64,000 bases of DNA, from NCBI GenBank assembly GCA_041660305.1, contig JBAZWO010000001.1, forward strand, positions 43,969-107,968, in the 5' to 3' direction. The notes below the pieces were generated by a model. It searched no databases. It saw only the letters and a list, made by a program, of their open reading frames with translations, and was not told where the DNA came from. This DNA comes from Patescibacteria group bacterium (GTDB lineage: Bacteria > Patescibacteriota > Patescibacteriia > UBA9570). Positions 1 to 64,000 of the stretch are shown here, piece after piece. A program made the position numbers and the translations under genes. How positions within the stretch are numbered: the first letter of the stretch is position 1; each line of letters opens with the position of its first letter.

Positions 1-453
1 AATGCTTGTTTCGGCTGGTAATAACTGTTTTATATTATCCAATGCTTCAAGAAATTGTTTATAATTATTAGCTATACGATGTTTGTTGATCACATAACCT
101 TGAGTAATATATTGGCGCAATACTGTACTGGCCCATTGGCGAAAAATAATAGCTTTAGCTGAGTTTGCTCTATAACCAACGGCCAAGATAATATCTAACG
201 AGTAAAATTTTATTGGTTTATCCGAATTTGCAATGTGCAATTTTTGCACATTGCTTTTTTCATTAACTTCACGATTTTTGAAGATATTTTTAATATGTTT
301 AGTAACCACCGAGCGCTCAACATTAAAAATATCAGCAATTTGTGCCTGATTTGCCCAAATGGTATCTTTATCAACATCGCCCCGTAACTGAATAGCCCCG
401 GTTTTGGTTTGATAAATAACCACGTTATTGTTTAACAACTTTTTTTGCTTCAT
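1..453 (-). CDS. RhuM-family protein, N-terminal part (3' end runs off the window start)
   Basis: Not in the ORF track because it is open at the window edge. Reverse translation from ATG at 453 gives MKQKKLLNNNVVIYQTKTGAIQLRGDVDKDTIWANQAQIADIFNVERSVVTKH...YSLDIILAVGYRANS..FRQWA. This is collinear with the full-length RhuM-like ORF at 4880..5926. Confidence 0.6.
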   Translation of the reverse strand, partial: MKQKKLLNNNVVIYQTKTGAIQLRGDVDKDTIWANQAQIADIFNVERSVVTKHIKNIFKNREVNEKSNVQKLHIANSDKPIKFYSLDIILAVGYRANSAKAIIFRQWASTVLRQYITQGYVINKHRIANNYKQFLEALDNIKQLLPAETSI

Positions 454-490
454 ACTTGTTTATTTTACTCCAAAAATAGTGGTTTGGCTA
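281..490. repeat. Copy 1 of a ~210-nt duplicated segment (RhuM 5' coding end plus upstream leader)
   Basis: Near-identical by eye to 1086..1294, including ...gtttagtaaccaccga(g/a)cgctcaacatt...cagcaatttgtgcctgatttgcccaaa...aaaaatagtggtttggcta. Confidence 0.8.
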
Positions 491-717
491 GACGCAACAC
501 ACTATTGTAGCGAATCAGTGTTCGGCTTCAATAAATTATTTTGTTTTAGACTGATTTAATTCTTGCTCTGCCCATTTGGCATAATCTAAAATAAGATTAA
601 TTTCTTCCAAGGTTAGTTGGCAAATGCGTCTTACAAGCTTACTTAGCTTATTTACATAATAAAATAATTTTGCTATATTTTATTGTTACTTTATACATAT
701 AAAATTACCTGTAAAAT

Positions 718-966
718 ATGAAACATTCTGAACAATTAGAAAAACAACTTAAAAAATTAACCCAGCAACTAGATAAAAAGCTTTCGTTTAAACGCAGTTT
801 TTTAATGGCCATTATTAATGGCTTAGGCTATGCCATAGGTGCCGGTATTGTTGCTAGTATTGTTATTGCCGTTTTAAGTTGGACAATTCATTCAGTGCAA
901 GATGTGCCTATTTTAAATAAAATAGTTAATTCTACGCCTTTAGATGAATCTGTTTTAAATAAATAA
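718..966 (+). CDS. small hypothetical membrane protein
   Basis: 82-aa ORF with a coiled N-terminus and one hydrophobic helix (FLMAIINGLGYAIGAGIVASIVIAVLSW). No family assigned. Confidence 0.4.
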   Translation: MKHSEQLEKQLKKLTQQLDKKLSFKRSFLMAIINGLGYAIGAGIVASIVIAVLSWTIHSVQDVPILNKIVNSTPLDESVLNK

Positions 967-1258
967 TTAATAATATTACAAAAATAATATCCAAATTATA
1001 AAATTGCACTTGATAAGTTTTTCCATCATTTCCAGTATGTGCAAAATTTGCACATACTGAACGCTTGTCTAGTTCTTTATCTTTCAAGATATTTCTAACA
1101 TGTTTAGTAACCACCGAACGCTCAACATTAAATATATCAGCAATTTGTGCCTGATTTGCCCAAACGGTATCTTTATCAACATCCCCTCGCAACTGAATAG
1201 CACCCGTTTTGGTTTGATAAATTACTACGTTATTGTTCGGTAGTTTCTTTGGCTTCAT
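932..1258 (-). pseudogene. truncated RhuM paralog (N-terminal ~90 aa only)
   Basis: MKPKKLPNNNVVIYQTKTGAIQLRGDVDKDTVWANQAQIADIFNVERSVVTKH matches the other two RhuM N-termini. Similarity ends after ..YQVQFYNLDII, and an unrelated tail follows to the stop. Confidence 0.5.
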
Positions 1259-1294
1259 GTTACTTATTTTACTACAAAAATAGTGGTTTGGCTA
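1086..1294. repeat. Copy 2 of the ~210-nt duplicated RhuM 5' segment
   Basis: See 281..490. Confidence 0.8.
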
Positions 1295-1333
1295 CTGCAA
1301 AAGAACAGTTAGTGATTAAGGTGGCTCGGCAGG

Positions 1334-1960
1334 TTATTGTTTATCCGCAAATATCACTAGCCGTTTGGAATAACTTTTGGCAATCGCATTCCAGTCACCT
1401 TCACAGGTAATTAGGTTAAGGTGTGATTTGCCGTCGTCTGAGGTAAACACCTCTGGAGCGTCGGCCTGTGGATCATAACTCCGACTGGAGCGCACCACGA
1501 AGGCGATGCGGACTCCGGCGTCATCTTCAACATAAATTACATCACCAGGTTTTAAAGTGTGTAAATCATCAAATACTGATCCTCGTCCATTTTTTTTCCA
1601 TACCCCGTAATGTCCGGCAATCACCGCGCTACCAGTTTCCCCTGGGCGCTGCCCTAACTGATACCAGACCACATCGTCTTGATTTTTTGGTACATCCATG
1701 GCTCCAGTAGCGGTGAGGCCAACATTTTTTATAGCCGCGTCCACTGTAATCGCTGGAATAATAAGACGTACCGGCTGGCCTGGACGATCTGGAACAGGCT
1801 CAACATTTGTACTATGCTCAACAATAACTGATGGCGCAGTGTCGTTGTGACGTAAGCGTAGTTGAAGACAATAGTACAATACTACTACAGACAAAACTAT
1901 CCCTATGAAGATCAGTAGCACTAGGCTTCGACCATAGATGTGATTAGATGGAGCGTACAC
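1334..1960 (-). CDS. sortase-family transpeptidase
   Basis: N-terminal TM anchor. The catalytic-domain pattern reads RLIIPAITVDAAI...VIAGH...LKPGDVIYV...HLNLITCEG (TLxTC-type Cys motif). The gene lies immediately downstream of a protein with a sorting signal. Confidence 0.8.
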   Translation of the reverse strand: MYAPSNHIYGRSLVLLIFIGIVLSVVVLYYCLQLRLRHNDTAPSVIVEHSTNVEPVPDRPGQPVRLIIPAITVDAAIKNVGLTATGAMDVPKNQDDVVWYQLGQRPGETGSAVIAGHYGVWKKNGRGSVFDDLHTLKPGDVIYVEDDAGVRIAFVVRSSRSYDPQADAPEVFTSDDGKSHLNLITCEGDWNAIAKSYSKRLVIFADKQ

Positions 1961-1963
1961 ACT

Positions 1964-3652
1964 CTATGGCGTGCGTTTTCTTATAGCAACGACCACTAAA
2001 GTTGAAATTAATAGGAAGCTGCTAGCAATGATGAAATTCCAAGGGCTATTTTTTTCAGCCGGATCTAATCCTGTATCTGGAAAATCGGGAATTCGGTGAT
2101 TAATATTGGTGGAGTTAGTGCTATTAGTATTAGTTGTAGTATCGGTGTTAGTATTGGTGTTAGTATTAGTTGTAGTATCGGTGTTTGTATCGGTGTTAGT
2201 ATTAGTTGTAGTATCAGTGTTAGTATTGGTGTTAGTATTGGTGTTAGTATCGGCAGTGCCTTCAGCCACCGTTACTACTGCGAAATCGATAACGGTAAAA
2301 CCATTGGCGCTACCTTCGGCCGTAGCGGTATTGGTAGTTATGCCAGTGAGATCTGTTGTACAAGTATATGTCCAGGTTTCTGAAACATTCAGCGTATCAC
2401 TGCCATTAGTATCACCGGAAACATAAGTTACCGGGCTACACTTATTATCAACCACACTCACATTCGTTAAAGCCACTGTGCCAGGATTAGTGACGGTATA
2501 GGTGTAGGTTACTGGTCCGCCGCCATTAGGAATAGTGAATGTGTCGGGCGTTTTAACAACATGGATTAATGGTGGTGTTATAGGTACACCAACCACCACT
2601 GTAGCATTGGCCGTATCAGTGGTACTAAAACCATTAGCTTCACCTGTCGCCGTTACTGTATTGGTAAGAGTTTTTGCGACAGTTCTGGTACAATTATAGT
2701 TCCAAGTTTCCGTCAAATCAAGAATGTCATCACTATTAGCATCACCGGATACAAAGTCTACAGTATCACATTTATTATCAGTTACCATAACATTATTAAT
2801 GGCGACTGTGCCAATATTTGTTACGGTATAATCGTAGGTCACTGAACCAGATCCATCCGGCAAAGCTAGCGGCGTAGGCACTTTTTCAACGCTAATTAAT
2901 GGCGGAACTAGTGTTTCTGTCGGAGTGGGAGTTGTGGTCGTGGGAGGCACTACACAGGTTGCCCTGGTAATAACGTTGGTGTCTAAGGTCACCGCGCCAT
3001 TGCGCGCTAATACTCTACCTTCTACAGCGGCACCAGTCGTGAGTGTAGCAGACGTTAAAGCCAAAATATTACCTTTGAAAGTGGAGTTGGCTCCTAGAGT
3101 CGCGGAACTGCCAACCTGCCAAAACACGTTACAGGCTTGGGCACCATTAGTGAGAACCACAACGCTAGAACCGCCTGTGATAAGCGTGGATGCTGTCTGA
3201 AAGATAAAGACCGCATCGGGGTTACCTTCAGCATCAAGCGTTAGAGTATTTGTTAATCCAAATGTACCGTTCGCTGAATTATAGATACCGGCGGTTTTTG
3301 TTGTTCCGCCAAGCTCCGTAGACACTGTCGACACCGGGGTTTGTCCAACGGCGTCATTGTAGGCTGTGATTAAATCAGTTTTCGCTTGCACAGCCGTTGT
3401 ATCAGCCACATGTTGCGTCCCATTGAGTGTGCCAGGCGGAAAACCAGTGACCGAACTGCCTGGACTTAAACCCAGATCTCCGGTAATCACGCTCGAACCT
3501 GTATTTGTGACTGTAGAGCCCCCTAAAATAGCAAAATTATCAGTTGAACCAAGATCAACTGTCGTAACGGCTTGAACTTGATTCAATCCAATTAAATTAA
3601 ATATAAAAACAGTAGCTAAAATAGCCACTGACAATTTTTTAAGTACTTTCAT
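1964..3652 (-). CDS. cell-surface protein: ice-binding-like (DUF3494-type) beta-solenoid, two repeated Ig-like modules, TN/TD low-complexity stalk and FPDTG sorting signal
   Basis: Signal peptide, then the DUF3494-like block. This block reads LGSTDNFAILGGSTVTNTG.SVITGDLGLSPGSSVTGFPPG...AVFIFQ..STL...CNVFWQVGSSATLG..S.F.GNILA..S.T...A.V.GR.LA.NGAVTL. It is followed by two copies of VTY.YTVTN.GTVA..NV.V.DNKC..V..VSGD...D..L...ETW.Y.CT. The C-terminus is IPDFPDTG plus a hydrophobic helix plus RKRTP. Confidence 0.75.
   Translation of the reverse strand: MKVLKKLSVAILATVFIFNLIGLNQVQAVTTVDLGSTDNFAILGGSTVTNTGSSVITGDLGLSPGSSVTGFPPGTLNGTQHVADTTAVQAKTDLITAYNDAVGQTPVSTVSTELGGTTKTAGIYNSANGTFGLTNTLTLDAEGNPDAVFIFQTASTLITGGSSVVVLTNGAQACNVFWQVGSSATLGANSTFKGNILALTSATLTTGAAVEGRVLARNGAVTLDTNVITRATCVVPPTTTTPTPTETLVPPLISVEKVPTPLALPDGSGSVTYDYTVTNIGTVAINNVMVTDNKCDTVDFVSGDANSDDILDLTETWNYNCTRTVAKTLTNTVTATGEANGFSTTDTANATVVVGVPITPPLIHVVKTPDTFTIPNGGGPVTYTYTVTNPGTVALTNVSVVDNKCSPVTYVSGDTNGSDTLNVSETWTYTCTTDLTGITTNTATAEGSANGFTVIDFAVVTVAEGTADTNTNTNTNTNTDTTTNTNTDTNTDTTTNTNTNTNTDTTTNTNSTNSTNINHRIPDFPDTGLDPAEKNSPWNFIIASSFLLISTLVVVAIRKRTP
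2115..2255. repeat. imperfect tandem repeat encoding the (T-N/T-D)n stalk
   Basis: Reiterated ggtgttagtatt / agttgtagtatc units. These translate on the minus strand as DTNTNTNTNTNTDTTTNTNTDTNTDTTTNTNTNTNTDTTTN. Confidence 0.8.
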
Positions 3653-3887
3653 ATTTTCCTCCTAAATATTATAAATTAAATAAAGTTAATGAACTCAATA
3701 TTACTAGCGTTTAGTTTATCACCTTTATCAGAGCTAAGCTAGTACGAGACAACGCTCTGTTGATAACTGATTCAATATTGAATTTAGCTTATTACAGTTT
3801 ACTACCTAGTATCACTCACGGTATTTTTATTAGTAATTATAGTTATTTTTTTCAGTGGGGAAGATTGTATTTTTACTTTGACTGGAA

Positions 3888-4439
3888 TTATTGATGATCA
3901 ACCGTATTAACGACTTCCGTTGGGTCAGTCGGCTTACCTAACTTGAAAATTTTCATAATACCCCAGGCGATAACGATATAGACGATGGCCGCCACTAAGG
4001 TTGACCACTCGAAAAAGGAAGTGGTTTCCACTCCTAAAGTTGTGGAAGCCTGAAAAATATTCGCAAATGGACTGGCAAACGGCGTGCTTATGATATAGAC
4101 CAGTTGTGTAAATCCCGCATCAGGGTTTGCGCCCAGGAATTTGAGCACAAATCGGAAGCCAAGAATAATTTCAATAAAGCCAAAAATATACCAAATGATT
4201 TGGTAAGCGTGAAAAAGCGTTTTTTTCTGATCGTACTCTTTAGCTGCACTAGGCGTGGCGCCAACAGTGCGTTCAGTTTTCGTGGACTGACTCGTTGGTG
4301 TCGACGTTGATGTTGCAACCGTTTGGGCTAGTTGGGTTGGCCCAACTGCGGTACTCTTTCTTATTGTTTGTTCGGAATTGGCATCCGAAACTTTGGTCAG
4401 CTCATCTTCACTGCGTGATGGGACAAGATTAGAATTCAT
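3888..4439 (-). CDS. YggT-like integral membrane protein with a low-complexity N-terminus
   Basis: The C-terminal half reads YQIIWYIFGFIEIILGFRFVLKFLGANP..FTQLVYIISTPFASPFANIF plus a second helix. This resembles YggT-family repeats from memory. Confidence 0.5.
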   Translation of the reverse strand: MNSNLVPSRSEDELTKVSDANSEQTIRKSTAVGPTQLAQTVATSTSTPTSQSTKTERTVGATPSAAKEYDQKKTLFHAYQIIWYIFGFIEIILGFRFVLKFLGANPDAGFTQLVYIISTPFASPFANIFQASTTLGVETTSFFEWSTLVAAIVYIVIAWGIMKIFKLGKPTDPTEVVNTVDHQ

Positions 4440-4486
4440 ATGGGTTTTTAGGTTAACTTAGAAGCTTAGCTATATACAATAATGCT

Positions 4487-4735
4487 CTAACGTTTGATTA
4501 ATTTTATAATACCCAACAACACTACTGCGCCAAGCAAAGCGACTAAAAAACTATACCAGTTAAAACCAATGGCACTACTTTTACCTAGCCAACTCATTAG
4601 CACCCCGCCAATTATTGCTCCAATAATACCTACTACAATATTTAGTAGTAAGCCCTGTTTAGCGTTCGTACCCATAATCATGGAAGCGATCCAGCCGACC
4701 AGCCCTCCAAAAATGATCCAAAGTAATATACCCAT
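4487..4735 (-). CDS. GlsB/YeaQ/YmgE-family stress membrane protein
   Basis: The 82-aa sequence MGILLWIIFGGLVGWIASMIMG....GLLLNIVVGIIGAIIGGVLMSWLG is the typical transglycosylase-associated (GlsB/YeaQ) pattern. Confidence 0.8.
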   Translation of the reverse strand: MGILLWIIFGGLVGWIASMIMGTNAKQGLLLNIVVGIIGAIIGGVLMSWLGKSSAIGFNWYSFLVALLGAVVLLGIIKLIKR

Positions 4736-4818
4736 AATAATTGTGGTAAATAATTAGTACTTTAAGTGTACTCTGATTAATGTAATAACGCTATAAAATA
4801 CTGCTCCATGCCATTTTC

Positions 4819-4875
4819 ATCTTTGATGGTGATATTGGTTTTGAGAGTTGTTTTCATAGTATTATTTTTAAAATA
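4819..4875 (-). repeat. direct repeat A flanking RhuM (encodes the MKTTLKTNITIKD... remnant)
   Basis: The minus-strand ATG at 4857 opens the 26-codon ORF MKTTLKTNITIKDENGMEQYFIALLH. Its first 39 nt and the A/T-rich leader match 5948..6003. Confidence 0.7.
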
Positions 4876-4879
4876 AAAA

Positions 4880-5926
4880 TTAATTACTCATTTTTTTCTC
4901 TACTTTTTTTTCTAGCAATTTAATATTTTCCAGATAGGCTTTTTCAACGGGAGAGAGCGTTTTAGCTTGAAATTTTTTATATTCATTTTCTGCTTTTTCT
5001 ATGGCTTTTTTATGTGTTATTTTTCCAGCATCAATCAATATCCCTTTGCCGTAATCAGAAAGTAATTTATCTAAAGATGCAATATGATCTGTCATATGCA
5101 TTACTTGCTGATCCATAGCACGCAATTCTGTCAATTCAAAATATGCCGAAACAAGTCTGTTTAACTTTTCCAATTCTTTCGCAGATAAATAATTTTTAGC
5201 AATTCTCACTTCTTCTAACACAGGTAAATCTCCCTCAAAAACCGTCAAACCCATAAATTCTTTATTGCTATCAGCACGGTTGTATATGACTTCCGACGCT
5301 GTTTGTTTATGCGCAGCATAGTGCAATTTGTTTTGCACGATTTTAAAAAACTTAATTGAATGTAGAGATTTTGGATCATAATCCACGCTGGTGGCATAAA
5401 GATCTAAAACTTGTCTATACAACATTTTTTCACTAGAGCGAATATCCCGAATACGAGATAAAAGCTTTTTCCAGTATAAGCCGCCGCCATTGTTTTTCAA
5501 AAATTCATCATTCATGCTGAACCCTTGAATTAAATATTCACGAAGTCTCGCCGTGGCCCATTGGCGAAACTTTGTGCCCTGTATGGATTTCACTCGATAA
5601 CCGACAGAAATAATTGCATCTAGACTATAATGTTTTACTATATTTTCTTGAGTTTTCCCCTGAATTGCTCCATGTTCTGCGGTTCGTCGGAAATCCCGAC
5701 ATACCACTTTTTCATCCAATTCTCTCTCTTTAAAAATATTTTGAATATGTTCAGTGATGGTAGATCTGCCTTTACCGAAAAGTGCCGCCATTTGTGTCTG
5801 CGTAAGCCACACTGTCTCACCCTCAACACGCACCTCAATACCAGGCGCCCCATCCGCACCTTCATAGATAATTATCTCGCCGGAATTATTGTTATTTGTT
5901 GTATTATTTTTATCTTTTTTATTCAT
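4880..5926 (-). CDS. RhuM-family protein (full length)
   Basis: 348 aa. Reads ..VWLTQTQMAALFGKGRSTITEHIQNIFKERELDE..VCRDFR.TA.....K......YSLDAIISVGYRVKS..GT.FRQWATARLREYLIQGF..ND..LKN. Confidence 0.8.
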   Translation of the reverse strand: MNKKDKNNTTNNNNSGEIIIYEGADGAPGIEVRVEGETVWLTQTQMAALFGKGRSTITEHIQNIFKERELDEKVVCRDFRRTAEHGAIQGKTQENIVKHYSLDAIISVGYRVKSIQGTKFRQWATARLREYLIQGFSMNDEFLKNNGGGLYWKKLLSRIRDIRSSEKMLYRQVLDLYATSVDYDPKSLHSIKFFKIVQNKLHYAAHKQTASEVIYNRADSNKEFMGLTVFEGDLPVLEEVRIAKNYLSAKELEKLNRLVSAYFELTELRAMDQQVMHMTDHIASLDKLLSDYGKGILIDAGKITHKKAIEKAENEYKKFQAKTLSPVEKAYLENIKLLEKKVEKKMSN

Positions 5927-5947
5927 ATATTTTTACTTGTCGCAAAT

Positions 5948-6003
5948 ATCTTTGATAGTGATGGTGGTTTTTAGGGTTGTTTTCATATTTTTTAAAATAC
6001 TGT
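5948..6003 (-). repeat. direct repeat B flanking RhuM (encodes the MKTTLKTTITIKDICDK remnant)
   Basis: The minus-strand ATG at 5986 opens a 17-codon ORF that stops at 5933, 6 nt before the RhuM ATG (5926). About 34 of the first 39 nt are identical to copy A. Confidence 0.7.
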
Positions 6004-6292
6004 TTCTTTATTCCCAAATCTTCGTTTTTCGGTAATAATATTCGGTCTTCTTTCAAAATTTCGTAAATTAGCCATTCCAATCAATCCCATTACAAAATTA
6101 TTTTTTGTGTCCTCTATGATCGCATCTGCTATCGCGACATCGTTGCTTATAACATTTAATTTTCCTTTTGGTTTTTCAGTAAGTTTTTCTCTTGTAATTT
6201 TTGCTACGTCTTCATTTTCAATAATAATTTTAAAATAAATTAAGCCGCAGCTTCATTGGTATATTGATGAAAATTTTATTTTGTTTAGACAT
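5992..6292 (-). pseudogene. possible frameshifted small gene (unknown family)
   Basis: ATG at 6292 gives MSKQNKIFINIPMKLRLNLF then a stop. An overlapping frame without a start continues for ~80 codons (..IIIENEDVAKITREKLTEKPKGKLNVISNDVAIADAIIEDTKNNFVMGLIGMANLRNFERR..) to a stop at 5992. Confidence 0.3.
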
Positions 6293-6428
6293 AATCTACC
6301 TAGATAATACCCTAAAAAAGACGTTTCGTCAATCGCTAAATTATTCTGATACCACTGAGTTAGGTGCGCGAAGCTGGCAAAAATTCCTTCCCCCTTTACC
6401 CCCGTGACTCCAGATTTTAAGCATATAT

Positions 6429-7568
6429 TCAAGACAATTTTCCTTTAGAAAAATTTTCAAGATTTTTTGCCAAATCCGTCAAAATGTCCAATAATAAGAC
6501 TACACTATAGACGTCATGTGGTGCAGCCAAAGATCCTACATAGTTATTTTTATAATATAATTTATTTTGTTTTAAAGAAATGTGAACGCCCCTATTATAA
6601 CTAAATAGTTTTTGCTGTAAATAATGTGGTACATTGTCGCTAGTTATTCCTTGAGTGATAAAGCGATCTTGAAAAGTGGTCGGCTTATTTTTATATTCTT
6701 CACGCTCTTGAATGTTGAAATCAGGAAAATTTTTCATATTTTTTAATTCCACATAACATTCTCCCACATTAGCGGCCGTGCTCGGTATAGAAACAGAAAA
6801 GATGCGTGAACTTTTTGTTGTAAAAGAGGCAGTATAATTATATAATACTTTTTTATCATGATATAAACCAGACATCACAAATGAAGAATTAATGATATTA
6901 GCATCAATGAAAAAATTTGAAGCAAATTTTGCAGTAATGCTAAAATCGGTAGTTAAATTAGTTTGCGGCTCACACGCATTCAATTGCTTAAGAATAGGAT
7001 CTATGGATGATTTTATATCTTCATTTACATCATAATTTACCGCCCGGAACATACGTTTTTGTAAATAAAAAGCCAGAGGAATAACAATAGCTGCGGCTAA
7101 ATATCCAAAATTAAAATTACTTAGCAACATTTTCGTTTTAACGGGAAGTAATACAAGAACTCCAATTCCCAAAATCTGTACTAAAAATAGTATATGTGCT
7201 TTTTTAATCTCTTGTTGTACTTTGGATGTTTTAAATTTTTTTTGCGTATCTTCTTGAGCTGGAACAACCACGTGCAGAAACCTTTTTTGAAAAGATATTT
7301 TATCTTGAGCATATAATTTTTGTTCTGGCATTTTGCCTTTTTTATATTTATGCTCAAAAAAAATTTTAACTATAGCGATGATGATAAAAACAATCACTGC
7401 GAAAATAAGCGGCATAAAATAACCTAAATTATTCTCTAGGCTATAAATAGCTGTGTGGCTACTTAAAAATAGAGATAGAGATATAGTTCCTATTACTAAA
7501 ACTAATGCCACAATAATAAAAATAGCCACATATTTATTCATTGGATTTTGAAAACGATTGTCTATCAT
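6429..7568 (-). CDS. hypothetical multi-pass membrane protein
   Basis: 379-aa ORF with four clear hydrophobic helices in the N-terminal half. No recognisable motif. Confidence 0.5.
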   Translation of the reverse strand: MIDNRFQNPMNKYVAIFIIVALVLVIGTISLSLFLSSHTAIYSLENNLGYFMPLIFAVIVFIIIAIVKIFFEHKYKKGKMPEQKLYAQDKISFQKRFLHVVVPAQEDTQKKFKTSKVQQEIKKAHILFLVQILGIGVLVLLPVKTKMLLSNFNFGYLAAAIVIPLAFYLQKRMFRAVNYDVNEDIKSSIDPILKQLNACEPQTNLTTDFSITAKFASNFFIDANIINSSFVMSGLYHDKKVLYNYTASFTTKSSRIFSVSIPSTAANVGECYVELKNMKNFPDFNIQEREEYKNKPTTFQDRFITQGITSDNVPHYLQQKLFSYNRGVHISLKQNKLYYKNNYVGSLAAPHDVYSVVLLLDILTDLAKNLENFSKGKLS

Positions 7569-8071
7569 ATTTTACTTAAATTCATAATTAATGATTTTCC
7601 TTCGTCATACTTACCAATTGATTGTGCTATTAATGGAAACCATAATCTATTCGTCAATAATATCAAACCGAATGTTGGCAATATGAATAAAAACAATCTT
7701 GTTATATCTATTTTTTTCACTTTGATATCTTTATAATCTACTAATCGTATAGCTAATTCAGCTATATATTACAATATTTATTCCAAAAATTCCAATTATG
7801 CTTTTACTGCAGGTTATGAAATATAAAAACCATTATATATTGACGGTTTTGTAAATGGCAGGCATGGTAGCACAGCTTTCGAACTTTCGACTGGAAGAAA
7901 GCGTTGCCTACGCCTGAGTTGGTTATTAAACACGTTAGTGAGTTATGTGCGTTGGTATAGCTAAAAAGCGGTTTAGTAGATAGTTGTATGGATTAAATTT
8001 GACAGAGGCTACCATTCAGCTAAGATTGATCAGCTTTTTTACAATTCACCCTGTTTTTTGAAAGGCAAGCC

Positions 8072-8347
8072 ATGGAATGGCCAATCAAAAGGCTAACTTT
8101 TTCGTTCTATGAAAATTCAGGAACGCCCGATGGTATTGTCGCCTTCGGGACAGTGAAAAAAGTTGAACGAGACAATGTGATTTACTACGCCATACAGGAT
8201 GGTGGTTTGTGGCATCATCCTGAGCTACAGTCTTATGTGGGAACTGTGGTGGGCATAAACCTCAATCTCGAACAACGACGGCTTGAGGTAGTAAGTTGGC
8301 CGCAACAACAATTTCTTCGGGCCTTGGCAGAGGAACTACTCAACTAG
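8072..8347 (+). CDS. hypothetical protein
   Basis: 91-aa ORF in the GC-rich block. No recognisable motif. Confidence 0.4.
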   Translation: MEWPIKRLTFSFYENSGTPDGIVAFGTVKKVERDNVIYYAIQDGGLWHHPELQSYVGTVVGINLNLEQRRLEVVSWPQQQFLRALAEELLN

Positions 8348-8364
8348 ATTTTGATGAGGTGTCC

Positions 8365-8532
8365 ATGGAAGGCTTTGTGCTGCTAGTGATCCTGCTGGTC
8401 ACTGGCTATATCTTGCGCCGTTTCCTCTGGGGAACGGCAAAGGGGTGTTTTTTCCTCTTCGTTTTTTTTCTTTTCTGTATGGCAGCTCTGGGGCTTTTGC
8501 TCCACAACTGTGCCGCCAACTTGGGCCATTAA
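8365..8532 (+). CDS. hypothetical small two-helix membrane protein
   Basis: In-frame ATG at 8365 preceded by tgatGAGGtgtcc. Encodes MEGFVLLVILLVTGYILRRFLWG...FFLFVFFLFCMAALGLLL. Confidence 0.25.
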   Translation: MEGFVLLVILLVTGYILRRFLWGTAKGCFFLFVFFLFCMAALGLLLHNCAANLGH

Positions 8533-8744
8533 TGGCCTGTCGCTCTTGGAGGCCTTAGCTCCGCCCGCCTGAATCCTCTATGTCTACGAGGACACCATTC
8601 AGGCCTTTCCCAGTGTTCATCTTTAAAAATAAAAAGGTGACTAGCGGGATATAAAACAAAGAAGACCCGACGAAGCGCAGACATGTGTCTTCTTCGCGGG
8701 TCTTTGGCCCATCACGGGCGTTGTTCCAGTTCATGGAACCCTCC

Positions 8745-9548
8745 TTATCTTTTTTTGTTCTTCTTGTTTTTTTTGCCAGCTTGATTGCTGGTCACCTTGT
8801 TACGTCTTCCAAAAACGAAAAACCGAAACGACAGTGCTACCATAGTGCTTGGATCGAGCTTGGCCATGGCCGCCACGTCCTGGATCATGTTAAAGCTCTT
8901 GACCGAAAAAACTGACCGAGCAATTTCACCAAGGTCAGGTGTCTCAATCCTGCTCCTCGGATGCTTTAACGTGCAGGACAAAAAAATAGATGCTTGCGGC
9001 TTAGCAATACGACCCGCCTCACGCACCCAACGTCGCCAGTGCTCTGACCAGTGCATAGCGTTGATGCAGAAAACCATATCACCGCAGGAATCAGCCAGAC
9101 CATTCTTTGCTGCATCAGCCACCACAGTTACAACCCGATCAGACAAGTTCAGCTTGTCAGCAATATCTTGCGCTCGCTGCAACATGACAACGCTATGATC
9201 CACGAGCGTGACTCGACCAACTAATCCCCTCGATAACAGCCACAGCTCATACGAAGCAGGACCACAACCAAGTGATACCAGATGAGTAGCTCCCGAAATC
9301 ACACCAGCAGAAAAAATACACTGCCACAATCGCGCCAATGTATCTCTCTGGTGCTGTTCTTCTTCATAGATACCGTAACTGACCGCCACCTTGTTCTGAT
9401 AACCCGACATTTCTGTGTCGGGCTTAGTGGAGTACAAACCCTCACTACGATCGTTGATATCACGCAAGAACTGCTCCCGATTACCTCGTTCGGGAAAATG
9501 AGTCTGCCAGAACTGCACGAAATCTGTCAAAGCTTCTGCTTCGTTCAC
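8745..9548 (-). CDS. class I SAM-dependent methyltransferase
   Basis: Motif I-like LVSLGCGPASYELWLL, then VTLVDHS..ML..A, then DMVFCINAMHW (post-II/III pattern). Lys-rich tail. Confidence 0.7.
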   Translation of the reverse strand: MNEAEALTDFVQFWQTHFPERGNREQFLRDINDRSEGLYSTKPDTEMSGYQNKVAVSYGIYEEEQHQRDTLARLWQCIFSAGVISGATHLVSLGCGPASYELWLLSRGLVGRVTLVDHSVVMLQRAQDIADKLNLSDRVVTVVADAAKNGLADSCGDMVFCINAMHWSEHWRRWVREAGRIAKPQASIFLSCTLKHPRSRIETPDLGEIARSVFSVKSFNMIQDVAAMAKLDPSTMVALSFRFFVFGRRNKVTSNQAGKKNKKNKKR

Positions 9549-9729
9549 GACTGTCTCCTATGACGATAGTTGCATCTCATTACACCAAACTGACTTGCCT
9601 AGTGTTTTCAACACAAAAAAATGAACAAACCTTGAATAAGGTGGTATGAGTTTATTCAAATTTGTTACTCATGTCAACCTTTAAACTTTCATATTTCCCT
9701 TATTTTAGTGGTATTTTTCACTATGCCTC

Positions 9730-9758
9730 TTGACAGATTTTAAAAAATGTATTATGAT
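9730..9758 (+). promoter_or_regulatory. sigma70-type promoter candidate
   Basis: TTGACA (9730-9735), 17-nt spacer, TATGAT (9753-9758). Confidence 0.45.
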
Positions 9759-9764
9759 GTTTTG

Positions 9765-9893
9765 TTATTTAATAAATAACACGTACCTTCCACAAAAAAT
9801 TATGGCCAGGGTCTGCAGCTTCGGCGGCAGATTGAAGAACCCAGTTAGTGAACCACTGGGAGACCACAAGTGTTCGCAGTAATGCGTTTTTTT
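9765..9893 (+). ncRNA. candidate small RNA or structured leader (three hairpins plus U-tract)
   Basis: Hairpin 9812-9831 is TCTGC(a)GC-UUCG-GC(g)GCAGA. Hairpin 9840-9860 is CCCAGT-9nt-ACTGGG. Hairpin 9875-9886 is CGCA-GTAA-TGCG, followed by T7. Confidence 0.3.
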
Positions 9894-10119
9894 ATTGTCT
9901 TCTTCTTGTACCTGAGCCCAATAACCAAACGCATTTTAATTTTCTCCCACAGTAGGCTAACAACTTACTCTATTGTGGGAGACACGGCAGAGAGAAGGTA
10001 AAAAGCCGTAAGGCCAAAACCAACTCACTGATGTGTGCTCAAAGTTTTTTCACCGCCCCATCTTCCAGATGCGGGCACGTCAACAAACCCTCCTCTCGCA
10101 GAGAGGAAAGGAGTATCTC

Positions 10120-10503
10120 ATGATCGCGAAAGTCGTTTTTGTTCTGGAAGTCACCGCTGAGGACGTGGCAAAGGCCGAGGGACGTGACCGCACGCAGGAG
10201 GAAGGGCCATTCCGTACCCAGGCGCCGTATGCGTCGTGGGTCAGAAACGGTCCGGCGTGCCAGGCCATGCAGCGTCTTGGCTTTACTGAGACGAGCTATA
10301 TGCATGGATGGCTTTTCGGAACAACCCCTTATGGGACGAAGCGAAGCTTCGGCGTACCGTTCGACCAGCCCGAGCAGGCTGGAGCGATCGCACTGTCGGA
10401 GAGCTGCTTTTTCCAGCAGGGGGTCAAGGGCGAACGGATCGAGCCGATCGAGGGTGGCCCCCTCACGGCAGAGCGTCCCTCCATCCCGGAGGTGACGTTC
10501 TAG
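10120..10503 (+). CDS. hypothetical protein (GC-rich, foreign codon usage)
   Basis: ATG at 10120 is preceded by GGAAAGGAG. Codon third positions are strongly G/C. The overlapping antisense ORF 10039..10599 lacks an RBS. Confidence 0.45.
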   Translation: MIAKVVFVLEVTAEDVAKAEGRDRTQEEGPFRTQAPYASWVRNGPACQAMQRLGFTETSYMHGWLFGTTPYGTKRSFGVPFDQPEQAGAIALSESCFFQQGVKGERIEPIEGGPLTAERPSIPEVTF

Positions 10504-10906
10504 GCGCGATCGCCCCCTGGCTAGCAGACCTAGGGTAAAAACGTCTGCTCGGTGGCTCTTGTCACCCACCGCAAGCTCACATTTCGTGGGCAGCGACACA
10601 ACGTTCTGGGGTTCGGATCAATGGACTGCTCGCAAGAGACAGCATCCCGAACCCCCACCTACCAAAAACGACAATAAAAAAACTATTATCGTTTTTGACA
10701 GAGTGGTTCACAGTAGATTTCCTAGTAATCATATGCTATATACACAAGCTGTATTGATTACTGCTTGTCAGATACTAGGGGGAATATACTCATCTTTCTT
10801 CATGAGCACTAACCTTCTCCTGACAAGTGGTAATGAGTATGGCTGTACATGAAACTTGATAGAAGAGAACAAAAATCCGCTTGTGTGGCAAATTTTTATT
10901 TTAATC

Positions 10907-11377
10907 TTAATACCATTCAGCTACTCCCCCATGATGTGAACAGGTGCCACTGCGGCTTTGGCTAAAACTATAGGTCCCATCTTTGCATTGAGCCGAAGCA
11001 CCAGATGGAACCGAATCTGCTTCATACGGACTAGGTACTGTGTTTCCATACACATTTTGATAGGTGCCATTAGGAGCATAAGTGCTAGTTGAGGTAGTGG
11101 TCGTTTTTTCAGTGGTATTTGTAGATGTAGGTGCAGAAACAGTGGAGTTGCTATTGCCGTTATTTACATTCGCGTTTACTGATTCATTAGTATTCTTATT
11201 TTCGTTACTAATATTAACGTTAGCAGTGCTGCTGCTATTAGTATTAACATTAGCAACGTTTGTGACAGCAGTATTGGTGTATGAAGTAGGTGTGGTAGTA
11301 GTGCAGCCAATAATGGCTAGACTTAGCACTAACAATACAAAAATCGAACGAAATTTATGTAGCCATTGGTTAAACAT
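10907..11377 (-). CDS. lipoprotein with C-terminal DUF3761-like domain
   Basis: Lipobox LAIIGC, an Asn/Thr-rich linker, and the C-terminus CKDGTYSFSQSRSGTCSHHGGVAEWY. Confidence 0.65.
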   Translation of the reverse strand: MFNQWLHKFRSIFVLLVLSLAIIGCTTTTPTSYTNTAVTNVANVNTNSSSTANVNISNENKNTNESVNANVNNGNSNSTVSAPTSTNTTEKTTTTSTSTYAPNGTYQNVYGNTVPSPYEADSVPSGASAQCKDGTYSFSQSRSGTCSHHGGVAEWY

Positions 11378-11552
11378 ATTTTTTGTGATGGTTGGTTAGA
11401 TAATAATTAAAATATAAAAGAGACCTCCTGTATATACTTTGAATTTAATCAATTAATGTCTATTTCTTATGTTTTCTTTTTTATCCTACTTTTTTTATTT
11501 CGATTTGTCTTTTTTCTTAAGCTATCCCCTTAATAAAATTTGCTTGTTTTGA

Positions 11553-12551
11553 TTAAAAAGGAATATCTTCAACGTTTATTTCGTTATATTTTTCATTATT
11601 TTTAGAATGTGTCCATTCAGCATTTGGATCTACATGATATTTATTTAAATAATTTTTTTTAATATTCATTGCTTTCATTTGACCAAAATATTTTTCAGGA
11701 CACGATAGCAATGTTAATTCAATAATAGCCATATTATTCATGGTTATCATTTTATATATACTTGGACTACCCACAGGAATAGTACTTTTATCCGTATGTC
11801 TAATATCTTCTATTTTACTGTTAAATTTTTTTGCTAATAGGACACTTTCGTTTATCATAACACTTAATTCACTAGCCCTGTTCTTCATTGTCCATTGTTT
11901 TGCTATTAAAGAACAAAGCTGTTCTGCGTAAGCTCTAGTTTTTTTCTGTTTTTCTTCACTACTGAATAATCGTTGGACAAGATCGGCTGATATACGAGAT
12001 AATATTTTATAGTCACTAGTAGTTTCATTAATATTATAAAATTCAATCAATTTATTTTTTAAAATATCGTCATTTATTAATGGTAATAAGGATTTAATAT
12101 TAGATGTTTCTTTTTTTGTGATTTTGTCTTCATAAATAAAAAAAATGCTACTTTCGTCAGAAAAAATATCATTAAATCTCTTAACAATTTTCTCCCTTTG
12201 ATTTTCAACGCTAAAAATAATTAATATTTCTATTAAATCAAATATTTTATAATCATTAATAGCTACTGAGGGATTAATTTCTAACGTTTTACAATTAATA
12301 AATTCTGTTAAATCGTAACCAAGTTCTGCAAGTGAAAAATTTTTTAAATTATCATCGTTAAAATAATATTTATTTGCAGTTGCCGGATAATCCAATACAA
12401 TTATAAAATTTTCTAAAGTTTTTGTTTCAACTATATATCTAATCTCGTATAATAATCTATTTCTCAATTCGTCAGTGATAAAAACATTTGGATTATTTTC
12501 ACCAATACTTCTTATAGATTTATTTGAATACCTTTTAGAAAAACTCTGCAT
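11553..12551 (-). CDS. hypothetical protein with an AbiJ-NTD4-like N-terminus (possible abortive-infection-type protein)
   Basis: The start is reset to ATG 12551 because the ORF-track N-terminus is a translation of tRNA-Trp. MQSFSKRY......I......FITDELRNRLLYEI resembles the FS.R...LRNrLWN signature, from memory. Extremely A/T-rich. Confidence 0.5.
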   Translation of the reverse strand: MQSFSKRYSNKSIRSIGENNPNVFITDELRNRLLYEIRYIVETKTLENFIIVLDYPATANKYYFNDDNLKNFSLAELGYDLTEFINCKTLEINPSVAINDYKIFDLIEILIIFSVENQREKIVKRFNDIFSDESSIFFIYEDKITKKETSNIKSLLPLINDDILKNKLIEFYNINETTSDYKILSRISADLVQRLFSSEEKQKKTRAYAEQLCSLIAKQWTMKNRASELSVMINESVLLAKKFNSKIEDIRHTDKSTIPVGSPSIYKMITMNNMAIIELTLLSCPEKYFGQMKAMNIKKNYLNKYHVDPNAEWTHSKNNEKYNEINVEDIPF

Positions 12552-12553
12552 AC

Positions 12554-12629
12554 TGGCAGGGGCGACAGGACTCGAACCTGCAACACCTCGTTTTGGAGAC
12601 GAGTGCTCTACCAATTGAACTACGCCCCT
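12554..12629 (-). tRNA. tRNA-Trp (CCA anticodon)
   Basis: The reverse complement is AGGGGCGTAGTTCAATTGGTAGAGCACTCGTCTCCAAAACGAGGTGTTGCAGGTTCGAGTCCTGTCGCCCCTGCCA. It folds as a cloverleaf with anticodon loop CTCCAAA, a GTTCGAGTC T-loop and an encoded CCA. Confidence 0.9.
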
Positions 12630-12683
12630 AGAGCCTCAATAATATAACTGTTATTTTTGACAATGTAAAGAGAAAAACAAATA

Positions 12684-12730
12684 CCCCTTCCCTCTTTATA
12701 GGAGGGAAGGGGTTAGGGGTTGGAAGGTAG
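12684..12730. repeat. GC-rich polypyrimidine/polypurine hairpin element (locus 1)
   Basis: CCCCTTCCCTC-tttata-GGAGGGAAGGGG followed by ttaggggttggaaggtag. Confidence 0.8.
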
Positions 12731-12741
12731 AATATGGTTGT

Positions 12742-12903
12742 TTATTTAATCTCTTTATGCGGCGTATGTTTGCCACACTGTGGGCAGTGTTTTTTCAATT
12801 CTAACTTGCCAGCTTGATGAAGTTTTTTCTTATTTTTTTGTGTATAATAATTGGTAGTTTTACACTCTTTGCATTCTAATTTGGTTAACCGCTCTTGAGA
12901 CAT
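12742..12903 (-). CDS. rpmG: 50S ribosomal protein L33
   Basis: Absent from the ORF track (53 aa). Reads [53 protein letters not shown]. It has the CxxC...CxxC zinc ribbon and a typical L33 sequence. Confidence 0.85.
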
Positions 12904-12939
12904 ATTTTTTTAGTATAAATAAAGTAATTAGTAGTTAAT

Positions 12940-13014
12940 TGGAGCCACCTCAGGGATTTGAACCCAGGACCAACAGTTTACAAAACTGCTGCTCTACCAC
13001 TGAGCTAAGGTGGC
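12940..13014 (-). tRNA. tRNA-Thr (UGU anticodon)
   Basis: The reverse complement is GCCACCTTAGCTCAGTGGTAGAGCAGCAGTTTTGTAAACTGTTGGTCCTGGGTTCAAATCCCTGAGGTGGCTCCA. The acceptor and D stems are perfect and the anticodon loop is TTTGTAA. There is one U-U mismatch in the T stem. Confidence 0.85.
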
Positions 13015-13953
13015 TTAAGCCGCCACTATCGTAGAAGTTTTTTCTGATTGTGTCAACTCGGCAAACGCAATGTGCCAAAAATGGAACATAAACGTTTGAT
13101 AAACCCCTTTAATAGCTAGTAATAACACCATTAATATTAATGCGGCCAATATGCCAATAATAATCATTACTGCCCAAGCCGAGGCACTGTAAGTAATAAA
13201 ACCTAAAATAGCTGTAGGAATAATAATAATTAATATGCCTAAAATAGTAGCTAAACCAACTACTAAACCAGCTAACAATGTCATAAGATAACACAACACA
13301 TTATCACTTAACCGCGTTTTTAATAACTGCCAAGCGGATTTTATGCTTTCAATAATGCCTTGTTGTTGAAACACTAAAAATTGCCGAGCCTGCATTAAGA
13401 TAATTTGCACAGCAATACCAAATGGAATAAGTAATATTACTAATACAATTACAGCTGGAATCACTACAATTAAACCAACTATGGTAATGCCTAATAATAT
13501 TAACGGCACGGCAATAATCATAGCACCCAATACGATACTGCCTTTTATTACTATATGTAGGCCTAATACTTTCCAAAAATTAGCTAAACCAAATTTAAAT
13601 AATTCTCCAAATTTTAACGTTTGATTGGTTCTAGCTAACTGCGCACCACGAAACATGCCACCAACCGCAATATTATGTAACACTACACGAACAATAATTA
13701 AAGCAATCACTAATAAACCAAGAATAATTAACATCCACCACAAATTAGAGGTAATGTAATCCAGCGCATAATTAAATTCACTATTTACATCGTTATTCCA
13801 TAATTGCTCATAATTTGTACCTGAACCAATATTACCAGGAATGTTTACATTACAACCACTACTACTACCAGCCACAAACAACCCTAATAGCCACATTATT
13901 TTAGTGCGTTTAGTAGCCGCTAACGCTTGTTTTAATATGTTTGTGTATTCCAT
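13015..13953 (-). CDS. hypothetical polytopic membrane protein
   Basis: 312-aa ORF with about 6 hydrophobic helices. Its stop abuts tRNA-Thr. Confidence 0.5.
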   Translation of the reverse strand: MEYTNILKQALAATKRTKIMWLLGLFVAGSSSGCNVNIPGNIGSGTNYEQLWNNDVNSEFNYALDYITSNLWWMLIILGLLVIALIIVRVVLHNIAVGGMFRGAQLARTNQTLKFGELFKFGLANFWKVLGLHIVIKGSIVLGAMIIAVPLILLGITIVGLIVVIPAVIVLVILLIPFGIAVQIILMQARQFLVFQQQGIIESIKSAWQLLKTRLSDNVLCYLMTLLAGLVVGLATILGILIIIIPTAILGFITYSASAWAVMIIIGILAALILMVLLLAIKGVYQTFMFHFWHIAFAELTQSEKTSTIVAA

Positions 13954-15058
13954 AATTAAAAAAAATTATATTATTTCTTAAATAACTCTCCACGAACCCG
14001 TTTAAATTTCCATCTAATACTTTTTGTGGCTCGGTTTCTTCGTAATCAGTGCGGTGATCTTTTACTAATTTGTATGGATGCAATACATACGACCGAATTT
14101 GATTACCCCATTCGGCCGAAGTGTACTCGCCGCGTAATTTTAATTTTTCTACCTGTTCAGTTTCTAACTGTTTTTTATGTAGCTTGGCTTTTAAAATCTT
14201 CATGGCTGAAGCTTTGTTTTGGTGTTGCGAGCGCTCGTTTTGACAAGTTACCACAATACCGGTAGCTAAATGAGTAATACGCACCGCGGAATCGGTAGTA
14301 TTTACGCCTTGACCACCATGGCCACCGGCGCGATACACATCTATGCGAATATCTTCATCTTTAATAGTAACCGGACTAGCTTCGCCCAAATCGGGCAACA
14401 CTTCAATTAAGGCAAATGAGGTTTGGCGTAAGGCATCGGCGTTAAACGGTGATTGCCGCACCAATCTGTGTACACCATGCTCGCTTTTTAAATAACCATA
14501 AGCGTAACGGCCAGCCACTTCTAACATGGCCGATTTAATACCGGCTTCATTACCACGCGAAACATGTACTGTGCGCACCGAAAAATTTCGTTGTTCACAA
14601 TACCGTAATATCATGCGTAATAACATTTCTGCCCAATCCTGCGCATCTACTCCCCCGGCGCCAGCGTGAATGCCAACTAACGCCGAAACTGTATCGTATT
14701 TACCATTTAATAAAATATGAAACTCTAATTCATTAAATTGACGCTGGGCTTGAGTAAATTTTTCGGTAATTTCGGCGGCAAAGCTAGCATCTTGTTCAGC
14801 GGATGTTTCAGTAGCTAATTCTAATAGCGTAGTTAGTTCTTCTTGTAATTTGTGCCAAATATCTAATTCTTGTTGTAAATCCTTTACCTCTTTACTTACT
14901 GTCTGCGCATGTGGTGGATCCTGCCAAAATTCTGGTAATGTCATTTCCTGTTCCAAGGCCGCTAACCGCGCCCGCATACCGGTAATATTTAGCTGTTGTG
15001 CCACCACGGTCATACGTTCTAACAACGTTTTAGCAGATTGAACAATATCGTGCATCAT
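13910..15058 (-). CDS. prfB: peptide chain release factor 2
   Basis: Carries the SPF tripeptide (RQSPFNA) and the GGQ motif (GGHGGQGVNTTDSAVRITH..TGIVV.CQNERSQHQNK). The reading frame is uninterrupted, with no programmed frameshift. Confidence 0.9.
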   Translation of the reverse strand: MMHDIVQSAKTLLERMTVVAQQLNITGMRARLAALEQEMTLPEFWQDPPHAQTVSKEVKDLQQELDIWHKLQEELTTLLELATETSAEQDASFAAEITEKFTQAQRQFNELEFHILLNGKYDTVSALVGIHAGAGGVDAQDWAEMLLRMILRYCEQRNFSVRTVHVSRGNEAGIKSAMLEVAGRYAYGYLKSEHGVHRLVRQSPFNADALRQTSFALIEVLPDLGEASPVTIKDEDIRIDVYRAGGHGGQGVNTTDSAVRITHLATGIVVTCQNERSQHQNKASAMKILKAKLHKKQLETEQVEKLKLRGEYTSAEWGNQIRSYVLHPYKLVKDHRTDYEETEPQKVLDGNLNGFVESYLRNNIIFFNYGIHKHIKTSVSGY

Positions 15059-15089
15059 ATAAAAAATATGGTATACTACTAACTAGTAT

Positions 15090-17108
15090 ATGTCTAGACA
15101 AACTCGTGTTATTATTGGGCTAATCTGTGCCGTGATTGTATTCGGTGTTATTGGCTTAGCCGGTTATCGTTATTGGCAAAATCGCGCGGCTCAACAAGCT
15201 AAAGAAGCCGAATTAGCCGCCCAACCTACGGCTGCATCATTATTAGCCAGTCCAAATAAAAAAATTCTATTTTTAGCAGAAACTCGGCAAATACCAGTAC
15301 AACGCACCCTCTATTTACACGACGTTATTTCTCTTGAAACTATCCCATTGCTTGAGAATGTTGCTCAACCATGGAGTAATTATTTAGTTGCTAGCAATAC
15401 TTGGTACGGCATAGAAAAAAATCAGTTAATCCAACACAGTTTAAGCGCTACTGGTATAACTACTAACACGTTAGCTACCGTACAACACGCGCCTAATGCT
15501 AGCATAAATATAGCTGCTAATTCTGAAACAAATACTATCGCTTGGGTAAGCGGCACCGCTAAACAACAACATATTATCAGTTACAATATTAATACCGCCA
15601 CCGAAACTGATTTATTCGGCAATGAAACTAGCGAAAGTTTTTTTAATTTAAGCTGGTCGCCAGACGGTCAAAATCTAGCATTCACTAATAGCCTTAATCA
15701 ATTAATTATTGTTACTGCCCAAGGCGCTCAATTAGAAAATCCTACTAAGCTAGATTACACCACGTTTAATTCAGTGCATTGGTTAGATAATAATACACTA
15801 AGCACTGTACTAACTAGCACTAAAGATAATCCTAAACCATTTGTTCCAAAACTAGTGCTAATTAATAAAACTGGTACGATATTAGAAGAACATACTGTCT
15901 TCAACAATATTGGCGTGCCAATTGTATTATGGGATAACACCGCTACTAATTTTATGTTTTATAATCCATGGATTAGTCAATTCGTTACTTATACTCGGTT
16001 TAACGAACTAATTAGCTCTGTGCCGAGTAATAATATTAATAACGTTATTCCATTTGGCTGGATTCCCGGTACCGATCAAATTTATCAAGCTAACACAATC
16101 GCTAATTATTTATATGGCAATACTAACATTACTAACAATCTAAATAATAATGCTAACGTTGCTCCTAATAAGCCTTTTAACGTTACCGCTGAACAATGGG
16201 ATTATTATAATCAAGCTGTCCGAACTATCTTAAATCAGTTTGCTGTGGATTTTTCTACTTATCGTTTTGCCGTTAACGATACTGGTATCGCCATTAGTAT
16301 TGCTGCAAAACCAGAAGAAACTAAACCAGAAAAAATATTAGTGCAAACCACATTGCAGGCTTTGGCGGTATTACCAGATGTACCGGCCGTTTCTTTCCAA
16401 TTAACCAATAATAATGAACCAATTTTGAGTGTAAATAATCTTACCAAAACTTCAGCCGAACAAATCGCACTTGATTTTACTAAACAACCATTAAATAATT
16501 TATTTATTATCACTCCAGAACAGCCTTATGGTGTAGTAGCTCCTAAAACTAATAATCCAACACAAAATTATTTAGGCGATTTATTATACGCTAATACTGG
16601 TGAATATAATCCGGTACCAGTGCTAGCCGCCCTGCAAGCTACCATTCCACAACAACGTTATATTGCTACAACACGTTATGCGTTATCTATACCAACCGAT
16701 TGGGAAACTAGCGATTTAAAAACCCTAGTTGGAGCTCCGTACGAAACCGATGATTTGTTACTAAAAAACGCCGAAACTACCTTTGTCTCCAATTCGGTTT
16801 GGACCGGATTTTCCGTTACCATACGCCAATATTCATTACCAAAAGATATTGGCTTAAACGAATGGCTACAAGTGAACCGCCGTGATAACGAAACCACTGA
16901 TATTGCCGCTACATCATTGCCTGAACCACTCACCGGCCAACAAATTATTACTAATAATCCAAATAATATTGAGTATGTGTTATCAGCCAACAGTATGATT
17001 TTTGTAATTAATTTAGACCGGACTACTGGCGTTACTGAAACCGACGCTAGCACAGCCCAAAAAATAATTAGCTCGTTTTCTGATTTAACCGCTTTTCAGC
17101 CTGAATAA
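15090..17108 (+). CDS. hypothetical membrane-anchored extracytoplasmic protein (PD40/TolB-like repeat hint)
   Basis: N-terminal TM anchor. LSWSPDGQNLAF is a PD40-type repeat signature. Otherwise unassigned. Confidence 0.5.
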   Translation: MSRQTRVIIGLICAVIVFGVIGLAGYRYWQNRAAQQAKEAELAAQPTAASLLASPNKKILFLAETRQIPVQRTLYLHDVISLETIPLLENVAQPWSNYLVASNTWYGIEKNQLIQHSLSATGITTNTLATVQHAPNASINIAANSETNTIAWVSGTAKQQHIISYNINTATETDLFGNETSESFFNLSWSPDGQNLAFTNSLNQLIIVTAQGAQLENPTKLDYTTFNSVHWLDNNTLSTVLTSTKDNPKPFVPKLVLINKTGTILEEHTVFNNIGVPIVLWDNTATNFMFYNPWISQFVTYTRFNELISSVPSNNINNVIPFGWIPGTDQIYQANTIANYLYGNTNITNNLNNNANVAPNKPFNVTAEQWDYYNQAVRTILNQFAVDFSTYRFAVNDTGIAISIAAKPEETKPEKILVQTTLQALAVLPDVPAVSFQLTNNNEPILSVNNLTKTSAEQIALDFTKQPLNNLFIITPEQPYGVVAPKTNNPTQNYLGDLLYANTGEYNPVPVLAALQATIPQQRYIATTRYALSIPTDWETSDLKTLVGAPYETDDLLLKNAETTFVSNSVWTGFSVTIRQYSLPKDIGLNEWLQVNRRDNETTDIAATSLPEPLTGQQIITNNPNNIEYVLSANSMIFVINLDRTTGVTETDASTAQKIISSFSDLTAFQPE

Positions 17109-17134
17109 TTTTTTTAATATTATTTATTATATCT

Positions 17135-17479
17135 ATGCCATTTAATGTTATTAAAGAGTTTGAATTTTCCGCCGCTCATTTTTTAACTAAATATCATGGT
17201 AAATGCGAAAACTTACACGGCCATAATTACAAATTAGCCGTTACTGTAAGTGAAAATTTGCAAGCCGATGATATGGTAGTAGATTTTGTAGACCTAAAAG
17301 ACATTGTTAATAATCATGTTATTAAAGTTTTAGATCACACTAATTTAAACGACCGGTTTCCTAACCCAACGTGCGAACTAATTGCTCAATGGATTTTCCG
17401 CACCTTAATACCTCATTTACCGGTTACTCAAGTACAACTTTGGGAAACGTCTACTTCGTCGGTTATTTACCATGAGTAA
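17135..17479 (+). CDS. 6-pyruvoyl-tetrahydropterin synthase / QueD-family protein
   Basis: Reads EFEFSAAHFL..YHGKCENLHGHNYKLAVTV (the CxxxHGH zinc site). It lies directly upstream of folK-folE-folP. Confidence 0.8.
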   Translation: MPFNVIKEFEFSAAHFLTKYHGKCENLHGHNYKLAVTVSENLQADDMVVDFVDLKDIVNNHVIKVLDHTNLNDRFPNPTCELIAQWIFRTLIPHLPVTQVQLWETSTSSVIYHE

Positions 17480-18026
17480 TATTGTATATATCGCCCTCGG
17501 TAGCAATATTGAGCCACGCTTAGATTATCTTACTAAAGCTAAAACTGCCTTATCCAAGCTTGGAATAATTACCAAATCATCTACTATTTACGAAACCGCG
17601 CCGTTAACCTTACCAAATCAATCATCATTAAATTGGTATCTTAATCAAGTTATTTGTTTTGCAGTAAATCAATCACCGCAACAGTTATTATTTACTTTAA
17701 AAAATATAGAACATCAATTAGGCCGTAATCCTAACCATGAACACTGGGCTGACCGAGAAATCGATTTAGATATCCTCTTGTATAATGATGAAATAATTGA
17801 TACGGTATCGTTGCACATTCCTCATTTAGAACTGGCTAACCGCCGGTTTGTGCTGGAACCCTTAGCTGAAATTGCGCCCGATTTAATTGAGCCGAGATCT
17901 AAGAAAACAATTAAAGGGTTGTTAAACGAACTACCTCTCCCCCTAACCCCCTCTCCTAATAGGAGAAGGGGAAAAATTAATTGCATTACTCCCTTTCCCC
18001 TGTTTAGGGGAAAGGGCTGGGGATAG
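17472..18026 (+). CDS. folK: 2-amino-4-hydroxy-6-hydroxymethyldihydropteridine diphosphokinase (HPPK)
   Basis: Reads VYIALGSNI.PR...L..A...L......S.IYET.P....Q..WYLN......REIDLDILLY........L.IPH..LANRRFVLEPL.EIAP. The last ~25 codons read into repeat locus 2. Confidence 0.85.
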   Translation: MSNIVYIALGSNIEPRLDYLTKAKTALSKLGIITKSSTIYETAPLTLPNQSSLNWYLNQVICFAVNQSPQQLLFTLKNIEHQLGRNPNHEHWADREIDLDILLYNDEIIDTVSLHIPHLELANRRFVLEPLAEIAPDLIEPRSKKTIKGLLNELPLPLTPSPNRRRGKINCITPFPLFRGKGWG

Positions 18027-18050
18027 AGGTAGGAATTTTAGAGGAGGGGG
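17931..18050. repeat. composite GC-rich hairpin element (locus 2)
   Basis: Outer inverted repeat CTACCTCTCCCC...GGGGATAGAGGTAG encloses two hairpins. These are CCCCCTCTCC-taata-GGAGAAGGGG and CCCTTTCCCC-tgttt-AGGGGAAAGGG. The core aattgcattact is shared, in inverted orientation, with locus 4. Confidence 0.85.
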
Positions 18051-18070
18051 AAATTCAACACTTATATAAT

Positions 18071-18619
18071 ATGAACCCAAAAAATATTGAACAATTAATC
18101 CAAAAACTAATTACAGAAATCGATCCGCAACCTCAGCGTGAAGGGTTACAAGATACACCGGCGCGAGTAGCGAGAAGCTATGAGAAATTATTCGGTGGTT
18201 ATGCCATGCAGCCGGAAGATTATTTAACATTTTTTGATAGTGAGCATTACGACGAAATGGTAACATGTTTAAATATCGATTTTTATTCCACCTGCGAACA
18301 TCATTTGCTTCCTTTTCATGGCAAAGCTTCCATTGGCTATATTCCAAAAAATAAAATTATCGGCTTATCTAAGTTACCTAGAATTGTAGAAATTTTTGCC
18401 CGCCGGTTGCAAAACCAAGAACGCTTAACTTCGCAAATTACCGAGTGTTTGGATGCAGCCCTACAAGCCAAAGGCATTGGCGTGATTTTAAAAGCCACTC
18501 ATTTATGCATGCAAGCCCGTGGTGTGGAAAAACAAAACACCGTGGTAACCACCTCCGCCTTTCGCGGTTTATTTAAAAATAATATGAATACTAGGAGTGA
18601 GTTTTTGAAGTTAATCTAG
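18071..18619 (+). CDS. folE: GTP cyclohydrolase I
   Basis: Reads REGL.DTP.RVA..Y..LF.GY, then FYS.CEHHLLPF.GKA.IGYIP, then RRLQ.QERLT.QI. Confidence 0.9.
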   Translation: MNPKNIEQLIQKLITEIDPQPQREGLQDTPARVARSYEKLFGGYAMQPEDYLTFFDSEHYDEMVTCLNIDFYSTCEHHLLPFHGKASIGYIPKNKIIGLSKLPRIVEIFARRLQNQERLTSQITECLDAALQAKGIGVILKATHLCMQARGVEKQNTVVTTSAFRGLFKNNMNTRSEFLKLI

Positions 18620-18702
18620 ACCCCACCCCAACCCTCCCCTGCAAGGGAGGGGGTAATTAATTATTCCCCCTCTTGCAGGAGGGGGTAAGGGGGAGGTCTA
18701 GA
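18615..18702. repeat. composite GC-rich hairpin element (locus 3)
   Basis: Outer repeat TCTAGACCCC...GGGAGGTCTAGA encloses CCCTCCCC-tgca-AGGGAGGG and CCCCCTC-ttgcag-GAGGGGG. Confidence 0.85.
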
Positions 18703-18712
18703 ATGTAACCTT

Positions 18713-19531
18713 ATGAAAAAAAATATTAAATTAATGGGCATATTAAATGTAACCCCAGATTCATTTTCAGACGGCGGTAAATTTTTTGGTAGAGACGCAT
18801 TGCAATGCGTCTCTACCACGGTAAAAAATATGGCAGTTGCTGGCGCGGATATTATTGATATCGGTGGAGAATCTTCCAGGCCAGGTTCAGAACCAGTTTC
18901 TGTAACAGAAGAATTAAACAGAGTAGTGCCTGTGTTAAAAGCTTTACACCGTAAGAACACGATATATCGTGTTCTTACATCTATCGACACCTATAAACCA
19001 GAGGTAGCCGCGGCGGCCATTAATTTATGCGCTAAAATGATTAACGATATTTCTGGCTTACGCAATCCACTCATGCGTAAAATAGCCGCTAAAACCAAAT
19101 GCCAAGTGGTAATTATGCACATGTTAGGCGAACCACATAATATGCAAAAACAGCCACGCTATAAAAACGTAGTGTTAGATATTATCAAGTTTTTTCAGCA
19201 ACAAATTAAATTAGCGGAACAAGCTGGTGTTAAAAGGAAAAATATTATTATTGATCCCGGAATTGGTTTTGGTAAAACCGTTAATCATAATCTGGAAATA
19301 CTACGTAACCTAAATAAATTCAAACAGGCTTTCCCTGATTTGTCATTACTAATTGGCGCTTCCAGAAAATCGTTTATCGGTAAATTAACCGGCGCCGCTG
19401 TAAATAACCGCCTGCCCGGTACCCTAGCCGTTCATTTATACGCCGCTCAACACGGCGCAGATATATTACGCGTGCACGATGTAACAGAACACCGGCAGGC
19501 CTTGTTTATTCTGCAAAAAATTATAGCTTGA
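18713..19531 (+). CDS. folP: dihydropteroate synthase
   Basis: Reads MGILNVTPDSFSDGG, then GADIIDIGGESSRPG, then IS.DT......A, then ND.SG, then IIDPGIGFGK, then SRKSFIG. Confidence 0.9.
   Translation: MKKNIKLMGILNVTPDSFSDGGKFFGRDALQCVSTTVKNMAVAGADIIDIGGESSRPGSEPVSVTEELNRVVPVLKALHRKNTIYRVLTSIDTYKPEVAAAAINLCAKMINDISGLRNPLMRKIAAKTKCQVVIMHMLGEPHNMQKQPRYKNVVLDIIKFFQQQIKLAEQAGVKRKNIIIDPGIGFGKTVNHNLEILRNLNKFKQAFPDLSLLIGASRKSFIGKLTGAAVNNRLPGTLAVHLYAAQHGADILRVHDVTEHRQALFILQKIIA
18789..18816. repeat. 28-nt perfect palindrome, copy inside the folP reading frame
   Basis: gtagagacgcattgcaatgcgtctctac is translated in frame as ..GRDALQCVST... The flanks attttttg / c..g..aaaaaatATG match the copy at 28598. 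Confidence 0.85.
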
Positions 19532-19562
19532 TTGCTTATATTATTGTAATGAGTTAATCAAA

Positions 19563-20651
19563 TTATGATGATACTTGTTCTACTGTTAATAAACCGTTTT
19601 CACATCTTTCAAAAATTATATTAAACGTCATTCGTACCGGCTTTAAATGATGTTCCTCTAAAGCTAGTTGATCCTTAATGTAACCTTCTTTTTGAAACGC
19701 ACGGTGCCAAACGGCTTTAGCACGGCCTATAATTTTATCACCAGCGGTAGCTGGTTGCTGAACCATAATATCAAAACTTACTACTGTATGTCTATCTGAA
19801 GACGATGTAAATTGTCTTAATCTATTAGCAAACAAATCTGAAGGCACCACATTATTTAAATATTTCTCTAACTGCTCTATTATTCCAGGTACTTTTTCAG
19901 AATCATATACAGTATTCTTAATATCACCCAAAGTAGAAGCTCTAAAATATTCTAACAATTTAGGATGAACATGATGTATATATAATTCATCTTTTAAACC
20001 CCTCTCTTTTATATCTACTGTCTGTAAATCTGCTGTATTATCAGGCAATGCAAATGCGGCCGCAGCTGGCGTTGTTGGCTCTTTAATTCCATGTTGTTTT
20101 TTCCATACACATTCATGTTTGACGACTTCAATTAAAGCCGCTCTTAAACCACATTGGGAGGTAATACCCATCCACTTAAAAGCATCATCTAATTTTTTAT
20201 TGTCTAAAGGAAAATTACTAACTGAACTATCATTTGTTAACATTGGCGCTACACTTGCATAAGTGTTGTCCACGGCTTTATCAAGAATTCGTGATACATT
20301 GATTGTAGGTTTGCCGTCCCTAGAACTAGGCTTTTCCTCGCCTTCACCCAATAATTCGTTAAGGGTATAATGATTATTTAAATCTCTTTGTGTAATTGGA
20401 ATACCAAATCCTTGTGCATAAATCTCTCTAATTTTCTCTTTTAATTGGGCTAACGTGATAATGCTACCATTGTCTAACCTATCTCTATATGGCATTCTTG
20501 TAACAGCAGGCACTTCTGGTTGTGCAAGATTGGCACTTTCTGCATTAGGCACAGAACTAGACGTTTGCCCAACTTCTATGTCTTGTCCCGCCGCTGATTC
20601 CGTTACTACTAGTTCTGTTTGTATTAATCTTTCTCGTTTTCCTTCTCCCAT
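19563..20651 (-). CDS. hypothetical protein (orphan-like)
   Basis: 362-aa ORF with normal-looking composition. No recognisable motif. Confidence 0.5.
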   Translation of the reverse strand: MGEGKRERLIQTELVVTESAAGQDIEVGQTSSSVPNAESANLAQPEVPAVTRMPYRDRLDNGSIITLAQLKEKIREIYAQGFGIPITQRDLNNHYTLNELLGEGEEKPSSRDGKPTINVSRILDKAVDNTYASVAPMLTNDSSVSNFPLDNKKLDDAFKWMGITSQCGLRAALIEVVKHECVWKKQHGIKEPTTPAAAAFALPDNTADLQTVDIKERGLKDELYIHHVHPKLLEYFRASTLGDIKNTVYDSEKVPGIIEQLEKYLNNVVPSDLFANRLRQFTSSSDRHTVVSFDIMVQQPATAGDKIIGRAKAVWHRAFQKEGYIKDQLALEEHHLKPVRMTFNIIFERCENGLLTVEQVSS

Positions 20652-20741
20652 AAAATTAAATTAAATTTGTAATATTTTATTATTTTAATTATAGCAGAAA
20701 AATAATTTCTGTCAAGACAGCTTGTCTAATATTAGCTATTT

Positions 20742-20769
20742 TTGACAAAATTATTAATAGTGCTATACT
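20742..20769 (+). promoter_or_regulatory. sigma70-type promoter candidate with extended -10
   Basis: TTGACA (20742-20747), 16-nt spacer ending in TGc, TATACT (20764-20769). Confidence 0.45.
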
Positions 20770-20775
20770 TATTCG

Positions 20776-20911
20776 GTACATACAACATTTAGCAATAGTT
20801 CTAAGCAATTAGAGCTCTAGATTGCGTTTTAACGATACGTGTGTAGCAAAACCAGAAGTATATAGAGATATAAAGACTTTATCCCGAACCACTCGGGATT
20901 GTTTTGTTTTT
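20776..20911 (+). ncRNA. candidate orphan small RNA (~135 nt)
   Basis: It lies between the promoter above and the intrinsic terminator ATCCCGA-accac-TCGGGAT-tgttttgttttt (20881-20911). There is no ATG-initiated ORF and no downstream same-strand gene. Confidence 0.3.
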
Positions 20912-20923
20912 GAGAGACGATTC

Positions 20924-21631
20924 TTAATTTAGTAAAGTATCTAAAAATTCCCGCATCGCTTTACCTACTACCGGCCCCACTTTTGGCCGTGGATGACCAT
21001 CGTAAGGATCGGCTACAAATTTCTTTTTCAAATAGTTATTCTTATTACTTAATAATGTATGCAAACCAAATGGTGCTAAATTATTGCCAGTATAATTATT
21101 TTTGTACTCCCCCAGTAACCACTGTTCGAAACCTAGCGCTCGCCTAGCTTCATCGCTATTAGTCATATCCTTTGGCAATGGCGGCGTGGATAACGGCATA
21201 AATAAAATATTAGGATGTGCCTGGTAAATATCATATAATTCACGGTACCAATCTTTATACTGTTCTAACATATCATCACTGGTTATAGCACTAGCTGGGT
21301 AACAAGATTTAAAAATAATAATATCACTATCACCGAATATATCCCAAGAATTTGCATCGTTAAATAAACCAGGAAAATCCTGTGGATCAGTATTACCGTC
21401 CCACCATGGCGCAGTGCCGGTATAACCATGGTTAGTTAATTCGGCACCTAAACCACCTTTTTTAACTGTACCGTCCCAATAAATTTGGCCGGTAGAATGA
21501 TGTACAAAAAACACCTGCTTATTAGCCCCCGGCTGATTAGCCGCATAAGTAGGCTGACTTAATAAAAAACCAACCAATAAAGCACTAACACTTATTATTA
21601 GCGCTAATCGTCCTCCTTTGTTGTATTGCAT
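20924..21631 (-). CDS. hypothetical secreted protein
   Basis: Has a signal peptide (ALIISVSALLVGFLLSQPTYA). The blocks FFVHHSTG and IIIFKSCYP hint at a hydrolase-like fold, but no family is assigned. Confidence 0.5.
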   Translation of the reverse strand: MQYNKGGRLALIISVSALLVGFLLSQPTYAANQPGANKQVFFVHHSTGQIYWDGTVKKGGLGAELTNHGYTGTAPWWDGNTDPQDFPGLFNDANSWDIFGDSDIIIFKSCYPASAITSDDMLEQYKDWYRELYDIYQAHPNILFMPLSTPPLPKDMTNSDEARRALGFEQWLLGEYKNNYTGNNLAPFGLHTLLSNKNNYLKKKFVADPYDGHPRPKVGPVVGKAMREFLDTLLN

Positions 21632-21686
21632 ATTATTAAATATTATTCTAAGCTACTGTTTACACTATAACACCATTATTTTATTC

Positions 21687-22313
21687 ATGTCTACACAAAC
21701 TATATTTGGAATCATTAGTAGTTTTCTCACAATTAGCGGTGCTATAGTTTATATTATTAATATTTTAAAACGGAAAGACAAACCAGCTAAAGCGGCTTGG
21801 GTAATTTGGACGTTGATTAGTGCGTTGCTATTAGTTAGTTATATAGCCACAAATGTGCCGGCTAGCGCTTGGCAGGCATTTGATATAAAAAAAATACTGG
21901 GTATTTTACCGCCAGTTTATTTTGCTATTAGCGTATTATTAGGTAATGCCGCCGTGATGGTTTTGGCGCTTAAATACGGCCAAGCCGGCTGGAAAAAAAT
22001 AGATAAAATATGTTTAGTGGGTGCACTATTAAGCATGGTTGTTTGGTATTTAAGTGGCTCTGCCTTTATAGCTTTGTTAATGAACTTAACGATGGACGCG
22101 TTTGGTGTGATTAATTTAATCTACTCTTGTTATCATAATTACAGCCAAGAGAATATTATTGCCTGGATATTATTTTCCGTTTCGGCTTTTATTGCTGTCT
22201 TAGCCATACCTAATTTTTCATTTTACACAGCCACTTTGCCTATTTATATACTTTGTGTTGATACTCTCACGTTGGGCACTGTTTTATATAAAACTAAACT
22301 GGTTAAACGTTAA
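21687..22313 (+). CDS. hypothetical polytopic membrane protein
   Basis: The start is moved to ATG 21687 (MSTQTIFGIISSFLTISGAIVY...). About 6 helices. Confidence 0.5.
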   Translation: MSTQTIFGIISSFLTISGAIVYIINILKRKDKPAKAAWVIWTLISALLLVSYIATNVPASAWQAFDIKKILGILPPVYFAISVLLGNAAVMVLALKYGQAGWKKIDKICLVGALLSMVVWYLSGSAFIALLMNLTMDAFGVINLIYSCYHNYSQENIIAWILFSVSAFIAVLAIPNFSFYTATLPIYILCVDTLTLGTVLYKTKLVKR

Positions 22314-25300
22314 ACATTTCGCAATACCTGCATTCTCCGCAATATTCTTCTGGCTTAGCTGATAAAAATTTCAAATTTTGGATATCAGTGTACACTTGTT
22401 TAATTTGTACACCCAATGCTACAACCGCTTCGTTGGTTAATTCATAACGCCGATGCGGATAGGTGTCGGTTTTTTTACTGCGCTGAATAAAATGAATTTC
22501 ACCGGATGCTACGTTAGGCTTAAACGATTTAGTTTTTTCACATAATAATTTATAAAATAAAAGCTGTCGCTCGTAATCCCCGCCTTTAGCTAGTTTACCG
22601 CTTTTATTATCGGGATTGCCGGTTTTGTAATCAATTACATGCGCGCTGTTACCATCTTCTGTTAACTCAATTTTATCTATTTTACCATTAATTGGCACGC
22701 CATTTATTTCAGCCGTAAAGCGATTTTCTACTAAAGATTTTCTACTAAACCGTTCTCGATTGGCTTCGTAATACTGCGTTAATTCGGCCAAGCCAAAATC
22801 TAAGCTTTCTTGATAATCTTTTTTGGATAAGTTTTGCCGTTGTAAATGAAAAGTAAACCGGTCTAATAATAAAGTTAGTTTAGGTGCTTGTTGTTCTCGC
22901 AAAAAATACGCCACCGCTTCTTCCAAAGTACTGTGCATAGCAATGCCGTAACCCACGGCGCGCCCGGTTTGTTGAGGCACCCGTAATACATCTTGATAAT
23001 AAAATAATAGCGGGCAGGTTAAATAATCATTCAAGTGGCTGGGACTAAGACTGTAATTTTTTAATTTGGCAGTTAGATAATCGCGCTCAGCTTGAGCGTG
23101 ATTCAAAGCTGGCTGTTTTAATAATATAGTTTCTAAGCGTTCTAAAGCTTGCTCTTCAAATATTGTAGTATCAATCTGCTTAATATGTTTAGCATTTAAT
23201 TCGGCAACAAACAGTGCCGGCGTTAAAGCTTTTGAATTATTATTTTTAGCGGCATAAGTTAAATATAGCTGCTGTTTAGCCCGGGTCATGGCCACGTAAA
23301 ATAAACGGCGCTCATCTTCGTTGTTATCCTCGCCGCTGGTTACATCGTGTTTAATAATACCGGCCGGTAATGCCAGTGGCCGCCGTGAAATAACATTGCC
23401 CCAATGTTGATCCACGCAATGCATAATAAACACGTGCGCAAATTCTAGCCCTTTGGCTTTGTGTGCCGTTAATAAATGTACGGCGGTATTACGTGTCGGC
23501 AACGCTTCTTCGGTAATCGTTAAACCGTGTTCACGCAACAAAGCTAGATGATCAAAAAATTCACTTAAGTTAAAATCGTGTTGCATTTGCTGCAAGCGCC
23601 TACCTTCATTTAATAACGTATTAATGCGATTTAATTGTTCTAGTTTATCAGGTTGAGCTAACACATGTTTTAGTAATCCAGATTCATCTAACACTACTTC
23701 TAGCAGCCGAGCAAAAGAATTGTTCAGGCTATATTGACGCCAGCGTAATAAATTCTGACCGAATTTTTCAAGTTTCTTAAATTGTTCCAGTTGTAATTCT
23801 TTTAATAATTCTGGTTGAGTTACTAATTCTAACAATTTATGTTCTTTGTCAGATAACATTTTTATGATATCGAGCGGTAAAAAATCTAGCCAAGTAAAAT
23901 GTAAAATGTTAAATAACATTTCATTGTGAGCTGGCGCCGCAATATAACGCAACAATAAAATTATCTGCTGAATTAATAAATCATGTAAAATATCCACGCC
24001 AGCTTCTAGTTGATAAGGCACGTTACAAGCCGTTAACATATCCATTAATTCATTCGCATCGCGATTATTGCGATAAATAACCGCGATATCAGCCGGCGCA
24101 ATTTGCTCTTCTGTAATTAATTTTTGAATCTGTTTGGCAATCCAATAACGTTCGGTGTGCGCTGAACTAAACATACCTAATTGTACCGGTGCCGCTGGGT
24201 GTTTAGTAGCGGCTATTAAGCGCTGCTCGATATTAGGAATGCTGTGTTGAATAGAATGCTGATTATGATTAATCACATCGTAAGCGGCATCTAAAATAGT
24301 TTGTTGGCTACGATAATTTTGTTTTAAACTAATTACCTCCGCTTGCGGATAACGCTCTAAAAAGGATAAAATATTTTCTAACGAAGCCCCCTGAAACCGA
24401 TAAATGGATTGCCGATCATCCCCAACCGAAAATACATTCGGTTGCTCAAAAAAACTGCCTAATAATTCCACAATTCGGTTTTGCGCACCATTGGTATCTT
24501 GGTATTCATCCACTAATATATATTGGTACCGCTCTTGATATTCGGCTAATAAATCATCGTGTTCCTCGAAGGCTTTCACTACAAATAACAACATGTCTTC
24601 GTAATCATACCAGCCGGTAGTTTTTAATTGTTCTTGATAGCGTTTATAAACCTCGATCACCGCCCGCTGACGAGGCAGTTGATGTTGCTGTTGTTCCAGC
24701 CAGCGCTTCACCCCTTGTTTAAATTTGGCAATTTGTGGTTCATCACCAGAACAATAACGCTGAAATAATTTAGAAATAACCGGCTGATTAATACGCTCCT
24801 GAATAGCTAAACAATTTGATAAAGATAATTTGCGAGCATTTAAATTTATAAAATCTGTTACTTCAGCTTGCATTTCAGAAAAATTATTTTCTTGTTTCTG
24901 AATAATCTGCTCATAGCGCTCCACGGTAATATTTTCCCGTTTCAATGTTTGAATTACACTTAACAACGGGTGTAAATAAAAATACGGCGCCCCAAATGGT
25001 TTAAGCGGATTATTAACCTCTAAGGTATCTAGTACATCGCACATTACCGTTACCCGTTCCACATCCGTTAACGGTTCTAATTCATGCGTAAACAAAAAGT
25101 GTTCAGCATGAGATTGAATTACGTTATTACAAAAACCATGAAACGTACTAATGCTAACATAATAAGCCGCTTCGCCGATCATGCTAATTAACCGCTGGCG
25201 CATAGCGGCCGCACCGGTTTCCGTAAACGTTAAACACAAAATATTCTGCGGATCTAACTGCGTTTCTAATAATAACTTGGCAATGCGCAACGCAATAATC

Positions 25301-25407
25301 TGGGTTTTGCCAGTACCGGCTCCAGCCAACACCAACATTGGGCCATCAATATGATCAACGGCTTTTTTTTGTTCGGAGTTTAGTTTTAAATAGTCTTCGT
25401 TGAACAT
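22303..25407 (-). CDS. UvrD/PcrA-type ATP-dependent DNA helicase fused to a C-terminal PD-(D/E)XK (AddB/Cas4-like, Cys-cluster) nuclease domain
   Basis: Walker A motif LAGAGTGKT. Motif II is ILVDEYQDTN, and RSQQTIL..A and TAHKAKGLEF are present. The C-terminus has GKIDKIE..VIDYKTG...YERQLLFYKLL and CGECRYCEMF. Confidence 0.85.
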   Translation of the reverse strand: MFNEDYLKLNSEQKKAVDHIDGPMLVLAGAGTGKTQIIALRIAKLLLETQLDPQNILCLTFTETGAAAMRQRLISMIGEAAYYVSISTFHGFCNNVIQSHAEHFLFTHELEPLTDVERVTVMCDVLDTLEVNNPLKPFGAPYFYLHPLLSVIQTLKRENITVERYEQIIQKQENNFSEMQAEVTDFINLNARKLSLSNCLAIQERINQPVISKLFQRYCSGDEPQIAKFKQGVKRWLEQQQHQLPRQRAVIEVYKRYQEQLKTTGWYDYEDMLLFVVKAFEEHDDLLAEYQERYQYILVDEYQDTNGAQNRIVELLGSFFEQPNVFSVGDDRQSIYRFQGASLENILSFLERYPQAEVISLKQNYRSQQTILDAAYDVINHNQHSIQHSIPNIEQRLIAATKHPAAPVQLGMFSSAHTERYWIAKQIQKLITEEQIAPADIAVIYRNNRDANELMDMLTACNVPYQLEAGVDILHDLLIQQIILLLRYIAAPAHNEMLFNILHFTWLDFLPLDIIKMLSDKEHKLLELVTQPELLKELQLEQFKKLEKFGQNLLRWRQYSLNNSFARLLEVVLDESGLLKHVLAQPDKLEQLNRINTLLNEGRRLQQMQHDFNLSEFFDHLALLREHGLTITEEALPTRNTAVHLLTAHKAKGLEFAHVFIMHCVDQHWGNVISRRPLALPAGIIKHDVTSGEDNNEDERRLFYVAMTRAKQQLYLTYAAKNNNSKALTPALFVAELNAKHIKQIDTTIFEEQALERLETILLKQPALNHAQAERDYLTAKLKNYSLSPSHLNDYLTCPLLFYYQDVLRVPQQTGRAVGYGIAMHSTLEEAVAYFLREQQAPKLTLLLDRFTFHLQRQNLSKKDYQESLDFGLAELTQYYEANRERFSRKSLVENRFTAEINGVPINGKIDKIELTEDGNSAHVIDYKTGNPDNKSGKLAKGGDYERQLLFYKLLCEKTKSFKPNVASGEIHFIQRSKKTDTYPHRRYELTNEAVVALGVQIKQVYTDIQNLKFLSAKPEEYCGECRYCEMFNV

Positions 25408-25415
25408 AAATAATG

Positions 25416-25569
25416 CCTACCTCACCTCCCGACCTCCTAATTCTACCTCTATCCCCAACCCTTTCCCCTAACCAGGGGAAAGGGAGTAATGCAATTTGAT
25501 TCTTCCCCCTCTCTCCTTAGAGGAGAGAGGGGGTTAGGGGGAGTGAGGTAGGAATTGGGGCGGGAGGTC
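25416..25569. repeat. composite GC-rich hairpin element (locus 4, inverse orientation of locus 2)
   Basis: The outer repeat is CCTACCTCAC..(several)..GTGAGGTAGG. The inner hairpins are CCCTTTCCCC-taacc-AGGGGAAAGGG and CCCCCTCTCTCC-ttaga-GGAGAGAGGGGG. The core agtaatgcaatt is the reverse complement of the locus 2 core. Confidence 0.85.
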
Positions 25570-25931
25570 TATTTCGGCTCTTGAAACGTAACCGTGACCG
25601 TATAAAAACTTTCGTCTTTAGGATAGGTAATATCCACTACCGGATGATAATGTTTAAACGCACTTTGCACTTTTTTACCAAGCGTCGCGGCTAATTTTTT
25701 ATTAACGATCCAATAAGTAATCACTGTAGCAGTAGCTTGCATTTTAACTAATACTGATTTTTCTGTAGAAAACTTTTTTAGGGCATTGGCTACCAAATGC
25801 AATAAATCAGCTTGATGTTCTACTAACTGCACGTTCACTAGTTTTAACGTACTGGCTGTAATATCATGATTTTTTGGATTTCTAAATAAAATCCCCTTAG
25901 GAACATTGCCTCGAAATTGTCTGGTTGACAT
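25569..25931 (-). CDS. hypothetical protein
   Basis: 120-aa ORF directly upstream of the helicase-nuclease on the same strand. No recognisable motif. Confidence 0.45.
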   Translation of the reverse strand: MSTRQFRGNVPKGILFRNPKNHDITASTLKLVNVQLVEHQADLLHLVANALKKFSTEKSVLVKMQATATVITYWIVNKKLAATLGKKVQSAFKHYHPVVDITYPKDESFYTVTVTFQEPK

Positions 25932-25992
25932 ATAAAAATATAATCAATAATTAATAAATAATATCAACATTATAGCACATAAAATATAAGTA

Positions 25993-26059
25993 AGTAACCC
26001 CCGGGTTCCCGCCTACCTCCTTAGACGGAGTACGGCGGGCAGGTACCCCGGTGGGTTAC
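25993..26059. repeat. GC-rich rod-like hairpin (variant of the hairpin family?)
   Basis: GTAACCC-CCGGG-tt-CCCGCC-tac-CTCC-ttagac-GGAG-tac-GGCGGG-caggta-CCCGG-t-GGGTTAC, about 22 bp paired. Confidence 0.6.
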
Positions 26060-26079
26060 GAACGTGTTATAATAAATTC

Positions 26080-26940
26080 ATGCCAGAATTACCAGAAGTA
26101 GAAACATTAGCCACCGGCTTACGCCAACATATTCAAGGCAAAACTATTAAAACAGTAATTGTTTTAGAGCCTAAAAAATTTAAAGGTACTTTAAAACAGC
26201 TAAAACAATCTGTGTTTAGTAAGAAAGTTACTGACATTGAACGCCATGGTAAATGGTTGGTGCTAAAAATTTCATCTGGCTACGGCTTTGTGATTCATTT
26301 AAAAATGACTGGACAGTTATTATATGATGATATTTTTTTAGGGGGTCATACAATGACTTATGAAAAAATTAATAAATTACCAAATAATCACACTCGTGTA
26401 ATTTTTGAATTTACCGATAAATCAAGGTTATATTTTCAAGACATGCGCAAATTTGGTTATGTAGAGTTATATAGTGCTGAAGAATTAAAAAATTATTTTG
26501 TGAAGAAAAAATTAGGTGTTGATCCATTAACTAAATATTTTACTTTTAAATATTTTGCAGAAAAATTAAAACACAAACCAAACACTACTATTAAAGCAGT
26601 GCTGTTAGATCAAACGGTTATTGCCGGGATTGGAAATATTTATGCCGATGATAGCTGCTTTGTAGCCAAAATAAAACCCATGCGCCGAGTAAAAACTTTA
26701 ACTAAACCAGAACAACAAGCTTTATATAAAGCTATTAAACAAATTTTAAAACAAGCCATAAAATTAGGCGGCACTTCATTTAGTGATTATTATCAAATAG
26801 ACGGTAAGTTGGGTCAGTATTGGAAAAAGCGCCAAGTCTATGGTCGCACTGGAGAACCATGTTCACGCTGTGGCACGCCTATTAAAAAAACCAGGTGCGC
26901 CGGAAGAGGAACACACTACTGTACAAAATGCCAGGTTTGA
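26080..26940 (+). CDS. mutM: formamidopyrimidine-DNA glycosylase
   Basis: N-terminus MPELPEVE. Also has H2TH-region GIGNIYADD and the C-terminal zinc finger CSRCGTPIKKTRCAGRGTHYCTKCQ. Confidence 0.9.
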   Translation: MPELPEVETLATGLRQHIQGKTIKTVIVLEPKKFKGTLKQLKQSVFSKKVTDIERHGKWLVLKISSGYGFVIHLKMTGQLLYDDIFLGGHTMTYEKINKLPNNHTRVIFEFTDKSRLYFQDMRKFGYVELYSAEELKNYFVKKKLGVDPLTKYFTFKYFAEKLKHKPNTTIKAVLLDQTVIAGIGNIYADDSCFVAKIKPMRRVKTLTKPEQQALYKAIKQILKQAIKLGGTSFSDYYQIDGKLGQYWKKRQVYGRTGEPCSRCGTPIKKTRCAGRGTHYCTKCQV

Positions 26941-27052
26941 AACACTGATGTCACTGATATAATGCCTGCCTAAATCGGCAGGCTGATTACACAGATAATG
27001 CAAATCTAATTAATTTGTATTTATCAGTGTTATCAGGATTTCATCTGTGTAA

Positions 27053-27373
27053 TCAGTGTTTCAATTTCTTTAAAATAAGCTTATACCCACCCTTCCCGTT
27101 TTGCAACCAATGAGCTATGCGAGTAATGGTAGCTGTGCTAGAGCCGGTACGCACGCTGATTTCACGATATGGCACACCAGCTTCAATTAATTTTGCTACT
27201 TGCCAGCGTTCCGTCATGGCCGATAGTTCATTTAGTGTGCATAAATCACGAAAAAACTTTTTACATTCATTAACGTTTTTTAACTGCAAAATCGCCTGAT
27301 AAAGCTCAGCGAGCTGTTTGGAAGAAATGTGAGTTGTTTTCATGGATTTATCATACAACATTATATGATTCAT
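27053..27373 (-). CDS. TrpR-like YerC/YecD-family DNA-binding protein
   Basis: Reads FFRDLCT.NEL.AM.ERWQVAKL...G..YREI...TG.S.ATITR....L..G.GGY. Confidence 0.8.
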   Translation of the reverse strand: MNHIMLYDKSMKTTHISSKQLAELYQAILQLKNVNECKKFFRDLCTLNELSAMTERWQVAKLIEAGVPYREISVRTGSSTATITRIAHWLQNGKGGYKLILKKLKH

Positions 27374-27402
27374 TCACAAGCCGATAAAATTTGACCAAAT
27401 TA

Positions 27403-27737
27403 TTAAACATTGCTATAGTAATAATACTTTTGGCTTCGGCCTCCGAGGCTCTCGCTTTCCGCGAGAGCCGTTTTATATATCAAGGCTATCAATGCCTGCC
27501 AAATTTTTATAAACTCATCATTTGGTAAAGTTCTTATTTTACGTAACAACCTTTTATTGCTTATGGCTCTAATCTGTGTTAATAACACATAGTAATTTCT
27601 ATTTTTATAATTTAAAGGATAAAACCAGGTACCAAAGAACACCACCAAACTTCTCGTTCATGAAAAAAAGGCTTAATGGAGAAATTATTTAGTTGTTTCT
27701 TTAAAACATTCCAATTATCAAATTCTTTTATATACAT
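27403..27737 (-). pseudogene. frameshifted or internally deleted MazF/PemK-like toxin gene
   Basis: ATG at 27737 gives MYIKEFDNWNVLKKQLNNFSIKPFFHEREVWWCSLVPGFIL then a stop. A second frame carries the C-terminal part ..LLTQIRAISNKRLLRKIRTLPNDEFIKIWQALIAL. The GxNxGxEqdGk..RP middle block is missing. Confidence 0.5.
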
Positions 27738-27772
27738 AAAAACGCTCAATTATAAAAAGTGAGCGCTCAATT
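27738..27772 (-). promoter_or_regulatory. shared ~35-nt upstream motif containing the palindrome TGAGCGCTCA (copy 1)
   Basis: The minus strand reads ttgagcgctcactttttataattgagcgttttt directly before the MazF-like ATG. Compare 56580..56614. Confidence 0.6.
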
Positions 27773-28049
27773 AATTTGTAGTATAGCATATACCTGAGTT
27801 ATCCACAAGCTGGTTTGACAAGAATATTTTATTGTTTTAGTGTATTAATACGTTAATACAAATCTTATAATGATTATGAACTTACTAAATCCTGCTCAAC
27901 AACATCACCACACACTACCTTCTAGCTCGTGTCAGCAGATAGTGAGTTGATAATTTTTATTTTTTAAATGAACCCACTCCCCGCTCACATGAGCGGGGTT
28001 TTTGTATTCGCGACAAATGTGTCGCCAAACCCAAACTTGGAGGAAAAAA

Positions 28050-28208
28050 ATGAAAAATGAAAAGTTAGACGCAAAAACTGAAGAAAAAAAAGAAGAAAAA
28101 GAGAAAAAAATTGTTCCTTTTGAAGAAATGCGTGAAGGCGAACATCCTTTCACGCAGCAGCCTACTCCTCAAACACCATACCTAGGTGGTTGGGGCGCTG
28201 TAGGCTAA
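28050..28208 (+). CDS. hypothetical small charged protein (52 aa)
   Basis: GGAGG lies 7 nt upstream of ATG 28050. Encodes MKNEKLDAKTEEKKEEKEKKIVPFEEMREGEHPFTQQPTPQTPYLGGWGAVG. No family assigned. Confidence 0.3.
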   Translation: MKNEKLDAKTEEKKEEKEKKIVPFEEMREGEHPFTQQPTPQTPYLGGWGAVG

Positions 28209-28441
28209 TCATGCGCCGGCGGACGCTTTTCTCTCCTTCCTTCCGCCACTTCCCTATTTGGTTCAGTTAATAGCTGGAACAAAGAGGCAAGAATTTTTTA
28301 TTTTTTCCTTCAAAATGAATAAAAACAAAAAGACCTTCGACCAATTTGTGGTGTATAAACCACGGCCAAAAGCCTTTTCTAGATGAATCATAGCACAATT
28401 TTATTTGACGTCAAGAGCTATATCTATATATACTAACCCTG

Positions 28442-28526
28442 GCTGTATAGGAGTGTCCCGAGTACTCGGGACTGAGAAAACATCCTAACAACTTGATCTG
28501 GGTAATGCCAGCGCAGGGAATATAGC
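28442..28526 (+). promoter_or_regulatory. TPP (THI-box) riboswitch aptamer
   Basis: P1 pairs gctgtat with atatagc. The conserved CTGAGA and ..TTGATCTGGGTAATGCCAGCGcAGGGA elements are present. It lies upstream of the thiamine ABC transporter. Confidence 0.85.
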
Positions 28527-28557
28527 TTAATGGCTTTTTAAATAAACCGTTGGCTAA

Positions 28558-28582
28558 TTCCCTATCTAATTAGGGATTTTTT
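28558..28582 (+). terminator. riboswitch expression-platform terminator
   Basis: TCCCTA-tctaat-TAGGGA followed by TTTTTT. Confidence 0.6.
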
Positions 28583-28597
28583 AATTAATTATTTTTT

Positions 28598-28625
28598 GTA
28601 GAGACGCAGTGCACTGCGTCTCTAC
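28598..28625. repeat. 28-nt perfect palindrome, copy in the thiB 5' leader
   Basis: gtagagacgcagtgcactgcgtctctac differs from the folP copy at two symmetric positions, so the palindrome is preserved. Confidence 0.85.
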
Positions 28626-28636
28626 GCCAAAAAAAT

Positions 28637-29629
28637 ATGAAAAAACTATTTTTTATTCCAATTATGTTACTCCTAGCGCTCGGCGCTGGTTGTAGCAAAA
28701 CAGCAACTTCAACTAACACGCCTGCTCAACCGCCAGAGCTAACGATATATACCTACGATAGCCTGGCGGCTGATTACGGCTTATTGCCAAAAATCATCCC
28801 ACAGTTTGAGCAAGCTAATAACGTCAAAGTAAATGTTGTTACTTTCCCCGATACCGGCACCATGCTTAATCAGTTGTTTTTAGAAAAAAATGATCCTCAA
28901 GCTGATGTGGTGCTGGGTTTAGACAATGTCAACCTAGAAAAAGCCAGCTCTGAACAATTGTTTACTGCTGAATTAACCCCGTTCGATTACGGTTATGTAG
29001 GTTTTGTATATGATTCTGAAGCTATCCAATTTTCTGAGCCTATTAGCTTAATGGATTTAACGAATGAACAATATAAAAATAAAATAATTATTGAACAGCC
29101 CGGTTTGTCTTCACCTGGCACACAGTTATTAATTTGGTCTTATCAAGCTCTCGGCGAAACACAGGCTAAAATATTCTGGGATAAAATGAAAGATAATGTA
29201 TTAACAGTAACACCAGATTGGAACACAGCTTATTACACTATGTTTATGGAAGGCGAAGCGCCTATTGTGCTAAGCTATTTAACCAGTCCGGCTTATCATA
29301 TCGATCAGGAAAATACTGAACGTTATAAAGCTATTCCCATAAAAGAAGGCTATTTAAAACAAACTGAATATGTCGCTATTATTAATAATTCTACCAAACC
29401 AGCCTTAGCTCAACAATGGATAAATTATATGATCTCCAATTCAGTACAAAAAGAAATACCTACCACTCAATGGATGTGGCCAATAGATGCCACCGTGTCA
29501 TTACCTGCCGCTTACAGTAAAATTATTACGCCAATGCCTGAACAAATTATGGCTTTACCGGCTGATAAAATTGCTAAAAATTATGCTACCTGGCTAAATG
29601 ATTGGAATACTACTTTTAACATTAAGTAA
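28637..29629 (+). CDS. thiB: thiamine ABC transporter substrate-binding lipoprotein
   Basis: Lipobox LALGAGC. Has a TbpA/ThiB-like periplasmic binding pattern (LTIYTYDS...VVLGLDN...). Lies downstream of the TPP riboswitch. Confidence 0.8.
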   Translation: MKKLFFIPIMLLLALGAGCSKTATSTNTPAQPPELTIYTYDSLAADYGLLPKIIPQFEQANNVKVNVVTFPDTGTMLNQLFLEKNDPQADVVLGLDNVNLEKASSEQLFTAELTPFDYGYVGFVYDSEAIQFSEPISLMDLTNEQYKNKIIIEQPGLSSPGTQLLIWSYQALGETQAKIFWDKMKDNVLTVTPDWNTAYYTMFMEGEAPIVLSYLTSPAYHIDQENTERYKAIPIKEGYLKQTEYVAIINNSTKPALAQQWINYMISNSVQKEIPTTQWMWPIDATVSLPAAYSKIITPMPEQIMALPADKIAKNYATWLNDWNTTFNIK

Positions 29630-29638
29630 CCCTTAAAA

Positions 29639-29713
29639 GCCCCCTAGCCCCCTAAAGGGGGAATTAACTATTTTTCCCCCTGCCCTTTAGGGAAGGGGGC
29701 TAGGGGGAAAGGC
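29639..29713. repeat. GC-rich hairpin element (locus 5)
   Basis: CCCCCTAGCCCCCT...AGGGGGCTAGGGGG is a 14-bp perfect inverted repeat with inner G/C-tract arms. It sits between thiB and thiP. Confidence 0.85.
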
Positions 29714-29725
29714 CTGTGATTTTAT

Positions 29726-31120
29726 ATGGCTACGGTAATTTTATCAAAACTCTGGTTTAGCACTTGGGAAAGTGCTCTTACTGTAGTGTTGTCTTTACTT
29801 ATCGGCGGCGGATTGGCCTTATTAGAGCACGCTTGGAAACAATCTCCGCCAAGATATTTTACATTATTCATGGTATTGCCGATTTTTATGCCCACTGCCA
29901 TTGTCGCTATCGGTTTTGTAGCCTTATGGGGTAATGCCGGATATGTTAACACATTACTAAGCTGGTTTAATTTACCGGCCGTTCACTTACTGTATACGCC
30001 TTACATTATTATTATCGGCCACTTATTTTACAACGTCCCACTCGCCTATTTAGCCATTCATCTGCGCTTACGACTATTACATAGTTATCTAACGGAAGCG
30101 GCCGTAAGTTTAGGATCCTCAACTTGGCAAACTTTTTGCGTGGCGGTTTGGCCACGCTTGCGTTCAACTGTGTTAGGCATAAGTGTGATGATTTTTTTAT
30201 ATTCATTTATGAGCTTTGCTTTGCCCTTGATTTTAGGCGGTATTCGTTACCAAACTTTAGAAGTATACATTTATACTTTGGTTACTCAACAATTTAATTT
30301 GACCAGCGCTTTACAATTATCTGCCGGGCAATGGTTGGGCTTAACTTTATTAATATTAATTGGCTGGAGAAATAACGCAACAACATCTGAATCACGTTTA
30401 CATTTAGCCGAACCAACGGTTTCTTATAAAATTTGGTGCTTAAGATTAATGCGCTTTAGCTTAATATTTTTTATTATCACGCCTTTAATAGCCTTATTCA
30501 TTAATGGTTTTGGACAAAATCATTATGCCGCCTTAGCTCGTACGCAATTCTGGTCTGCCTGGTTTAGAACATTATCTATAACACTGTTAGTAATGGCAAT
30601 AACTATACTAACAAGTTTAAGTGTGTTGTTATTGAAAAAAACCAAATTAACAAAAATAATAGTCATGTTACTAGCTGTGTCACCGGTTATGTTTGGTGCT
30701 TTAGCTTTATGGCTAATTGGCAAATCTATTTTAGCTTTAACTATGGCTTATATTTTATTACTTTTACCTTTAGTGAGTTATTTGTTGCTTACCAGCTGGC
30801 AGGCGCGTCCACCGCATTTTATAGAAACTCTGCAAATATTAGGAGCCAGCCAATGGCAACGTATCTTAGCTACTTTACGCCTATTAGCACCAGCCATTTT
30901 TAAATCATTTGCCCTTGGTTTGGCGTTTGTGTTTGGTGATATTGCTTTAGCCACATTATTGGCGCCCTATCGCGAGCCATTAGTTATGAGCTTAAGTTAT
31001 GGCTTAAGCGGCTCTTATCGGTTTCATGCGGCCAGTACCGGCATGAGCCTGGTTTTGCTTACTATTATTTTCGGCATTTTAATAATCATGCTGTTAGGCA
31101 AACGTTATGAACACTCTTAG
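29726..31120 (+). CDS. thiP: thiamine ABC transporter permease (duplicated 6+6 TM)
   Basis: 464-aa polytopic protein with two ABC-permease halves. Assigned from operon context with thiB and thiQ. Confidence 0.75.
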   Translation: MATVILSKLWFSTWESALTVVLSLLIGGGLALLEHAWKQSPPRYFTLFMVLPIFMPTAIVAIGFVALWGNAGYVNTLLSWFNLPAVHLLYTPYIIIIGHLFYNVPLAYLAIHLRLRLLHSYLTEAAVSLGSSTWQTFCVAVWPRLRSTVLGISVMIFLYSFMSFALPLILGGIRYQTLEVYIYTLVTQQFNLTSALQLSAGQWLGLTLLILIGWRNNATTSESRLHLAEPTVSYKIWCLRLMRFSLIFFIITPLIALFINGFGQNHYAALARTQFWSAWFRTLSITLLVMAITILTSLSVLLLKKTKLTKIIVMLLAVSPVMFGALALWLIGKSILALTMAYILLLLPLVSYLLLTSWQARPPHFIETLQILGASQWQRILATLRLLAPAIFKSFALGLAFVFGDIALATLLAPYREPLVMSLSYGLSGSYRFHAASTGMSLVLLTIIFGILIIMLLGKRYEHS

Positions 31121-31787
31121 TGTACAACATTGTTCTGTAACTATTAACCATAAATCTATACTCCAAGATGTATCTTTTGATTTATTCACTCCGGAAATTA
31201 TTAGCATTATTGGTCCGTCTGGCTCCGGCAAAAGCACTTTATTGCGCAGTATAGCGAGCTGGCAAAAATATTCCGGCAATATTATTTTGTCTAGCAAAAT
31301 TATTGGTTGGGTAGAGCAACAATCTACTCTATTTCCCCACTTAACAGTTTTTGAAAATATCGCCTATCCATTAAAAATTAGGCACATTTCAAAAAACGAC
31401 TTACAAAAAAAAGTAACTGCTTTATTAGAACGGTTTGGTATAACAGATTTAGCCAAACGTTTACCACAACAATTAAGCGGCGGTGAACAACAGCGTGTAT
31501 CAATTGCTCGAGCGTTAATTTATGAACCAAATTTATTATTGTTAGACGAGCCGTTTGGCTCGCTGGATGCTTTATGGAAATATGATATGTTAAACTGGTT
31601 AAAAAATGTTTTACACGAGCGCCCCATTCCCACGTTATTTGTTACTCACGATCAACGTGAAGCCAGATTTATCAGCAATCGGGTTATTTGTTTAGCTAAC
31701 GGTAATATTGCTTATGACGGCGCTTGGGCTGATATTCAAGCTTGCACTAATCCGACCGTACAACAACTCTTGGCAAAAGCGCTGTAA
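31107..31787 (+). CDS. thiQ: thiamine ABC transporter ATP-binding protein
   Basis: Walker A GPSGSGKST, signature LSGGEQQRV and Walker B LLLLDEP. Confidence 0.8.
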   Translation: MNTLSVQHCSVTINHKSILQDVSFDLFTPEIISIIGPSGSGKSTLLRSIASWQKYSGNIILSSKIIGWVEQQSTLFPHLTVFENIAYPLKIRHISKNDLQKKVTALLERFGITDLAKRLPQQLSGGEQQRVSIARALIYEPNLLLLDEPFGSLDALWKYDMLNWLKNVLHERPIPTLFVTHDQREARFISNRVICLANGNIAYDGAWADIQACTNPTVQQLLAKAL

Positions 31788-31796
31788 TTGTATACT

Positions 31797-32528
31797 ATGT
31801 ACGATATTAATATGCCTAAAGATACTAGCGCCGCTTTGCAAAAAAAACTCAAACAACGCGATAACGAAGTCTGTTTATTGCAACAAATCACCAATACTAT
31901 CAGCTATAATTTAAACTTAGATGAAGTGTTGCGTGAAATTGTAAACTTAGTTTCCACTACTATATGCACCGAATCTTGTTTAATTTATTTAGTACAAGAT
32001 AATACATTAATACTTAAAGCCTATAAAATTCCCGGCCAAACAACCGTGCAGAATGTTATTATCAAGTTCGGCGAGGGTATTACCGGTCGCGTAGCCAAAC
32101 AACGTCAACCAATTTTATTAACTAAACGCGCTTACGCGGATAAACGATTTATTACTATTCCTAATGTTGACATAGAACGTTTAGAAACTTTTCTCTCGGT
32201 GCCGATTATTTGGCAAAATAATATTGTTGGAGTGATTAACATTCAAAATCGTTATGTGAGACATTATAATAAAAACGAACTACAGCTTTTAAACACTATC
32301 GCTACACAAGTAGGCGGCGCTATTTCTAACGCTAAATTACTATCTGAAACAAATATTTTGAAACAAACTATCGCCGCCAGAAAAATTATTGAAAAAGCCA
32401 AAGGCTTGTTAATGAAACAGCGCAACCTATCTGAAAATGAAGCCTATAAACTAATGCGAAAAAAATCTATGGATTCAAAAAAAAGTTTACAGGAAGTGGC
32501 CGAAGCAATTTTATTAACCTTGGTTTAA
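31797..32528 (+). CDS. GAF-ANTAR RNA-binding regulator (paralog 1)
   Basis: GAF block ...FGEGITGRVA...FLSVPI..QNN.VGVINIQN. The C-terminal ANTAR helix pattern is RKIIEKAKGLLMKQ..LSE.EAY.L.RK.SM.S.K...EVAEAIL. The ORF-track start at 31788 is a TTG; the first ATG is at 31797. Confidence 0.8.
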   Translation: MYDINMPKDTSAALQKKLKQRDNEVCLLQQITNTISYNLNLDEVLREIVNLVSTTICTESCLIYLVQDNTLILKAYKIPGQTTVQNVIIKFGEGITGRVAKQRQPILLTKRAYADKRFITIPNVDIERLETFLSVPIIWQNNIVGVINIQNRYVRHYNKNELQLLNTIATQVGGAISNAKLLSETNILKQTIAARKIIEKAKGLLMKQRNLSENEAYKLMRKKSMDSKKSLQEVAEAILLTLV

Positions 32529-32539
32529 CTATATTAAAC

Positions 32540-33226
32540 ATGGCATCCTGTCGACATCAAAAAGAACTAATACTATTGCAACATATTACAACTACTATTA
32601 GTTATAACTTAAATCTTGATGAAGTATTACACGAAATAGTACATTTAGTTTCCAAAACTATGCGCGCTGATTCCTGTTTAATTTATTTAACCCAAGAGCA
32701 CTCCCTAATTTTAAAAGCTTCTAAAATTCCACATCCAAAAATGATTAATAAAGTAGCTATGCAGTTTGGCGAAGGTATTACCGGCTGGGTAGCACAACAG
32801 CGTGAAATAACCGTTATATCCAAGCAGGCTTATCAAGATAAGCGCTTCAAAATTGTCCCCCATTTAGATGAAGATCGTTTCGAAGCGTTTATTTCTGTAC
32901 CAATTATTTTTCAAAATAATGTTGTTGGGGTAATTAATGTTCAAAATAGAAAAAAAAGAATTTATACTCCTAAAGAACTTAAATTAATACAAACTATCGC
33001 CGCCCAAGTTGGTGGCGCCATTTCCAACGCCAAACTTTTATCGGAAACTGTCAATTTAAAACAAGCTCTGGCGGCTAGAAAAATTATCGAAAAAGCCAAA
33101 GGCTTGTTAATGAAACAACAACACTTGTCTGAAGAATCTGCCTACAATCTTATTAGAAAAAAGGCTATGAATAGCAAAAAAACTAGACAAGAGGTAGCTG
33201 AAGCCATCCTCTTGGCATTTAATTAA
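32540..33226 (+). CDS. GAF-ANTAR RNA-binding regulator (paralog 2)
   Basis: Collinear with paralog 1 over its full length and highly similar by eye. Confidence 0.8.
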   Translation: MASCRHQKELILLQHITTTISYNLNLDEVLHEIVHLVSKTMRADSCLIYLTQEHSLILKASKIPHPKMINKVAMQFGEGITGWVAQQREITVISKQAYQDKRFKIVPHLDEDRFEAFISVPIIFQNNVVGVINVQNRKKRIYTPKELKLIQTIAAQVGGAISNAKLLSETVNLKQALAARKIIEKAKGLLMKQQHLSEESAYNLIRKKAMNSKKTRQEVAEAILLAFN

Positions 33227-33247
33227 AGCTGTGTTATTATATGTTTG

Positions 33248-33320
33248 ATTAGCACAATGTCGTGCTGATGCAAATAGACAATGTAGTCTTCTACTCCTAT
33301 GTTAGAGTCGAAGATTTTTT
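33248..33320 (+). promoter_or_regulatory. ANTAR-type dual hexaloop hairpin overlapping an intrinsic terminator (glnA leader)
   Basis: Hairpin 1 (33248-33269) is ATTAGCAC-AATGTC-GTGCTGAT. Hairpin 2 (33276-33289) is AGAC-AATGTA-GTCT. The terminator (33287-33320) is TCTTCTACTC-8nt-GAGTCGAAGA plus T6. The 3' arm of hairpin 2 forms part of the terminator 5' arm. Confidence 0.65.
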
Positions 33321-33339
33321 ATTAAACAAAATTTATTAT

Positions 33340-34656
33340 ATGACCAAAACAGACATCTTAAAAAAAGTGCGAGCCGAAAACGTTACTATTATTGGTTTTT
33401 GGTTTACGGATATATTAGGTCAATTAAAAGGCATTACGTGTCCGGTGCAACGCTTGGCGCAGTATTTGGATGAAGGAATTTTTTTTGACGGATCATCTAT
33501 TGATGGTTATGCCCGTATTGAAGAAAGCGATCTAATTTTAAAACCAGTGCTTGAATCATTCGCTATTATTCCACTGGATGCCGATTCACATAAAATCGCT
33601 CGATTCATGTGCCTGGTTGATAATGCCAAAAATGAACCGTATCATAGCGATCCGCGCAATATTCTGGCTCAAAATGTGACCTATGCAAAAAAACTGGGTT
33701 TTACTTATTTTGTTGGACCAGAATTAGAGTATTATTATTTTAAAAATGATAAAAGTACTGCTTTATTAGATAATGGTGGCTATTTCGACCAATTAACCAC
33801 TCATCAAGGCACTTTTTTACGTGAACGTTCAGTAGAAGCTTTGGAAAAACTTGGCTACACCGTAGAACGTGGCCATCATGAAGTAGGTCCGTCACAACAA
33901 GAAATCAACATGAAATATGCCGATTCTTTAACGATGGGTGATATAGTGATGACGCAAAAATTCATTATTAAAGAAATCGCCCGCCAAAATGATTTATATG
34001 CCACGTTTATGCCCAAGCCGATGTTTGGCCAAGCCGGCAGTGCTATGCATATTCATCAGAGTTTATGGAAAAATGGTAAAAACTCTTTTTACGATGCTAA
34101 AGATAAATATGGTTTATCAACTATCGCCAAATCATTTATCGCCGGTATCATTAAACACGTTAACGAAATTGCTTTAGTAACCAACCAATACGTGAATTCT
34201 TATAAGCGCTTAGTGCCAGGTTACGAAGCCCCGGTTTATTTGGCTTGGGGGCGCCAAAATCGTTCGGCTTTGGTACGCGTACCGTTAACACGTGGTAATC
34301 CAAGCGCCGCACGCATTGAGTTTCGCTGTCCAGATCCAGCGGCTAATCCTTATTTGGCTTTTGCCGTAGCGTTACGCGCCGGCCTAAAAGGTATTGCGGA
34401 AAATTATCAACTGCAACCGCCCACCGAAAATAATATTTATGAAATGCAACCAAGTGAAATGAAAAAACGTGGCATTAAAGCCGTGCCGGCCACTTTAGGC
34501 GAAGCTATCCATTATGCTGAAACCAGCGAATTATTGCGCGAAACATTAGGTCAAGAAACATTTACTAAATTAATTGCCAATAAAAAAATTGAATGGCACA
34601 ATTACCGCCGCCAAGTGCATCAATACGAGGTTGATAATTACTTGCCAATATTATAA
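33340..34656 (+). CDS. glnA: glutamine synthetase, type I
   Basis: The start is moved to ATG 33340 (MTKTDILKKVRAENV...F.F.D..G) because the ORF-track N-terminus translates the leader. Also has GPE.EYY.F, HHEVGPSQ.EI, MHIHQSLW and NSYKRLVPGYEAP....W...NRSA.VR.P. Confidence 0.9.
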   Translation: MTKTDILKKVRAENVTIIGFWFTDILGQLKGITCPVQRLAQYLDEGIFFDGSSIDGYARIEESDLILKPVLESFAIIPLDADSHKIARFMCLVDNAKNEPYHSDPRNILAQNVTYAKKLGFTYFVGPELEYYYFKNDKSTALLDNGGYFDQLTTHQGTFLRERSVEALEKLGYTVERGHHEVGPSQQEINMKYADSLTMGDIVMTQKFIIKEIARQNDLYATFMPKPMFGQAGSAMHIHQSLWKNGKNSFYDAKDKYGLSTIAKSFIAGIIKHVNEIALVTNQYVNSYKRLVPGYEAPVYLAWGRQNRSALVRVPLTRGNPSAARIEFRCPDPAANPYLAFAVALRAGLKGIAENYQLQPPTENNIYEMQPSEMKKRGIKAVPATLGEAIHYAETSELLRETLGQETFTKLIANKKIEWHNYRRQVHQYEVDNYLPIL

Positions 34657-34665
34657 AATATAAGC

Positions 34666-36021
34666 ATGTGGTATCAAAAGCGATTTTATTGCTTAGTAGT
34701 TAGTTGTATTTTAATTTGGCCGATTGCTCTGCAAGCCATGAGCGTAACGGTAGATACCGATGATAACACGCTTGAATTTACCAATGATACTACCGTAGAA
34801 CTAACCTTTCCAGCGGCAGTTAATGATATCCAAGCGCTACCAATAAAACGTAATAATTTACCTTATTTAGTGGTAGCTACTTGGCAAGATAAAACCATTA
34901 CTCTTAGTTTATACAACAGCGCTGGCCAAATTATTTCTACTGAAACAATAGCCGCCTTAAAGGAAGACCGGCAGTTTACCGTAATGCGTTTGGAATATAA
35001 ATTGGTAAACGATGTTTCAACTATTCAATTACGGGCCGTAAAAACTAATAACGAAAGGAAACCGAAAAAGTATTTAAAAAAACAATATATAATTGATTTA
35101 AATAATGCTGATGTAATTCAACTTTACACTAGTAATACAGAAAAAATTGCTTACTCTGAACATTATTTTAGCGACAATAATGATGAAGCCGGCATGGATT
35201 ATTTTAATTGGGAACGTTTATCCGCTGGCTTATTATCTATTAATCGTAAAACTTCTATTGATAAACGCTGTGCTCTGCACACCGAATACATGCGCCTGAA
35301 TGATGAAATTACTCATTACGAAAAACCTTTTAAAAAAGGTTATACCAAAGATGGTTATCAAGCTGGTACTCAAAGTGATTTAACTGGCCAATTTAATACC
35401 AGCTTAACTAATGGCGTTGATATTTTAACCACCGCCATTTATCATCGTATTCCCATGTTGCGCAACAATTTATACGCTACGGGCTGGGCGGTATCTGATT
35501 TTTCAAAACAAGGTTATCGTTACGGTTGTTTAACAGTATATGCTCCGGAAGGTTGGTATACTACCAGCACTATGTTAACTAGTAACAAATATAATACTCC
35601 AGCGTTTAATCCAGATAACCATGAACCAATCCTCTATCCAGGCATTAAGCAAACTCATGTACCAGTTGATTTTATTACCGGTGAAACTCCCGATCCCTTG
35701 GCTAACGTAAACGGTACATACCCGGCTGGTTATCCAATATCTTTAATTTTTGCCTGGTATGACATAGTTACCGATTCTAACCTAAAACTTTTTCTAGCTA
35801 ACGGAGAAAAAGTAACTGGTTATTTTCAAGCACCTAATGATTCTAATGATCCTAATTCTGCCAGCCAACAAAACAGCTTGATATTTATTCCAGAAAAACC
35901 ACTAGCTTATGATACTACTTACACCGTAAAAGCTTCCGGCAAACGTAATGGTGTTACTTTTAGTAAACAATGGCAATTCACTACCGAACCGTACGACGAA
36001 AACTATCCCTACGCTGAATAG
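34666..36021 (+). CDS. hypothetical secreted protein
   Basis: 451-aa ORF with a signal peptide (LVVSCILIWPIALQA). No family assigned. Confidence 0.5.
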   Translation: MWYQKRFYCLVVSCILIWPIALQAMSVTVDTDDNTLEFTNDTTVELTFPAAVNDIQALPIKRNNLPYLVVATWQDKTITLSLYNSAGQIISTETIAALKEDRQFTVMRLEYKLVNDVSTIQLRAVKTNNERKPKKYLKKQYIIDLNNADVIQLYTSNTEKIAYSEHYFSDNNDEAGMDYFNWERLSAGLLSINRKTSIDKRCALHTEYMRLNDEITHYEKPFKKGYTKDGYQAGTQSDLTGQFNTSLTNGVDILTTAIYHRIPMLRNNLYATGWAVSDFSKQGYRYGCLTVYAPEGWYTTSTMLTSNKYNTPAFNPDNHEPILYPGIKQTHVPVDFITGETPDPLANVNGTYPAGYPISLIFAWYDIVTDSNLKLFLANGEKVTGYFQAPNDSNDPNSASQQNSLIFIPEKPLAYDTTYTVKASGKRNGVTFSKQWQFTTEPYDENYPYAE

Positions 36022-36026
36022 CTAAA

Positions 36027-36545
36027 TTACGGGTGATAAACCGGCGGTGTAACTACTTTAAAACCAGTAGCGGTTTTTTCTACAATAGCGGTAAATTCTG
36101 TTTGTGTAGGTAACATTTTGCCTTTATCATCACAACAAGTTGTAACGGCTACATCTTTAAATTGCACGGTAAAATGAAATTTATTGGTGCCAATTTGTTT
36201 TTTGCTTAATACTGTAGTTGGCACACAAGTATCAATTACCGTTGTGCAATAACCGGCTAATATTTTAGCCTGGTCTGAACGCTGTTCCTCTGGTACATAT
36301 TGCTCTAATTGTTCCCAGCCAACACTATTGTCTAAATCTGGATCGAACATAGTTACTGCTTCAGCATACTGTTGCTTGCTCAATAAATCATAAAATTTAA
36401 TAAATGTTTGTTCCGCTAAATCAAGATCCGTAACACTAACATTAGTATTATTATTATTTGTATTAACCGTATTGTTATTTATAGCACAACCAGCTAACAA
36501 AATTGCGCTAAATAATAAACTATATTTTATTTGTTTTAATAACAT
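36027..36545 (-). CDS. hypothetical lipoprotein
   Basis: Lipobox LLAGC followed by an Asn-rich linker. No family assigned. Confidence 0.5.
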   Translation of the reverse strand: MLLKQIKYSLLFSAILLAGCAINNNTVNTNNNNTNVSVTDLDLAEQTFIKFYDLLSKQQYAEAVTMFDPDLDNSVGWEQLEQYVPEEQRSDQAKILAGYCTTVIDTCVPTTVLSKKQIGTNKFHFTVQFKDVAVTTCCDDKGKMLPTQTEFTAIVEKTATGFKVVTPPVYHP

Positions 36546-36567
36546 ATTTTTTTGTATTATTTTTATA

Positions 36568-36804
36568 TTATTTATTTTTTTTAACTAGCTCGTTCATATC
36601 TTTTAGCATGGCATTAATAGTAGCTTCGTCTACCCCATGTAATTCGGCAATCATGCCAAAAGAATCAAACGATTGCCCAGGACAAAAAACACAAGCCACT
36701 TCGTCGCCAAAATACTTCAGCATAATTTCCTGTGCCTCGGGATATTCCCACAATACCTCACCAATTAATGTATCTTTGGTAATGTTTTTTTTCTTAGCTG
36801 CCAT
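36568..36804 (-). CDS. DUF1858-like small protein (redox disulfide-type CxxC)
   Basis: The start is moved to ATG 36804. Reads MAAKKKNITKDTLIGEVLWEYPEAQEIMLKYFGDEVACVFCPGQSFDSFGMIAELHGVD... Confidence 0.55.
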   Translation of the reverse strand: MAAKKKNITKDTLIGEVLWEYPEAQEIMLKYFGDEVACVFCPGQSFDSFGMIAELHGVDEATINAMLKDMNELVKKNK

Positions 36805-37343
36805 ATATTTTTTAATACTTCCGGCAAATAACGATAGGTTATTATTCCTACCGTAACCACCACCGGCAGTGTAATTAAATTTCCCACTAATTGATTTCTC
36901 AAAAATGGTAAAGCCGCTACATAACACTGCATTAAGCCGCTAAACGTATAGGAATACCAACCCATTTGCCACACGCCAAAATTAGTCCATAAATAAAAGA
37001 ATATTACACTTATGATGCCGCTACCTGTTAAGATTGCACTGTTTTTCCAAATAGCTGTTTTTACCACTTTTTTCGACCATAACGCATTACTTAATCCAAT
37101 CACTGCCCAAGCACTCCAAGTATAAGCAAAAATCATGCTATTCCCAATAAACATATCGGTGCCAATTACCGAGCCTAACCCTACTAATAATCCTAAATAT
37201 GGCCCTAATAAGGCTCCGGCTAATACCGTAGTGGCCGTTAATGTTTCATAGTTTTGCCCATGCATAACCATGCGGCTAATTACCGCAAAAACAATTAAAA
37301 TAACCGCCGTAATAATGTTTTTTTTGTTGAATGATTTCATCAT
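36765..37343 (-). CDS. hypothetical 5-6 TM membrane protein (candidate vitamin/cofactor transporter by context)
   Basis: The start is moved to ATG 37343 (MMKSFNKKNIITAVILIVFAV...). The ORF-track N-terminus translates repeat locus 6. It lies immediately downstream of nrdJ. Confidence 0.55.
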   Translation of the reverse strand: MMKSFNKKNIITAVILIVFAVISRMVMHGQNYETLTATTVLAGALLGPYLGLLVGLGSVIGTDMFIGNSMIFAYTWSAWAVIGLSNALWSKKVVKTAIWKNSAILTGSGIISVIFFYLWTNFGVWQMGWYSYTFSGLMQCYVAALPFLRNQLVGNLITLPVVVTVGIITYRYLPEVLKNIWQLRKKTLPKIH

Positions 37344-37361
37344 ATAATTAATTGAATTATA

Positions 37362-37405
37362 CCCCCTTCTCCTGGATAGGAGAAGGGGGCTAGGGGGATG
37401 AGGTC
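37362..37405. repeat. GC-rich hairpin element (locus 6)
   Basis: CCCCCTTCTCC-tggat-AGGAGAAGGGGG followed by ctagggggatgaggtc. Confidence 0.85.
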
Positions 37406-37407
37406 TG

Positions 37408-39657
37408 TTAAGCACATTTTGAATAGCCGCACCCAAAGCACGCTAAACAACCTTCCTGCATGGCTAACACGCTATGACATTCCGGGCACTCTGGAGAAAT
37501 GCCCAAATTCGCAATCGAAGCAGACGCTTCAATCGTTTTGTATTTTGATTCTGCTTTCACAACAATTTCTTGGTCTTGTTTTAATTCATCCGGTGCTTTT
37601 TTCTTATCTAATTGTTCAAGATGTTGAATAAACACTTGGGCAATCGCATCGGGAATTGATAAAATCATGCCGCGTTTGCCGAACGATGGCATTGGTCCAC
37701 GAATACCTTTTATTTGCTCAATAATAGCCGTTACTGGAATACCAGCGCGTAATGATAATGAGACTAAGCGGCAAATCGCTTCCGCTTCTTCGGCAAACAC
37801 GCCACCAGCTTTGCCAATAGTAGCAAATACTTCAAACGGCTGGTTTTGATCATCATGATTAATAGTAACAAACATAGTACCGTAACCAGTTTTAATTTTG
37901 TAAGTCATACCTGGTACACACTCTGGCCTAGAACGTGGTGAAATAATTTCCCGAGGTTGTATTTTAGTTTCTGGTTTTTTCGCATCTAAACTACTTAAAA
38001 CCGCTTCACTGCGTGAACCATCACGAAAATACGTAACCCCTTTACAGCCTAAATCGTAGGCTTTCATATATAAATCTTTCACCGCCGCCATGGTATGTTC
38101 ATTTGGTGCGTTCACGGTTTTGCTAATACTGGAATCAACGTAAGACTGAATTAACGCCTGCATTGTAACGTGCTCATCGGGCGTTAAGGCTTTAGCGTTA
38201 ATAAAGTAATCCGGTATATCTTTAGCCTCTGGGTTACTGTCTTTCCAAGCTTTATATAATGGATGATATACCGTATGCAAACCTAAGCGATCTTTGCGTT
38301 GATAAGCAAAATCATAGACCGGCTCGATACCAGAACTTACTCCGGCCAAAATACTAGTGGTACCGGTTGGCGCTTGGGTTAATAATACCGCATTACGAAT
38401 CCCATAACGACCAATCATTTCCTGTATATGATTTGGTAAATTCTTAATAAATTTACCTTGCGCGTATTTAGTGCGATCAAACATGGGAAAAGCGCCTTTT
38501 TCACGCGCTAATTCTACACTAGCTAGATACGCCTCATCACGAATTACTTGGTGCATTTTCTTTACCACTTCCAATGACTCTGAACTACCATAACGCACTT
38601 TCATTTTTATTAAGGCATCAGCTAAGCCCATGGTACCTAAACCGGTGCGCCGAATATTATGCTGCACTTCTCGATTTTCCGGAAAAAAATACTCTGTAGT
38701 ATCAATTACGTTATCTAAAAATCTTATCGCAATACGCACTACTTCTGCTAAGCGATCATAATTAAACGTACCAGCCTCATTTACAAAATTAGCTACATTA
38801 ATTGAACCAAGATTACACACCGACCAAGCGCCTAACCCTTGTTCACCGCACGGATTAGTAGCAATGATTTTTTCAAAATACCAGGTATTCGATTCTTTAT
38901 TATAGCGCTCTTTAAACATAATGCCTGGTTCCCCCGCCGCCCAAGCTGATTCACAAATTAAATCCCATAATTGGCGTGCTGGAATAGTGCGATACACTTT
39001 ACCACTCCATTGCAAATCCCATAGTTTATCTTGCTTTACTGCTGCCATGAAGGCATCGGAAATACATACTGATAAATTAGCATTGGTAACCTGACCCATG
39101 GTACGTTTCACGGTAATAAACTCCTCAATATCTGGATGATCAATATCCAACATAAGCATTAACGCACCCCGGCGTGAACCGCCTTGAATTATTAACCCAG
39201 TAGCAAACGAATACATACCGCCAAATGATACTGCACCAGAAGCGGTGCCGTGCACGCCTTTTACATAAGCTCCCCGTGGGCGAATAGAAGATAAATTAAC
39301 CCCTACTCCACCGCCTCGGCTCATAATTTCCATCATTAATTTAATATTATCCACAATCCCACCGCGCGTATCATCGGGCGATGGAATTACAAAACAATTA
39401 TAAAACGTTAATGGCACGCCCGAGCCGGCTCCGGCCAAAATTCTCCCCCCCGGCACATAATCAAACCCCTGCAAAATAGAATAAAACTGCCGCTCCCATT
39501 CTGTCCGCAACACCTCGGTATGTTCGGCTTTAGCAATAGCTTTAGCTACTCGTTTCCACACTTCCTCTGGGGTTTGTTCAATGCTATTACCTTTTTCGTC
39601 CTTTAAGGTATAGCGATCAAAAAACACTTGTTTGGCTAAGCCAGTTAACTCGTACAT
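37408..39657 (-). CDS. nrdJ: adenosylcobalamin-dependent (class II) ribonucleotide reductase
   Basis: 749 aa. Reads ...ATNPCGEQ.L....CNLGSIN..., and TQAPTGT.S, and has the C-terminal Cys cluster CPECHSVLAMQEGCLACFGCGYSKC. Confidence 0.9.
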   Translation of the reverse strand: MYELTGLAKQVFFDRYTLKDEKGNSIEQTPEEVWKRVAKAIAKAEHTEVLRTEWERQFYSILQGFDYVPGGRILAGAGSGVPLTFYNCFVIPSPDDTRGGIVDNIKLMMEIMSRGGGVGVNLSSIRPRGAYVKGVHGTASGAVSFGGMYSFATGLIIQGGSRRGALMLMLDIDHPDIEEFITVKRTMGQVTNANLSVCISDAFMAAVKQDKLWDLQWSGKVYRTIPARQLWDLICESAWAAGEPGIMFKERYNKESNTWYFEKIIATNPCGEQGLGAWSVCNLGSINVANFVNEAGTFNYDRLAEVVRIAIRFLDNVIDTTEYFFPENREVQHNIRRTGLGTMGLADALIKMKVRYGSSESLEVVKKMHQVIRDEAYLASVELAREKGAFPMFDRTKYAQGKFIKNLPNHIQEMIGRYGIRNAVLLTQAPTGTTSILAGVSSGIEPVYDFAYQRKDRLGLHTVYHPLYKAWKDSNPEAKDIPDYFINAKALTPDEHVTMQALIQSYVDSSISKTVNAPNEHTMAAVKDLYMKAYDLGCKGVTYFRDGSRSEAVLSSLDAKKPETKIQPREIISPRSRPECVPGMTYKIKTGYGTMFVTINHDDQNQPFEVFATIGKAGGVFAEEAEAICRLVSLSLRAGIPVTAIIEQIKGIRGPMPSFGKRGMILSIPDAIAQVFIQHLEQLDKKKAPDELKQDQEIVVKAESKYKTIEASASIANLGISPECPECHSVLAMQEGCLACFGCGYSKCA

Positions 39658-39701
39658 ATAAAATAAGGGGTTAAATTATTAAAACCTATATATACTATTA
39701 T

Positions 39702-39750
39702 TTACTATATATAGTGTTGCTAGATACCAATATACCACAATATGTTGTGG
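39702..39750. promoter_or_regulatory. two NrdR-box-like palindromes upstream of nrdJ
   Basis: ttACTATATATAGTgt (39702-39717) and CCACAATATGTTGTGG (39735-39750). Their centres are 33 bp apart, about 3 helical turns. Confidence 0.6.
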
Positions 39751-39782
39751 TTGTTAACTGTGGATAAGTGGCTAGAGATTCT

Positions 39783-40352
39783 TTAATATTCAATCCCTAA
39801 TCTTGGGGAAAAATCGGGATGATTAAAATAATGTTTAGTTGGCTGCATCACTGTTACTAAATCAGCCATGTTTAATAATACTGGATGAGCCGTGCTACCG
39901 GTTAAAATAACTTCGGTGTTGCGATGACGATTATCCAAAAAATCCACTACGTCTTCTAAGTTTAATAATTCATGCTGAATGGCTGGCAAAATTTCATCTA
40001 AGATTAATACATCGGGTCGGCGTTGTTGCATGGCTTCACGAGCATATTGCAAGCCTTGCGCGGCTAAATAGGCATCAATGGCATGGATTTCTTGCCAAGA
40101 GGCTAATTCTGGCCGACCAAACTGTAATATTTCTACTAATGGTTTTAACTTTTGCGCCGCTAATAATTCACCGGTATCTTTATGCCCTTTAATAAATTGG
40201 ATCATTAACACGGTGTAGCCTTGGCCAGCCGCACGTAACAACGTGCCTAAAGCGGCAGAAGTTTTGCCTTTACCAGTGCCTGTGTAAATATGTAATTTTC
40301 CCAAATGCTTCTTATGATGATACTCTGGTTTTGGTTTTTTATGAAGATTCAT
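39783..40352 (-). CDS. cobO: cob(I)yrinic acid a,c-diamide / cob(I)alamin adenosyltransferase (CobO/BtuR type)
   Basis: Reads G.LHIYTGTGKGKTSAALG..LRAAG.G..VLMIQFIKG, and later LDE. Confidence 0.85.
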   Translation of the reverse strand: MNLHKKPKPEYHHKKHLGKLHIYTGTGKGKTSAALGTLLRAAGQGYTVLMIQFIKGHKDTGELLAAQKLKPLVEILQFGRPELASWQEIHAIDAYLAAQGLQYAREAMQQRRPDVLILDEILPAIQHELLNLEDVVDFLDNRHRNTEVILTGSTAHPVLLNMADLVTVMQPTKHYFNHPDFSPRLGIEY

Positions 40353-40373
40353 ATACTATAATTATTTGCTGAT

Positions 40374-40850
40374 TTATTTTTTCCGTCGTTTAGAAATTAA
40401 GCGTTCTACTTCTTCTTGGAACTCTACTAAATCCTCAAATTCTTGGTACACGGAAGCAAACCGAATGTAAGCAATTTTATCTAAGCGTTTTAAATGCTTC
40501 ATCACAATATCACCAATAGTGCGTGAATCTATTGTATCAGTTTTGGCGGCTAATTGCACATCTCGTTCTACGGCCGCTAATAATTTTTGAAATTTTTCTT
40601 CATCATTCAAGCGTTTTTCTAAAGCAATGTGCAAACCGCGAGCGATTTTTTCCGTGGAATACGGCTCACTAGCACCATTCCGTTTTTGCACCTTCAAATT
40701 CAAAATCTCCACCTGTTCTTTGGTAGAAAAACGAAAACTACATTTCGGACATTCTCGCCGCCGCCTAATTACCATGCCCTCATCGAGCACGCGAGAATCC
40801 ACTACTTTGGTATCATCATGTAAACACCCTGGACAACGCATATATTGCAA
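40374..40850 (-). CDS. nrdR: transcriptional repressor NrdR
   Basis: Zinc ribbon MRCPGC....KVVDSR......IRRRRECPKC..RF.T.E, followed by the ATP-cone. The likely true start is the MRCPGC Met at 40841. Confidence 0.9.
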   Translation of the reverse strand: MQYMRCPGCLHDDTKVVDSRVLDEGMVIRRRRECPKCSFRFSTKEQVEILNLKVQKRNGASEPYSTEKIARGLHIALEKRLNDEEKFQKLLAAVERDVQLAAKTDTIDSRTIGDIVMKHLKRLDKIAYIRFASVYQEFEDLVEFQEEVERLISKRRKK

Positions 40851-40917
40851 TTTTACTATTTAATATTATTTTAAGCAACCTGTTATTTTTTTTAAACACA
40901 GTTATGCACAGTTTTGC

Positions 40918-40946
40918 TTGACGATATAACAGACTAAGTTCATAAT
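40918..40946 (+). promoter_or_regulatory. sigma70-type promoter candidate for the T-box leader
   Basis: TTGACG (40918-40923), 17-nt spacer, CATAAT (40941-40946). Confidence 0.45.
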
Positions 40947-40959
40947 TCTAATAATTTAA

Positions 40960-41202
40960 TAACTTAACTATTTCAACCACAGACGGAGAAATGCGCGCTC
41001 CCGAGGTTGCTACCGAAGAAAGTTCCGAATACTTGGAACAAGTAGGATTAGCTGGGTGGCCCCCAGAAACAAAATAGCTCAATGAGTGTCCTGAGGCTTG
41101 CACCGGCAAGATCGAAGGAAATCGGGGTGGTACCACGGGGCTTAATAAATCCTCGTCCCTTACTAGAAACCAAGTGTTTCTAGTTGGAGACGAGGGTTTT
41201 TT
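40960..41202 (+). promoter_or_regulatory. T-box leader (tRNA-sensing riboswitch) with antiterminator/terminator
   Basis: The T-box core is GGAAATCGGGGTGGTACCACGGGG (41117-41140). The antiterminator pairs GGG/CCC and ACGGGG/CCUCGU around the 7-nt bulge UGGUACC. The competing terminator spans 41151-41202 (CCTCGTC...GACGAGG plus T6). Confidence 0.75.
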
Positions 41203-41230
41203 ATATAATAAAAAATAACTATTAACATAT

Positions 41231-42304
41231 ATGATCAAACATTTATTACCAACTAACCTGTCATTTAATGACCATTTTGCAAATATAGTAAACATTACTC
41301 AAACAGCTCACCAAGCTGTGCTTAAACACTACACTCAGGCTGGCTTAACTTATGTAGATGTACCAGCCATTGTTGGTATTACAGGCGCTTGTGAAAATGT
41401 AGACACATTATTCAAAATACAATCACATCAGCCTGGCTTGAATCTGTTTTTTACCCAAACCGGTCAATTATCTTTAGAACAAGCTCTGCAGGTTTTTCCT
41501 GGCGCATGTACAATTATCCACTCTGGTCGAGACGAAGAGATTGAAGATGAGCGTCATTTACGCCAATTTCGCTTAATTGAAGAAGAATTTGATTGTACTA
41601 TGATTGGCATGACCCGCGAAACTTACAACGAACAAGCTATGTTCGAAAATCTCCTGCAACATATTCAACAAGCCGTGCAAGCCATGTTCAGTGCGATAAT
41701 AAAAGATCATAGCGATATTCTTGCACAAGCTTACCAACACAATGTACAGAACATTAAGTTAGCCAGCACTCAGCCGTTCTTACGCATTCGTTATGAAGAT
41801 ACCATACAATTACTCAACCATAACGGTTTTACAGATCTCCGATTTGGCGATGATTTGCACAGCAAACATGAAGCAAAAATAGTACAACTACTGAATACAT
41901 CCGGCACAGAATTACCTGTATTTATTACGCACTATCCTAAAGAAATTAAATTTTTCAACATGAAAGTATCAAGCATTGATGCACGAGTATGTTTGTCGGC
42001 CGATTTGATTCTGCCATACTCTGGCGAGGCTACCGGCTCGGCTGTCCGTGAACATGATTTTACTAAACTAAACGAACGTCTGCTTGCTTCAACTATGTAT
42101 AAATTACATCGGGAACGAGGTGGCACCTATGAAGATTTTAAATGGTACTTAACTATTATGGAACAAAAACTTACCAATCCACACGCCGGTTATGGTATTG
42201 GTAACGACCGGATTATGCAATATATTTTAGGTCTAACAGACATTCGCCAAGCTTCGATATTTACATTGCTCAATCAACAAACCGGGGATTGGCTAAGAAA
42301 ATAA
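41231..42304 (+). CDS. AsnRS-like class II aaRS catalytic-core paralog lacking an anticodon-binding domain (archaeal-type asparagine synthetase A-like)
   Basis: Motif 2-like ERHLRQFRLIEEEF. Also has GEATGSAVREHD and motif 3-like YEDFKWYL......PHAGYGIGNDRIMQYILGLTDIRQ. At 357 aa it has no N-terminal OB-fold. Confidence 0.65.
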   Translation: MIKHLLPTNLSFNDHFANIVNITQTAHQAVLKHYTQAGLTYVDVPAIVGITGACENVDTLFKIQSHQPGLNLFFTQTGQLSLEQALQVFPGACTIIHSGRDEEIEDERHLRQFRLIEEEFDCTMIGMTRETYNEQAMFENLLQHIQQAVQAMFSAIIKDHSDILAQAYQHNVQNIKLASTQPFLRIRYEDTIQLLNHNGFTDLRFGDDLHSKHEAKIVQLLNTSGTELPVFITHYPKEIKFFNMKVSSIDARVCLSADLILPYSGEATGSAVREHDFTKLNERLLASTMYKLHRERGGTYEDFKWYLTIMEQKLTNPHAGYGIGNDRIMQYILGLTDIRQASIFTLLNQQTGDWLRK

Positions 42305-42412
42305 CAGCTTATTTATGCATCAATTCTACTTATCATTAACATTACGTCGTCGTACTCAATCACACTTGAGGTTATTTGTTAGTGTTTGAGTATTAACTAA
42401 AATATTATCACG

Positions 42413-42442
42413 CAACCTCAAGAATTTCCTTGAGGTTGTTTT
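42413..42442 (+). terminator. intrinsic terminator after the AsnRS-like gene
   Basis: CAACCTCAAG-aatttc-CTTGAGGTTG followed by TTTT. Confidence 0.7.
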
Positions 42443-42937
42443 GTGCAAATTTGTATCATGGAGAACCAAATGAGAGAGGTAGATCGTCAGGTAATCACGG
42501 TAGATTTTTCCCAAAAACTGATCGGCCTACAGTCCAATCGTAACGGGACTTGGGAACATGATCACACGCCAGAATACCCAGTAGAGCAAGATATGTTCTT
42601 TGCTGGTGAAACGCACGCTCAATTCACTGTGGCTCTGTTTGAGCGAGTAGAAAGTACGCCACAGGAATTTCTGGATGATGAGCTAGTTAAATATAACGCT
42701 CGTCATACCAATGAAGTACTCGTAGCAGCTTCTCCACGAATTCTCTACGCATATGGGCTATGTAGTGCCCAACAAGTGGAATATTGTTCCAGCATCGACG
42801 CCCACGGGCAAACCCACCAGGGTAAAAATCTGCCGAAAATGTATTGCGTGTGCTACATCAAAGATAGCACACTCTATTTCACACATTGGCAGTTCGAAAA
42901 GCAACAGGCTCATAAAGTGCTGCTGGTCGTGAAATAA
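42443..42937 (+). CDS. hypothetical protein
   Basis: 164-aa ORF with a GTG start in the track. The alternative ATG at 42470 (MREVDRQ...) lies 8 nt after GGAGA. GC-richer than its surroundings. No family assigned. Confidence 0.45.
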   Translation: MQICIMENQMREVDRQVITVDFSQKLIGLQSNRNGTWEHDHTPEYPVEQDMFFAGETHAQFTVALFERVESTPQEFLDDELVKYNARHTNEVLVAASPRILYAYGLCSAQQVEYCSSIDAHGQTHQGKNLPKMYCVCYIKDSTLYFTHWQFEKQQAHKVLLVVK

Positions 42938-43005
42938 ATTTGCTCTTTCCTATCTATAGTGCCGCCGGTCACTTTATCCCACCAACCGGCACTCTTTTTA
43001 TTATG

Positions 43006-44190
43006 CTACATCATCTTCCGGCGAATAAACGCCGGTACTTCTAAATCTTCATCTTCGGAATTATCTACCGGGGGTTCTTGAAGAATACTTTTATTACGAA
43101 AAGCTGGCATGTTGTTAGCTGATTTATCATCGGATTTGGAACTAATAACAGAACGTGCCGTAGTTGTGGCGGCTGAAAACGGACTAGGTCGAACCGTTTG
43201 AATTTTTTTAGTAGCCTTACCAGGATGCCCAAAACCAGTGGCTACCACGGTAATTTTAATTTCATCACCCATGGCCTCATCGATATTGGCACCAAAAATA
43301 ATTTTAGCGTTTGGATCGGCTGATTCGGTAATTACTCGCGCCGCTTCGTTTACTTCATACATACCTAAATTGGAACCGCCAGTAATAGTGAACAAAATAC
43401 CACGGGCTCCGTTTACATCTAGTTCTAATAACGGGCTGTCTACAGCCGCTTTAGCAGCTTCTACTGCACGATTTTCACCGGTAGCCTTGCCAATACCCAT
43501 TAAAGCAGAGCCGGCATTGGACATAACCGATTTCACATCCGCAAAATCCACATTAATTAAGCCAGGCACAGTAATTAAATCGGAAATACCTTGCACACCT
43601 TGAAATAACACATCATCTACGGTTTTAAACGCATCTAACAATGAGGTTTTTTTATCAATAATTTGTAATAAACGATCATTTGGAATAGTGATAATAGTAT
43701 CCACTTGTTCAGCCATTTCATTTAAAGCCACTTCGGCAATTTGTTTGCGTTGTTCTCCTTCAAAAGCAAACGGTTTGGTAACAACAGCTACAGTTAACGC
43801 CCCGGCATCATGAGCCATACCTGCTATTAATGGACCAGCTCCTGAACCAGTCCCGCCACCTAAACCACAGGTAATAAATACCATGTCCGCCCCTTTTACC
43901 AGTTGAGTTAAATCTTCCTGTGATTCTTCAGCGGCTTTGGCTCCAACAGATGGATCCATACCAGCACCTAAACCACGCGTAGTACTTTTGCCAATGTGAA
44001 TTTTATATTTAGCTGGATTATGATGCAACGCTTGAGCATCGGTATTAACTGCTACAAATTCCACTCCTTTTAAACCGCTTTGAATCATGCGCGCTACGGC
44101 TGAACCGCCTGAACCACCTACGCCAACCACTAATATCTTAGCAAATGTTTCTATATCTGGTTTAACTTCCATGTATTTTCCATTGGCCAT
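43006..44190 (-). CDS. ftsZ: cell division protein FtsZ
   Basis: Has GVGGSGGSAV, NTDAQAL, the tubulin signature GLGGGTGSGAGP and the C-terminal DLEVPAFIRR. Confidence 0.95.
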   Translation of the reverse strand: MANGKYMEVKPDIETFAKILVVGVGGSGGSAVARMIQSGLKGVEFVAVNTDAQALHHNPAKYKIHIGKSTTRGLGAGMDPSVGAKAAEESQEDLTQLVKGADMVFITCGLGGGTGSGAGPLIAGMAHDAGALTVAVVTKPFAFEGEQRKQIAEVALNEMAEQVDTIITIPNDRLLQIIDKKTSLLDAFKTVDDVLFQGVQGISDLITVPGLINVDFADVKSVMSNAGSALMGIGKATGENRAVEAAKAAVDSPLLELDVNGARGILFTITGGSNLGMYEVNEAARVITESADPNAKIIFGANIDEAMGDEIKITVVATGFGHPGKATKKIQTVRPSPFSAATTTARSVISSKSDDKSANNMPAFRNKSILQEPPVDNSEDEDLEVPAFIRRKMM

Positions 44191-44302
44191 ATAATATTTT
44201 TATTTAAAATTAATATAGTGTTAATTATAACAAATAGTTACTAATACGTATAGTACTAGTAACTGAATAGATAGTCAATATTATTGAACAAAAAAAGTGT
44301 TC

Positions 44303-45553
44303 TTAGGGCAACAAACTCTTAAACCACTTTTTCATCTTTACGGTAGCATCACCAACCGTAGAAAACTTAGCAAATGAAGAAAAATGCTTAGTTGCGTTAG
44401 TAGCAGCTAAACTTTGACCCCATAATACTAAGCCAAGCGCTGTAGCAAATACTGGATCGTGTATTTTATCAATAGCAGTTTTAAATTGCCGTGGTACTCC
44501 TACTGAAGCTGGTAAATAAAATTGTTTCTTGGCTACATCCACTATACTGTTTAATTTAGCCCCGCCACCGGTTAATACTATACCGGCCGGTAACATGCCG
44601 TGCCGATTAATTAATTTTAATTCTTTATTAACCATGGTAAAAATTTCTTCTAAGCGCGCTTGAATAATTTCAGCTACTTCCCGCCGAGCCACTCGACTAT
44701 TTTCTTTTTCATCAATCATGCTTAAATCAATTTCCTCGTGCTTTCTTACTTCTTCTGGTAACGCTATGCCATATTCCATTTTTATTTGTTCGGCTACTTC
44801 TACCGACGTGCGTAAACCAATAGCAATATCGTTGGTAATATGGCCAGAACCAACTGGAAATATTTTTGTATGAATTACATCGCCATCTTCAAATACCATT
44901 AAGCTGGTGGTTAAACCACCTAAGTTAACTAATGCCACGCCTAATTCTTTTTGACGTTTACTTAACACCGCTTCACTAGCCGCTAATACTCCTAACACTA
45001 AATCTTGAATGTCTGTACCGGTACGATAAACACATTTAGTGAGATTTTTAATTTGTGAAACTAGCCCTAAAATAATTTGCGCTTGTACTTCTAGTTTTAT
45101 TCCGGTCATACCTACTGGATCTTTGATGCCAGCTTGATTATCTACCGTAAATTGCCGCGGGATAACATGTAAAATTTCATAATTCGGTGGCGTAGCCACG
45201 GTTTGAGCAGCTTCAATGACACGATTAACATCTTCCTCTCGAACTTCACCGTCGGCTTTAGATACAGCTACTACACCACGACTATCTTGAGAAATAATAT
45301 GACTACCATTTACACTTACTAAAGCTCGTTCAGTTGGTATACCAGTCATGCGCTCTACCTTATCTAAGGCTCCAGAAATACTAGACACAGCATCTTCAAT
45401 ACTAGTGATTACTCCTTTATTAATACCCTCGGCCGGATGTTCAGCTGCTCCAATAATATGTAGATTATTATCATGGACATTAATTTGACCAACGGCGACA
45501 CGAATACTGGTTGAACCTATATCTAATCCGGTAATCGTATTCATTTTGGCCAT
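44303..45553 (-). CDS. ftsA: cell division protein FtsA
   Basis: Actin-fold blocks GLDIGSTSIRVAV, V.NLGG.TT and LTGGGAKL. Lies upstream of ftsZ. Confidence 0.9.
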   Translation of the reverse strand: MAKMNTITGLDIGSTSIRVAVGQINVHDNNLHIIGAAEHPAEGINKGVITSIEDAVSSISGALDKVERMTGIPTERALVSVNGSHIISQDSRGVVAVSKADGEVREEDVNRVIEAAQTVATPPNYEILHVIPRQFTVDNQAGIKDPVGMTGIKLEVQAQIILGLVSQIKNLTKCVYRTGTDIQDLVLGVLAASEAVLSKRQKELGVALVNLGGLTTSLMVFEDGDVIHTKIFPVGSGHITNDIAIGLRTSVEVAEQIKMEYGIALPEEVRKHEEIDLSMIDEKENSRVARREVAEIIQARLEEIFTMVNKELKLINRHGMLPAGIVLTGGGAKLNSIVDVAKKQFYLPASVGVPRQFKTAIDKIHDPVFATALGLVLWGQSLAATNATKHFSSFAKFSTVGDATVKMKKWFKSLLP

Positions 45554-45631
45554 ATTAATGTTATTGTAGCAAGTAATTATTATTCTGCCTAGCTGTACAC
45601 AGTTAACGTACTTAGTGTTATTATAAAATAA

Positions 45632-46000
45632 CTACGAAAATAAAGCTACTAGGTAAGGTACAAAAATAATTAAAGCAACAATAGCTGAACCTATAGCTGC
45701 TAATAACACCGCTGCCGCCATCATATCTTTGATAATTTCTACATAAGAATGCAAGCGTGGCTTTAAAATATCCACAAATCGTTCCACAATAGTATTGGCT
45801 GTTTCTAATACTAACACAAACATAATTAACATAATTAACACTACTGCCTGCTCTATACTCACCCGAAAAATAATCATGGCTAATATTACCAACCAAGCTA
45901 TCAATACTTGCACTCGAAAACTTTGCTCATTACACCAAATATACCTTAAACCATGCAGCGCATAACGAAAACTTTTAAAAAAATTACCCACTTTAAACAT
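45632..46000 (-). CDS. dgkA: diacylglycerol/undecaprenol kinase (DgkA family)
   Basis: 122 aa with 3 TM helices. Reads F.YA..GL.......SFR.......V, and later E..NT.IE...D. Confidence 0.8.
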   Translation of the reverse strand: MFKVGNFFKSFRYALHGLRYIWCNEQSFRVQVLIAWLVILAMIIFRVSIEQAVVLIMLIMFVLVLETANTIVERFVDILKPRLHSYVEIIKDMMAAAVLLAAIGSAIVALIIFVPYLVALFS

Positions 46001-46397
46001 AAGCTATAATATTTTGTTCTAAACTACGCATCCGTTTAGCCGTTACCGCTGTTTGATGATCAAAACCAAGTAAATGCAAAATACCATGGATAATTAACCA
46101 GGCCACCTCCTGTTTTACAGGCACTTGCTTGTCTTGTGCTTGAACCACGGCTTGTGGATAACATAATATAATGTCTCCATAATTTAGTGCATAAGCAAAA
46201 GATAACACATCAGTAACTGCTGCTTGTTGACGATAAATTGTATTAAGTTTTTTAATCATCGCTTGATTAACCGTTACCACATTAACTAAAAATTCTTTTG
46301 GATAGCGTACTTGTTTACCAACTTGTTGAAAGATCCTGTTAACAAACTTTTGATTTAGCTGGTTAGCTTTTACTTGTTTAATTAGTTGTATTGGCAT
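45993..46397 (-). CDS. ybeY: rRNA maturation RNase YbeY
   Basis: Has TDVLSF and the zinc motif HGILHLLGFDH. Confidence 0.85.
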   Translation of the reverse strand: MPIQLIKQVKANQLNQKFVNRIFQQVGKQVRYPKEFLVNVVTVNQAMIKKLNTIYRQQAAVTDVLSFAYALNYGDIILCYPQAVVQAQDKQVPVKQEVAWLIIHGILHLLGFDHQTAVTAKRMRSLEQNIIAYV

Positions 46398-47541
46398 TAC
46401 TAGCTTGGTTAGTATTGGTTTTGTTAGTGTTTAGATTACTATTAGTAGAACCAGCCATGTTTTTAGTAAATTTTAAACTTTTAGCCATCATAGTAAAAGT
46501 AGTTGGAAAAAACACCTCTGTACTATTACCAAAACGATAGCTAACTACATAAGCATTGTTACTAGTAGTAAAGTAGGCCGTGTAACCATCGGTACTTAAA
46601 ACTCCTTCTACCCCATCAAATGTAACGATTTTACTAAGATTAGTTGCGGCAGTACCAGTTTGATGAGTATACCAATCGGCCGCGTTATAACCAGTAGGAT
46701 TTTTTTCTACTAAAATTTCAATAAATTGCCCAGCAGTATTTTGCGATTTGGAGGTAAATAATATTTCATTAGGTGTTTCTTCCGATAACGCTTCAGCCAT
46801 CCAAGTACTGGGATACCACATGCTAAAACCATAAACCTCACTTTGGTAAGTTGTTACCAGCGTACCAGCGTTAACGCGGCCAGAACTAACTGCATTGGTA
46901 GGATCGTATCCAGCAATAATTTCAGCGCCATCCAAATAGCCGTCGCTATCGGAATCTGGTTTATCCGCCTTGGTTTTATATAAATCCTCTTCTTCATTGG
47001 TTAAATTATCTTTATCAGTGTCTTTACTTGGCACTACAACCACTGCTACACCAGCGTTAGTATTAGCATTAATATTTATATTACTATTAACGTTGTTATT
47101 GCTATTAACATTACTATTGGCATTATTCACTAAACCATTAACGTTACCGTTTATATTGCCGTTAGTATTTAAGTTGCTATTAGTATTTAAATTCCTGTTA
47201 GCATTACTATTGCTATTTAAATTAGTTGTGGCATTGGTAGTTGCCGTTACATTATTATTATTTACTATCACAGCATCTGCCGCTGGTTGATTTATCACAC
47301 TAGTTAACACGTAATACACTGCTCCACTAATAATAGCAATGGCTGAAACCACAATTACAATAATCAATATCCAAGTTTTGCCTCGACCACTCTTTTTTGC
47401 TGCCGGCTCAGCAGTAGAGCTAGTTTGAATAAATTTATCCGGCATCGTATAAATAGTGTCGTTGGCAGTTGGCGGATTAGTATTAGCCGACACGTTATCT
47501 GGCGTATTAATTGAAGTTTGAGCTGTTTTTGGAAAATCCAT
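46378..47541 (-). CDS. membrane-anchored Asn-rich protein with a thrombospondin-type-3-like Asp motif
   Basis: Single TM helix (WILIIVIVVSAIAIISGAVYYVL). A long N-rich tract follows, then DTDKDNLTNEEE..K.DKPDSDSDGYLDGAEI..GYDPTN, then a C-terminal globular domain. Confidence 0.55.
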   Translation of the reverse strand: MDFPKTAQTSINTPDNVSANTNPPTANDTIYTMPDKFIQTSSTAEPAAKKSGRGKTWILIIVIVVSAIAIISGAVYYVLTSVINQPAADAVIVNNNNVTATTNATTNLNSNSNANRNLNTNSNLNTNGNINGNVNGLVNNANSNVNSNNNVNSNININANTNAGVAVVVVPSKDTDKDNLTNEEEDLYKTKADKPDSDSDGYLDGAEIIAGYDPTNAVSSGRVNAGTLVTTYQSEVYGFSMWYPSTWMAEALSEETPNEILFTSKSQNTAGQFIEILVEKNPTGYNAADWYTHQTGTAATNLSKIVTFDGVEGVLSTDGYTAYFTTSNNAYVVSYRFGNSTEVFFPTTFTMMAKSLKFTKNMAGSTNSNLNTNKTNTNQASNANTTN

Positions 47542-47571
47542 ATACTAGTTACAAATAAAAATTAGTTAAAA

Positions 47572-48192
47572 TTATTGTTTAGGAATAGTAAATAAACGCT
47601 TGTTTGGATCTGTATTATTCGGATCATAAAAATGTTTTACTTCATTACCATCCGTGTAACTATCTTTATCAGTATCTGGATTTCTAGGATCGGTACCATA
47701 CACGCGCACTTCCTCTCGATCGGACAAACCATCTTCATCGGTATCTGTTTTCTTTGGATTTGTATTATACACTATTTCTTCCCCATCCGTTAAACCGTCA
47801 AAATCGCTATCAATTGAATTATTTTGATTAGTGTTGCTAAGTGGTGGTGTAATATTAGCACTATTGGTTAATGGTGTAACAATATTATCATTAACTGTAT
47901 TTGTAGTTGCTTTATTAGTTACTGAAGTTGCTGTTAGACCGCGTTGTTTCAACCAAAATAGCACTCCTCCTGTTATTACGCTCAATAATATAATAATTAA
48001 CAAAATTAAAAAAAATTTTCGCCACCGCCAAAAAAAATATTTTATATTTGAACTAAATACCGATAAACTAGTTTGTTTAGGAATAATTACGGCTGGTGTA
48101 TTAACAGTAGGTTCTGTAGCTGTATTATCTACCACAGCAAACACATCTTCCACTACTGGCTCTGCGTTAACATTATTGGCCAACGGTTCCAT
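47572..48192 (-). CDS. membrane-anchored protein with thrombospondin type 3 (calcium-binding) repeats
   Basis: TM helix FFLILLIIILLSVITGGVLFWL. The repeats read DSDFDGLTDGEEIVYNTNPKKTDTDEDGLSDREEVRVYGTDPRNPDTDKDSYTDGNEV. Confidence 0.6.
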   Translation of the reverse strand: MEPLANNVNAEPVVEDVFAVVDNTATEPTVNTPAVIIPKQTSLSVFSSNIKYFFWRWRKFFLILLIIILLSVITGGVLFWLKQRGLTATSVTNKATTNTVNDNIVTPLTNSANITPPLSNTNQNNSIDSDFDGLTDGEEIVYNTNPKKTDTDEDGLSDREEVRVYGTDPRNPDTDKDSYTDGNEVKHFYDPNNTDPNKRLFTIPKQ

Positions 48193-51100
48193 AATCAGCG
48201 CTGGTAGTTAATGATTTATCAACGTGATAATTAAAGGTCTTACAGCCTGATTTAGAATAACTTTGCGCCCAAGGTGCACAAGGATCATTGAGTTCTTCTT
48301 TCCAACTACCAATATTTGTATATTCTAAATTAGCATATAAATTAAAATTACGCTGCGTAGTATCGTAAATATATTGATAAACATGCGATTCAGCCGGACC
48401 TTTGTAATCTTTAAATACCGGATCCCAACATGTACCACTTTCGTCGTAATAAGAATAAATATAATCACCGGTGGTTGGATCGGTGGCGTTTGGATTCACA
48501 GTTGAATCGGATAAATCTGGTGGCTTATAAAGACATTCTTTAGCTGCGTTATTAAAAGTATTTACTGAATCAACTGGTAATGTTTGTCCAAGCGCATTAC
48601 CTAAATTAGCCGCCCAGGATGGCCAAACTGAAGTAGTTAAATTAGTAATATATGAACCAGACTCTAATTGAGGATAATCATTATTTGTTTCATAATACTG
48701 GTGTAATAAATAAGCCATGGAACCAAAATCATTTATTCTAGCTGTATCACGTATTAATTTTTGCTTTTCTACCTGACACTCTAAAGATAAACTAGTATTA
48801 GTGTTAAAGTCTAAACCATCTAGTATAGCTTGTACCGCCGCCGTAGTAGCGTTATTAGCATTGCTACTATAAGACAATACATAGATATATGGCGTAATAA
48901 CACCGGCCGTACCATTTTCTACTAAATTAGTGGCCGCAATATAGTAAGTATTATTCACTTGTACCGCCCGATAACCATCAATTGGATTAATGCTACGCGG
49001 AGTTTCTGTAGTATTAGCAAATAAGCTGTACCATAAATCTGGGTTAACACTATCTTTATAATTAGAGGCATTAGTTAAACTATTTGGATAAACCCGCAAA
49101 GCAATAATATTGTTGTTTGCATTCGGATCATTATCAGATTTAAGCGCGGTAGCATCTTTAAACGCTGCTTCGTATAGAAAGGGCACGGTTTCCTGGTACT
49201 GTGTGGCAGCTTGATCTTGTGTAGCACGAGAAAAAACTTCTATAAAATCTGGTAAATCACCATCGCGACAATATGACCAGCGGAAATTATAATCATTATT
49301 TTCATAAATAGTTAGTTGATCCGTGCTGGAACAAAACTTAACCCACAACATTGGACTAGTAGCAGTTAATGATCCTGTCCAACCATCGTCATTAGCTGCA
49401 TCGGCATTAATAGTTACGCTTACAGTATCACTGCCACCATCTTTTTTGCCAGCTGTAACAGTTTGTTGGGCTTGATTTTCATTAAAATTTCCTCCCTCGA
49501 TAATACCAAGCGCCGGACATTCATTTTCATCCAAATTTTCTAATGTAGCATATTTTTCTTTCCAACTATATGTCCAATTATATACTCCTGTAATTGGTGT
49601 AACTAGTTGATCATCTGTTGTGGAAGCTTTATCGGCTCCAGCACTATATACTACAGCTTTCATGGCTTCTTTTTGTCCGGCCTTAGTAAAGGTATAACCG
49701 GCATCAATGAATTTGCTATTTTTTGCTTCTAACGTAACTCGACTTGGCGCACAATTATTAGTGAACGCAGTTTGATCTGGTACCGTGGTAAAAGTATAGG
49801 TTAGCTTATCACCGGTACAAGTAACACCTTCAGCGCCACAACCAATTGCTACTCCGTCGGCTAAACTAACAACACCGCCTTGATGATTGGTGCCTGGTTC
49901 AACCTTACCACTAGCTAGTAGTGTTAACTGGTATTGCGTATTAAATTCTAATAAACTTTTTTGCAACACAGTAATGCTGGTACCGTCTTCTGATAACGTA
50001 ACTGCATTAGTAAAATCTTCACCGGTAGCTACTTTTGTTAACGTTACATAATTTTTTAAATCTGGTGTATTAGCCGCTTCTGTACCAAACGCGGCACTAG
50101 TGGTAACTGGTAAATTAAATTTAATTGAGATATTGGCATTTGAACAAACATTGGTAGTTTGTGGCACCGGCATAGATGCACTACTTAGTATCTGTGGTTG
50201 CAAAGCACAAGTGCCGACATCATAATTATTTAGTTCTTTAGTGGTGGCGTCATCATATACACAACTAGTGTGATTGCAACAAGAATTATACCCAGCCGTA
50301 AGTGTTTCCCTACAAAAACCTGTAGTAGTGGTAGTACAAGCGCCAAACGTAGGATTATTAGGATCGCTAGCGTTTCCAGGATGATACGTAAAATTACAAT
50401 TCATACTGGTATTCTCACCACAATCAGCACAAGTATTACACGCTACCGCAAAATCTAAGCCATTACTGGTACATTGTTGATTCGCTGTAGTAGTAGATAC
50501 GGCCACTACATTACCACTTTCAGCTGATGAGGGAATATTAGTATTATAAGCCGGCATTACACCTGGAATATAATCATTAATCACTGCCTGAATGTTGTTA
50601 TTAAATACCACCGAACCAGATAGTTTTACATAATTTGGCGTAGTAGCCTGACAAGCCGGATCTATTGTACAACTAGTAATGGCATCGGCTGGCATACAAG
50701 CCGAAGCACCTTCTGGAATGCTACAAAGCACTGTGCCTGAGCCATCACCAGCGTAATAATCACATACACCAGTACTGGCATTATAAACTGCGTTAGAATC
50801 GTTACTGTCTACTGTTTGTGGTGAACATGGTTCTGGTATGGTATAAGTATCTGGTGTAACAGCACAGTTAGTTTGCCCCTCTGCTATATTGCAAGATTTT
50901 TTATCACTAGTAGTACAAGGACAATAACCACCTTTTTCTCCATAAAAATAATAGCCTGTTAACGTAGTGTTACTAGCAGTGTTGTTACTGGTATAAGCGC
51001 CGTATTCTGGATTAATATCACATAAAATAGGCATGCTAACTTCTGAACAACTGTTGTCTTTGGTAAACACTGCTGCTTCAACAATATCCGATACTTGTGT

Positions 51101-54100
51101 AACCACCTGACCAGAACTATTCGTTGAAGCTTGAGTAACTAATAAATCAGCTTTTGTGTCATTATCATCAGTAAAGGTTTTGTCTGGAATATTAATAATA
51201 ATTCGCTCATTATTCCAAGCTTGTTCTGCACAAGCTAAATCAGCAATTATATCATCCACCCCTTCAACTTCACTATAAACTGTAACCTGGCTAGCAGAAT
51301 CATAATACGAACCAAAATAACAACCCTGTACCGTAACCGGTTGCCCAATAGCGCCTTGAGTTGGACTTAGCTTAGTAACTACTGGCTTACAAAAACCGTT
51401 ATTGCAAGTAGATTTACACGCACCGTTATTACAATCAGCGTCGCTGGCACAAATATTACATTGTTCTGTAGGCACACATTGTCCACCTAAACAACATTTA
51501 CTAGCACAATCATTTTTATAACCACACGATACAGCAAAGGCTAAGGCATTACTTGTGGCTGTGCTTTGACCGCTTTGATTATTTTCCACTCGTACACCAA
51601 AACTACTATCACCCGTACTATAAGCCGGGATTTTTACCGCTTGAATTAATGTATCTGTCCATTTAAAAATTTGTTTGCCATCATTCACACTACTGTTTCG
51701 ACTAGTTACTTTACCACTAGCATCTTTTACTGCAAACGTAACCGCTTCTTGCTCATTATTTTTTAACAAATTAAAATTTTCCCCAGCCAAATCGGTAGTG
51801 GAACCTTCTTGGGTAGTGCTAGGTTTAGCTGAACACAAACAAGCGGTTTTTTCGTTGCCAATTTCACAATTTGTATCACTCGAACCAGTTAAATTATTAC
51901 CGTTCATGTCTTGATAATAGCTGTTTACCGTAATGCCATAACTACCGGCTGAAAAATCATTACTTTCTGGCACTTTTACTACAATTTGATTATTATCCCA
52001 AACATCCTGACAGCTATCTGGATTAGGATATTCTGCTTCAGTAGTAACACTATTACTATTAAATGTTACTGAACCTACTGCTGGCGCCACATAATTAGTA
52101 TTTTTATCATCACACTTTTGTTGTCCAGGAATAATACAACTAGTTTCTCCGGCTGATACTGAACATGTTTGATTAGCTAGTGTACAAGTACAACCAGTTA
52201 TCACTCCACTATACTGTTCACTATCACTATATTGCACTGTAGCTGAATTACTAGAACAAGTTTCTTTGTTTGGTAATACACACAGCTGCTCATCTAAACT
52301 GCAATAAGTAGAATGATCATTTAACAAACATTTGGTACCACCAACTGATACTGAACAAGTTTTATCCGGTTTGCTCTGACTAGCACAAGAACAATATGGT
52401 TCAGCACTACGATCTGGGCCAAAATAACAGCCGTTAACTGTTAAACAACCACCCTTACCAGCAGTATCCGGACTAAAACCAGTAATATCTGGGGTGCAAT
52501 GATGACTGGCTGGATCACATGTAGTCTGCTGACAACTTTGGGTATAACAATCGGTATCATTGGTACAATAGCCATAATCTACATCTACAACAGCGGTATC
52601 GGTAACTGTGCTATTTTTTTGTACTAAATCAGTAGTAACTGTGCGCATGCCCATATTACTAGAATTCTGGCCTTGTAAACAAACTGTATTGTAACCAATA
52701 TCAGTGGTAGACGAACTGGTCTGATTAGCAGAAAAAGCAATCACATTAGTATCAGCTACTCCATCACTATTAGCAATATTCCAATTATACTTCCAACTTG
52801 AATTACTACTAGTGTTGTTTAATAGTGAACAATCACTGGTTAATGGCGATGCTTCAAAGGTATATTGGCTGCTATCAACGCTATAGTTTAATAAACAAGT
52901 GTGTAGCGGATCGTATTTAGTTACTTTTTCATAATCAGGTTCTAATAATAAATCACTCGCTTCACAAGCTTCGGCATTATCTTTTACTTGAAACTTCCAG
53001 CTATAATCTGCCGCCATAGGCTGGCCAGCTAAATTAGTAACTGTAGCCGGAATTACTACTTTATAATAAGTATTAGCAGCTAAATTGCTAGCTGGCTTAA
53101 ACTTGTAAGCACTGTAACTTGTGCCAGTATTAGTTGTTTCATGATAATTTGGATAAGTTGTGCTTAATGTACCAATACTATAATTACCACCCACTACATC
53201 TTTACAACTATCATCATCAAATGATTTTTCACTATTAGCACCAGCGTTATTACATTTATATATTTTAGTATTACTGGTAACCAAATTATCATTCATGCGC
53301 GCATTAAACGCAAAATACACTACTGCGTTTACACATACACTAGTTTGATTACTACGTGGATTCGGTAAATATACCGTACTATCATTACAAGCATAATATT
53401 CATATACTTCCGGCGGTGGATTACAACTAATTTTAAAATCCAAGCCATTACTAGATATTTTATTAGCATCCATAGCCACCACATCGTAAGTATCTGGATT
53501 GACCACCGGCGTACCAGTGGTTTTAAACTGCGTATTAGCCCATTGCTGCACCAGTGCCGATACGTAATTATCCATGGTATTAATTCCTTGGAACCAAACG
53601 CTACCTTTGCTGCTACCAAAATTTTCACCTGTGCCCACTACATCATCTTTGCCGGTATCTGAACAAGCTGGCTCTAACTTACATAAGCCTGGGCCAGGTT
53701 TTTTGGTATTAACCGTAAACATTTGCGGATTACTGTATTTAGTGGCTTTGGTAACCACTTGAATATTAGGCGTAGTAATAGCCAGTCCCTCTGGCACTTG
53801 CACGATAATTTGCCTATCTGTCCAACTGTTATCACACACTACCGCTGCTTCTACATCATCAAAGTAAACTTTGCCAACCTCATCGCCGAATTGTTTTCCT
53901 TTAATAGTAACGTATTGTCCCACTGGGCCTTCACTAGGTGAGGTGTACCTGATATATGGCGACAATATTTCAATTGGCGTTGAGGTATCTTCCCCATTAG
54001 CATTTTGTACTGTAACGCCTTCTGTTTGACTAGCTACAGCCGTACGAATAAAAATTTGTTCACTACCTTGATGGTCTACATAACATTTTTCCTCTACATC

Positions 54101-55711
54101 ATGGGCATCATTAAAACAATTTATGCCACTACCAGCTAACACATTTCTATAAAACACTACGTCTACAAACGGATATAAATATTCACCGGTAATAGTAACT
54201 ACATCACTACTGATATTTTCACTATAATAGTTTTTTTCTGCCGGAGAAATACCGGTTATTTTCGGCATACAATACGGCTCAGTACCTGTTGTCCACGTCC
54301 AGGGATAATTATACGCCACGTAATCTGGGCTAGCGGCCGAACAACTAGCATTACATGGATTGCCTGCTTTAGTAGTACAACTATTTTCACCGTCTTTTAC
54401 ATGGCAAGATTCCCCACTAGGTAAATTGCAATAACAAAACGCTTGCTTATTGGCCGCGCTAGTTGGAGAATCTACGAAATCATCAGCAACCGATCCCTGC
54501 GCTGTGCCATTATAATTTCCATCTAACGGATTACCACACATATCCGTAATAGCGTCGTTATTTTTATTACCATCTTTACCACCATACAAACTAATCCCAT
54601 AAGTTGTTTTTGGCTCTAATTGATTTTGTACGCCAGTAACTACAGTATCGTCGGCAAATCCACCGATACTAGATGATTTAATATTACTAATATCCAACTG
54701 ATCAGTTGGTGTAACGCCTTCAGCGGCTTGATACAACCAAATATTAGCATCGCTAGGTGTAGTGGGATCTAAACTTTCTGAAAACGATACTTGGATAGTA
54801 GGATTTAAACAAATTTCTACCGCATCATCTTCTGGATAAGGATTCACATCTACCACATCTACCACGGGCGGTATTTTATCGGTCTCTGTACCAGTATGAA
54901 ACGTAAAGTTAGTATGATTAGAACTATTAGCTAAGTAAATCTGTAATTGCTGATCATTCACACCGGCTACGCCAGTAGTGCCGGTTTTTATTTCCACATG
55001 ATAATCCGTATTTGGTAAATAATCCTCATTTGGCCGGAACACTACAACAGCTGGATTATCTACAGAAAAACTAAACTTACCTGGTAGCGGATCACCCGAT
55101 CCACCTACTACCGTTACTTTTATATTATCGTCACTCACAACATCTGGCGTATCGTTATTAATAGTTTTAGTAATAACTTGATCGCTAAATGTAATAGCTA
55201 CACCATAACATAACGGCACGTTTTGATTAGCTGGATCATTAATATTTCCTGATGGATTAGTGTGATCAATTTTTAATTGTGCACCAGCTCCGGTACTAGT
55301 ACCTGGCCCTGTACCACTAGTATCTTGTGTAGAAGTGGCATCGGTAACATCTAGTAATTTATTAATAATATATGTAACAATACCCCAAGAAGCTAATATT
55401 ATTACTAAGCCAATTACCCCATTTTTAATAATGGCTTTGGCTTTTTCAACTTTTTCTTCTGCACCATTAGACAATAACCAAGTAAACCCGCCCCACAAAA
55501 TAATCAATACAGCAATTAAAGCTAATATGCCTAATGCCCAGTTAATAACACTAATAACAATATCAATTGGCGAACTGTTACCTAATATTATTTGATCGCC
55601 ATAAGCCATGTTAACCGTACTGGCTGTATCAGCTGCGATGACAAACCATGGTGCTATAAACGCACTACTACTGACAAATAAAAATTGTAGCAGTTGTTTT
55701 GGTTTAATCAC
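48173..55711 (-). CDS. giant (2512 aa) Cys-rich surface protein: T4SS-pilin-like N-terminal anchor, Ig-like (SbsA/Big_5-type) and IPT/TIG-like modules, CxC cysteine modules
   Basis: One uninterrupted ORF. The N-terminus is a signal peptide plus INWALGILALIAVLIILWGGFTWLLSNGAEEKVEKAKAIIKNGVIGLVIILASWGIV. IPT-like units include PKITGISP..., YTSPSEGPVGQYVTIKGKQFG, PDITGFSPDTAG and PVVTKLSPTQGAIGQPVTVQGCYFG. Confidence 0.85.
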   Translation of the reverse strand: MIKPKQLLQFLFVSSSAFIAPWFVIAADTASTVNMAYGDQIILGNSSPIDIVISVINWALGILALIAVLIILWGGFTWLLSNGAEEKVEKAKAIIKNGVIGLVIILASWGIVTYIINKLLDVTDATSTQDTSGTGPGTSTGAGAQLKIDHTNPSGNINDPANQNVPLCYGVAITFSDQVITKTINNDTPDVVSDDNIKVTVVGGSGDPLPGKFSFSVDNPAVVVFRPNEDYLPNTDYHVEIKTGTTGVAGVNDQQLQIYLANSSNHTNFTFHTGTETDKIPPVVDVVDVNPYPEDDAVEICLNPTIQVSFSESLDPTTPSDANIWLYQAAEGVTPTDQLDISNIKSSSIGGFADDTVVTGVQNQLEPKTTYGISLYGGKDGNKNNDAITDMCGNPLDGNYNGTAQGSVADDFVDSPTSAANKQAFCYCNLPSGESCHVKDGENSCTTKAGNPCNASCSAASPDYVAYNYPWTWTTGTEPYCMPKITGISPAEKNYYSENISSDVVTITGEYLYPFVDVVFYRNVLAGSGINCFNDAHDVEEKCYVDHQGSEQIFIRTAVASQTEGVTVQNANGEDTSTPIEILSPYIRYTSPSEGPVGQYVTIKGKQFGDEVGKVYFDDVEAAVVCDNSWTDRQIIVQVPEGLAITTPNIQVVTKATKYSNPQMFTVNTKKPGPGLCKLEPACSDTGKDDVVGTGENFGSSKGSVWFQGINTMDNYVSALVQQWANTQFKTTGTPVVNPDTYDVVAMDANKISSNGLDFKISCNPPPEVYEYYACNDSTVYLPNPRSNQTSVCVNAVVYFAFNARMNDNLVTSNTKIYKCNNAGANSEKSFDDDSCKDVVGGNYSIGTLSTTYPNYHETTNTGTSYSAYKFKPASNLAANTYYKVVIPATVTNLAGQPMAADYSWKFQVKDNAEACEASDLLLEPDYEKVTKYDPLHTCLLNYSVDSSQYTFEASPLTSDCSLLNNTSSNSSWKYNWNIANSDGVADTNVIAFSANQTSSSTTDIGYNTVCLQGQNSSNMGMRTVTTDLVQKNSTVTDTAVVDVDYGYCTNDTDCYTQSCQQTTCDPASHHCTPDITGFSPDTAGKGGCLTVNGCYFGPDRSAEPYCSCASQSKPDKTCSVSVGGTKCLLNDHSTYCSLDEQLCVLPNKETCSSNSATVQYSDSEQYSGVITGCTCTLANQTCSVSAGETSCIIPGQQKCDDKNTNYVAPAVGSVTFNSNSVTTEAEYPNPDSCQDVWDNNQIVVKVPESNDFSAGSYGITVNSYYQDMNGNNLTGSSDTNCEIGNEKTACLCSAKPSTTQEGSTTDLAGENFNLLKNNEQEAVTFAVKDASGKVTSRNSSVNDGKQIFKWTDTLIQAVKIPAYSTGDSSFGVRVENNQSGQSTATSNALAFAVSCGYKNDCASKCCLGGQCVPTEQCNICASDADCNNGACKSTCNNGFCKPVVTKLSPTQGAIGQPVTVQGCYFGSYYDSASQVTVYSEVEGVDDIIADLACAEQAWNNERIIINIPDKTFTDDNDTKADLLVTQASTNSSGQVVTQVSDIVEAAVFTKDNSCSEVSMPILCDINPEYGAYTSNNTASNTTLTGYYFYGEKGGYCPCTTSDKKSCNIAEGQTNCAVTPDTYTIPEPCSPQTVDSNDSNAVYNASTGVCDYYAGDGSGTVLCSIPEGASACMPADAITSCTIDPACQATTPNYVKLSGSVVFNNNIQAVINDYIPGVMPAYNTNIPSSAESGNVVAVSTTTANQQCTSNGLDFAVACNTCADCGENTSMNCNFTYHPGNASDPNNPTFGACTTTTTGFCRETLTAGYNSCCNHTSCVYDDATTKELNNYDVGTCALQPQILSSASMPVPQTTNVCSNANISIKFNLPVTTSAAFGTEAANTPDLKNYVTLTKVATGEDFTNAVTLSEDGTSITVLQKSLLEFNTQYQLTLLASGKVEPGTNHQGGVVSLADGVAIGCGAEGVTCTGDKLTYTFTTVPDQTAFTNNCAPSRVTLEAKNSKFIDAGYTFTKAGQKEAMKAVVYSAGADKASTTDDQLVTPITGVYNWTYSWKEKYATLENLDENECPALGIIEGGNFNENQAQQTVTAGKKDGGSDTVSVTINADAANDDGWTGSLTATSPMLWVKFCSSTDQLTIYENNDYNFRWSYCRDGDLPDFIEVFSRATQDQAATQYQETVPFLYEAAFKDATALKSDNDPNANNNIIALRVYPNSLTNASNYKDSVNPDLWYSLFANTTETPRSINPIDGYRAVQVNNTYYIAATNLVENGTAGVITPYIYVLSYSSNANNATTAAVQAILDGLDFNTNTSLSLECQVEKQKLIRDTARINDFGSMAYLLHQYYETNNDYPQLESGSYITNLTTSVWPSWAANLGNALGQTLPVDSVNTFNNAAKECLYKPPDLSDSTVNPNATDPTTGDYIYSYYDESGTCWDPVFKDYKGPAESHVYQYIYDTTQRNFNLYANLEYTNIGSWKEELNDPCAPWAQSYSKSGCKTFNYHVDKSLTTSADYGTVGQ

Positions 55712-56151
55712 ATGGGCTGAGCTAATATTTGTTTTAGTATTGTTTGTACTTGTTTACCATCGGCCTGACCATGCACTGCTGCCATACTTTGTTTCATCAG
55801 CGAACCAAAACCAGCCTGTGGTTGTTGAGCTACTAGTTTTTTAATCAGTGCCGTTAATTCTGCTGTGGATAATTGAGCTGGTTGATAATGTTGTAAAATT
55901 TTCAACTCGTTTTGTTCTTGACTAGCCAAATCAGCTCGGCCACCAGCATTATAAGCCGTGCTAGAATCTTGTCGTTGTTTTATTTCAGTACGTAACACCG
56001 CTAACTCTTTTTCAGCTGTTAAATTACCCAGCGCGGCAATACTAGCTTTTTGCAAAGCGGCTTTTAAACCACGTAAAGCTAAAACTGCGTCAACATCTTT
56101 TTGTTTTAGCGCCTGTATTAAATCTTGTTGTACCTGACTGGTTAACGACAT
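55708..56151 (-). CDS. yqeY: GatB/YqeY domain protein
   Basis: Reads L...I..DL..A.K.KD......LR.LK.A.......(L)T...E..VL..E.KQR.DS...Y..GGR.DLA..E..E...L..Y.P.QLS..EL. Confidence 0.85.
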   Translation of the reverse strand: MSLTSQVQQDLIQALKQKDVDAVLALRGLKAALQKASIAALGNLTAEKELAVLRTEIKQRQDSSTAYNAGGRADLASQEQNELKILQHYQPAQLSTAELTALIKKLVAQQPQAGFGSLMKQSMAAVHGQADGKQVQTILKQILAQPM

Positions 56152-56163
56152 GATTTTTATTTT

Positions 56164-56415
56164 TTAGTGTTTTGTTTTATGATCTTTTGGTTCGTCTACT
56201 TTTTTTCCTAATTTTCGCAATAATTCATTAGTCTGCTTAACCTTGGCTCGTAAAATAGCGCTGCGCCGACGCAAACGTCTGCTTTTAATTGGTTGGCGAT
56301 ATTGTTTTTGCTTAACAGCAATCAGTTTGCGACTAGATTGCACTTTACGCGTAAAACGACGAATTAAACTTTCGTTTGATTCGCTATCATTTTTCTGAAC
56401 ATTAATAGTACTCAT
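56164..56415 (-). CDS. rpsU: 30S ribosomal protein S21
   Basis: Reads V.V.KNDS...SLIRRFTRKVQ.S..L...K...Y..P.K.RR, a basic 83-aa protein. A strong AAGGAGGTGA lies upstream. Confidence 0.8.
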   Translation of the reverse strand: MSTINVQKNDSESNESLIRRFTRKVQSSRKLIAVKQKQYRQPIKSRRLRRRSAILRAKVKQTNELLRKLGKKVDEPKDHKTKH

Positions 56416-56459
56416 AGTTTCGCTGTCACCTCCTTAAAAAGATTACAATTCATAAAAAA

Positions 56460-56488
56460 AATATACCATTTCACTTATAACTTGTCAA
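56460..56488 (-). promoter_or_regulatory. sigma70-type promoter candidate for the rpsU...dgkA transcription unit
   Basis: On the minus strand: TTGACA (56488-56483), 17-nt spacer, TATATT (56465-56460). Confidence 0.4.
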
Positions 56489-56500
56489 ATTTTTACACAA

Positions 56501-56562
56501 CCCCTTCTTCTACTCCTAACAACCTACCTCATCCCCAGCCCTTCTCCTCTCAGGAGAAGGGA
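56501..56562. repeat. GC-rich hairpin element (locus 7)
   Basis: ...CCTACCTCATCCCCAGCCCTTCTCC-tctc-AGGAGAAGGG. It is the inverted partner of locus 8. Confidence 0.85.
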
Positions 56563-56579
56563 GTTATACTACTATTATA

Positions 56580-56614
56580 TTGAGCGCTCACGTTTTTTTT
56601 AATTGAGCGTTTTT
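56580..56614 (+). promoter_or_regulatory. shared ~35-nt upstream motif containing the palindrome TGAGCGCTCA (copy 2)
   Basis: ttgagcgctcacgttttttttaattgagcgttttt ends 13 nt before the DUF559 ATG. Confidence 0.6.
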
Positions 56615-56627
56615 ATATTTATTTTTT

Positions 56628-57005
56628 ATGTTTATTCGTCCGCAACAATCTAACACTATTGAATTACAACGCCATTTACAATATATCGCTAAACAATTTC
56701 GTAAAAAACCAACCGTAGCTGAACAAAAATTATGGCAATATTTACGAAATCGTAAACTAAATGGTTTAAAATTTAATCGACAATATCCTATTTATCAATA
56801 CATTGCTGATTTTTATTGCCATGAATACAAACTAATCATTGAGGTTGATGGAGATATTCATAAATTACAACAACAACGTGATGAGAGTCGAGATTTAATG
56901 TTAAAAAAATACGGCTATACCGTATTACGTTTTAATAATGAACAAGTGATAAATAATATTGATTATGTGTTAAAACAAATTAAATCTACTCCCCCTTCTC
57001 CTTAG
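56628..57005 (+). CDS. DUF559 (Vsr-like) endonuclease-domain protein
   Basis: Reads T.AE..LW..LRNRKL.G.KF.RQ.PI..YI.DFYC.E.KLIIEVDG..H........D..R...L...GY.VLRF.N..V. The last codons read into repeat locus 8. Confidence 0.8.
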   Translation: MFIRPQQSNTIELQRHLQYIAKQFRKKPTVAEQKLWQYLRNRKLNGLKFNRQYPIYQYIADFYCHEYKLIIEVDGDIHKLQQQRDESRDLMLKKYGYTVLRFNNEQVINNIDYVLKQIKSTPPSP

Positions 57006-57073
57006 AGGAGAAGGGGGTTGGGGGGATGAGGTAGGATGTTTAGATGGGAAAAGTGGGCTAGGGGGAGAGGTAG
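56991..57073. repeat. GC-rich hairpin element (locus 8)
   Basis: CCCCCTTCTCC-ttaga-GGAGAAGGGGG-ttggggggatgaggtagg, followed by a second half-element gggctagggggagaggtag. Confidence 0.85.
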
Positions 57074-57075
57074 TT

Positions 57076-57414
57076 TTATGTCACGCCCCTAATTGCTTCC
57101 CCGCCTAACACATGAAAGTGTAAATGCGGAATCACTTGGCCACCATCTTGGCCATTATTACAAATTACTTTGTAGCCGGTTTTGGCAATATTTAATTGGG
57201 CAGTAACAGCTTTAATAGCTAAACCAATATCTTGCATGATACTGACATTAGCTTCAGTTAATTCATTTAAGTTAGCGATATGCCGTTTGGGAATCACTAA
57301 CACATGCACTTTTGCTTTGGGATACAAATCATTAACTACAAACACACTAGCGGTTTCGTATAAAAAATTAGCTGGAATAGTTTTATTGACAATATTGCAA
57401 AAAACGCAATCCAT
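57076..57414 (-). CDS. HIT-family (histidine triad) nucleotide hydrolase
   Basis: Reads MDCVFCNI........Y.......ND..P.A..H.L.IPK.H, and has the triad HLHFHVLGG. Confidence 0.85.
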   Translation of the reverse strand: MDCVFCNIVNKTIPANFLYETASVFVVNDLYPKAKVHVLVIPKRHIANLNELTEANVSIMQDIGLAIKAVTAQLNIAKTGYKVICNNGQDGGQVIPHLHFHVLGGEAIRGVT

Positions 57415-57433
57415 ATGGCTGTGGCTTAATTTT

Positions 57434-58915
57434 TTATTCTAAGCCTTCTTCGGTAACCGGATTAGGATCTGGTTTTATTTTATCAGCTGGCGCCACGCCG
57501 GTAGATTGCTCGGATTCCAAACCTTCTAGTTCAATTGGCCTGATATATTTTGGAGCATTATTTAATAACGATTGTGGTAAGCGTTTGCTTAATTCTTTTT
57601 CTAATTTTTTAATATTAACAATTTCTTGAGAACCACTTTCCATGTCTCGAATAATAATAGTGCCATCAATGACTTCTTTTTGACCTAAAATAAGAGTAAA
57701 TTTGGCTCCAATTTTATTAGCTAATTTTAACTGACTAGATAAGCTATTTTTTACTAAGTTGCCCCAAATACGAAAACCGGCTTGCCGTAAACGTTCCATT
57801 AAGGCAATGGATCGTTTTTGTGCGCTTTCGCCTAACTGTGCTAAATACACGTCTGTGGTATATAAACCAGGCAATAAAATATTATTATTGCGCATAGTTA
57901 AAATAATACGTTCAATACCAATAGCAAAACCAGAAGCTGGTGTAGGCTGATTAGCTCCTAATTGTTGGGCCAAGCCATCATAGCGCCCACCACCAGCTAA
58001 AGCTGATTGACTAAGTTGTTGCTCTTCGCCAGCTATCACTGGGAAAATTTCCCAGGCGGTTCTAGTGTAATAATCCAAGCCACGTACTATTTTTGGATTT
58101 AAGGTATAAGGAATTTCCGTTTCATCTAAAAATTCTAGCACTTTTACAAAATGATCACGACACGGCACACATAAATAATCCACCATTTGTGGAGCATCAG
58201 CACTAATTTCTTGACAAGCCGGTTCTTTACAATCTAATAAGCGCAGGGTATTTTTGGCAAACCGATTTTTACAGTTTTCACATAAATTCTTCCGCTTGGC
58301 TTTATAGTAATCTTGCAATACTTGAATATATTGTGGCCGACATTGCTCATCACCCACACTATTAATATGCACGTACGAATTTAAACCTAAATCACGTAAT
58401 AAAAAATATCCTATAGCAATCAATTCCGCATCAATTACTGGCTGTCCTTCACCAATAATTTCTAAATCTAACTGATGAAATTGTCGATATCTACCAGCTT
58501 GTGGCCGATCGTGCCGAAATAACCCTCCGGCTGTGTATAATTTAACCGGTTGTGGACGATTCATCATACCGTGTTCAATATAAGCTCGTACAATAGAAGC
58601 CGTAAATTCTGGACGGAGCGCTACTAAATCATCAGACTTATCACGAAATACGTACATTTCTTTACCAACTACATCCGTGCCTTCACCAATAGAACGAATA
58701 AATAAATTGGCTTGCTCCAAAATTGGAGTATCAATCCGTTGGTAACCATAGGATACCGCAATTTCCTCTAATTTTTTCAGCACTGCCAAACGATATTGCT
58801 GCTCTTCCGGTAAAATATCTTTCATGCCTTTTAATAATTGTGGTGGTTCTTTATATCGACTAGTTTTTTTTATAACCACTGGATTAGCTTTAACCACGGT
58901 TTTCTTTTTTAACAT
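57434..58915 (-). CDS. hisS: histidine--tRNA ligase
   Basis: Has GMKD.LP, LRPE.T....R, the motif 2-like block FRHDRPQAGRYRQFHQ, GGGRYD.L and GFAIGIER. Confidence 0.9.
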   Translation of the reverse strand: MLKKKTVVKANPVVIKKTSRYKEPPQLLKGMKDILPEEQQYRLAVLKKLEEIAVSYGYQRIDTPILEQANLFIRSIGEGTDVVGKEMYVFRDKSDDLVALRPEFTASIVRAYIEHGMMNRPQPVKLYTAGGLFRHDRPQAGRYRQFHQLDLEIIGEGQPVIDAELIAIGYFLLRDLGLNSYVHINSVGDEQCRPQYIQVLQDYYKAKRKNLCENCKNRFAKNTLRLLDCKEPACQEISADAPQMVDYLCVPCRDHFVKVLEFLDETEIPYTLNPKIVRGLDYYTRTAWEIFPVIAGEEQQLSQSALAGGGRYDGLAQQLGANQPTPASGFAIGIERIILTMRNNNILLPGLYTTDVYLAQLGESAQKRSIALMERLRQAGFRIWGNLVKNSLSSQLKLANKIGAKFTLILGQKEVIDGTIIIRDMESGSQEIVNIKKLEKELSKRLPQSLLNNAPKYIRPIELEGLESEQSTGVAPADKIKPDPNPVTEEGLE

Positions 58916-58924
58916 AATGAATAA

Positions 58925-59464
58925 TTATTTTTTATAAATAGTAAATTGCGTAAAAGGCCAAACTCGAATCCAAACTCGGCCAATAATACTAGCTTGTTTA
59001 ATTGGACCAAATCGTCTGGAATCCTGGCTATGTTCACGATTATCCCCTACTACAAAATATTCATCACTGCCTAATTTTATATTCCGATAACCAACAAAAC
59101 TAGTGGTAACCACTTGGGCTGATAAATAAACTGTTTCATCTAATAATTGATCATTAATGTATATTTTACCATCATTAATTTTTACTGTTTCCCCTGGTAA
59201 ACCTATTAACCGTTTAATAAAAAACTCACTCGGTTTTTGTGGATTACGCAACACAATTACTTCACCTCGTTGCGGTGGATTAAACCGATAACTCAACTCA
59301 TCAATAATCAAATAATTATAATCAGCAAAATTTGGCTCCATGGAAGCACCAATTACATAAAACGGCTGAATTAAAAAATAGCGTACCGGAATGATAATCG
59401 CCAGAGAGATAACTACGATTTTCACTACCTCTAAAATAAAGCTGGTGGTTTGTTTAGAAAACAT
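58925..59464 (-). CDS. lepB: signal peptidase I
   Basis: Has GASMEPNF (catalytic Ser box), IKR.IGLPGE.V and GDNREHSQDSR. The start is moved to MFSKQ... (59464); the ORF track begins at 59530. Confidence 0.85.
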   Translation of the reverse strand: MFSKQTTSFILEVVKIVVISLAIIIPVRYFLIQPFYVIGASMEPNFADYNYLIIDELSYRFNPPQRGEVIVLRNPQKPSEFFIKRLIGLPGETVKINDGKIYINDQLLDETVYLSAQVVTTSFVGYRNIKLGSDEYFVVGDNREHSQDSRRFGPIKQASIIGRVWIRVWPFTQFTIYKK

Positions 59465-59524
59465 AACTAGTTCAGCATACAATACGCGGTTGAAAAAATC
59501 AACTATTACCGCTATACTGGCCAT

Positions 59525-61072
59525 ATGCAAAAAACTGATCCGCCAGAACAGTCCATTTCAACGCCATCTCTTACCTCACTCACCCGCTGGCAGCTAATTC
59601 GCCAGTTCTTTACCTGGAAAAAAATAGCCTTATTGTTAACCCTATTATTAATATGCGGCGTAACGGGTATATATGTTTTATTAAACCATACGGCCAAACA
59701 AATTATTCAAACTAACCAACCAGTATCGCTTTGGCAACAAATTGGGCAGCTGTTTGGCAATAACAATACTCCATTACAAGGTGAAGCTGAAGATAGGATT
59801 AATGTATTATTATTAGGTATTGCCGGTAGCGGCCATGATGGCAGTCAGTTAACCGATACTATTATTGTTGCTAGCATTAAACCATCTACCAAACAAATCG
59901 CGCTATTATCACTCCCGCGTGATTTACAAGTTAAATACTACAACGACAAAAACCCAAAATGGTACGAATACCACAAAATAAATAGCGCCTATGCTTTTGG
60001 TGGAATCGATTTAACTGAAGAAAAAATCACTGATGTAACTGGTTTACCAATACATTATTATATAGTGCTAGATTTTTCTGGCTTTAAAAAAATTATCGAT
60101 GACATTGGCGGTTTAGATGTTACTATTGAACGAACATTCACTGGGATGTATGGCACAAAAGATTTAGCCACCCCCTGCCCCACAGCCCAGTTACGCCACC
60201 TAAACGATGGTGAATACTGTGCTATTACGTTTCAAGCCGGCCAACAACATTTAGCTGGAGAAGCCGCTTTGATGTTCGCTCGCATTCGTAAATCCGATCC
60301 ACGAGCTAATAATAACCCTTTAGACATGGATGATTTCGGTCGTTCCCAACGTCAACAACAAGTACTGGAAAGTTTTCGAGCGCACGTGCTATCAGCCAAT
60401 ACATTACTACGTCCTGATCGTGTTGCCGCTATATTAAATGATTTAGGTGATAATTTAAAAACTAATTTACAAATTTGGGAAATGGGCAGATTAGCGCAAT
60501 GGACATTAAGTGTTCCTAAAGAACAAATTACATCTAAGGTGATTGATGACAAAACTACTAATTTAGTAGAAACGGTTAATGAACACAGCGCTTCTTATGT
60601 GGTGCCCCGAGCTGGTAATGGTGATTTTTCCGAAATTCAAAAATTAGCAGCTAACATTTTTATTACTCCTGTAGAAACTACTAATACCAACTCAATAGCT
60701 GCTACTAACACTAATGTTATTACTGAATCTACCGAACCAGCTAAAGTGCAAATATTAAATGGCACTAATAAAACTGGTTTAGCGGCTAAAACAGCTGAAA
60801 CGTTACGACCATTGGATATTGTGATAATTAATGTAAATAACGCACCAGAACCGCGGCCTGTTAGTACTACTTTAATTTATGATTTAACCACTGGTCAACG
60901 ACCAGCTGCTCTAACCGCTTTAACCACAGCCACTCAACTTACCGTAGCCACCACGACACAACTGGCTGATTTTAAAGCCTTAAATGATCCGGATCAACTT
61001 ATTAATAATACCGTTGATTTTATTATCGTCTTAGGTAGTGACGTCATTAACCAACCAGTAACTATTCAATAA
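59525..61072 (+). CDS. LytR-CpsA-Psr (LCP) family cell-envelope phosphotransferase
   Basis: TM anchor, then RINVLLLG.......G.QLTDTIIVASI.P......LLS.PRDL, then a C-terminal LytR_C-like region (VQILNGTNKTGLA). Confidence 0.8.
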   Translation: MQKTDPPEQSISTPSLTSLTRWQLIRQFFTWKKIALLLTLLLICGVTGIYVLLNHTAKQIIQTNQPVSLWQQIGQLFGNNNTPLQGEAEDRINVLLLGIAGSGHDGSQLTDTIIVASIKPSTKQIALLSLPRDLQVKYYNDKNPKWYEYHKINSAYAFGGIDLTEEKITDVTGLPIHYYIVLDFSGFKKIIDDIGGLDVTIERTFTGMYGTKDLATPCPTAQLRHLNDGEYCAITFQAGQQHLAGEAALMFARIRKSDPRANNNPLDMDDFGRSQRQQQVLESFRAHVLSANTLLRPDRVAAILNDLGDNLKTNLQIWEMGRLAQWTLSVPKEQITSKVIDDKTTNLVETVNEHSASYVVPRAGNGDFSEIQKLAANIFITPVETTNTNSIAATNTNVITESTEPAKVQILNGTNKTGLAAKTAETLRPLDIVIINVNNAPEPRPVSTTLIYDLTTGQRPAALTALTTATQLTVATTTQLADFKALNDPDQLINNTVDFIIVLGSDVINQPVTIQ

Positions 61073-61077
61073 AATAT

Positions 61078-62433
61078 ATGTCTAACTCCAGCACAACCCC
61101 AATCGTAGCCATTGTTGGCCGCACTAATGTTGGTAAATCCACTTTATTTAACCGCCTAACGGAAACTGACAAAGCGATTATTTCCCCTATCGAAAATACT
61201 ACGCGTGATCAAAATCGCGGCAAAATTCATTGGAAAGGCTACATGTGCGAAGTAATTGATACTGGTGGTTTAGACACCGCCACGCAAGATTCGCTTGGCG
61301 CCGCTATTAAAGATCAAGTCCAAAAAGCTATACAAGTAGCTGATGTAATTTTATTTGTAGTAGATGGTAAAACTGATTTAATGCCACAAGATAAACAAAT
61401 CAGCCAATTGCTACGCAACACTAAGAAACCAATTGTATTGTGCATTAATAAAATTGAACGACATAATACTAGTGCTGTAGCGTTAGCTAATTACGCTAAA
61501 CTGCCTTACTCAGGAATTACTTGCTCAGCTAAAAACGGTTCTGGCACCGCTGAATTATTAGACACTTTATTTGAACTTTTACCAAAAATAGCTAGTATCA
61601 CTAGCCAGACTAATTCTATTTTGTTAACCCTGGTAGGCCGGCCGAATGTTGGAAAATCATCGTTATTTAACGCGTTAATCGGCGAAGATCGAGTAATTGT
61701 TAACGAACAAGCTCATACCACGCGCGATATTAACGACACGGAGATTATTTATAAAGATCAACCGTTTACTATTTTGGATACGGCCGGAATTCGTAAACAC
61801 AGTAATATGGGCAAAGCGACAGATTTTGTAATTGAAAAACGCAGTGTCCGAGCCGCGTTGGATTCCATCACCAAAGCTGATATAGTAATTTTACTATTAG
61901 AAGCCCAGTTACGCGTTAGCGCTCAAGACAAAACTCTGGTAGATTATGCCAACCGTAAAGGTAAAAGTGTAATTATCGCCATAAATAAATGGGATTTAGT
62001 GCCAGATAAAACGCCTAGCACGATTAATGCTTACCGAAAATATTTTGCGCACAATATTAACTTTGCCGATCATCTACCAATTATTTTTATTTCCGCTCAA
62101 CAAAAACAACGCATTACGCAAATATTAGACGAAGCTATTAATGTATATAAAAATCGTTTTCGAACTATTCCACAAGATACTTTAAATGATATTTTATTTC
62201 GTATTCAAGAACGTGGTCCAAAACAAAAACAAGTAATCACGTTTGGTCAAACGAAAAAACCGTTGTTATTAAAATCGCTCGATCAAAGTAATGTAAACCC
62301 ACCCACGTTTCGTTTAGTAACTACTAACCCAAAAAATGTTGCCCCCGCTATTATTAATCAACTCGAGCGTGATTTACGTTACACTTGCAATTTTGAAGGT
62401 GTGCCAATTATGATAAACGTGAGAAATTCGTAG
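61078..62433 (+). CDS. der: ribosome-associated GTPase Der/EngA
   Basis: Two G domains (GRTNVGKSTLFN...DTGG...NK.E and GRPNVGKSSLFN...DTAG...NKWD) plus a KH-like C-terminus. Confidence 0.9.
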   Translation: MSNSSTTPIVAIVGRTNVGKSTLFNRLTETDKAIISPIENTTRDQNRGKIHWKGYMCEVIDTGGLDTATQDSLGAAIKDQVQKAIQVADVILFVVDGKTDLMPQDKQISQLLRNTKKPIVLCINKIERHNTSAVALANYAKLPYSGITCSAKNGSGTAELLDTLFELLPKIASITSQTNSILLTLVGRPNVGKSSLFNALIGEDRVIVNEQAHTTRDINDTEIIYKDQPFTILDTAGIRKHSNMGKATDFVIEKRSVRAALDSITKADIVILLLEAQLRVSAQDKTLVDYANRKGKSVIIAINKWDLVPDKTPSTINAYRKYFAHNINFADHLPIIFISAQQKQRITQILDEAINVYKNRFRTIPQDTLNDILFRIQERGPKQKQVITFGQTKKPLLLKSLDQSNVNPPTFRLVTTNPKNVAPAIINQLERDLRYTCNFEGVPIMINVRNS

Positions 62434-62553
62434 ACCTCTATCCCCCCAACCCCTCCCTCCTCTAAATAACCTACCTCACCCCCTAACCCCCTCTCCTCAA
62501 TGAACATCCTACCTCTCTCCCCCAACCCCTCCCTCCTCTCAGGAGGGAGGGGA
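62433..62553. repeat. composite GC-rich hairpin element (locus 9)
   Basis: Three CTACCTC-type ends precede CCCCTCCCTCC-tctc-AGGAGGGAGGGG. The spurious ORF 62379..62570 is its translation. Confidence 0.85.
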
Positions 62554-62583
62554 GAAATAAAATAAATCATTTAAAAAATTTTT

Positions 62584-63096
62584 ATGAAATTAATCGTTGG
62601 CCTGGGTAACCCGGGCAAACAATATGAAAAAACTAGACACAATATTGGATTTAGGGTATTAGATGAGATTTGTGATAACTGGACGTTACAAAAATCATGT
62701 CAGGCATTGATTTGTAAAAATGATACGATAATATACGCCAAACCACAAACATTTATGAATTTGTCTGGCTTAGCCGTAAAAAAATTGTGGCAGTTTTATA
62801 AAATTGAAATTAAAGATATTTTAGTGGTATACGATGATAAAGATTTACCATTTGGTAAATTACGTTTTCGCACTAAAGGCTCTTCCGGCGGTCATAATGG
62901 CATGAATTCTATCATTGCCGAATTAGGCACTAGTGAATTCCCAAGATTACGCATTGGCATTGCTCCCACAGATTCACAAACAATTATTCATGACACAGCT
63001 GATTATGTGTTGGCTAAATTTAGTAAAGAAGAAGAAAAATTATTACCGGAAATAATTAATACTCATATCATTGCGTCATTACTAGAAAATTCTTAG
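62584..63096 (+). CDS. pth: peptidyl-tRNA hydrolase
   Basis: Has MKLIVGLGNPG..Y..TRHNIGF, DD.DLPFGK.R....GS.GGHNG and R.RIGI. Confidence 0.9.
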   Translation: MKLIVGLGNPGKQYEKTRHNIGFRVLDEICDNWTLQKSCQALICKNDTIIYAKPQTFMNLSGLAVKKLWQFYKIEIKDILVVYDDKDLPFGKLRFRTKGSSGGHNGMNSIIAELGTSEFPRLRIGIAPTDSQTIIHDTADYVLAKFSKEEEKLLPEIINTHIIASLLENS

Positions 63097-63435
63097 GTTT
63101 AATAATAATTATATTAGAAATATTTTTTAAATCTAATAAATCTTTATCACCACTAATAATATATTGAGCTTTTCCAGCTAACGCACAATGAATAAACATA
63201 TCATCAAAAGAATCCCGACAAAATCTTTTAGTATGTTTAGATAAAATATTTTCCATTTATTTACAATGGCATTAGTTGGATCCATGCGCTCTAGTAATAA
63301 AAAATATTCATGCAATATTTTATCTGTTACTAAAACCTCTATTTTTTTGTTAGCCCATAATTCTAATATTTGAGCAGGAGCACCCTTCCAAAATATTCCA
63401 GAAATAATAACATTAGTATCAAGTACTACTCGCAT
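63068..63435 (-). pseudogene. PIN-domain toxin gene split by one frameshift
   Basis: 63178..63435 encodes MRVVLDTNVIISGIFWKG.P..IL.... 63068..63256, in another frame, encodes the C-terminal ..DSFDDMFIHCALAGKAQYIISGDKDLLDL... Together they give a full PIN (TIGR00305-like) layout. Confidence 0.6.
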
Positions 63436-63697
63436 AACGCGTTTGTTTAATTAACTTGGAAACATGTTTAGCCTGTAAAAAATGTTGCTTAGCAAATTTT
63501 TGACTCGCTTGAATTAAATTTTTAAATTCTGTTAAACGTTCATTGGGTAAAGGTTTTAATAACACATTATTACCATCCGTAAATACAAACATTTTAGTGC
63601 CAGTATTTACTCCTAACACTTTTCTAATTGCTTCTGGAATAACTACTTGTCCTCTAGAGGATACGCTAGTAATGTCCATGCGATTAATATTGGCCAT
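63419..63697 (-). CDS. AbrB/MazE/SpoVT-family antitoxin
   Basis: Reads VSSRGQVVIPEAIRKVLGV..GTKM.VFTDGN.VLLKP. It overlaps the PIN gene start by 17 nt. Confidence 0.75.
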   Translation of the reverse strand: MANINRMDITSVSSRGQVVIPEAIRKVLGVNTGTKMFVFTDGNNVLLKPLPNERLTEFKNLIQASQKFAKQHFLQAKHVSKLIKQTRYASST

Positions 63698-64000
63698 AAT
63701 ATTAATTTTTAATAGTAAGATAATCTTACTTTATATTACTCTCAATTTATATTATTGTCAATTCAAAACTAAAAAACACCTATTTAACTAACTGTATAGG
63801 TGAAACCAAAAGGCTTACTTAACTACCCTAGAACAACTAAGGAGGAGTCGTTGTTTTAGAGTAAACCCATACAGCTAGATAGCTAGGTGCTTTTTGCGCG
63901 ACCATACTATCAAATACCAAAAACCTTGTCAAGCCCATAATAATCTGCTAATTTTAGGCCTGTGCCATACTTTCGCACACTCACTGAAATTAGCTATGAA

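Follow-up and report, generated by a model that had tools for sequence, protein, structure and literature searches.

A candidate ANTAR antitermination switch ahead of glnA in a Patescibacteria bacterium with tandem GAF-ANTAR regulators

The closest described counterparts of the locus reported here are the eut leaders of Enterococcus faecalis, which are read by EutV/EutW and contain two hairpins (P1 and P2) whose hexaloops carry an A at position 1 and a G at position 4 (A1/G4), joined by a short linker, with the 3′ arm of P2 lying within a terminator (PMC3369931, PMC8934654). Linkers of 5-12 nt are functional in these leaders, and linkers of 3 or 14 nt impair function (PMC3369931). The EutV-RNA structure has defined the RNA-contact residues of the protein, including the G4-stacking Y164, and has the ANTAR dimer touching one hexaloop at a time (PMC8934654). 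Input to this system passes through a phosphorylated receiver and a partner kinase, and its targets form a multi-site regulon for ethanolamine utilisation.

ANTAR antitermination also acts on nitrogen genes (nifH, glnK, amtB, nas) at leader terminators, as in GnfK/GnfR of Geobacter sulfurreducens (PMC2995071), NasR of Klebsiella and NasS/NasT. These systems answer to fixed-nitrogen limitation or nitrate, and they leave sensing to the histidine kinase GnfK, the NIT domain of NasR or the partner protein NasS. Glutamine synthetase (GS) genes preceded by ANTAR motifs were already reported in 2012, in Firmicutes and other cultured phyla, including cases in which the motif overlaps a terminator and the regulator adjoins glnA (e.g. 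Alkaliphilus metalliredigens Amet_3386/3385; Ramesh et al. 2012, Table S2). That table mentions glutamine synthetase 25 times and GAF never, and the study itself noted that no GAF-ANTAR protein had been characterised. GAF-ANTAR is a common architecture for which the literature we searched defines neither ligand nor target in any member, and in which we found no demonstration of ligand binding by such a protein.

Here, we describe a glnA locus of a Patescibacteria group bacterium in which two GAF-ANTAR genes directly precede a leader of the eut type, within a window of 64 kb (the whole stretch of DNA that was analysed, whose numbering is used throughout). We read the glnA leader as an ANTAR-type transcription antitermination switch that would be read by a GAF-ANTAR regulator with nitrogen-metabolite sensing, and assign this interpretation a probability of roughly 0.78. 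The features of the locus are as follows.

31812-32528, forward strand: GA1, one-component GAF-ANTAR regulator (238 aa; other in-frame ATG at 31797)
32540-33226, forward strand: GA2, one-component GAF-ANTAR regulator (228 aa), orthologous to the single-copy regulator of relatives
33212-33240, forward strand: sigma-70-like promoter of glnA (TTGGCA, 17 nt, (TG)TATTAT), with the -35 element within the last GA2 codons
33248-33269, forward strand: hairpin P1 (recruitment hairpin), 8 bp, stem AUUAGCAC/GUGCUGAU, hexaloop AAUGUC (A1, G4)
33270-33275, forward strand: P1-P2 linker, 6 nt (10 nt between the 4-bp cores)
33276-33289, forward strand: hairpin P2 (antiterminator hairpin), AGAC-AAUGUA-GUCU, 4 bp, loop with A1 and G4
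33285-33320, forward strand: intrinsic terminator, with GUCU from the 3′ side of P2 forming part of its 5′ arm (RNAfold stem 33285-33316, U6 33315-33320)
33340-34656, forward strand: glnA, encoding a 438-aa type I glutamine synthetase

An earlier reading, made from the sequence alone, had described two collinear paralogs, each with a GAF sensor and an ANTAR output, and Pfam bears this out, finding GAF and ANTAR in both ORFs (8.6e-18 and 2.3e-19 in GA1; 2.3e-20 and 1.6e-18 in GA2), with ANTAR (PF03861) scores of 69.4 bits (GA1) and 66.7 bits (GA2) against a Pfam threshold of 27.3. The 64 kb window holds no further GAF or ANTAR genes. GA1 and GA2 are 65% identical overall and near-identical in the linker helix and ANTAR region; GA2 reaches 78% identity with its orthologs. 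For GA1, the ATG at 31812 is a likelier start than that at 31797, in agreement with the NCBI call and the N-termini of orthologs. The AlphaFold model of GA2 (pLDDT 90.8) predicts a GAF domain, then a 51-residue helix unbroken over residues 144-194, then a three-helix ANTAR domain, and, on alignment to EutV, hydrophobic residues occupy three of its four heptad positions. Both paralogs share with EutV the ANTAR fold, a putative coiled-coil helix and, in an alignment based on 6wsh, all five contact residues (R142, K143, E146, K147 and Y164). In contrast to EutV/EutW, the input here is a GAF domain predicted to bind a ligand, fused to its output in a one-component protein.

By sequence and predicted fold, both GAF domains are nearest to the GAF of PtsP (EI-Ntr), which binds glutamine and 2-oxoglutarate (PMC13104625, PMC4848567). 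Together with the GAF of NifA, it provides the best sequence and fold match to both paralogs, over the whole length of the domain: NF008283 is the top NCBIfam match for each (E 1e-23 to 5e-25; 4.5e-25 for GA2), followed by NifA; PtsP GAF structures are matched as well, 3ci6 with E 8.6e-22 (GA2) and 3trc with E 1.6e-14; and Foldseek ranks 1-3 are PtsP GAFs, these two structures included, at TM 0.85-0.87. Identity to E. coli PtsP amounts to 30% over 159 aa, Foldseek gives significant matches to cAMP-binding and other GAFs too, and the ligand of a GAF domain is not readable from homology alone. By analogy with PtsP, glutamine and 2-oxoglutarate are the most likely inputs of GA1 and GA2. The outputs differ, being a phosphotransferase or an AAA+ activator in PtsP and NifA (identity ~30%) and an RNA-binding domain in GA1 and GA2, and the fusion of a PtsP-type GAF to ANTAR likewise sets them apart from GnfK, NasR and NasS.

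The glnA product carries Gln-synt_N and Gln-synt_C (Pfam) and scores 481.9 bits against TIGR00653, above the equivalog cut-off of 429.15. A longer ORF opens at 33262 or 33268 and, as the sequence-only reading had recognised, its N-terminus is a translation of the leader; the true start is the ATG at 33340, since ortholog alignments begin with the first residue of the protein encoded from there, in which Gln-synt_N starts at residue 14. The promoter upstream of the leader has an extended -10 and a scan score of 10/12.

The two adjacent hexaloops that had been claimed for this leader, AAUGUC and AAUGUA, are both present, in tandem stem-loops with stems of at least 3 bp and with A1 and G4 in both loops, which are the defining features of ANTAR targets. 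P1 has a 5-bp core (AGCAC-AAUGUC-GUGCU, 33251-33266) that can be extended to 8 bp at 33248-33269, folds with -8.3 kcal/mol, and agrees at the top of its stem (YAC...GUR) with the published consensus. The linker lies inside the 5-12 nt range that is functional in eut leaders. P2 by itself is weak (-2.8 kcal/mol) and does not form in the minimum free energy structure, and its closing pairs are AC/GU here as opposed to GC/GC in eut leaders.

That the 3′ arm of P2 is shared with a terminator followed by U6 had also been proposed, and sequence and fold agree on this point. The terminator, UCUUC(U)ACUC...GAGU(C)GAAGA at 33287-33314, pairs at 9 of 10 positions and runs into T6 at 33315-33320; a simple terminator scan missed it owing to the internal mismatch, and RNAfold found it. 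The minimum free energy structure consists of P1 plus the terminator (-27.6 kcal/mol, z -2.66). Forcing P2 costs 11 kcal/mol (-8.0 kcal/mol, up from -19.1) and leaves a remaining stem uncoupled from the U run, and in 12/12 relatives, too, forced P2 detaches the terminator stem from the U run, so that P2 and the terminator are mutually exclusive in all 13 leaders.

Simple patterns are a poor guide to such sites: a loose search for two A..G.. hexaloops gives 8 matches in the window, and because shuffled windows yield about 5, a pattern match alone proves nothing. A covariance model (R2) was rebuilt from 31 published ANTAR substrates (PMC3369931 Fig. S2; 3+3 bp) in place of the authors' own model file; its sources are Firmicute and Proteobacterial substrates only and are independent of this clade. 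R2 recognises the glnA leader with 25.8 bits (E 3.4e-4), rank 1 in 128 kb, the next match reaching 12.8 bits, and there is no other significant R2 match in the 64 kb window, a single site before glnA here as against the multi-site eut regulon. Enterococcus eut sites, used as positive controls, score 25.8-38.2 bits, the leader equalling the weakest of the four. A clade-specific model (R1) is too narrow, reaching outside the clade only one locus (L018, 27.9 bits) and two Enterococcus sites (~19 bits).

The hairpins were expected to recur upstream of glnA in relatives carrying the regulator, and they do: in 12 related Patescibacteria loci, glnA is directly preceded by the promoter, P1, P2 and the overlapping terminator, and regulator and leader co-occur in all relatives. 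Of the 26 loops in the 13 leaders, all have G4 and all but one (25 of 26) have A1, while loop positions 2, 3, 5 and 6 vary. P1 of the 12 relatives reads GUAC-A..G..-GUAC, a TTGaCa-N16-17-TAtAcT promoter lies 6-9 nt upstream of P1 in all relatives inspected, and linkers measure 5-12 nt with the exception of L092, where 23 nt include a small hairpin. The stems are near-invariant in the clade (97.4% paired cells in the stem alignment), and for this reason covariation supports them only minimally, the observed score being equalled or passed in only 46 of 500 shuffles. A single compensatory substitution (U-A to C-G) is seen in P1, in the window leader itself, and none in P2, whose stem is invariant across the 13 leaders; this invariance could reflect the constraint imposed by the terminator instead of protein binding. 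In a simple scan, no convincing dual hairpin was found where GAF-ANTAR genes lie near GS in Levybacteria (L015, L016) and Planctomycetes (L025). Regulator relatives in other phyla adjoin ANTAR motifs before amtB-glnB or nadE (L018, L021, L022), which favours nitrogen-status metabolites as the ligands.

Gene order in the relatives also bears on whether the regulators and glnA form one operon, as had been suggested. The regulators do adjoin the glnA leader, but glnA has its own conserved promoter (33212-33240), and the leader stays with glnA where an unrelated gene follows the regulator (L007, L008, L010, L089 and L092); the leader therefore belongs to glnA. It is likewise retained where glnA has been swapped for another type I GS of 35% identity (L005, L006). 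Further upstream, the thiQ stop, previously placed at 31787, was found at 31785-31787. The arrangement of thiQ abutting the regulators is conserved as gene order but not as co-transcription, an opposite-strand gene lying between them in some relatives. A functional tie to the TPP-riboswitch-controlled thi transporter operon was rejected on the same ground and on that of spacing, which ranges from 17 to ~380 nt.

From the domain content, the conserved RNA-contact residues, the retention of promoter, hairpins and terminator in relatives, the mutual exclusion of P2 and the terminator, and the match to published ANTAR substrates, we propose that transcription of glnA starts from its own promoter, a few bases before P1, and that the leader would by default fold into P1 and the terminator, stopping transcription ahead of glnA. 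GA2, and probably GA1 too, would act as a dimer by way of the long coiled-coil helix; the activated dimer would bind first P1 and then P2, each at its A1/G4 hexaloop, and the bound P2 would be stabilised, its 3′ arm being the base of the terminator, permitting read-through into glnA. The GAF domain, of the PtsP/NifA kind, would sense nitrogen status, with glutamine predicted to turn the switch off and 2-oxoglutarate to turn it on.

The place of GA1 in this scheme is less straightforward. A link between the two sensors and the two hairpins, which the sequence-only reading had raised, is not supported: a single regulator is paired with the same two hairpins in 12/12 relatives. The dual hairpin predates the duplication, and the RNA therefore does not require two proteins. 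In a search of 5.8 billion proteins, the closest to GA1 is its neighbour GA2 (65%), and no ortholog was found above 61.5% identity; a search of metagenome contigs returned a single distant relative. GA1 departs from its orthologs at 20 of 109 positions that are kept in at least 90% of them, and GA2 at 6 of 109. On sequence comparison, GA1 is a lineage-specific, fast-evolving paralog, the regulator being duplicated only in this organism among the relatives compared. Its origin depends on the tree: uncorrected neighbour joining (NJ) with midpoint rooting gives GA1 a long branch that falls outside the entire clade, and Kimura-corrected NJ with outgroup rooting makes it sister to GA2 (bootstrap 65%); rare residues shared with GA1, counted across regulators, do not single out GA2. 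A recent tandem duplicate with accelerated change is favoured but not proven by these comparisons, and GA1 may instead be a paralog of older date or have been transferred from a related lineage.

With its GAF core diverged and its RNA-binding end intact, GA1 most likely gives the glnA RNA switch a second sensitivity or specificity. A possible, if doubtful, alternative makes GA1 a duplicate that is redundant or decaying, with GA2 alone running the switch and the tandem layout carrying no regulatory meaning. The sufficiency of one regulator in every relative, the larger share of departures in GA1, which fits relaxed selection, and its lack of orthologs in the protein and metagenome searches all agree with decay; yet the GA1 ORF is intact and on a par with GA2 in its Pfam scores, it retains the coiled coil, the ANTAR domain and the five RNA-contact residues, its changes are focused on the GAF core (residues 51-93) instead of being evenly spread, and identical GA1 copies are present in three independent metagenomes.

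Another view, in which GA1 forms heterodimers with GA2 or acts as a dominant modulator and two signals are integrated on one RNA switch, strikes us as unlikely. Mixed coiled-coil dimers are plausible because the linker helix and ANTAR region are near-identical, and the two GAF cores differ at otherwise invariant positions. Co-adaptation would also fit the finding that 4 of the 6 conserved positions altered in GA2 are altered in GA1 as well (hypergeometric P = 0.01), but shared ancestry explains this overlap equally, the dual hairpin is older than the duplication, and an ANTAR dimer meets a single hexaloop at once (PMC8934654). A bolder version, which we consider decidedly speculative, is that GA1, with its GAF core rebuilt at positions invariant in single-copy orthologs, senses another metabolite or threshold and forms mixed dimers with GA2, creating a two-input gate on one RNA switch (e.g. 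glutamine vs. 2-oxoglutarate) that is perhaps the main nitrogen-status sensor of the organism; no PII or AmtB genes were seen in the 64 kb window of this reduced-genome CPR bacterium.

There is little room for the idea that the leader works mainly on translation or RNA stability, or merely terminates the upstream regulator genes. Translational ANTAR targets do exist, in actinobacteria (PMC8164766), and because no terminator lies between GA2 and the leader, transcripts of the regulator would end at the leader terminator as well. However, P1 and P2 are clear of the glnA start, which is 20 nt past the U run, the P2-overlapping terminator is present in 13/13 leaders, even with a gene between regulator and leader, and the promoter just upstream of P1 is conserved. 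That the leader is a metabolite riboswitch (e.g. for glutamine) or a chance pair of hairpins, the ANTAR genes being unrelated to it, is scarcely credible despite the frequency of loose dual-hairpin patterns in shuffled windows, given the A1/G4 signature, conservation and R2 score that point to an ANTAR target, the joint occurrence of regulator and leader in all relatives, and a search of Rfam 15 at E up to 10 that gave no gathering-level match in the leader and only noise (E of at least 1.6) in 33150-33400.

Read as an antitermination switch, the locus is a new example of a known ANTAR mechanism and leaves the mechanism itself unchanged. It shares with the GS cases of 2012 (Ramesh et al. 2012) the target class, the terminator-overlapping motif and a regulator adjoining glnA, and differs from them in its phylum (Patescibacteria/CPR) and in a PtsP-like GAF-ANTAR regulator that is tandemly duplicated. 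It offers a compact test case, in which a 228-aa one-component regulator comes with just one short RNA target at the 5′ end of the transcript, a strong glutamine/2-oxoglutarate hypothesis drawn from homology to the PtsP GAF, and a natural pair of paralogs that differ mainly in the sensor core. For the biology of these organisms, it would illustrate the control of nitrogen assimilation in a small-genome CPR/Patescibacteria lineage, in which the regulator-leader module is kept even when the GS gene is exchanged for another type.

The glutamine synthetase (GS) gene glnA is preceded by two tandem regulator paralogs, GA1 and GA2, and by a leader containing two hexaloop hairpins, P1 and P2. The window sequence and ORF list bear out the gene order first read from the sequence (thiQ, GA1, GA2, glnA), and identical DNA is present in three independent metagenome assemblies. 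The features are as follows.

28405-28434, + strand: promoter-like site of the TPP riboswitch
28439-28536, + strand: TPP riboswitch (RF00059, 63.6 bits), upstream of the transporter genes
28559-28576, + strand: terminator-like hairpin and T run after the riboswitch
28637-31787, + strand: thiB/thiP/thiQ-like ABC transporter; the thiQ-like ABC ATPase ends at TAA 31785-31787 (ORF listing)
31812-32528, + strand: GA1, ending at stop 32528, with two ATG codons in frame (31797, 31812); Pfam GAF and C-terminal ANTAR
32540-33226, + strand: GA2, after a gap of 11 nt; Pfam GAF and C-terminal ANTAR
33212-33240, + strand: promoter-like site TTGGCA-17-(TG)TATTAT, conserved in relatives
33248-33269, + strand: P1, AUUAGCAC-AAUGUC-GUGCUGAU
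33276-33289, + strand: P2, AGAC-AAUGUA-GUCU
33287-33314, + strand: terminator UCUUC(U)ACUC-loop-GAGU(C)GAAGA, then U6 at 33315-33320
33340 onward, + strand: glnA from its ATG, 113 nt after GA2; Pfam Gln-synt_N and Gln-synt_C

The sequence-only reading had described two hexaloop hairpins, the second overlapping a terminator, and folding with RNAfold agrees: P1 forms together with the terminator, and P2 and the terminator stem are mutually exclusive. The minimum free energy structure of the leader (-27.6 kcal/mol, z-score -2.66) consists of P1 and the terminator, its stem lengthened by two pairs (33285-33316), and lacks P2. With P2 enforced, which alone is worth -2.8 kcal/mol, the core element goes from -19.1 to -8.0 kcal/mol and keeps a shortened stem detached from the U run. 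Because P2 is absent from the best fold and costly to enforce, the default state is expected to be termination, with P2 requiring stabilisation from outside, the same logic as in EutV antitermination (PMC3369931, PMC8934654).

A loose pattern of two A..G.. hexaloop hairpins matches eight times in the window against about five expected from shuffled sequence, and is by itself worthless as evidence. The same arrangement lies directly before glnA, however, in all 12 distinct related loci retrieved by genome scan (L004-L010) or via homologs (L085, L086, L088, L089 and L092), so that the hairpins are conserved wherever these relatives carry the regulator. The order is constant: a sigma-70-like promoter 6-9 nt before P1, GUAC-A..G..-GUAC, a linker, AGAC-A..G..-GUCU, and a terminator that begins, with its 5' arm, inside the 3' arm of P2 (12/12). 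Across the 13 leaders, window included, loop position 1 is A in 25 of 26 loops and position 4 is G in all 26; the other four loop positions (2, 3, 5 and 6) vary, as do the linker and the terminator interior. Every one of the 13 has P1 plus terminator as its minimum free energy fold, with a penalty of about 5-13 kcal/mol for enforcing P2. Formal covariation is weak since the stems hardly vary; the sole compensatory change, U-A to C-G, falls in the window's own P1, and P2 has none.

Some individual leaders depart from this pattern. The P2 loop of L088 (4783-4796) is GAUGAU, where G takes the place of A at its first position, a variant shared with a few of the published eutA sites. The P1-P2 linker is 5-12 nt in the relatives except in L092, where it measures 23 nt (5590-5612) and folds as a small hairpin of its own. 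The window's P1 (8 bp, -8.3 kcal/mol) is the most stable of the 13, those of the 12 relatives ranging from -3.2 to -5.3 kcal/mol; the genome with the strongest P1 and the only compensatory stem change is also the one with an extra regulator copy.

No Rfam 15 family matched in the leader, and a covariance model (R2) was therefore rebuilt on 31 ANTAR substrates published in Fig. S2 of PMC3369931, which come from Firmicutes and Proteobacteria that contain eut genes. In a search of the window with filters off, the glnA leader ranked first at 25.8 bits (E 3.4e-4), the runner-up scoring 12.8 bits, and passed the covariance check proposed earlier; four sites of the Enterococcus eut locus, used as positive control, scored 25.8-38.2 bits. 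The window's P1 (GCAC-AAUGUC-GUGC) agrees with the published consensus SYAC-AAHGRH-GUDB except for U at loop position 5. Neither R2 nor a clade-specific model (R1) detected further ANTAR sites in the window. Conservation and an independent model, two independent lines, remove doubt that the motif exceeds chance; conservation in 12 relatives together with the R2 score supports the ANTAR antitermination reading of the glnA leader.

By its position across relatives, the leader is assigned to glnA and not to the regulator genes. In five loci (L007, L008, L010, L089 and L092) an unrelated gene that matches no Pfam family, and in L092 is encoded on the other strand, separates regulator from leader, which nevertheless remains directly before glnA. 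Two others, L005 (2473-3882) and L006 (4805-6244), keep regulator, promoter, dual hairpin and terminator ahead of a different GS, a 479-aa enterobacterial-like type I enzyme about 35% identical to the 438-aa GS of the window; here the regulatory module was conserved and the enzyme under it exchanged. The window's own product passes the NCBIfam model for type I GS (TIGR00653; 481.9 bits, cut-off 429). Longer gene calls exist, from GTG 33262 in the ORF list (464 aa) and from ATG 33268 in public gene calls (462 aa; locus L001, 6729-8117), but the match to orthologs and to Gln-synt_N sets in only from ATG 33340 on, so the ORF-track N-terminus is indeed translated leader, terminator included. No Shine-Dalgarno-like sequence is visible ahead of ATG 33340. 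The glnA transcript probably starts right at P1.

GA1 and GA2 share 65% identity over 223 residues, and both keep the EutV residues R142, K143, E146, K147 and Y164 (alignment to 6wsh), which in the EutV-RNA structure contact RNA or link the ANTAR domains, Y164 stacking on the G at loop position 4 (PMC8934654). All 12 relatives have one regulator, the nearest of them too (P0006, with 78% identity to GA2), and sequence comparison identifies GA2 as the ortholog of this single-copy protein. Among 5.8 billion proteins no GA1 ortholog was found, the best match being GA2 (65%) and all others at most 61.5%. GA1 retains the ancestral place beside thiQ and the ancestral N-terminus MPKD... The paralog phylogeny called for earlier gave a partial answer: neighbour joining on corrected distances pairs GA1 with GA2 as sisters at 65% bootstrap, but other analyses were ambiguous. 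At 109 positions at least 90% conserved among orthologs, GA1 deviates from the consensus at 20 and GA2 at 6; 15 of the 20 GA1 deviations fall in the GAF domain, clustering at residues 51-93 (for example ASKIPHPKMINKVAM to AYKIPGQTTVQNVII, and GEGITGW to GEGITGR), and the linker helix and ANTAR domain are almost unaltered. Most likely GA1 arose by a lineage-specific tandem duplication and acts, through a modified sensor, on the same RNA; the main rival is that GA1 is simply redundant or under relaxed selection. One sensor per hairpin, as the reason why there are two, is rejected because the dual hairpin, which all 12 relatives carry with a single regulator, predates the duplication.

As to what such a sensor binds, the GAF domains of both paralogs have, on profile and structural comparison, the N-terminal GAF of PtsP/EI-Ntr as their best match. 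They match PtsP GAF structures (3ci6, E 8.6e-22; 3trc, E 1.6e-14), NF008283 is the best NCBIfam match for both, followed by NifA, and GA2 is 30% identical to Escherichia coli PtsP over 159 residues. The AlphaFold model of GA2 (pLDDT 90.8) has a GAF fold, a single continuous helix (144-194) and a three-helix ANTAR bundle, and PtsP GAFs take Foldseek places 1-3 (TM 0.85-0.87). Reported PtsP GAF ligands are glutamine (inhibitory) and 2-oxoglutarate (stimulatory) (PMC13104625, PMC4848567). More distant family members in other phyla adjoin ANTAR motifs of the dual-hexaloop/terminator kind before nitrogen genes: amtB-glnB in L018 (3992-8115), a gene of unnamed function followed by amtB-glnB in L021 (1482-5589), and nadE, encoding NH3-dependent NAD synthase, in L022 (2309-4462). 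Taken together, the PtsP-like fold, the PtsP ligands and these targets make glutamine/2-oxoglutarate sensing the best hypothesis. Each of these three regulators is one polypeptide chain of about 400-456 aa with GAF-GAF-ANTAR architecture (by alignment for L018, from tblastn matches only for L021 and L022), so that a fusion of two GAF inputs to one ANTAR output does occur elsewhere. A search of the window for amtB and PII homologs found none.

The clade, whose closest named relative locus in the genome scan is a Candidatus Kerfeldbacteria MAG, keeps the order thiBPQ, regulator, glnA, DUF1858, DUF6580 and ribonucleotide reductase. GA1 does adjoin thiQ, as first read (stop at 31787), but the thiQ-to-regulator distance is anything between 17 and about 380 nt, and in some relatives a gene on the opposite strand intervenes; co-transcription is thus not conserved. 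The last thiQ codons before GA1 are overlapped by a weak promoter-like site (TTGGCA-17-TACTAT, 31770-31798, + strand), which L085 has too; if used, it would leave the GA1 mRNA no more than about 7-10 nt of 5' UTR ahead of ATG 31812. Downstream, a 451-aa ORF (34666-36021, + strand) with a signal-peptide-like N-terminus starts 9 nt past the glnA stop; it matches no Pfam or NCBIfam family and is missing from all related loci, and is thus a lineage-specific insertion; co-transcription with glnA may place it under the same switch. TPA MAG records of several loci (L004-L006 and L008-L010) are titled 'uncultured Gammaproteobacteria bacterium' despite a Patescibacteria-type locus, and that of L012 names an archaeon in its title; such taxonomy labels seem unreliable.

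The observation at glnA is real and was rightly interpreted, but it is one more member of an already known type. Terminator-overlapping ANTAR motifs before GS genes of several bacteria were reported by Ramesh et al. 2012, whose Table S2 names glutamine synthetase in 25 places and who noted that ANTAR regulation is generally linked with nitrogen metabolism. Among nitrogen-related ANTAR systems, GnfR, NasR and NasT have been studied experimentally. GAF-ANTAR is a long-known architecture, for which we found no characterised example in the searchable literature. Three things are new here: the host lineage, Patescibacteria; a clear one-component regulator with a PtsP-type GAF, for which a single target can be identified; and a paralog, specific to the species, whose sensor core is remodelled.

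Follow-up and report, generated by a model that had tools for sequence, protein, structure and literature searches.

A short-Stem-I, transcription-attenuating T-box, most likely responsive to tRNA-Arg, upstream of a probably non-charging AsnRS-derived core protein in Patescibacteria

The locus considered here lies in a window of 64,000 nucleotides (the whole stretch of DNA that was analysed) from a Patescibacteria group bacterium, and comprises a structured leader, the gene of a 357-aa protein derived from the catalytic core of asparaginyl-tRNA synthetase (AsnRS), a predicted leader-peptide attenuator with tandem Arg codons just downstream of that gene, and an orphan ORF (Table 1). The promoter candidate at the head of the leader, already proposed in an earlier note on this DNA, was recovered in a consensus scan (TTGACG-17-CATAAT, 10 of 12 matches to the consensus), and a comparison with the leaders of two relatives (L081 and L082) shows that both keep a TTGAC(A/G) hexamer and a -10-like hexamer; since only ~25 nt separate this promoter from Stem I, there is no room upstream for a long Stem I. 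The orphan ORF has no Pfam match and, among 5.8 billion proteins, matches itself only.

Table 1. Coordinates, within the window, of the leader elements, the AsnRS-derived gene, and the elements downstream of it.
Feature	Position	Strand	Basis or composition
Promoter candidate, sigma-70-like	40918..40946	+	-35 TTGACG 40918-40923, 17-nt spacer, -10 CATAAT 40941-40946
Ultrashort Stem I	40975..41008	+	Basal helix AACC/GGUU, K-turn-like GA/GA internal loop, helix GGAG/CUCC
Stem I apical loop AAAUGCGCG	40989-40997	+	Three-leader alignment, pair table
Most likely specifier CGC (Arg)	40994..40997	+	TBDB rule; then loop-closing G
Stem II with S-turn (CCGAAG...CAAGUAGG)	41009..41052	+	Rfam aligns it to the Stem II GAA/AGUA motif
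Stem IIA hairpin and IIA/B pseudoknot	41053..41079	+	Hairpin 41053-41065; loop pairs with AGCU 41076-41079
Conserved linker AAUGAGUG	41081-41088	+	Identical in three leaders
Variable Stem III	41089-41119	+	Pair table
T-box sequence and antiterminator	41125..41159	+	GGG, bulge UGGUACC, ACGGGG, loop, CCUCGU, CCC
Intrinsic terminator	41150..41202	+	47-nt hairpin (41150-41196), then UUUUUU
AsnRS-derived catalytic-core protein, 357 aa	41231..42304	+	Without anticodon-binding domain, without MGS domain
Leader peptide ORF MHQFYLSLTLRRRTQSHLRLFVSV (to stop codon)	42315..42389	+	Translation; CGT CGT CGT at 42345-42353
Attenuator	42356..42443	+	Segment 1 CUCAA, segment 2 CACUUGAGGUU (42364-42374), terminator hairpin 42412-42439, then UUU
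Orphan ORF, 159-164 aa	42458..42937	+	Downstream of the Arg attenuator

The T-box core GGGTGGTACCACGG at 41125-41138 is the sole match in the window, where 0.01 matches would be expected by chance. A hallmark of RF00230 is the T-box sequence AGGGUGGNACCGCG as a 7-nt bulge between the antiterminator helices A1 and A2, and GGGUGGUACCACGG (41125-41138) is placed in such a bulge, UGGUACC, by the minimum-free-energy fold of 41124-41160 (-9.2 kcal/mol), in which the helices GGG/CCC and ACGGGG/CCUCGU flank it. The 14-nt sequence is the same in L081 and L082 but for one A/G change, and the variable base of the UGGN motif in the window leader is a U, which pairs with a discriminator A73. The stretch CCUCGUCCC is common to the antiterminator and to the intrinsic terminator, so that the two structures are mutually exclusive; the terminator hairpin folds with -26.2 kcal/mol (z = -5.7), and its homologues with -19.9 kcal/mol in L081 and -17.1 kcal/mol in L082. 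The core, the bulged antiterminator, and the long competing terminator described in the earlier note are all borne out by these data. Between the end of the terminator U-run and the start codon lie 28 nt, and no pairing that masks a Shine-Dalgarno sequence, as in a translational sequestrator, was seen in the window leader.

The architecture upstream of the core was assessed in a comparative set of three leaders only (the window, L081, and L082), whose downstream proteins share 81-85% identity across lineages. In the three-leader pair table 97.6% of the cells are paired and nine pairs are altered on both sides, values that were reached by none of 500 shuffles and that collapse once the partners are slid. 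Stem II (-10.3 kcal/mol, z = -2.5) shows compensatory changes in six base pairs, three of the four outer pairs of Stem III are altered on both sides, and the IIA/B pseudoknot pairs the loop UAGCU with AUAGCU in L081 and L082 and GGC with GCU, including one G-U pair, in the window. For the 34-nt Stem I, the minimum-free-energy fold matches the drawn structure, but with a z of 0.7, no better than shuffled sequence, and its helices are identical in all three leaders and, consequently, bring no covariation of their own; this proposed fold is therefore best viewed as resting on analogy and on thermodynamics no better than those of shuffles. Its sequence pattern AACC-AGU-GA...GA-GGUU, which fits a K-turn, aligns to the GA motif of RF00230 and is invariant in the three leaders, again with no covariation. 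A long Stem I with internal specifier loop, AG bulge, and distal loop, which together form the tRNA-elbow platform, is absent from the window leader; in the Rfam alignment the base of Stem I with its K-turn motif is covered and 73 positions further out are deleted, in agreement with the remark in the earlier note that a canonical Stem I could not be drawn with confidence.

The Rfam check also disposes of the description of this element as a canonical, textbook T-box. The gathering score of RF00230 is 93 bits, and the window leader reaches 37.8, L081 51.9, and L082 32.4 bits, all below it, with E-values that are nevertheless significant (5e-7 to 3e-4 for the three leaders; 5e-7 locally and 8e-5 window-wide for the window leader). 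At the gathering threshold, Rfam reports no T-box in the whole window, and a permissive scan alone picks the leader up. In summary, the leader is a real but non-canonical T-box of the short-Stem-I architectural class, with an ultrashort Stem I, the specifier in its loop, a Stem II S-turn, and a IIA/B pseudoknot, its likeness to the ileS type being drawn from published descriptions and not from an alignment. No second T-box was found in the window, where hisS (57434-58915) also lacks one, and the core GGTGGNACCNCG, searched on both strands of 80 other loci of the same protein family, was found in none of them, so T-box regulation of the AsnRS-like gene is lineage-specific. The seven matches that CCGAGGTTGCNNCCGAAGAAAG gave in a metagenome scan were chance matches in unrelated coding DNA and did not include the contig of the window. 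The low Rfam score, the shortened Stem I, the weakened terminator and short U-run of L081, and the loss of the T-box in one orthologue (L083) might be taken to indicate a decaying or tRNA-independent T-box remnant, with a terminator that is constitutive or run by another factor; this seems very unlikely, however, as the functional modules (K-turn, S-turn, pseudoknot, 14-nt T-box, and antiterminator/terminator overlap) all persist in three lineages whose proteins are 81-85% identical, and compensatory changes occur in three helices.

The protein encoded downstream matches Pfam tRNA-synt_2 at 1.2e-29 and scores 161 bits with the asnS model (TIGR00457 / NF003037), for which the cut-off is 342.6; because only positions 131-449 of the 455 of that model are aligned, the OB-fold anticodon-binding domain is missing, as the earlier note had recognized. 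Its best PDB matches are AsnRS cores, with 1x54 at 6e-36 in a profile search and at 1.7e-23 with a TM of 0.72 in Foldseek. All the ATP- and amino-acid-binding motifs are kept, including the AsnRS-type pocket residues QLxLE and GSxxRE and the flipping-loop Glu, and 108 columns of the alignment do not vary between candidate-phyla-radiation (CPR) phyla, among them those of the acidic motif-2 loop RDEEEEDERH. The protein is an AsnRS-derived adenylate-forming core that probably does not charge tRNA, although the acidic loop argues only indirectly against aminoacylation of tRNA-Asn. The identity with archaeal-type asparagine synthetase A suggested in the earlier note does not hold: the asparagine synthetase A models (NCBIfam, PRK06462) give 26-67 bits against cut-offs of 309-389, the archaeal AS-AR 3p8t is matched at 2.7e-6 over only ~90 residues in the C-terminal third of the profile, and AsnA is absent both from the profile-search matches and from the top 50 Foldseek matches. 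The protein belongs instead to a separate family and looks like an independent truncation of bacterial-type AsnRS.

This AsnRS-derived family, ~64% identical and CPR-wide, is largely confined to CPR bacteria; it has more than a thousand members, is very strongly conserved, and is labelled AsnRS in databases. In 42 of the 80 loci the core is fused to a carbamoyl-phosphate-synthetase-type allosteric (MGS) domain, which aligns to positions ~932-1050 of CPS models. Within the 3-kb flanks, pyrD is found in 24 of the 80 loci, usually as the next gene downstream, pyrF in 17, and a PRTase gene in 14, and argG-like genes flank the family gene in five; one operon (L041) is shared with a true argG (507 bits against a cut-off of 334), and in one locus (L046) the family protein is joined to DHO_dh and PRTase domains in one polypeptide of 1129 aa. 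The gene order in L091 is ASNL-MGS, pyrD, pyrF, and PRTase, with no pyrB, pyrC, or carAB found within 10 kb. Members with the MGS domain head pyrD-pyrF-pyrE operons, in some cases beside argG, and an ArgG-MGS fusion and a cytosine-deaminase-like amidohydrolase occur in operons of the family. The window itself contains no pyr or arg genes (pyrB, pyrC, and carAB included), and neither canonical asnS nor gatCAB. As far as gene neighborhoods can tell, the context of the family points to pyrimidine and arginine metabolism, and the best guess is that the enzyme works at the junction of the two.

That the protein could instead be the working AsnRS of the organism, with its anticodon-binding domain absent or supplied in trans, and the leader an ordinary synthetase T-box, is hardly credible. 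The best matches are indeed catalytic domains of bona fide AsnRS, the ATP and amino-acid motifs are intact, and the JGI annotation reads asparaginyl-tRNA synthetase; but the score is less than half of the asnS cut-off, the motif-2 loop, which contacts the acceptor end in class IIb enzymes, is invariantly acidic, the C-terminal fusions are with the CPS-type allosteric domain, PyrD, and PRTase and not with RNA-binding domains, and an Arg codon rather than an Asn codon occupies the specifier position.

The second putative regulatory element of the window has alternative folds of its own. The fold of lowest free energy in this predicted attenuator is the 2:3 antiterminator pairing (-22.1 kcal/mol, z = -4.3), and the terminator folds with -16.8 kcal/mol (z = -6.8). 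In the L083 orthologue, with 84% protein identity, a homologous attenuator replaces the T-box, and a 24-aa ORF with CGT CGT stands directly upstream of the gene, while the copy in the window, of the same architecture, lies just downstream of the AsnRS-like gene. Two copies of this predicted attenuator are known, and both have the short ORF, CGU codons in tandem, and alternative folds; upstream of the other 80 family loci no consistent tandem-Arg leader peptides were found. Read at the sequence level, the L083 attenuator would support Arg specificity independently of the T-box triplet.

In the T-box database (TBDB), the specifier is read by counting back from the 3' end of the specifier loop (bases 2-4), the hairpin loop taking this role when Stem I is ultrashort, and ~1.4% of the specifiers lie in the +1 frame (10.1101/2020.06.17.157016). 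Applied to the window, L081, and L082, this rule yields CGC each time, followed in L082 by a C and not by the usual purine. The sensed tRNA is therefore most likely tRNA-Arg (anticodon ICG, discriminator A73) and not tRNA-Asn. CGU and CGC are decoded by one and the same ICG tRNA. Among the CPR tRNA-Arg genes found in related loci, six of seven carry A73, which fits UGGU, while the sole CPR tRNA-Asp found there carries G73; in two loci (L014 and L015), argS lies ~1.4 kb downstream.

The specifier AAC followed by A at 41068-41071 that the earlier note considered falls in the linker after the IIA hairpin and has no conserved counterpart in L081 and L082, and the note's proposal that the switch reports Asn shortage is contradicted by the CGC found in three of three leaders. 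Another AAC, inside the basal helix (UCAACC), was rejected as a specifier since it pairs with GGUU. A reading in which uncharged tRNA-Asn is the ligand of the T-box, and the induced enzyme an asparagine synthetase of the AsnA/AS-AR type that works without tRNA, would nevertheless have some points in its favor, namely the derivation of the protein from AsnRS with its pocket residues kept, the Asn codons inside two of the three Stem I loops (AAU in the window and AAC in L081), the weak matches to asparagine synthetase A models (66 bits), and the control of Asn genes by T-boxes in Firmicutes. It appears distinctly unlikely, because the loop of L082 has no Asn codon and those of the other two lie 5 and 3 nt from the helix, at no fixed position, so that a conserved AAC or AAU with a purine next to it is not seen at the specifier position; tRNA-Asn, which usually carries G73, could pair with UGGU only through a G-U wobble; the L083 orthologue stands under Arg codons; the AS-AR models score far under their cut-offs and Escherichia coli AsnA is not matched; and the neighbors of the family are pyrD, pyrE, pyrF, and argG rather than asn genes.

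The +1 frame of the Stem I loop reads as an Ala codon in the three leaders (GCG, GCG, and GCC), placed directly against the helix. tRNA-Ala carries A73, which fits UGGU, and a small share of TBDB specifiers, as stated above, is read in this frame. A T-box reading tRNA-Ala is very improbable all the same, as no unpaired base would remain 3' of the codon, alanine is unconnected to the gene or its context, and the Arg-codon attenuator of L083 speaks independently for Arg.

The reading that is considered reasonably probable is that a short-Stem-I, transcription-attenuating T-box, most likely sensing tRNA-Arg, controls a probably non-charging AsnRS-derived core of a CPR family. In this mechanism, transcripts starting at the candidate promoter (40918-40946) would fold into the 34-nt Stem I, the Stem II S-turn, the IIA/B pseudoknot, and Stem III, and then into either antiterminator or terminator; an uncharged tRNA would pair at two sites, through its anticodon with the Stem I loop triplet and through its NCCA end with the UGGU bulge, and the antiterminator stabilized in this way would permit read-through into the AsnRS-like gene. 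The data show how the leader is built and conserved, where the triplet lies, to which family the protein belongs, and in which genomic context its genes occur; from these we infer the binding of tRNA-Arg, the control by read-through, and an enzymatic role between arginine and pyrimidine metabolism. Viewed by itself, Arg starvation offers no obvious reason for inducing an enzyme that binds Asn or Asp.

On a more speculative level, and with a rather low probability, a CPR pyrimidine pathway that proceeds without carbamoyl phosphate may have its missing entry enzyme in the AsnRS-derived family, which would stand under Arg devices in the clade of the window. Two chemistries are conceivable: Asn and CO2 might be closed, with ATP, into dihydroorotate, or the aspartyl part of argininosuccinate or of carbamoyl-aspartate might be cyclized with ATP, in which case the ArgG-MGS fusion and the cytosine-deaminase-like amidohydrolase might act as partners. 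The clade of the window has lost the CPS-type allosteric domain, and control would then have passed to two tRNA-Arg-sensing RNA devices, which would make sense if arginine is the normal source of ureido or carbamoyl groups in these cells.

If the proposed control is correct, this leader would show that transcription termination can be governed by an ultrashort-Stem-I T-box, against reviews that require a long, elbow-binding Stem I. A Patescibacteria T-box that scores below the curated Rfam threshold suggests that similar short T-boxes are probably under-counted in uncultured lineages, and the exchange of a T-box for a leader-peptide attenuator on orthologous genes, both pointing to tRNA-Arg, would represent a natural replacement of regulatory modules and an independent route to specifier assignment. 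The fusions and operons of the family with pyrD, pyrE, pyrF, and argG make the supply of the pyrimidine ring in minimal CPR cells directly testable. A literature search returned nothing on T-boxes combined with Patescibacteria, on CPR combined with AsnRS, or on CPR combined with pyrimidine and carbamoyl phosphate.

Several known systems resemble parts of this locus. The Pyrococcus AS-AR (PDB 3p8t/1nnh) and bacterial AsnA are, like the 357-aa protein, class IIb cores without an anticodon-binding domain, and AS-AR likewise derives from AsnRS, but the present family has other fusions and another genomic context. With CarB/PyrAB, the family members share the C-terminal MGS-like allosteric domain; they head pyr operons and, in the clade of the window, appear to be induced by Arg limitation, which fits the dual control of carAB by arginine and pyrimidines, whereas the catalytic fold is unrelated, being a class II synthetase core and not ATP-grasp, and any production of a carbamoyl donor by the protein is putative. 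The element at 42315-42439 and its L083 copy resemble trpL, hisL, pheL, and the Arg-codon leader ORF of Salmonella speF (PMC6386406) in their short ORF with tandem regulatory codons. As in trpL-type attenuators, this ORF extends into a set of alternative hairpins (1:2, 2:3, and 3:4) with a terminator at the end; the two elements differ from the known ones in the use of Arg (CGU), in the CPR host, and in standing in for a T-box on an orthologous gene. With the T-boxes of Firmicutes (Bacillus subtilis tyrS and glyQS; RF00230), the window leader shares the 14-nt T-box, the antiterminator with a 7-nt bulge, the mutually exclusive terminator, a putative basal K-turn in Stem I, Stem II, IIA/B, and III, and the linker AGUG, but AG bulge and distal loop are missing from it, as is an internal specifier loop bearing an S-turn of its own, while a long Stem I is, according to a review, generally needed by transcriptional T-boxes. 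The closest architectural counterparts are the actinobacterial ileS T-boxes (Nocardia farcinica and Mycobacterium tuberculosis; PDB 6UFM and 6UFG), which are translational, Ile-specific, act through a sequestrator, and control a synthetase; as in the window leader, with its putative K-turn, their short Stem I consists of a K-turn plus a hairpin that carries the specifier in the apical loop, Stem II is elongated and has an S-turn, the IIA/B pseudoknot is compact, and a distal double-T-loop platform is missing; they are distinguished from the window leader by the intrinsic terminator, the CGC (Arg) triplet, the non-synthetase paralogue, and the Patescibacteria host of the latter.

The sequence features that an earlier note had read in this leader and its gene are largely correct, whereas its 'canonical' label and its asparagine logic do not hold. 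The promoter candidate and the T-box core are both present (see the table), the core motif occurring once in the 64 kb against 0.01 chance matches expected, and folding recovers the antiterminator, with a 7-nt UGGUACC bulge flanked by the helices GGG/CCC and ACGGGG/CCUCGU, as well as the long competing terminator, a strong hairpin that overlaps it and runs into U6 (-26.2 kcal/mol, z = -5.7). In the Rfam scan at the curated threshold, the check that the note had proposed, no T-box is recovered in the window; significance is reached only in a permissive scan, where RF00230 scores 37.8 bits vs a gathering score of 93 (E = 5e-7 local, 8e-5 window-wide) and 6 nt stand in place of 73 Stem I positions. 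Close relatives of the protein number only three among 5.8 billion sequences (81-85% identity), and those on contigs L081 and L082 share the leader type (RF00230, 51.9 and 32.4 bits). In the three-way alignment of these leaders with the window, 97.6% of the cells are paired and nine pairs are altered on both sides, a combination matched by none of 500 shuffles and lost when the partners are slid; the Stem I helices show no variation. The promoter is conserved about 25 nt ahead of Stem I, so a long Stem I cannot hide upstream.

Features of the leader, the AsnRS-like gene and other parts of the window
Feature	Position	Strand	Description
Promoter, sigma-70-like, TTGACG-17-CATAAT	40918-40946	+	consensus scan
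Stem I	40975-41008	+	basal helix AACC/GGUU, K-turn-like GA/GA loop, helix GGAG/CUCC with 6-9 nt cap loop
Stem II with GAA/AGUA S-turn	41009-41052	+	three-way alignment
IIA hairpin			loop pairs with AGCU downstream, giving a pseudoknot; three-way alignment
Linker AAUGAGUG			invariant in three leaders
Stem III			variable among three leaders; antiterminator and terminator follow
Antiterminator	41124-41160		folding
T-box core GGGTGGTACCACGG	41125-41138	+	unique motif in window
Terminator hairpin	41150-41196		folding
AsnRS-like ORF, 357 aa	41231-42304	+	Pfam tRNA-synt_2, 1.2e-29
Predicted Arg attenuator	42315-42443	+	homologous to L083:293-425; just downstream of AsnRS-like gene
CGT CGT CGT	42345-42353		in leader peptide
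Orphan ORF, 159-164 aa	42458-42937	+	downstream of attenuator
TPP riboswitch	28439-28536	+	63.6 bits, over threshold
Solute-binding protein	28637-29629		ABC operon
Permease	29726-31120		ABC operon
ATPase	31107-31787		ABC operon
Two adjacent GAF-ANTAR genes, then glutamine synthetase gene	31788-34656	+	
Long near-perfect hairpins	17922-18830		cluster between short ORFs
Very large ORF, 2512 aa	48173-55711	-	
Ice-binding-like domain with DUF7507 repeats	1964-3652	-	

The three leaders compared define a conserved, non-canonical T-box that belongs to the short-Stem-I class and carries a terminator. The layout is that of the translational ileS T-boxes of Actinobacteria, in which Stem I is ultrashort and has a K-turn, Stem II contains an S-turn and the pseudoknot is compact (PMC7583486), but in this case it is joined to an intrinsic terminator; transcriptional T-boxes generally need a long Stem I with an elbow-binding platform (PMC7583486). 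No paper was found in a literature search for T-box riboswitches together with Patescibacteria, and an atypical transcriptional T-box, sub-threshold in Rfam, in a bacterium of the candidate phyla radiation (CPR) is one reason why the finding exceeds its first description. In L081 the terminator (L081:4976-5036) is weakened, with the 3' arm GACUGGGCC, a run of just four U and -19.9 kcal/mol, and the switch in that lineage may be leakier.

The possible specifier AAC-A (41068-41071) of the earlier note was rejected, as it falls within the linker that follows the IIA hairpin, where L081 has ACACAU and L082 AGAAAA. The T-box database rule takes as specifier bases 2-4 of the specifier loop, counted from its 3' end; when Stem I is ultrashort, the hairpin loop is the specifier loop (10.1101/2020.06.17.157016). 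Applied to the Stem I loops AAAUGCGCG (window), AAACGCG (L081) and UUCGCC (L082), it yields CGC (Arg) each time. The tRNA-Asn reading could draw on AAU or AAC in the loops of the window and L081, but these stand at different distances from the helix (5 and 3 nt, respectively), and L082 has no Asn codon, which makes it improbable; a tRNA-Ala reading, through GCG, GCG and GCC in the +1 frame of the same loops, would leave zero unpaired 3' bases and is very unlikely. The T-box thus probably reads tRNA-Arg, given several independent lines of evidence: a predicted Arg-codon attenuator in L083 and the window; a single ICG tRNA decoding both CGU and CGC; a variable T-box base, U, that pairs with A73, found in six of seven CPR tRNA-Arg genes at related loci (the sole tRNA-Asp found has G73); and the presence in L014 and L015 of argS about 1.4 kb downstream from the short-form family gene. 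Uncharged tRNA-Arg would then stabilise the antiterminator, and this probable Arg specificity adds to the interest of the finding.

The predicted attenuator precedes the third close relative, on contig L083 (84% protein identity), where the leader, which lacks a T-box, consists of a promoter, an ORF of 24 aa (MNYLVQPLQLNRRTQPHLRACVSV) and a set of alternative hairpins closing in a terminator. In the window copy the leader peptide, MHQFYLSLTLRRRTQSHLRLFVSV, is likewise 24 aa long, with 12 of 24 residues identical, and the folds are a 2:3 antiterminator (-22.1 kcal/mol) and a terminator (-16.8 kcal/mol). Both copies are predicted leader-peptide transcription attenuators with tandem Arg codons. 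The gene that follows differs, being the AsnRS-like orthologue in L083 and an orphan ORF in the window, whose product has no Pfam domain and, among 5.8 billion proteins, matches only itself. The interchange of a T-box with a predicted Arg leader-peptide attenuator is of further interest.

The protein aligns with the asnS model over positions 131-449 only, so the OB-fold anticodon-binding domain is missing, as the note had described. Among solved structures, AsnRS catalytic domains come closest (1x54: 2e-24 for the sequence alone, 6e-36 using the family profile; Foldseek 1.7e-23, TM 0.72), the AlphaFold model having a mean pLDDT of 78.8 and being poor at residues 46-80 and 99-112. The score is under half the asnS cut-off and far under those for asparagine synthetase A, the profile match to the archaeal enzyme (AS-AR) covers only about 90 residues at the C-terminus, and E. 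coli AsnA gives no match in the profile search against solved structures; model scores and structure matches therefore place the protein outside both AsnRS and AS-AR/AsnA, and the proposed archaeal-type asparagine synthetase A does not fit, although a plain asparagine synthetase is possible. Homologues exceed 1,300, with about 64% identity across phyla, and almost every one whose source name is informative is from Patescibacteria. When 20 members are aligned, 108 columns are invariant, including motifs 2 and 3, already recognised in the note, and the AsnRS-type pocket motifs TGACEN...LF, QLxLE and GSxxRE; the motif-2 loop RDEEEEDERH is invariantly acidic, which would be hard to square with binding of a tRNA acceptor end. 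The enzyme outside both families would make an aspartyl- or asparaginyl-type adenylate and hand it on to an acceptor other than tRNA.

No pyr or arg genes were found in the window itself, where the AsnRS-like gene is flanked by nrdR, corrinoid adenosyltransferase and class II RNR genes on one side and by ftsZ and ftsA on the other. Elsewhere, the ABC transporter operon downstream of the TPP riboswitch is probably a thiamine uptake system, and the GAF-ANTAR genes beside glutamine synthetase suggest nitrogen assimilation under RNA-antitermination control in this CPR genome. The clustered hairpins, both strands of which match several unrelated microRNA models (E 0.003 to 0.4), probably represent intergenic palindromic repeats or bidirectional terminators, and the 2512-aa and ice-binding-like proteins are probably surface proteins.

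Across 80 genome loci with 3-kb flanks, this AsnRS-derived family is linked to pyr and arg genes. About half of the members carry an MGS-like domain at the C-terminus, which aligns with the allosteric C-terminal part of the large subunit of carbamoyl-phosphate synthetase. This fusion occurs in 42 of the 80 loci; pyrD, in most cases as the next downstream gene, is found in 24, pyrF in 17, a pyrE-like PRTase in 14, a cytosine-deaminase-like amidohydrolase (NF005365) in 8 and an argG-like gene with this same MGS domain attached in 5. In L041 (305-6867), with L026, L035, L055 and L031 as further cases, a CPR operon runs ArgG-MGS, amidohydrolase (NF005365), AsnRS-like-MGS, PyrD, PyrE, PyrF, the argG of L041 being a true argininosuccinate synthase since it scores 507 bits vs a cut-off of 334; carAB, pyrB and canonical pyrC are not seen in the stretch, and the operon may encode a so far undescribed path to dihydroorotate. 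One 1129-aa ORF in L046 (2959-6348) joins the AsnRS-like core, MGS, DHO_dh (dihydroorotate dehydrogenase) and a PRTase-like domain, with pyrF following, and L091 runs AsnRS-like-MGS, PyrD, PyrF, PRTase ... UPRT, PyrG, PurB, PurA, GuaB, and pyrB, pyrC and carAB are all absent within 10 kb. Other genes close to the family gene encode PRPP synthetase (L056, L061) and an aspartase/fumarase-class lyase (L003, L074). The T-box gene belongs to an enzyme family that is widespread, mis-annotated and associated with pyrimidine operons, which adds to its interest.

No T-box was found in the 80 loci. In many CPR loci (L002, L006, L007, L009, L013, L021, L023, L039, L056 and L060) a TTGACA promoter, a 13-22-codon ORF and a GC-rich hairpin with a run of 7-9 U lie directly before the family gene, about 150-230 nt upstream, with the ORF stop codon directly against the hairpin, an arrangement shared with the pyrBI attenuator of E. 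coli. With carbamoyl-phosphate synthetase the family shares the proposed induction by Arg limitation, the allosteric domain and the position at the head of the pyr operon, and these three parallels suggest that the enzyme may help to provide the ureido or carbamoyl portion of the pyrimidine ring, or may act in arginine synthesis.
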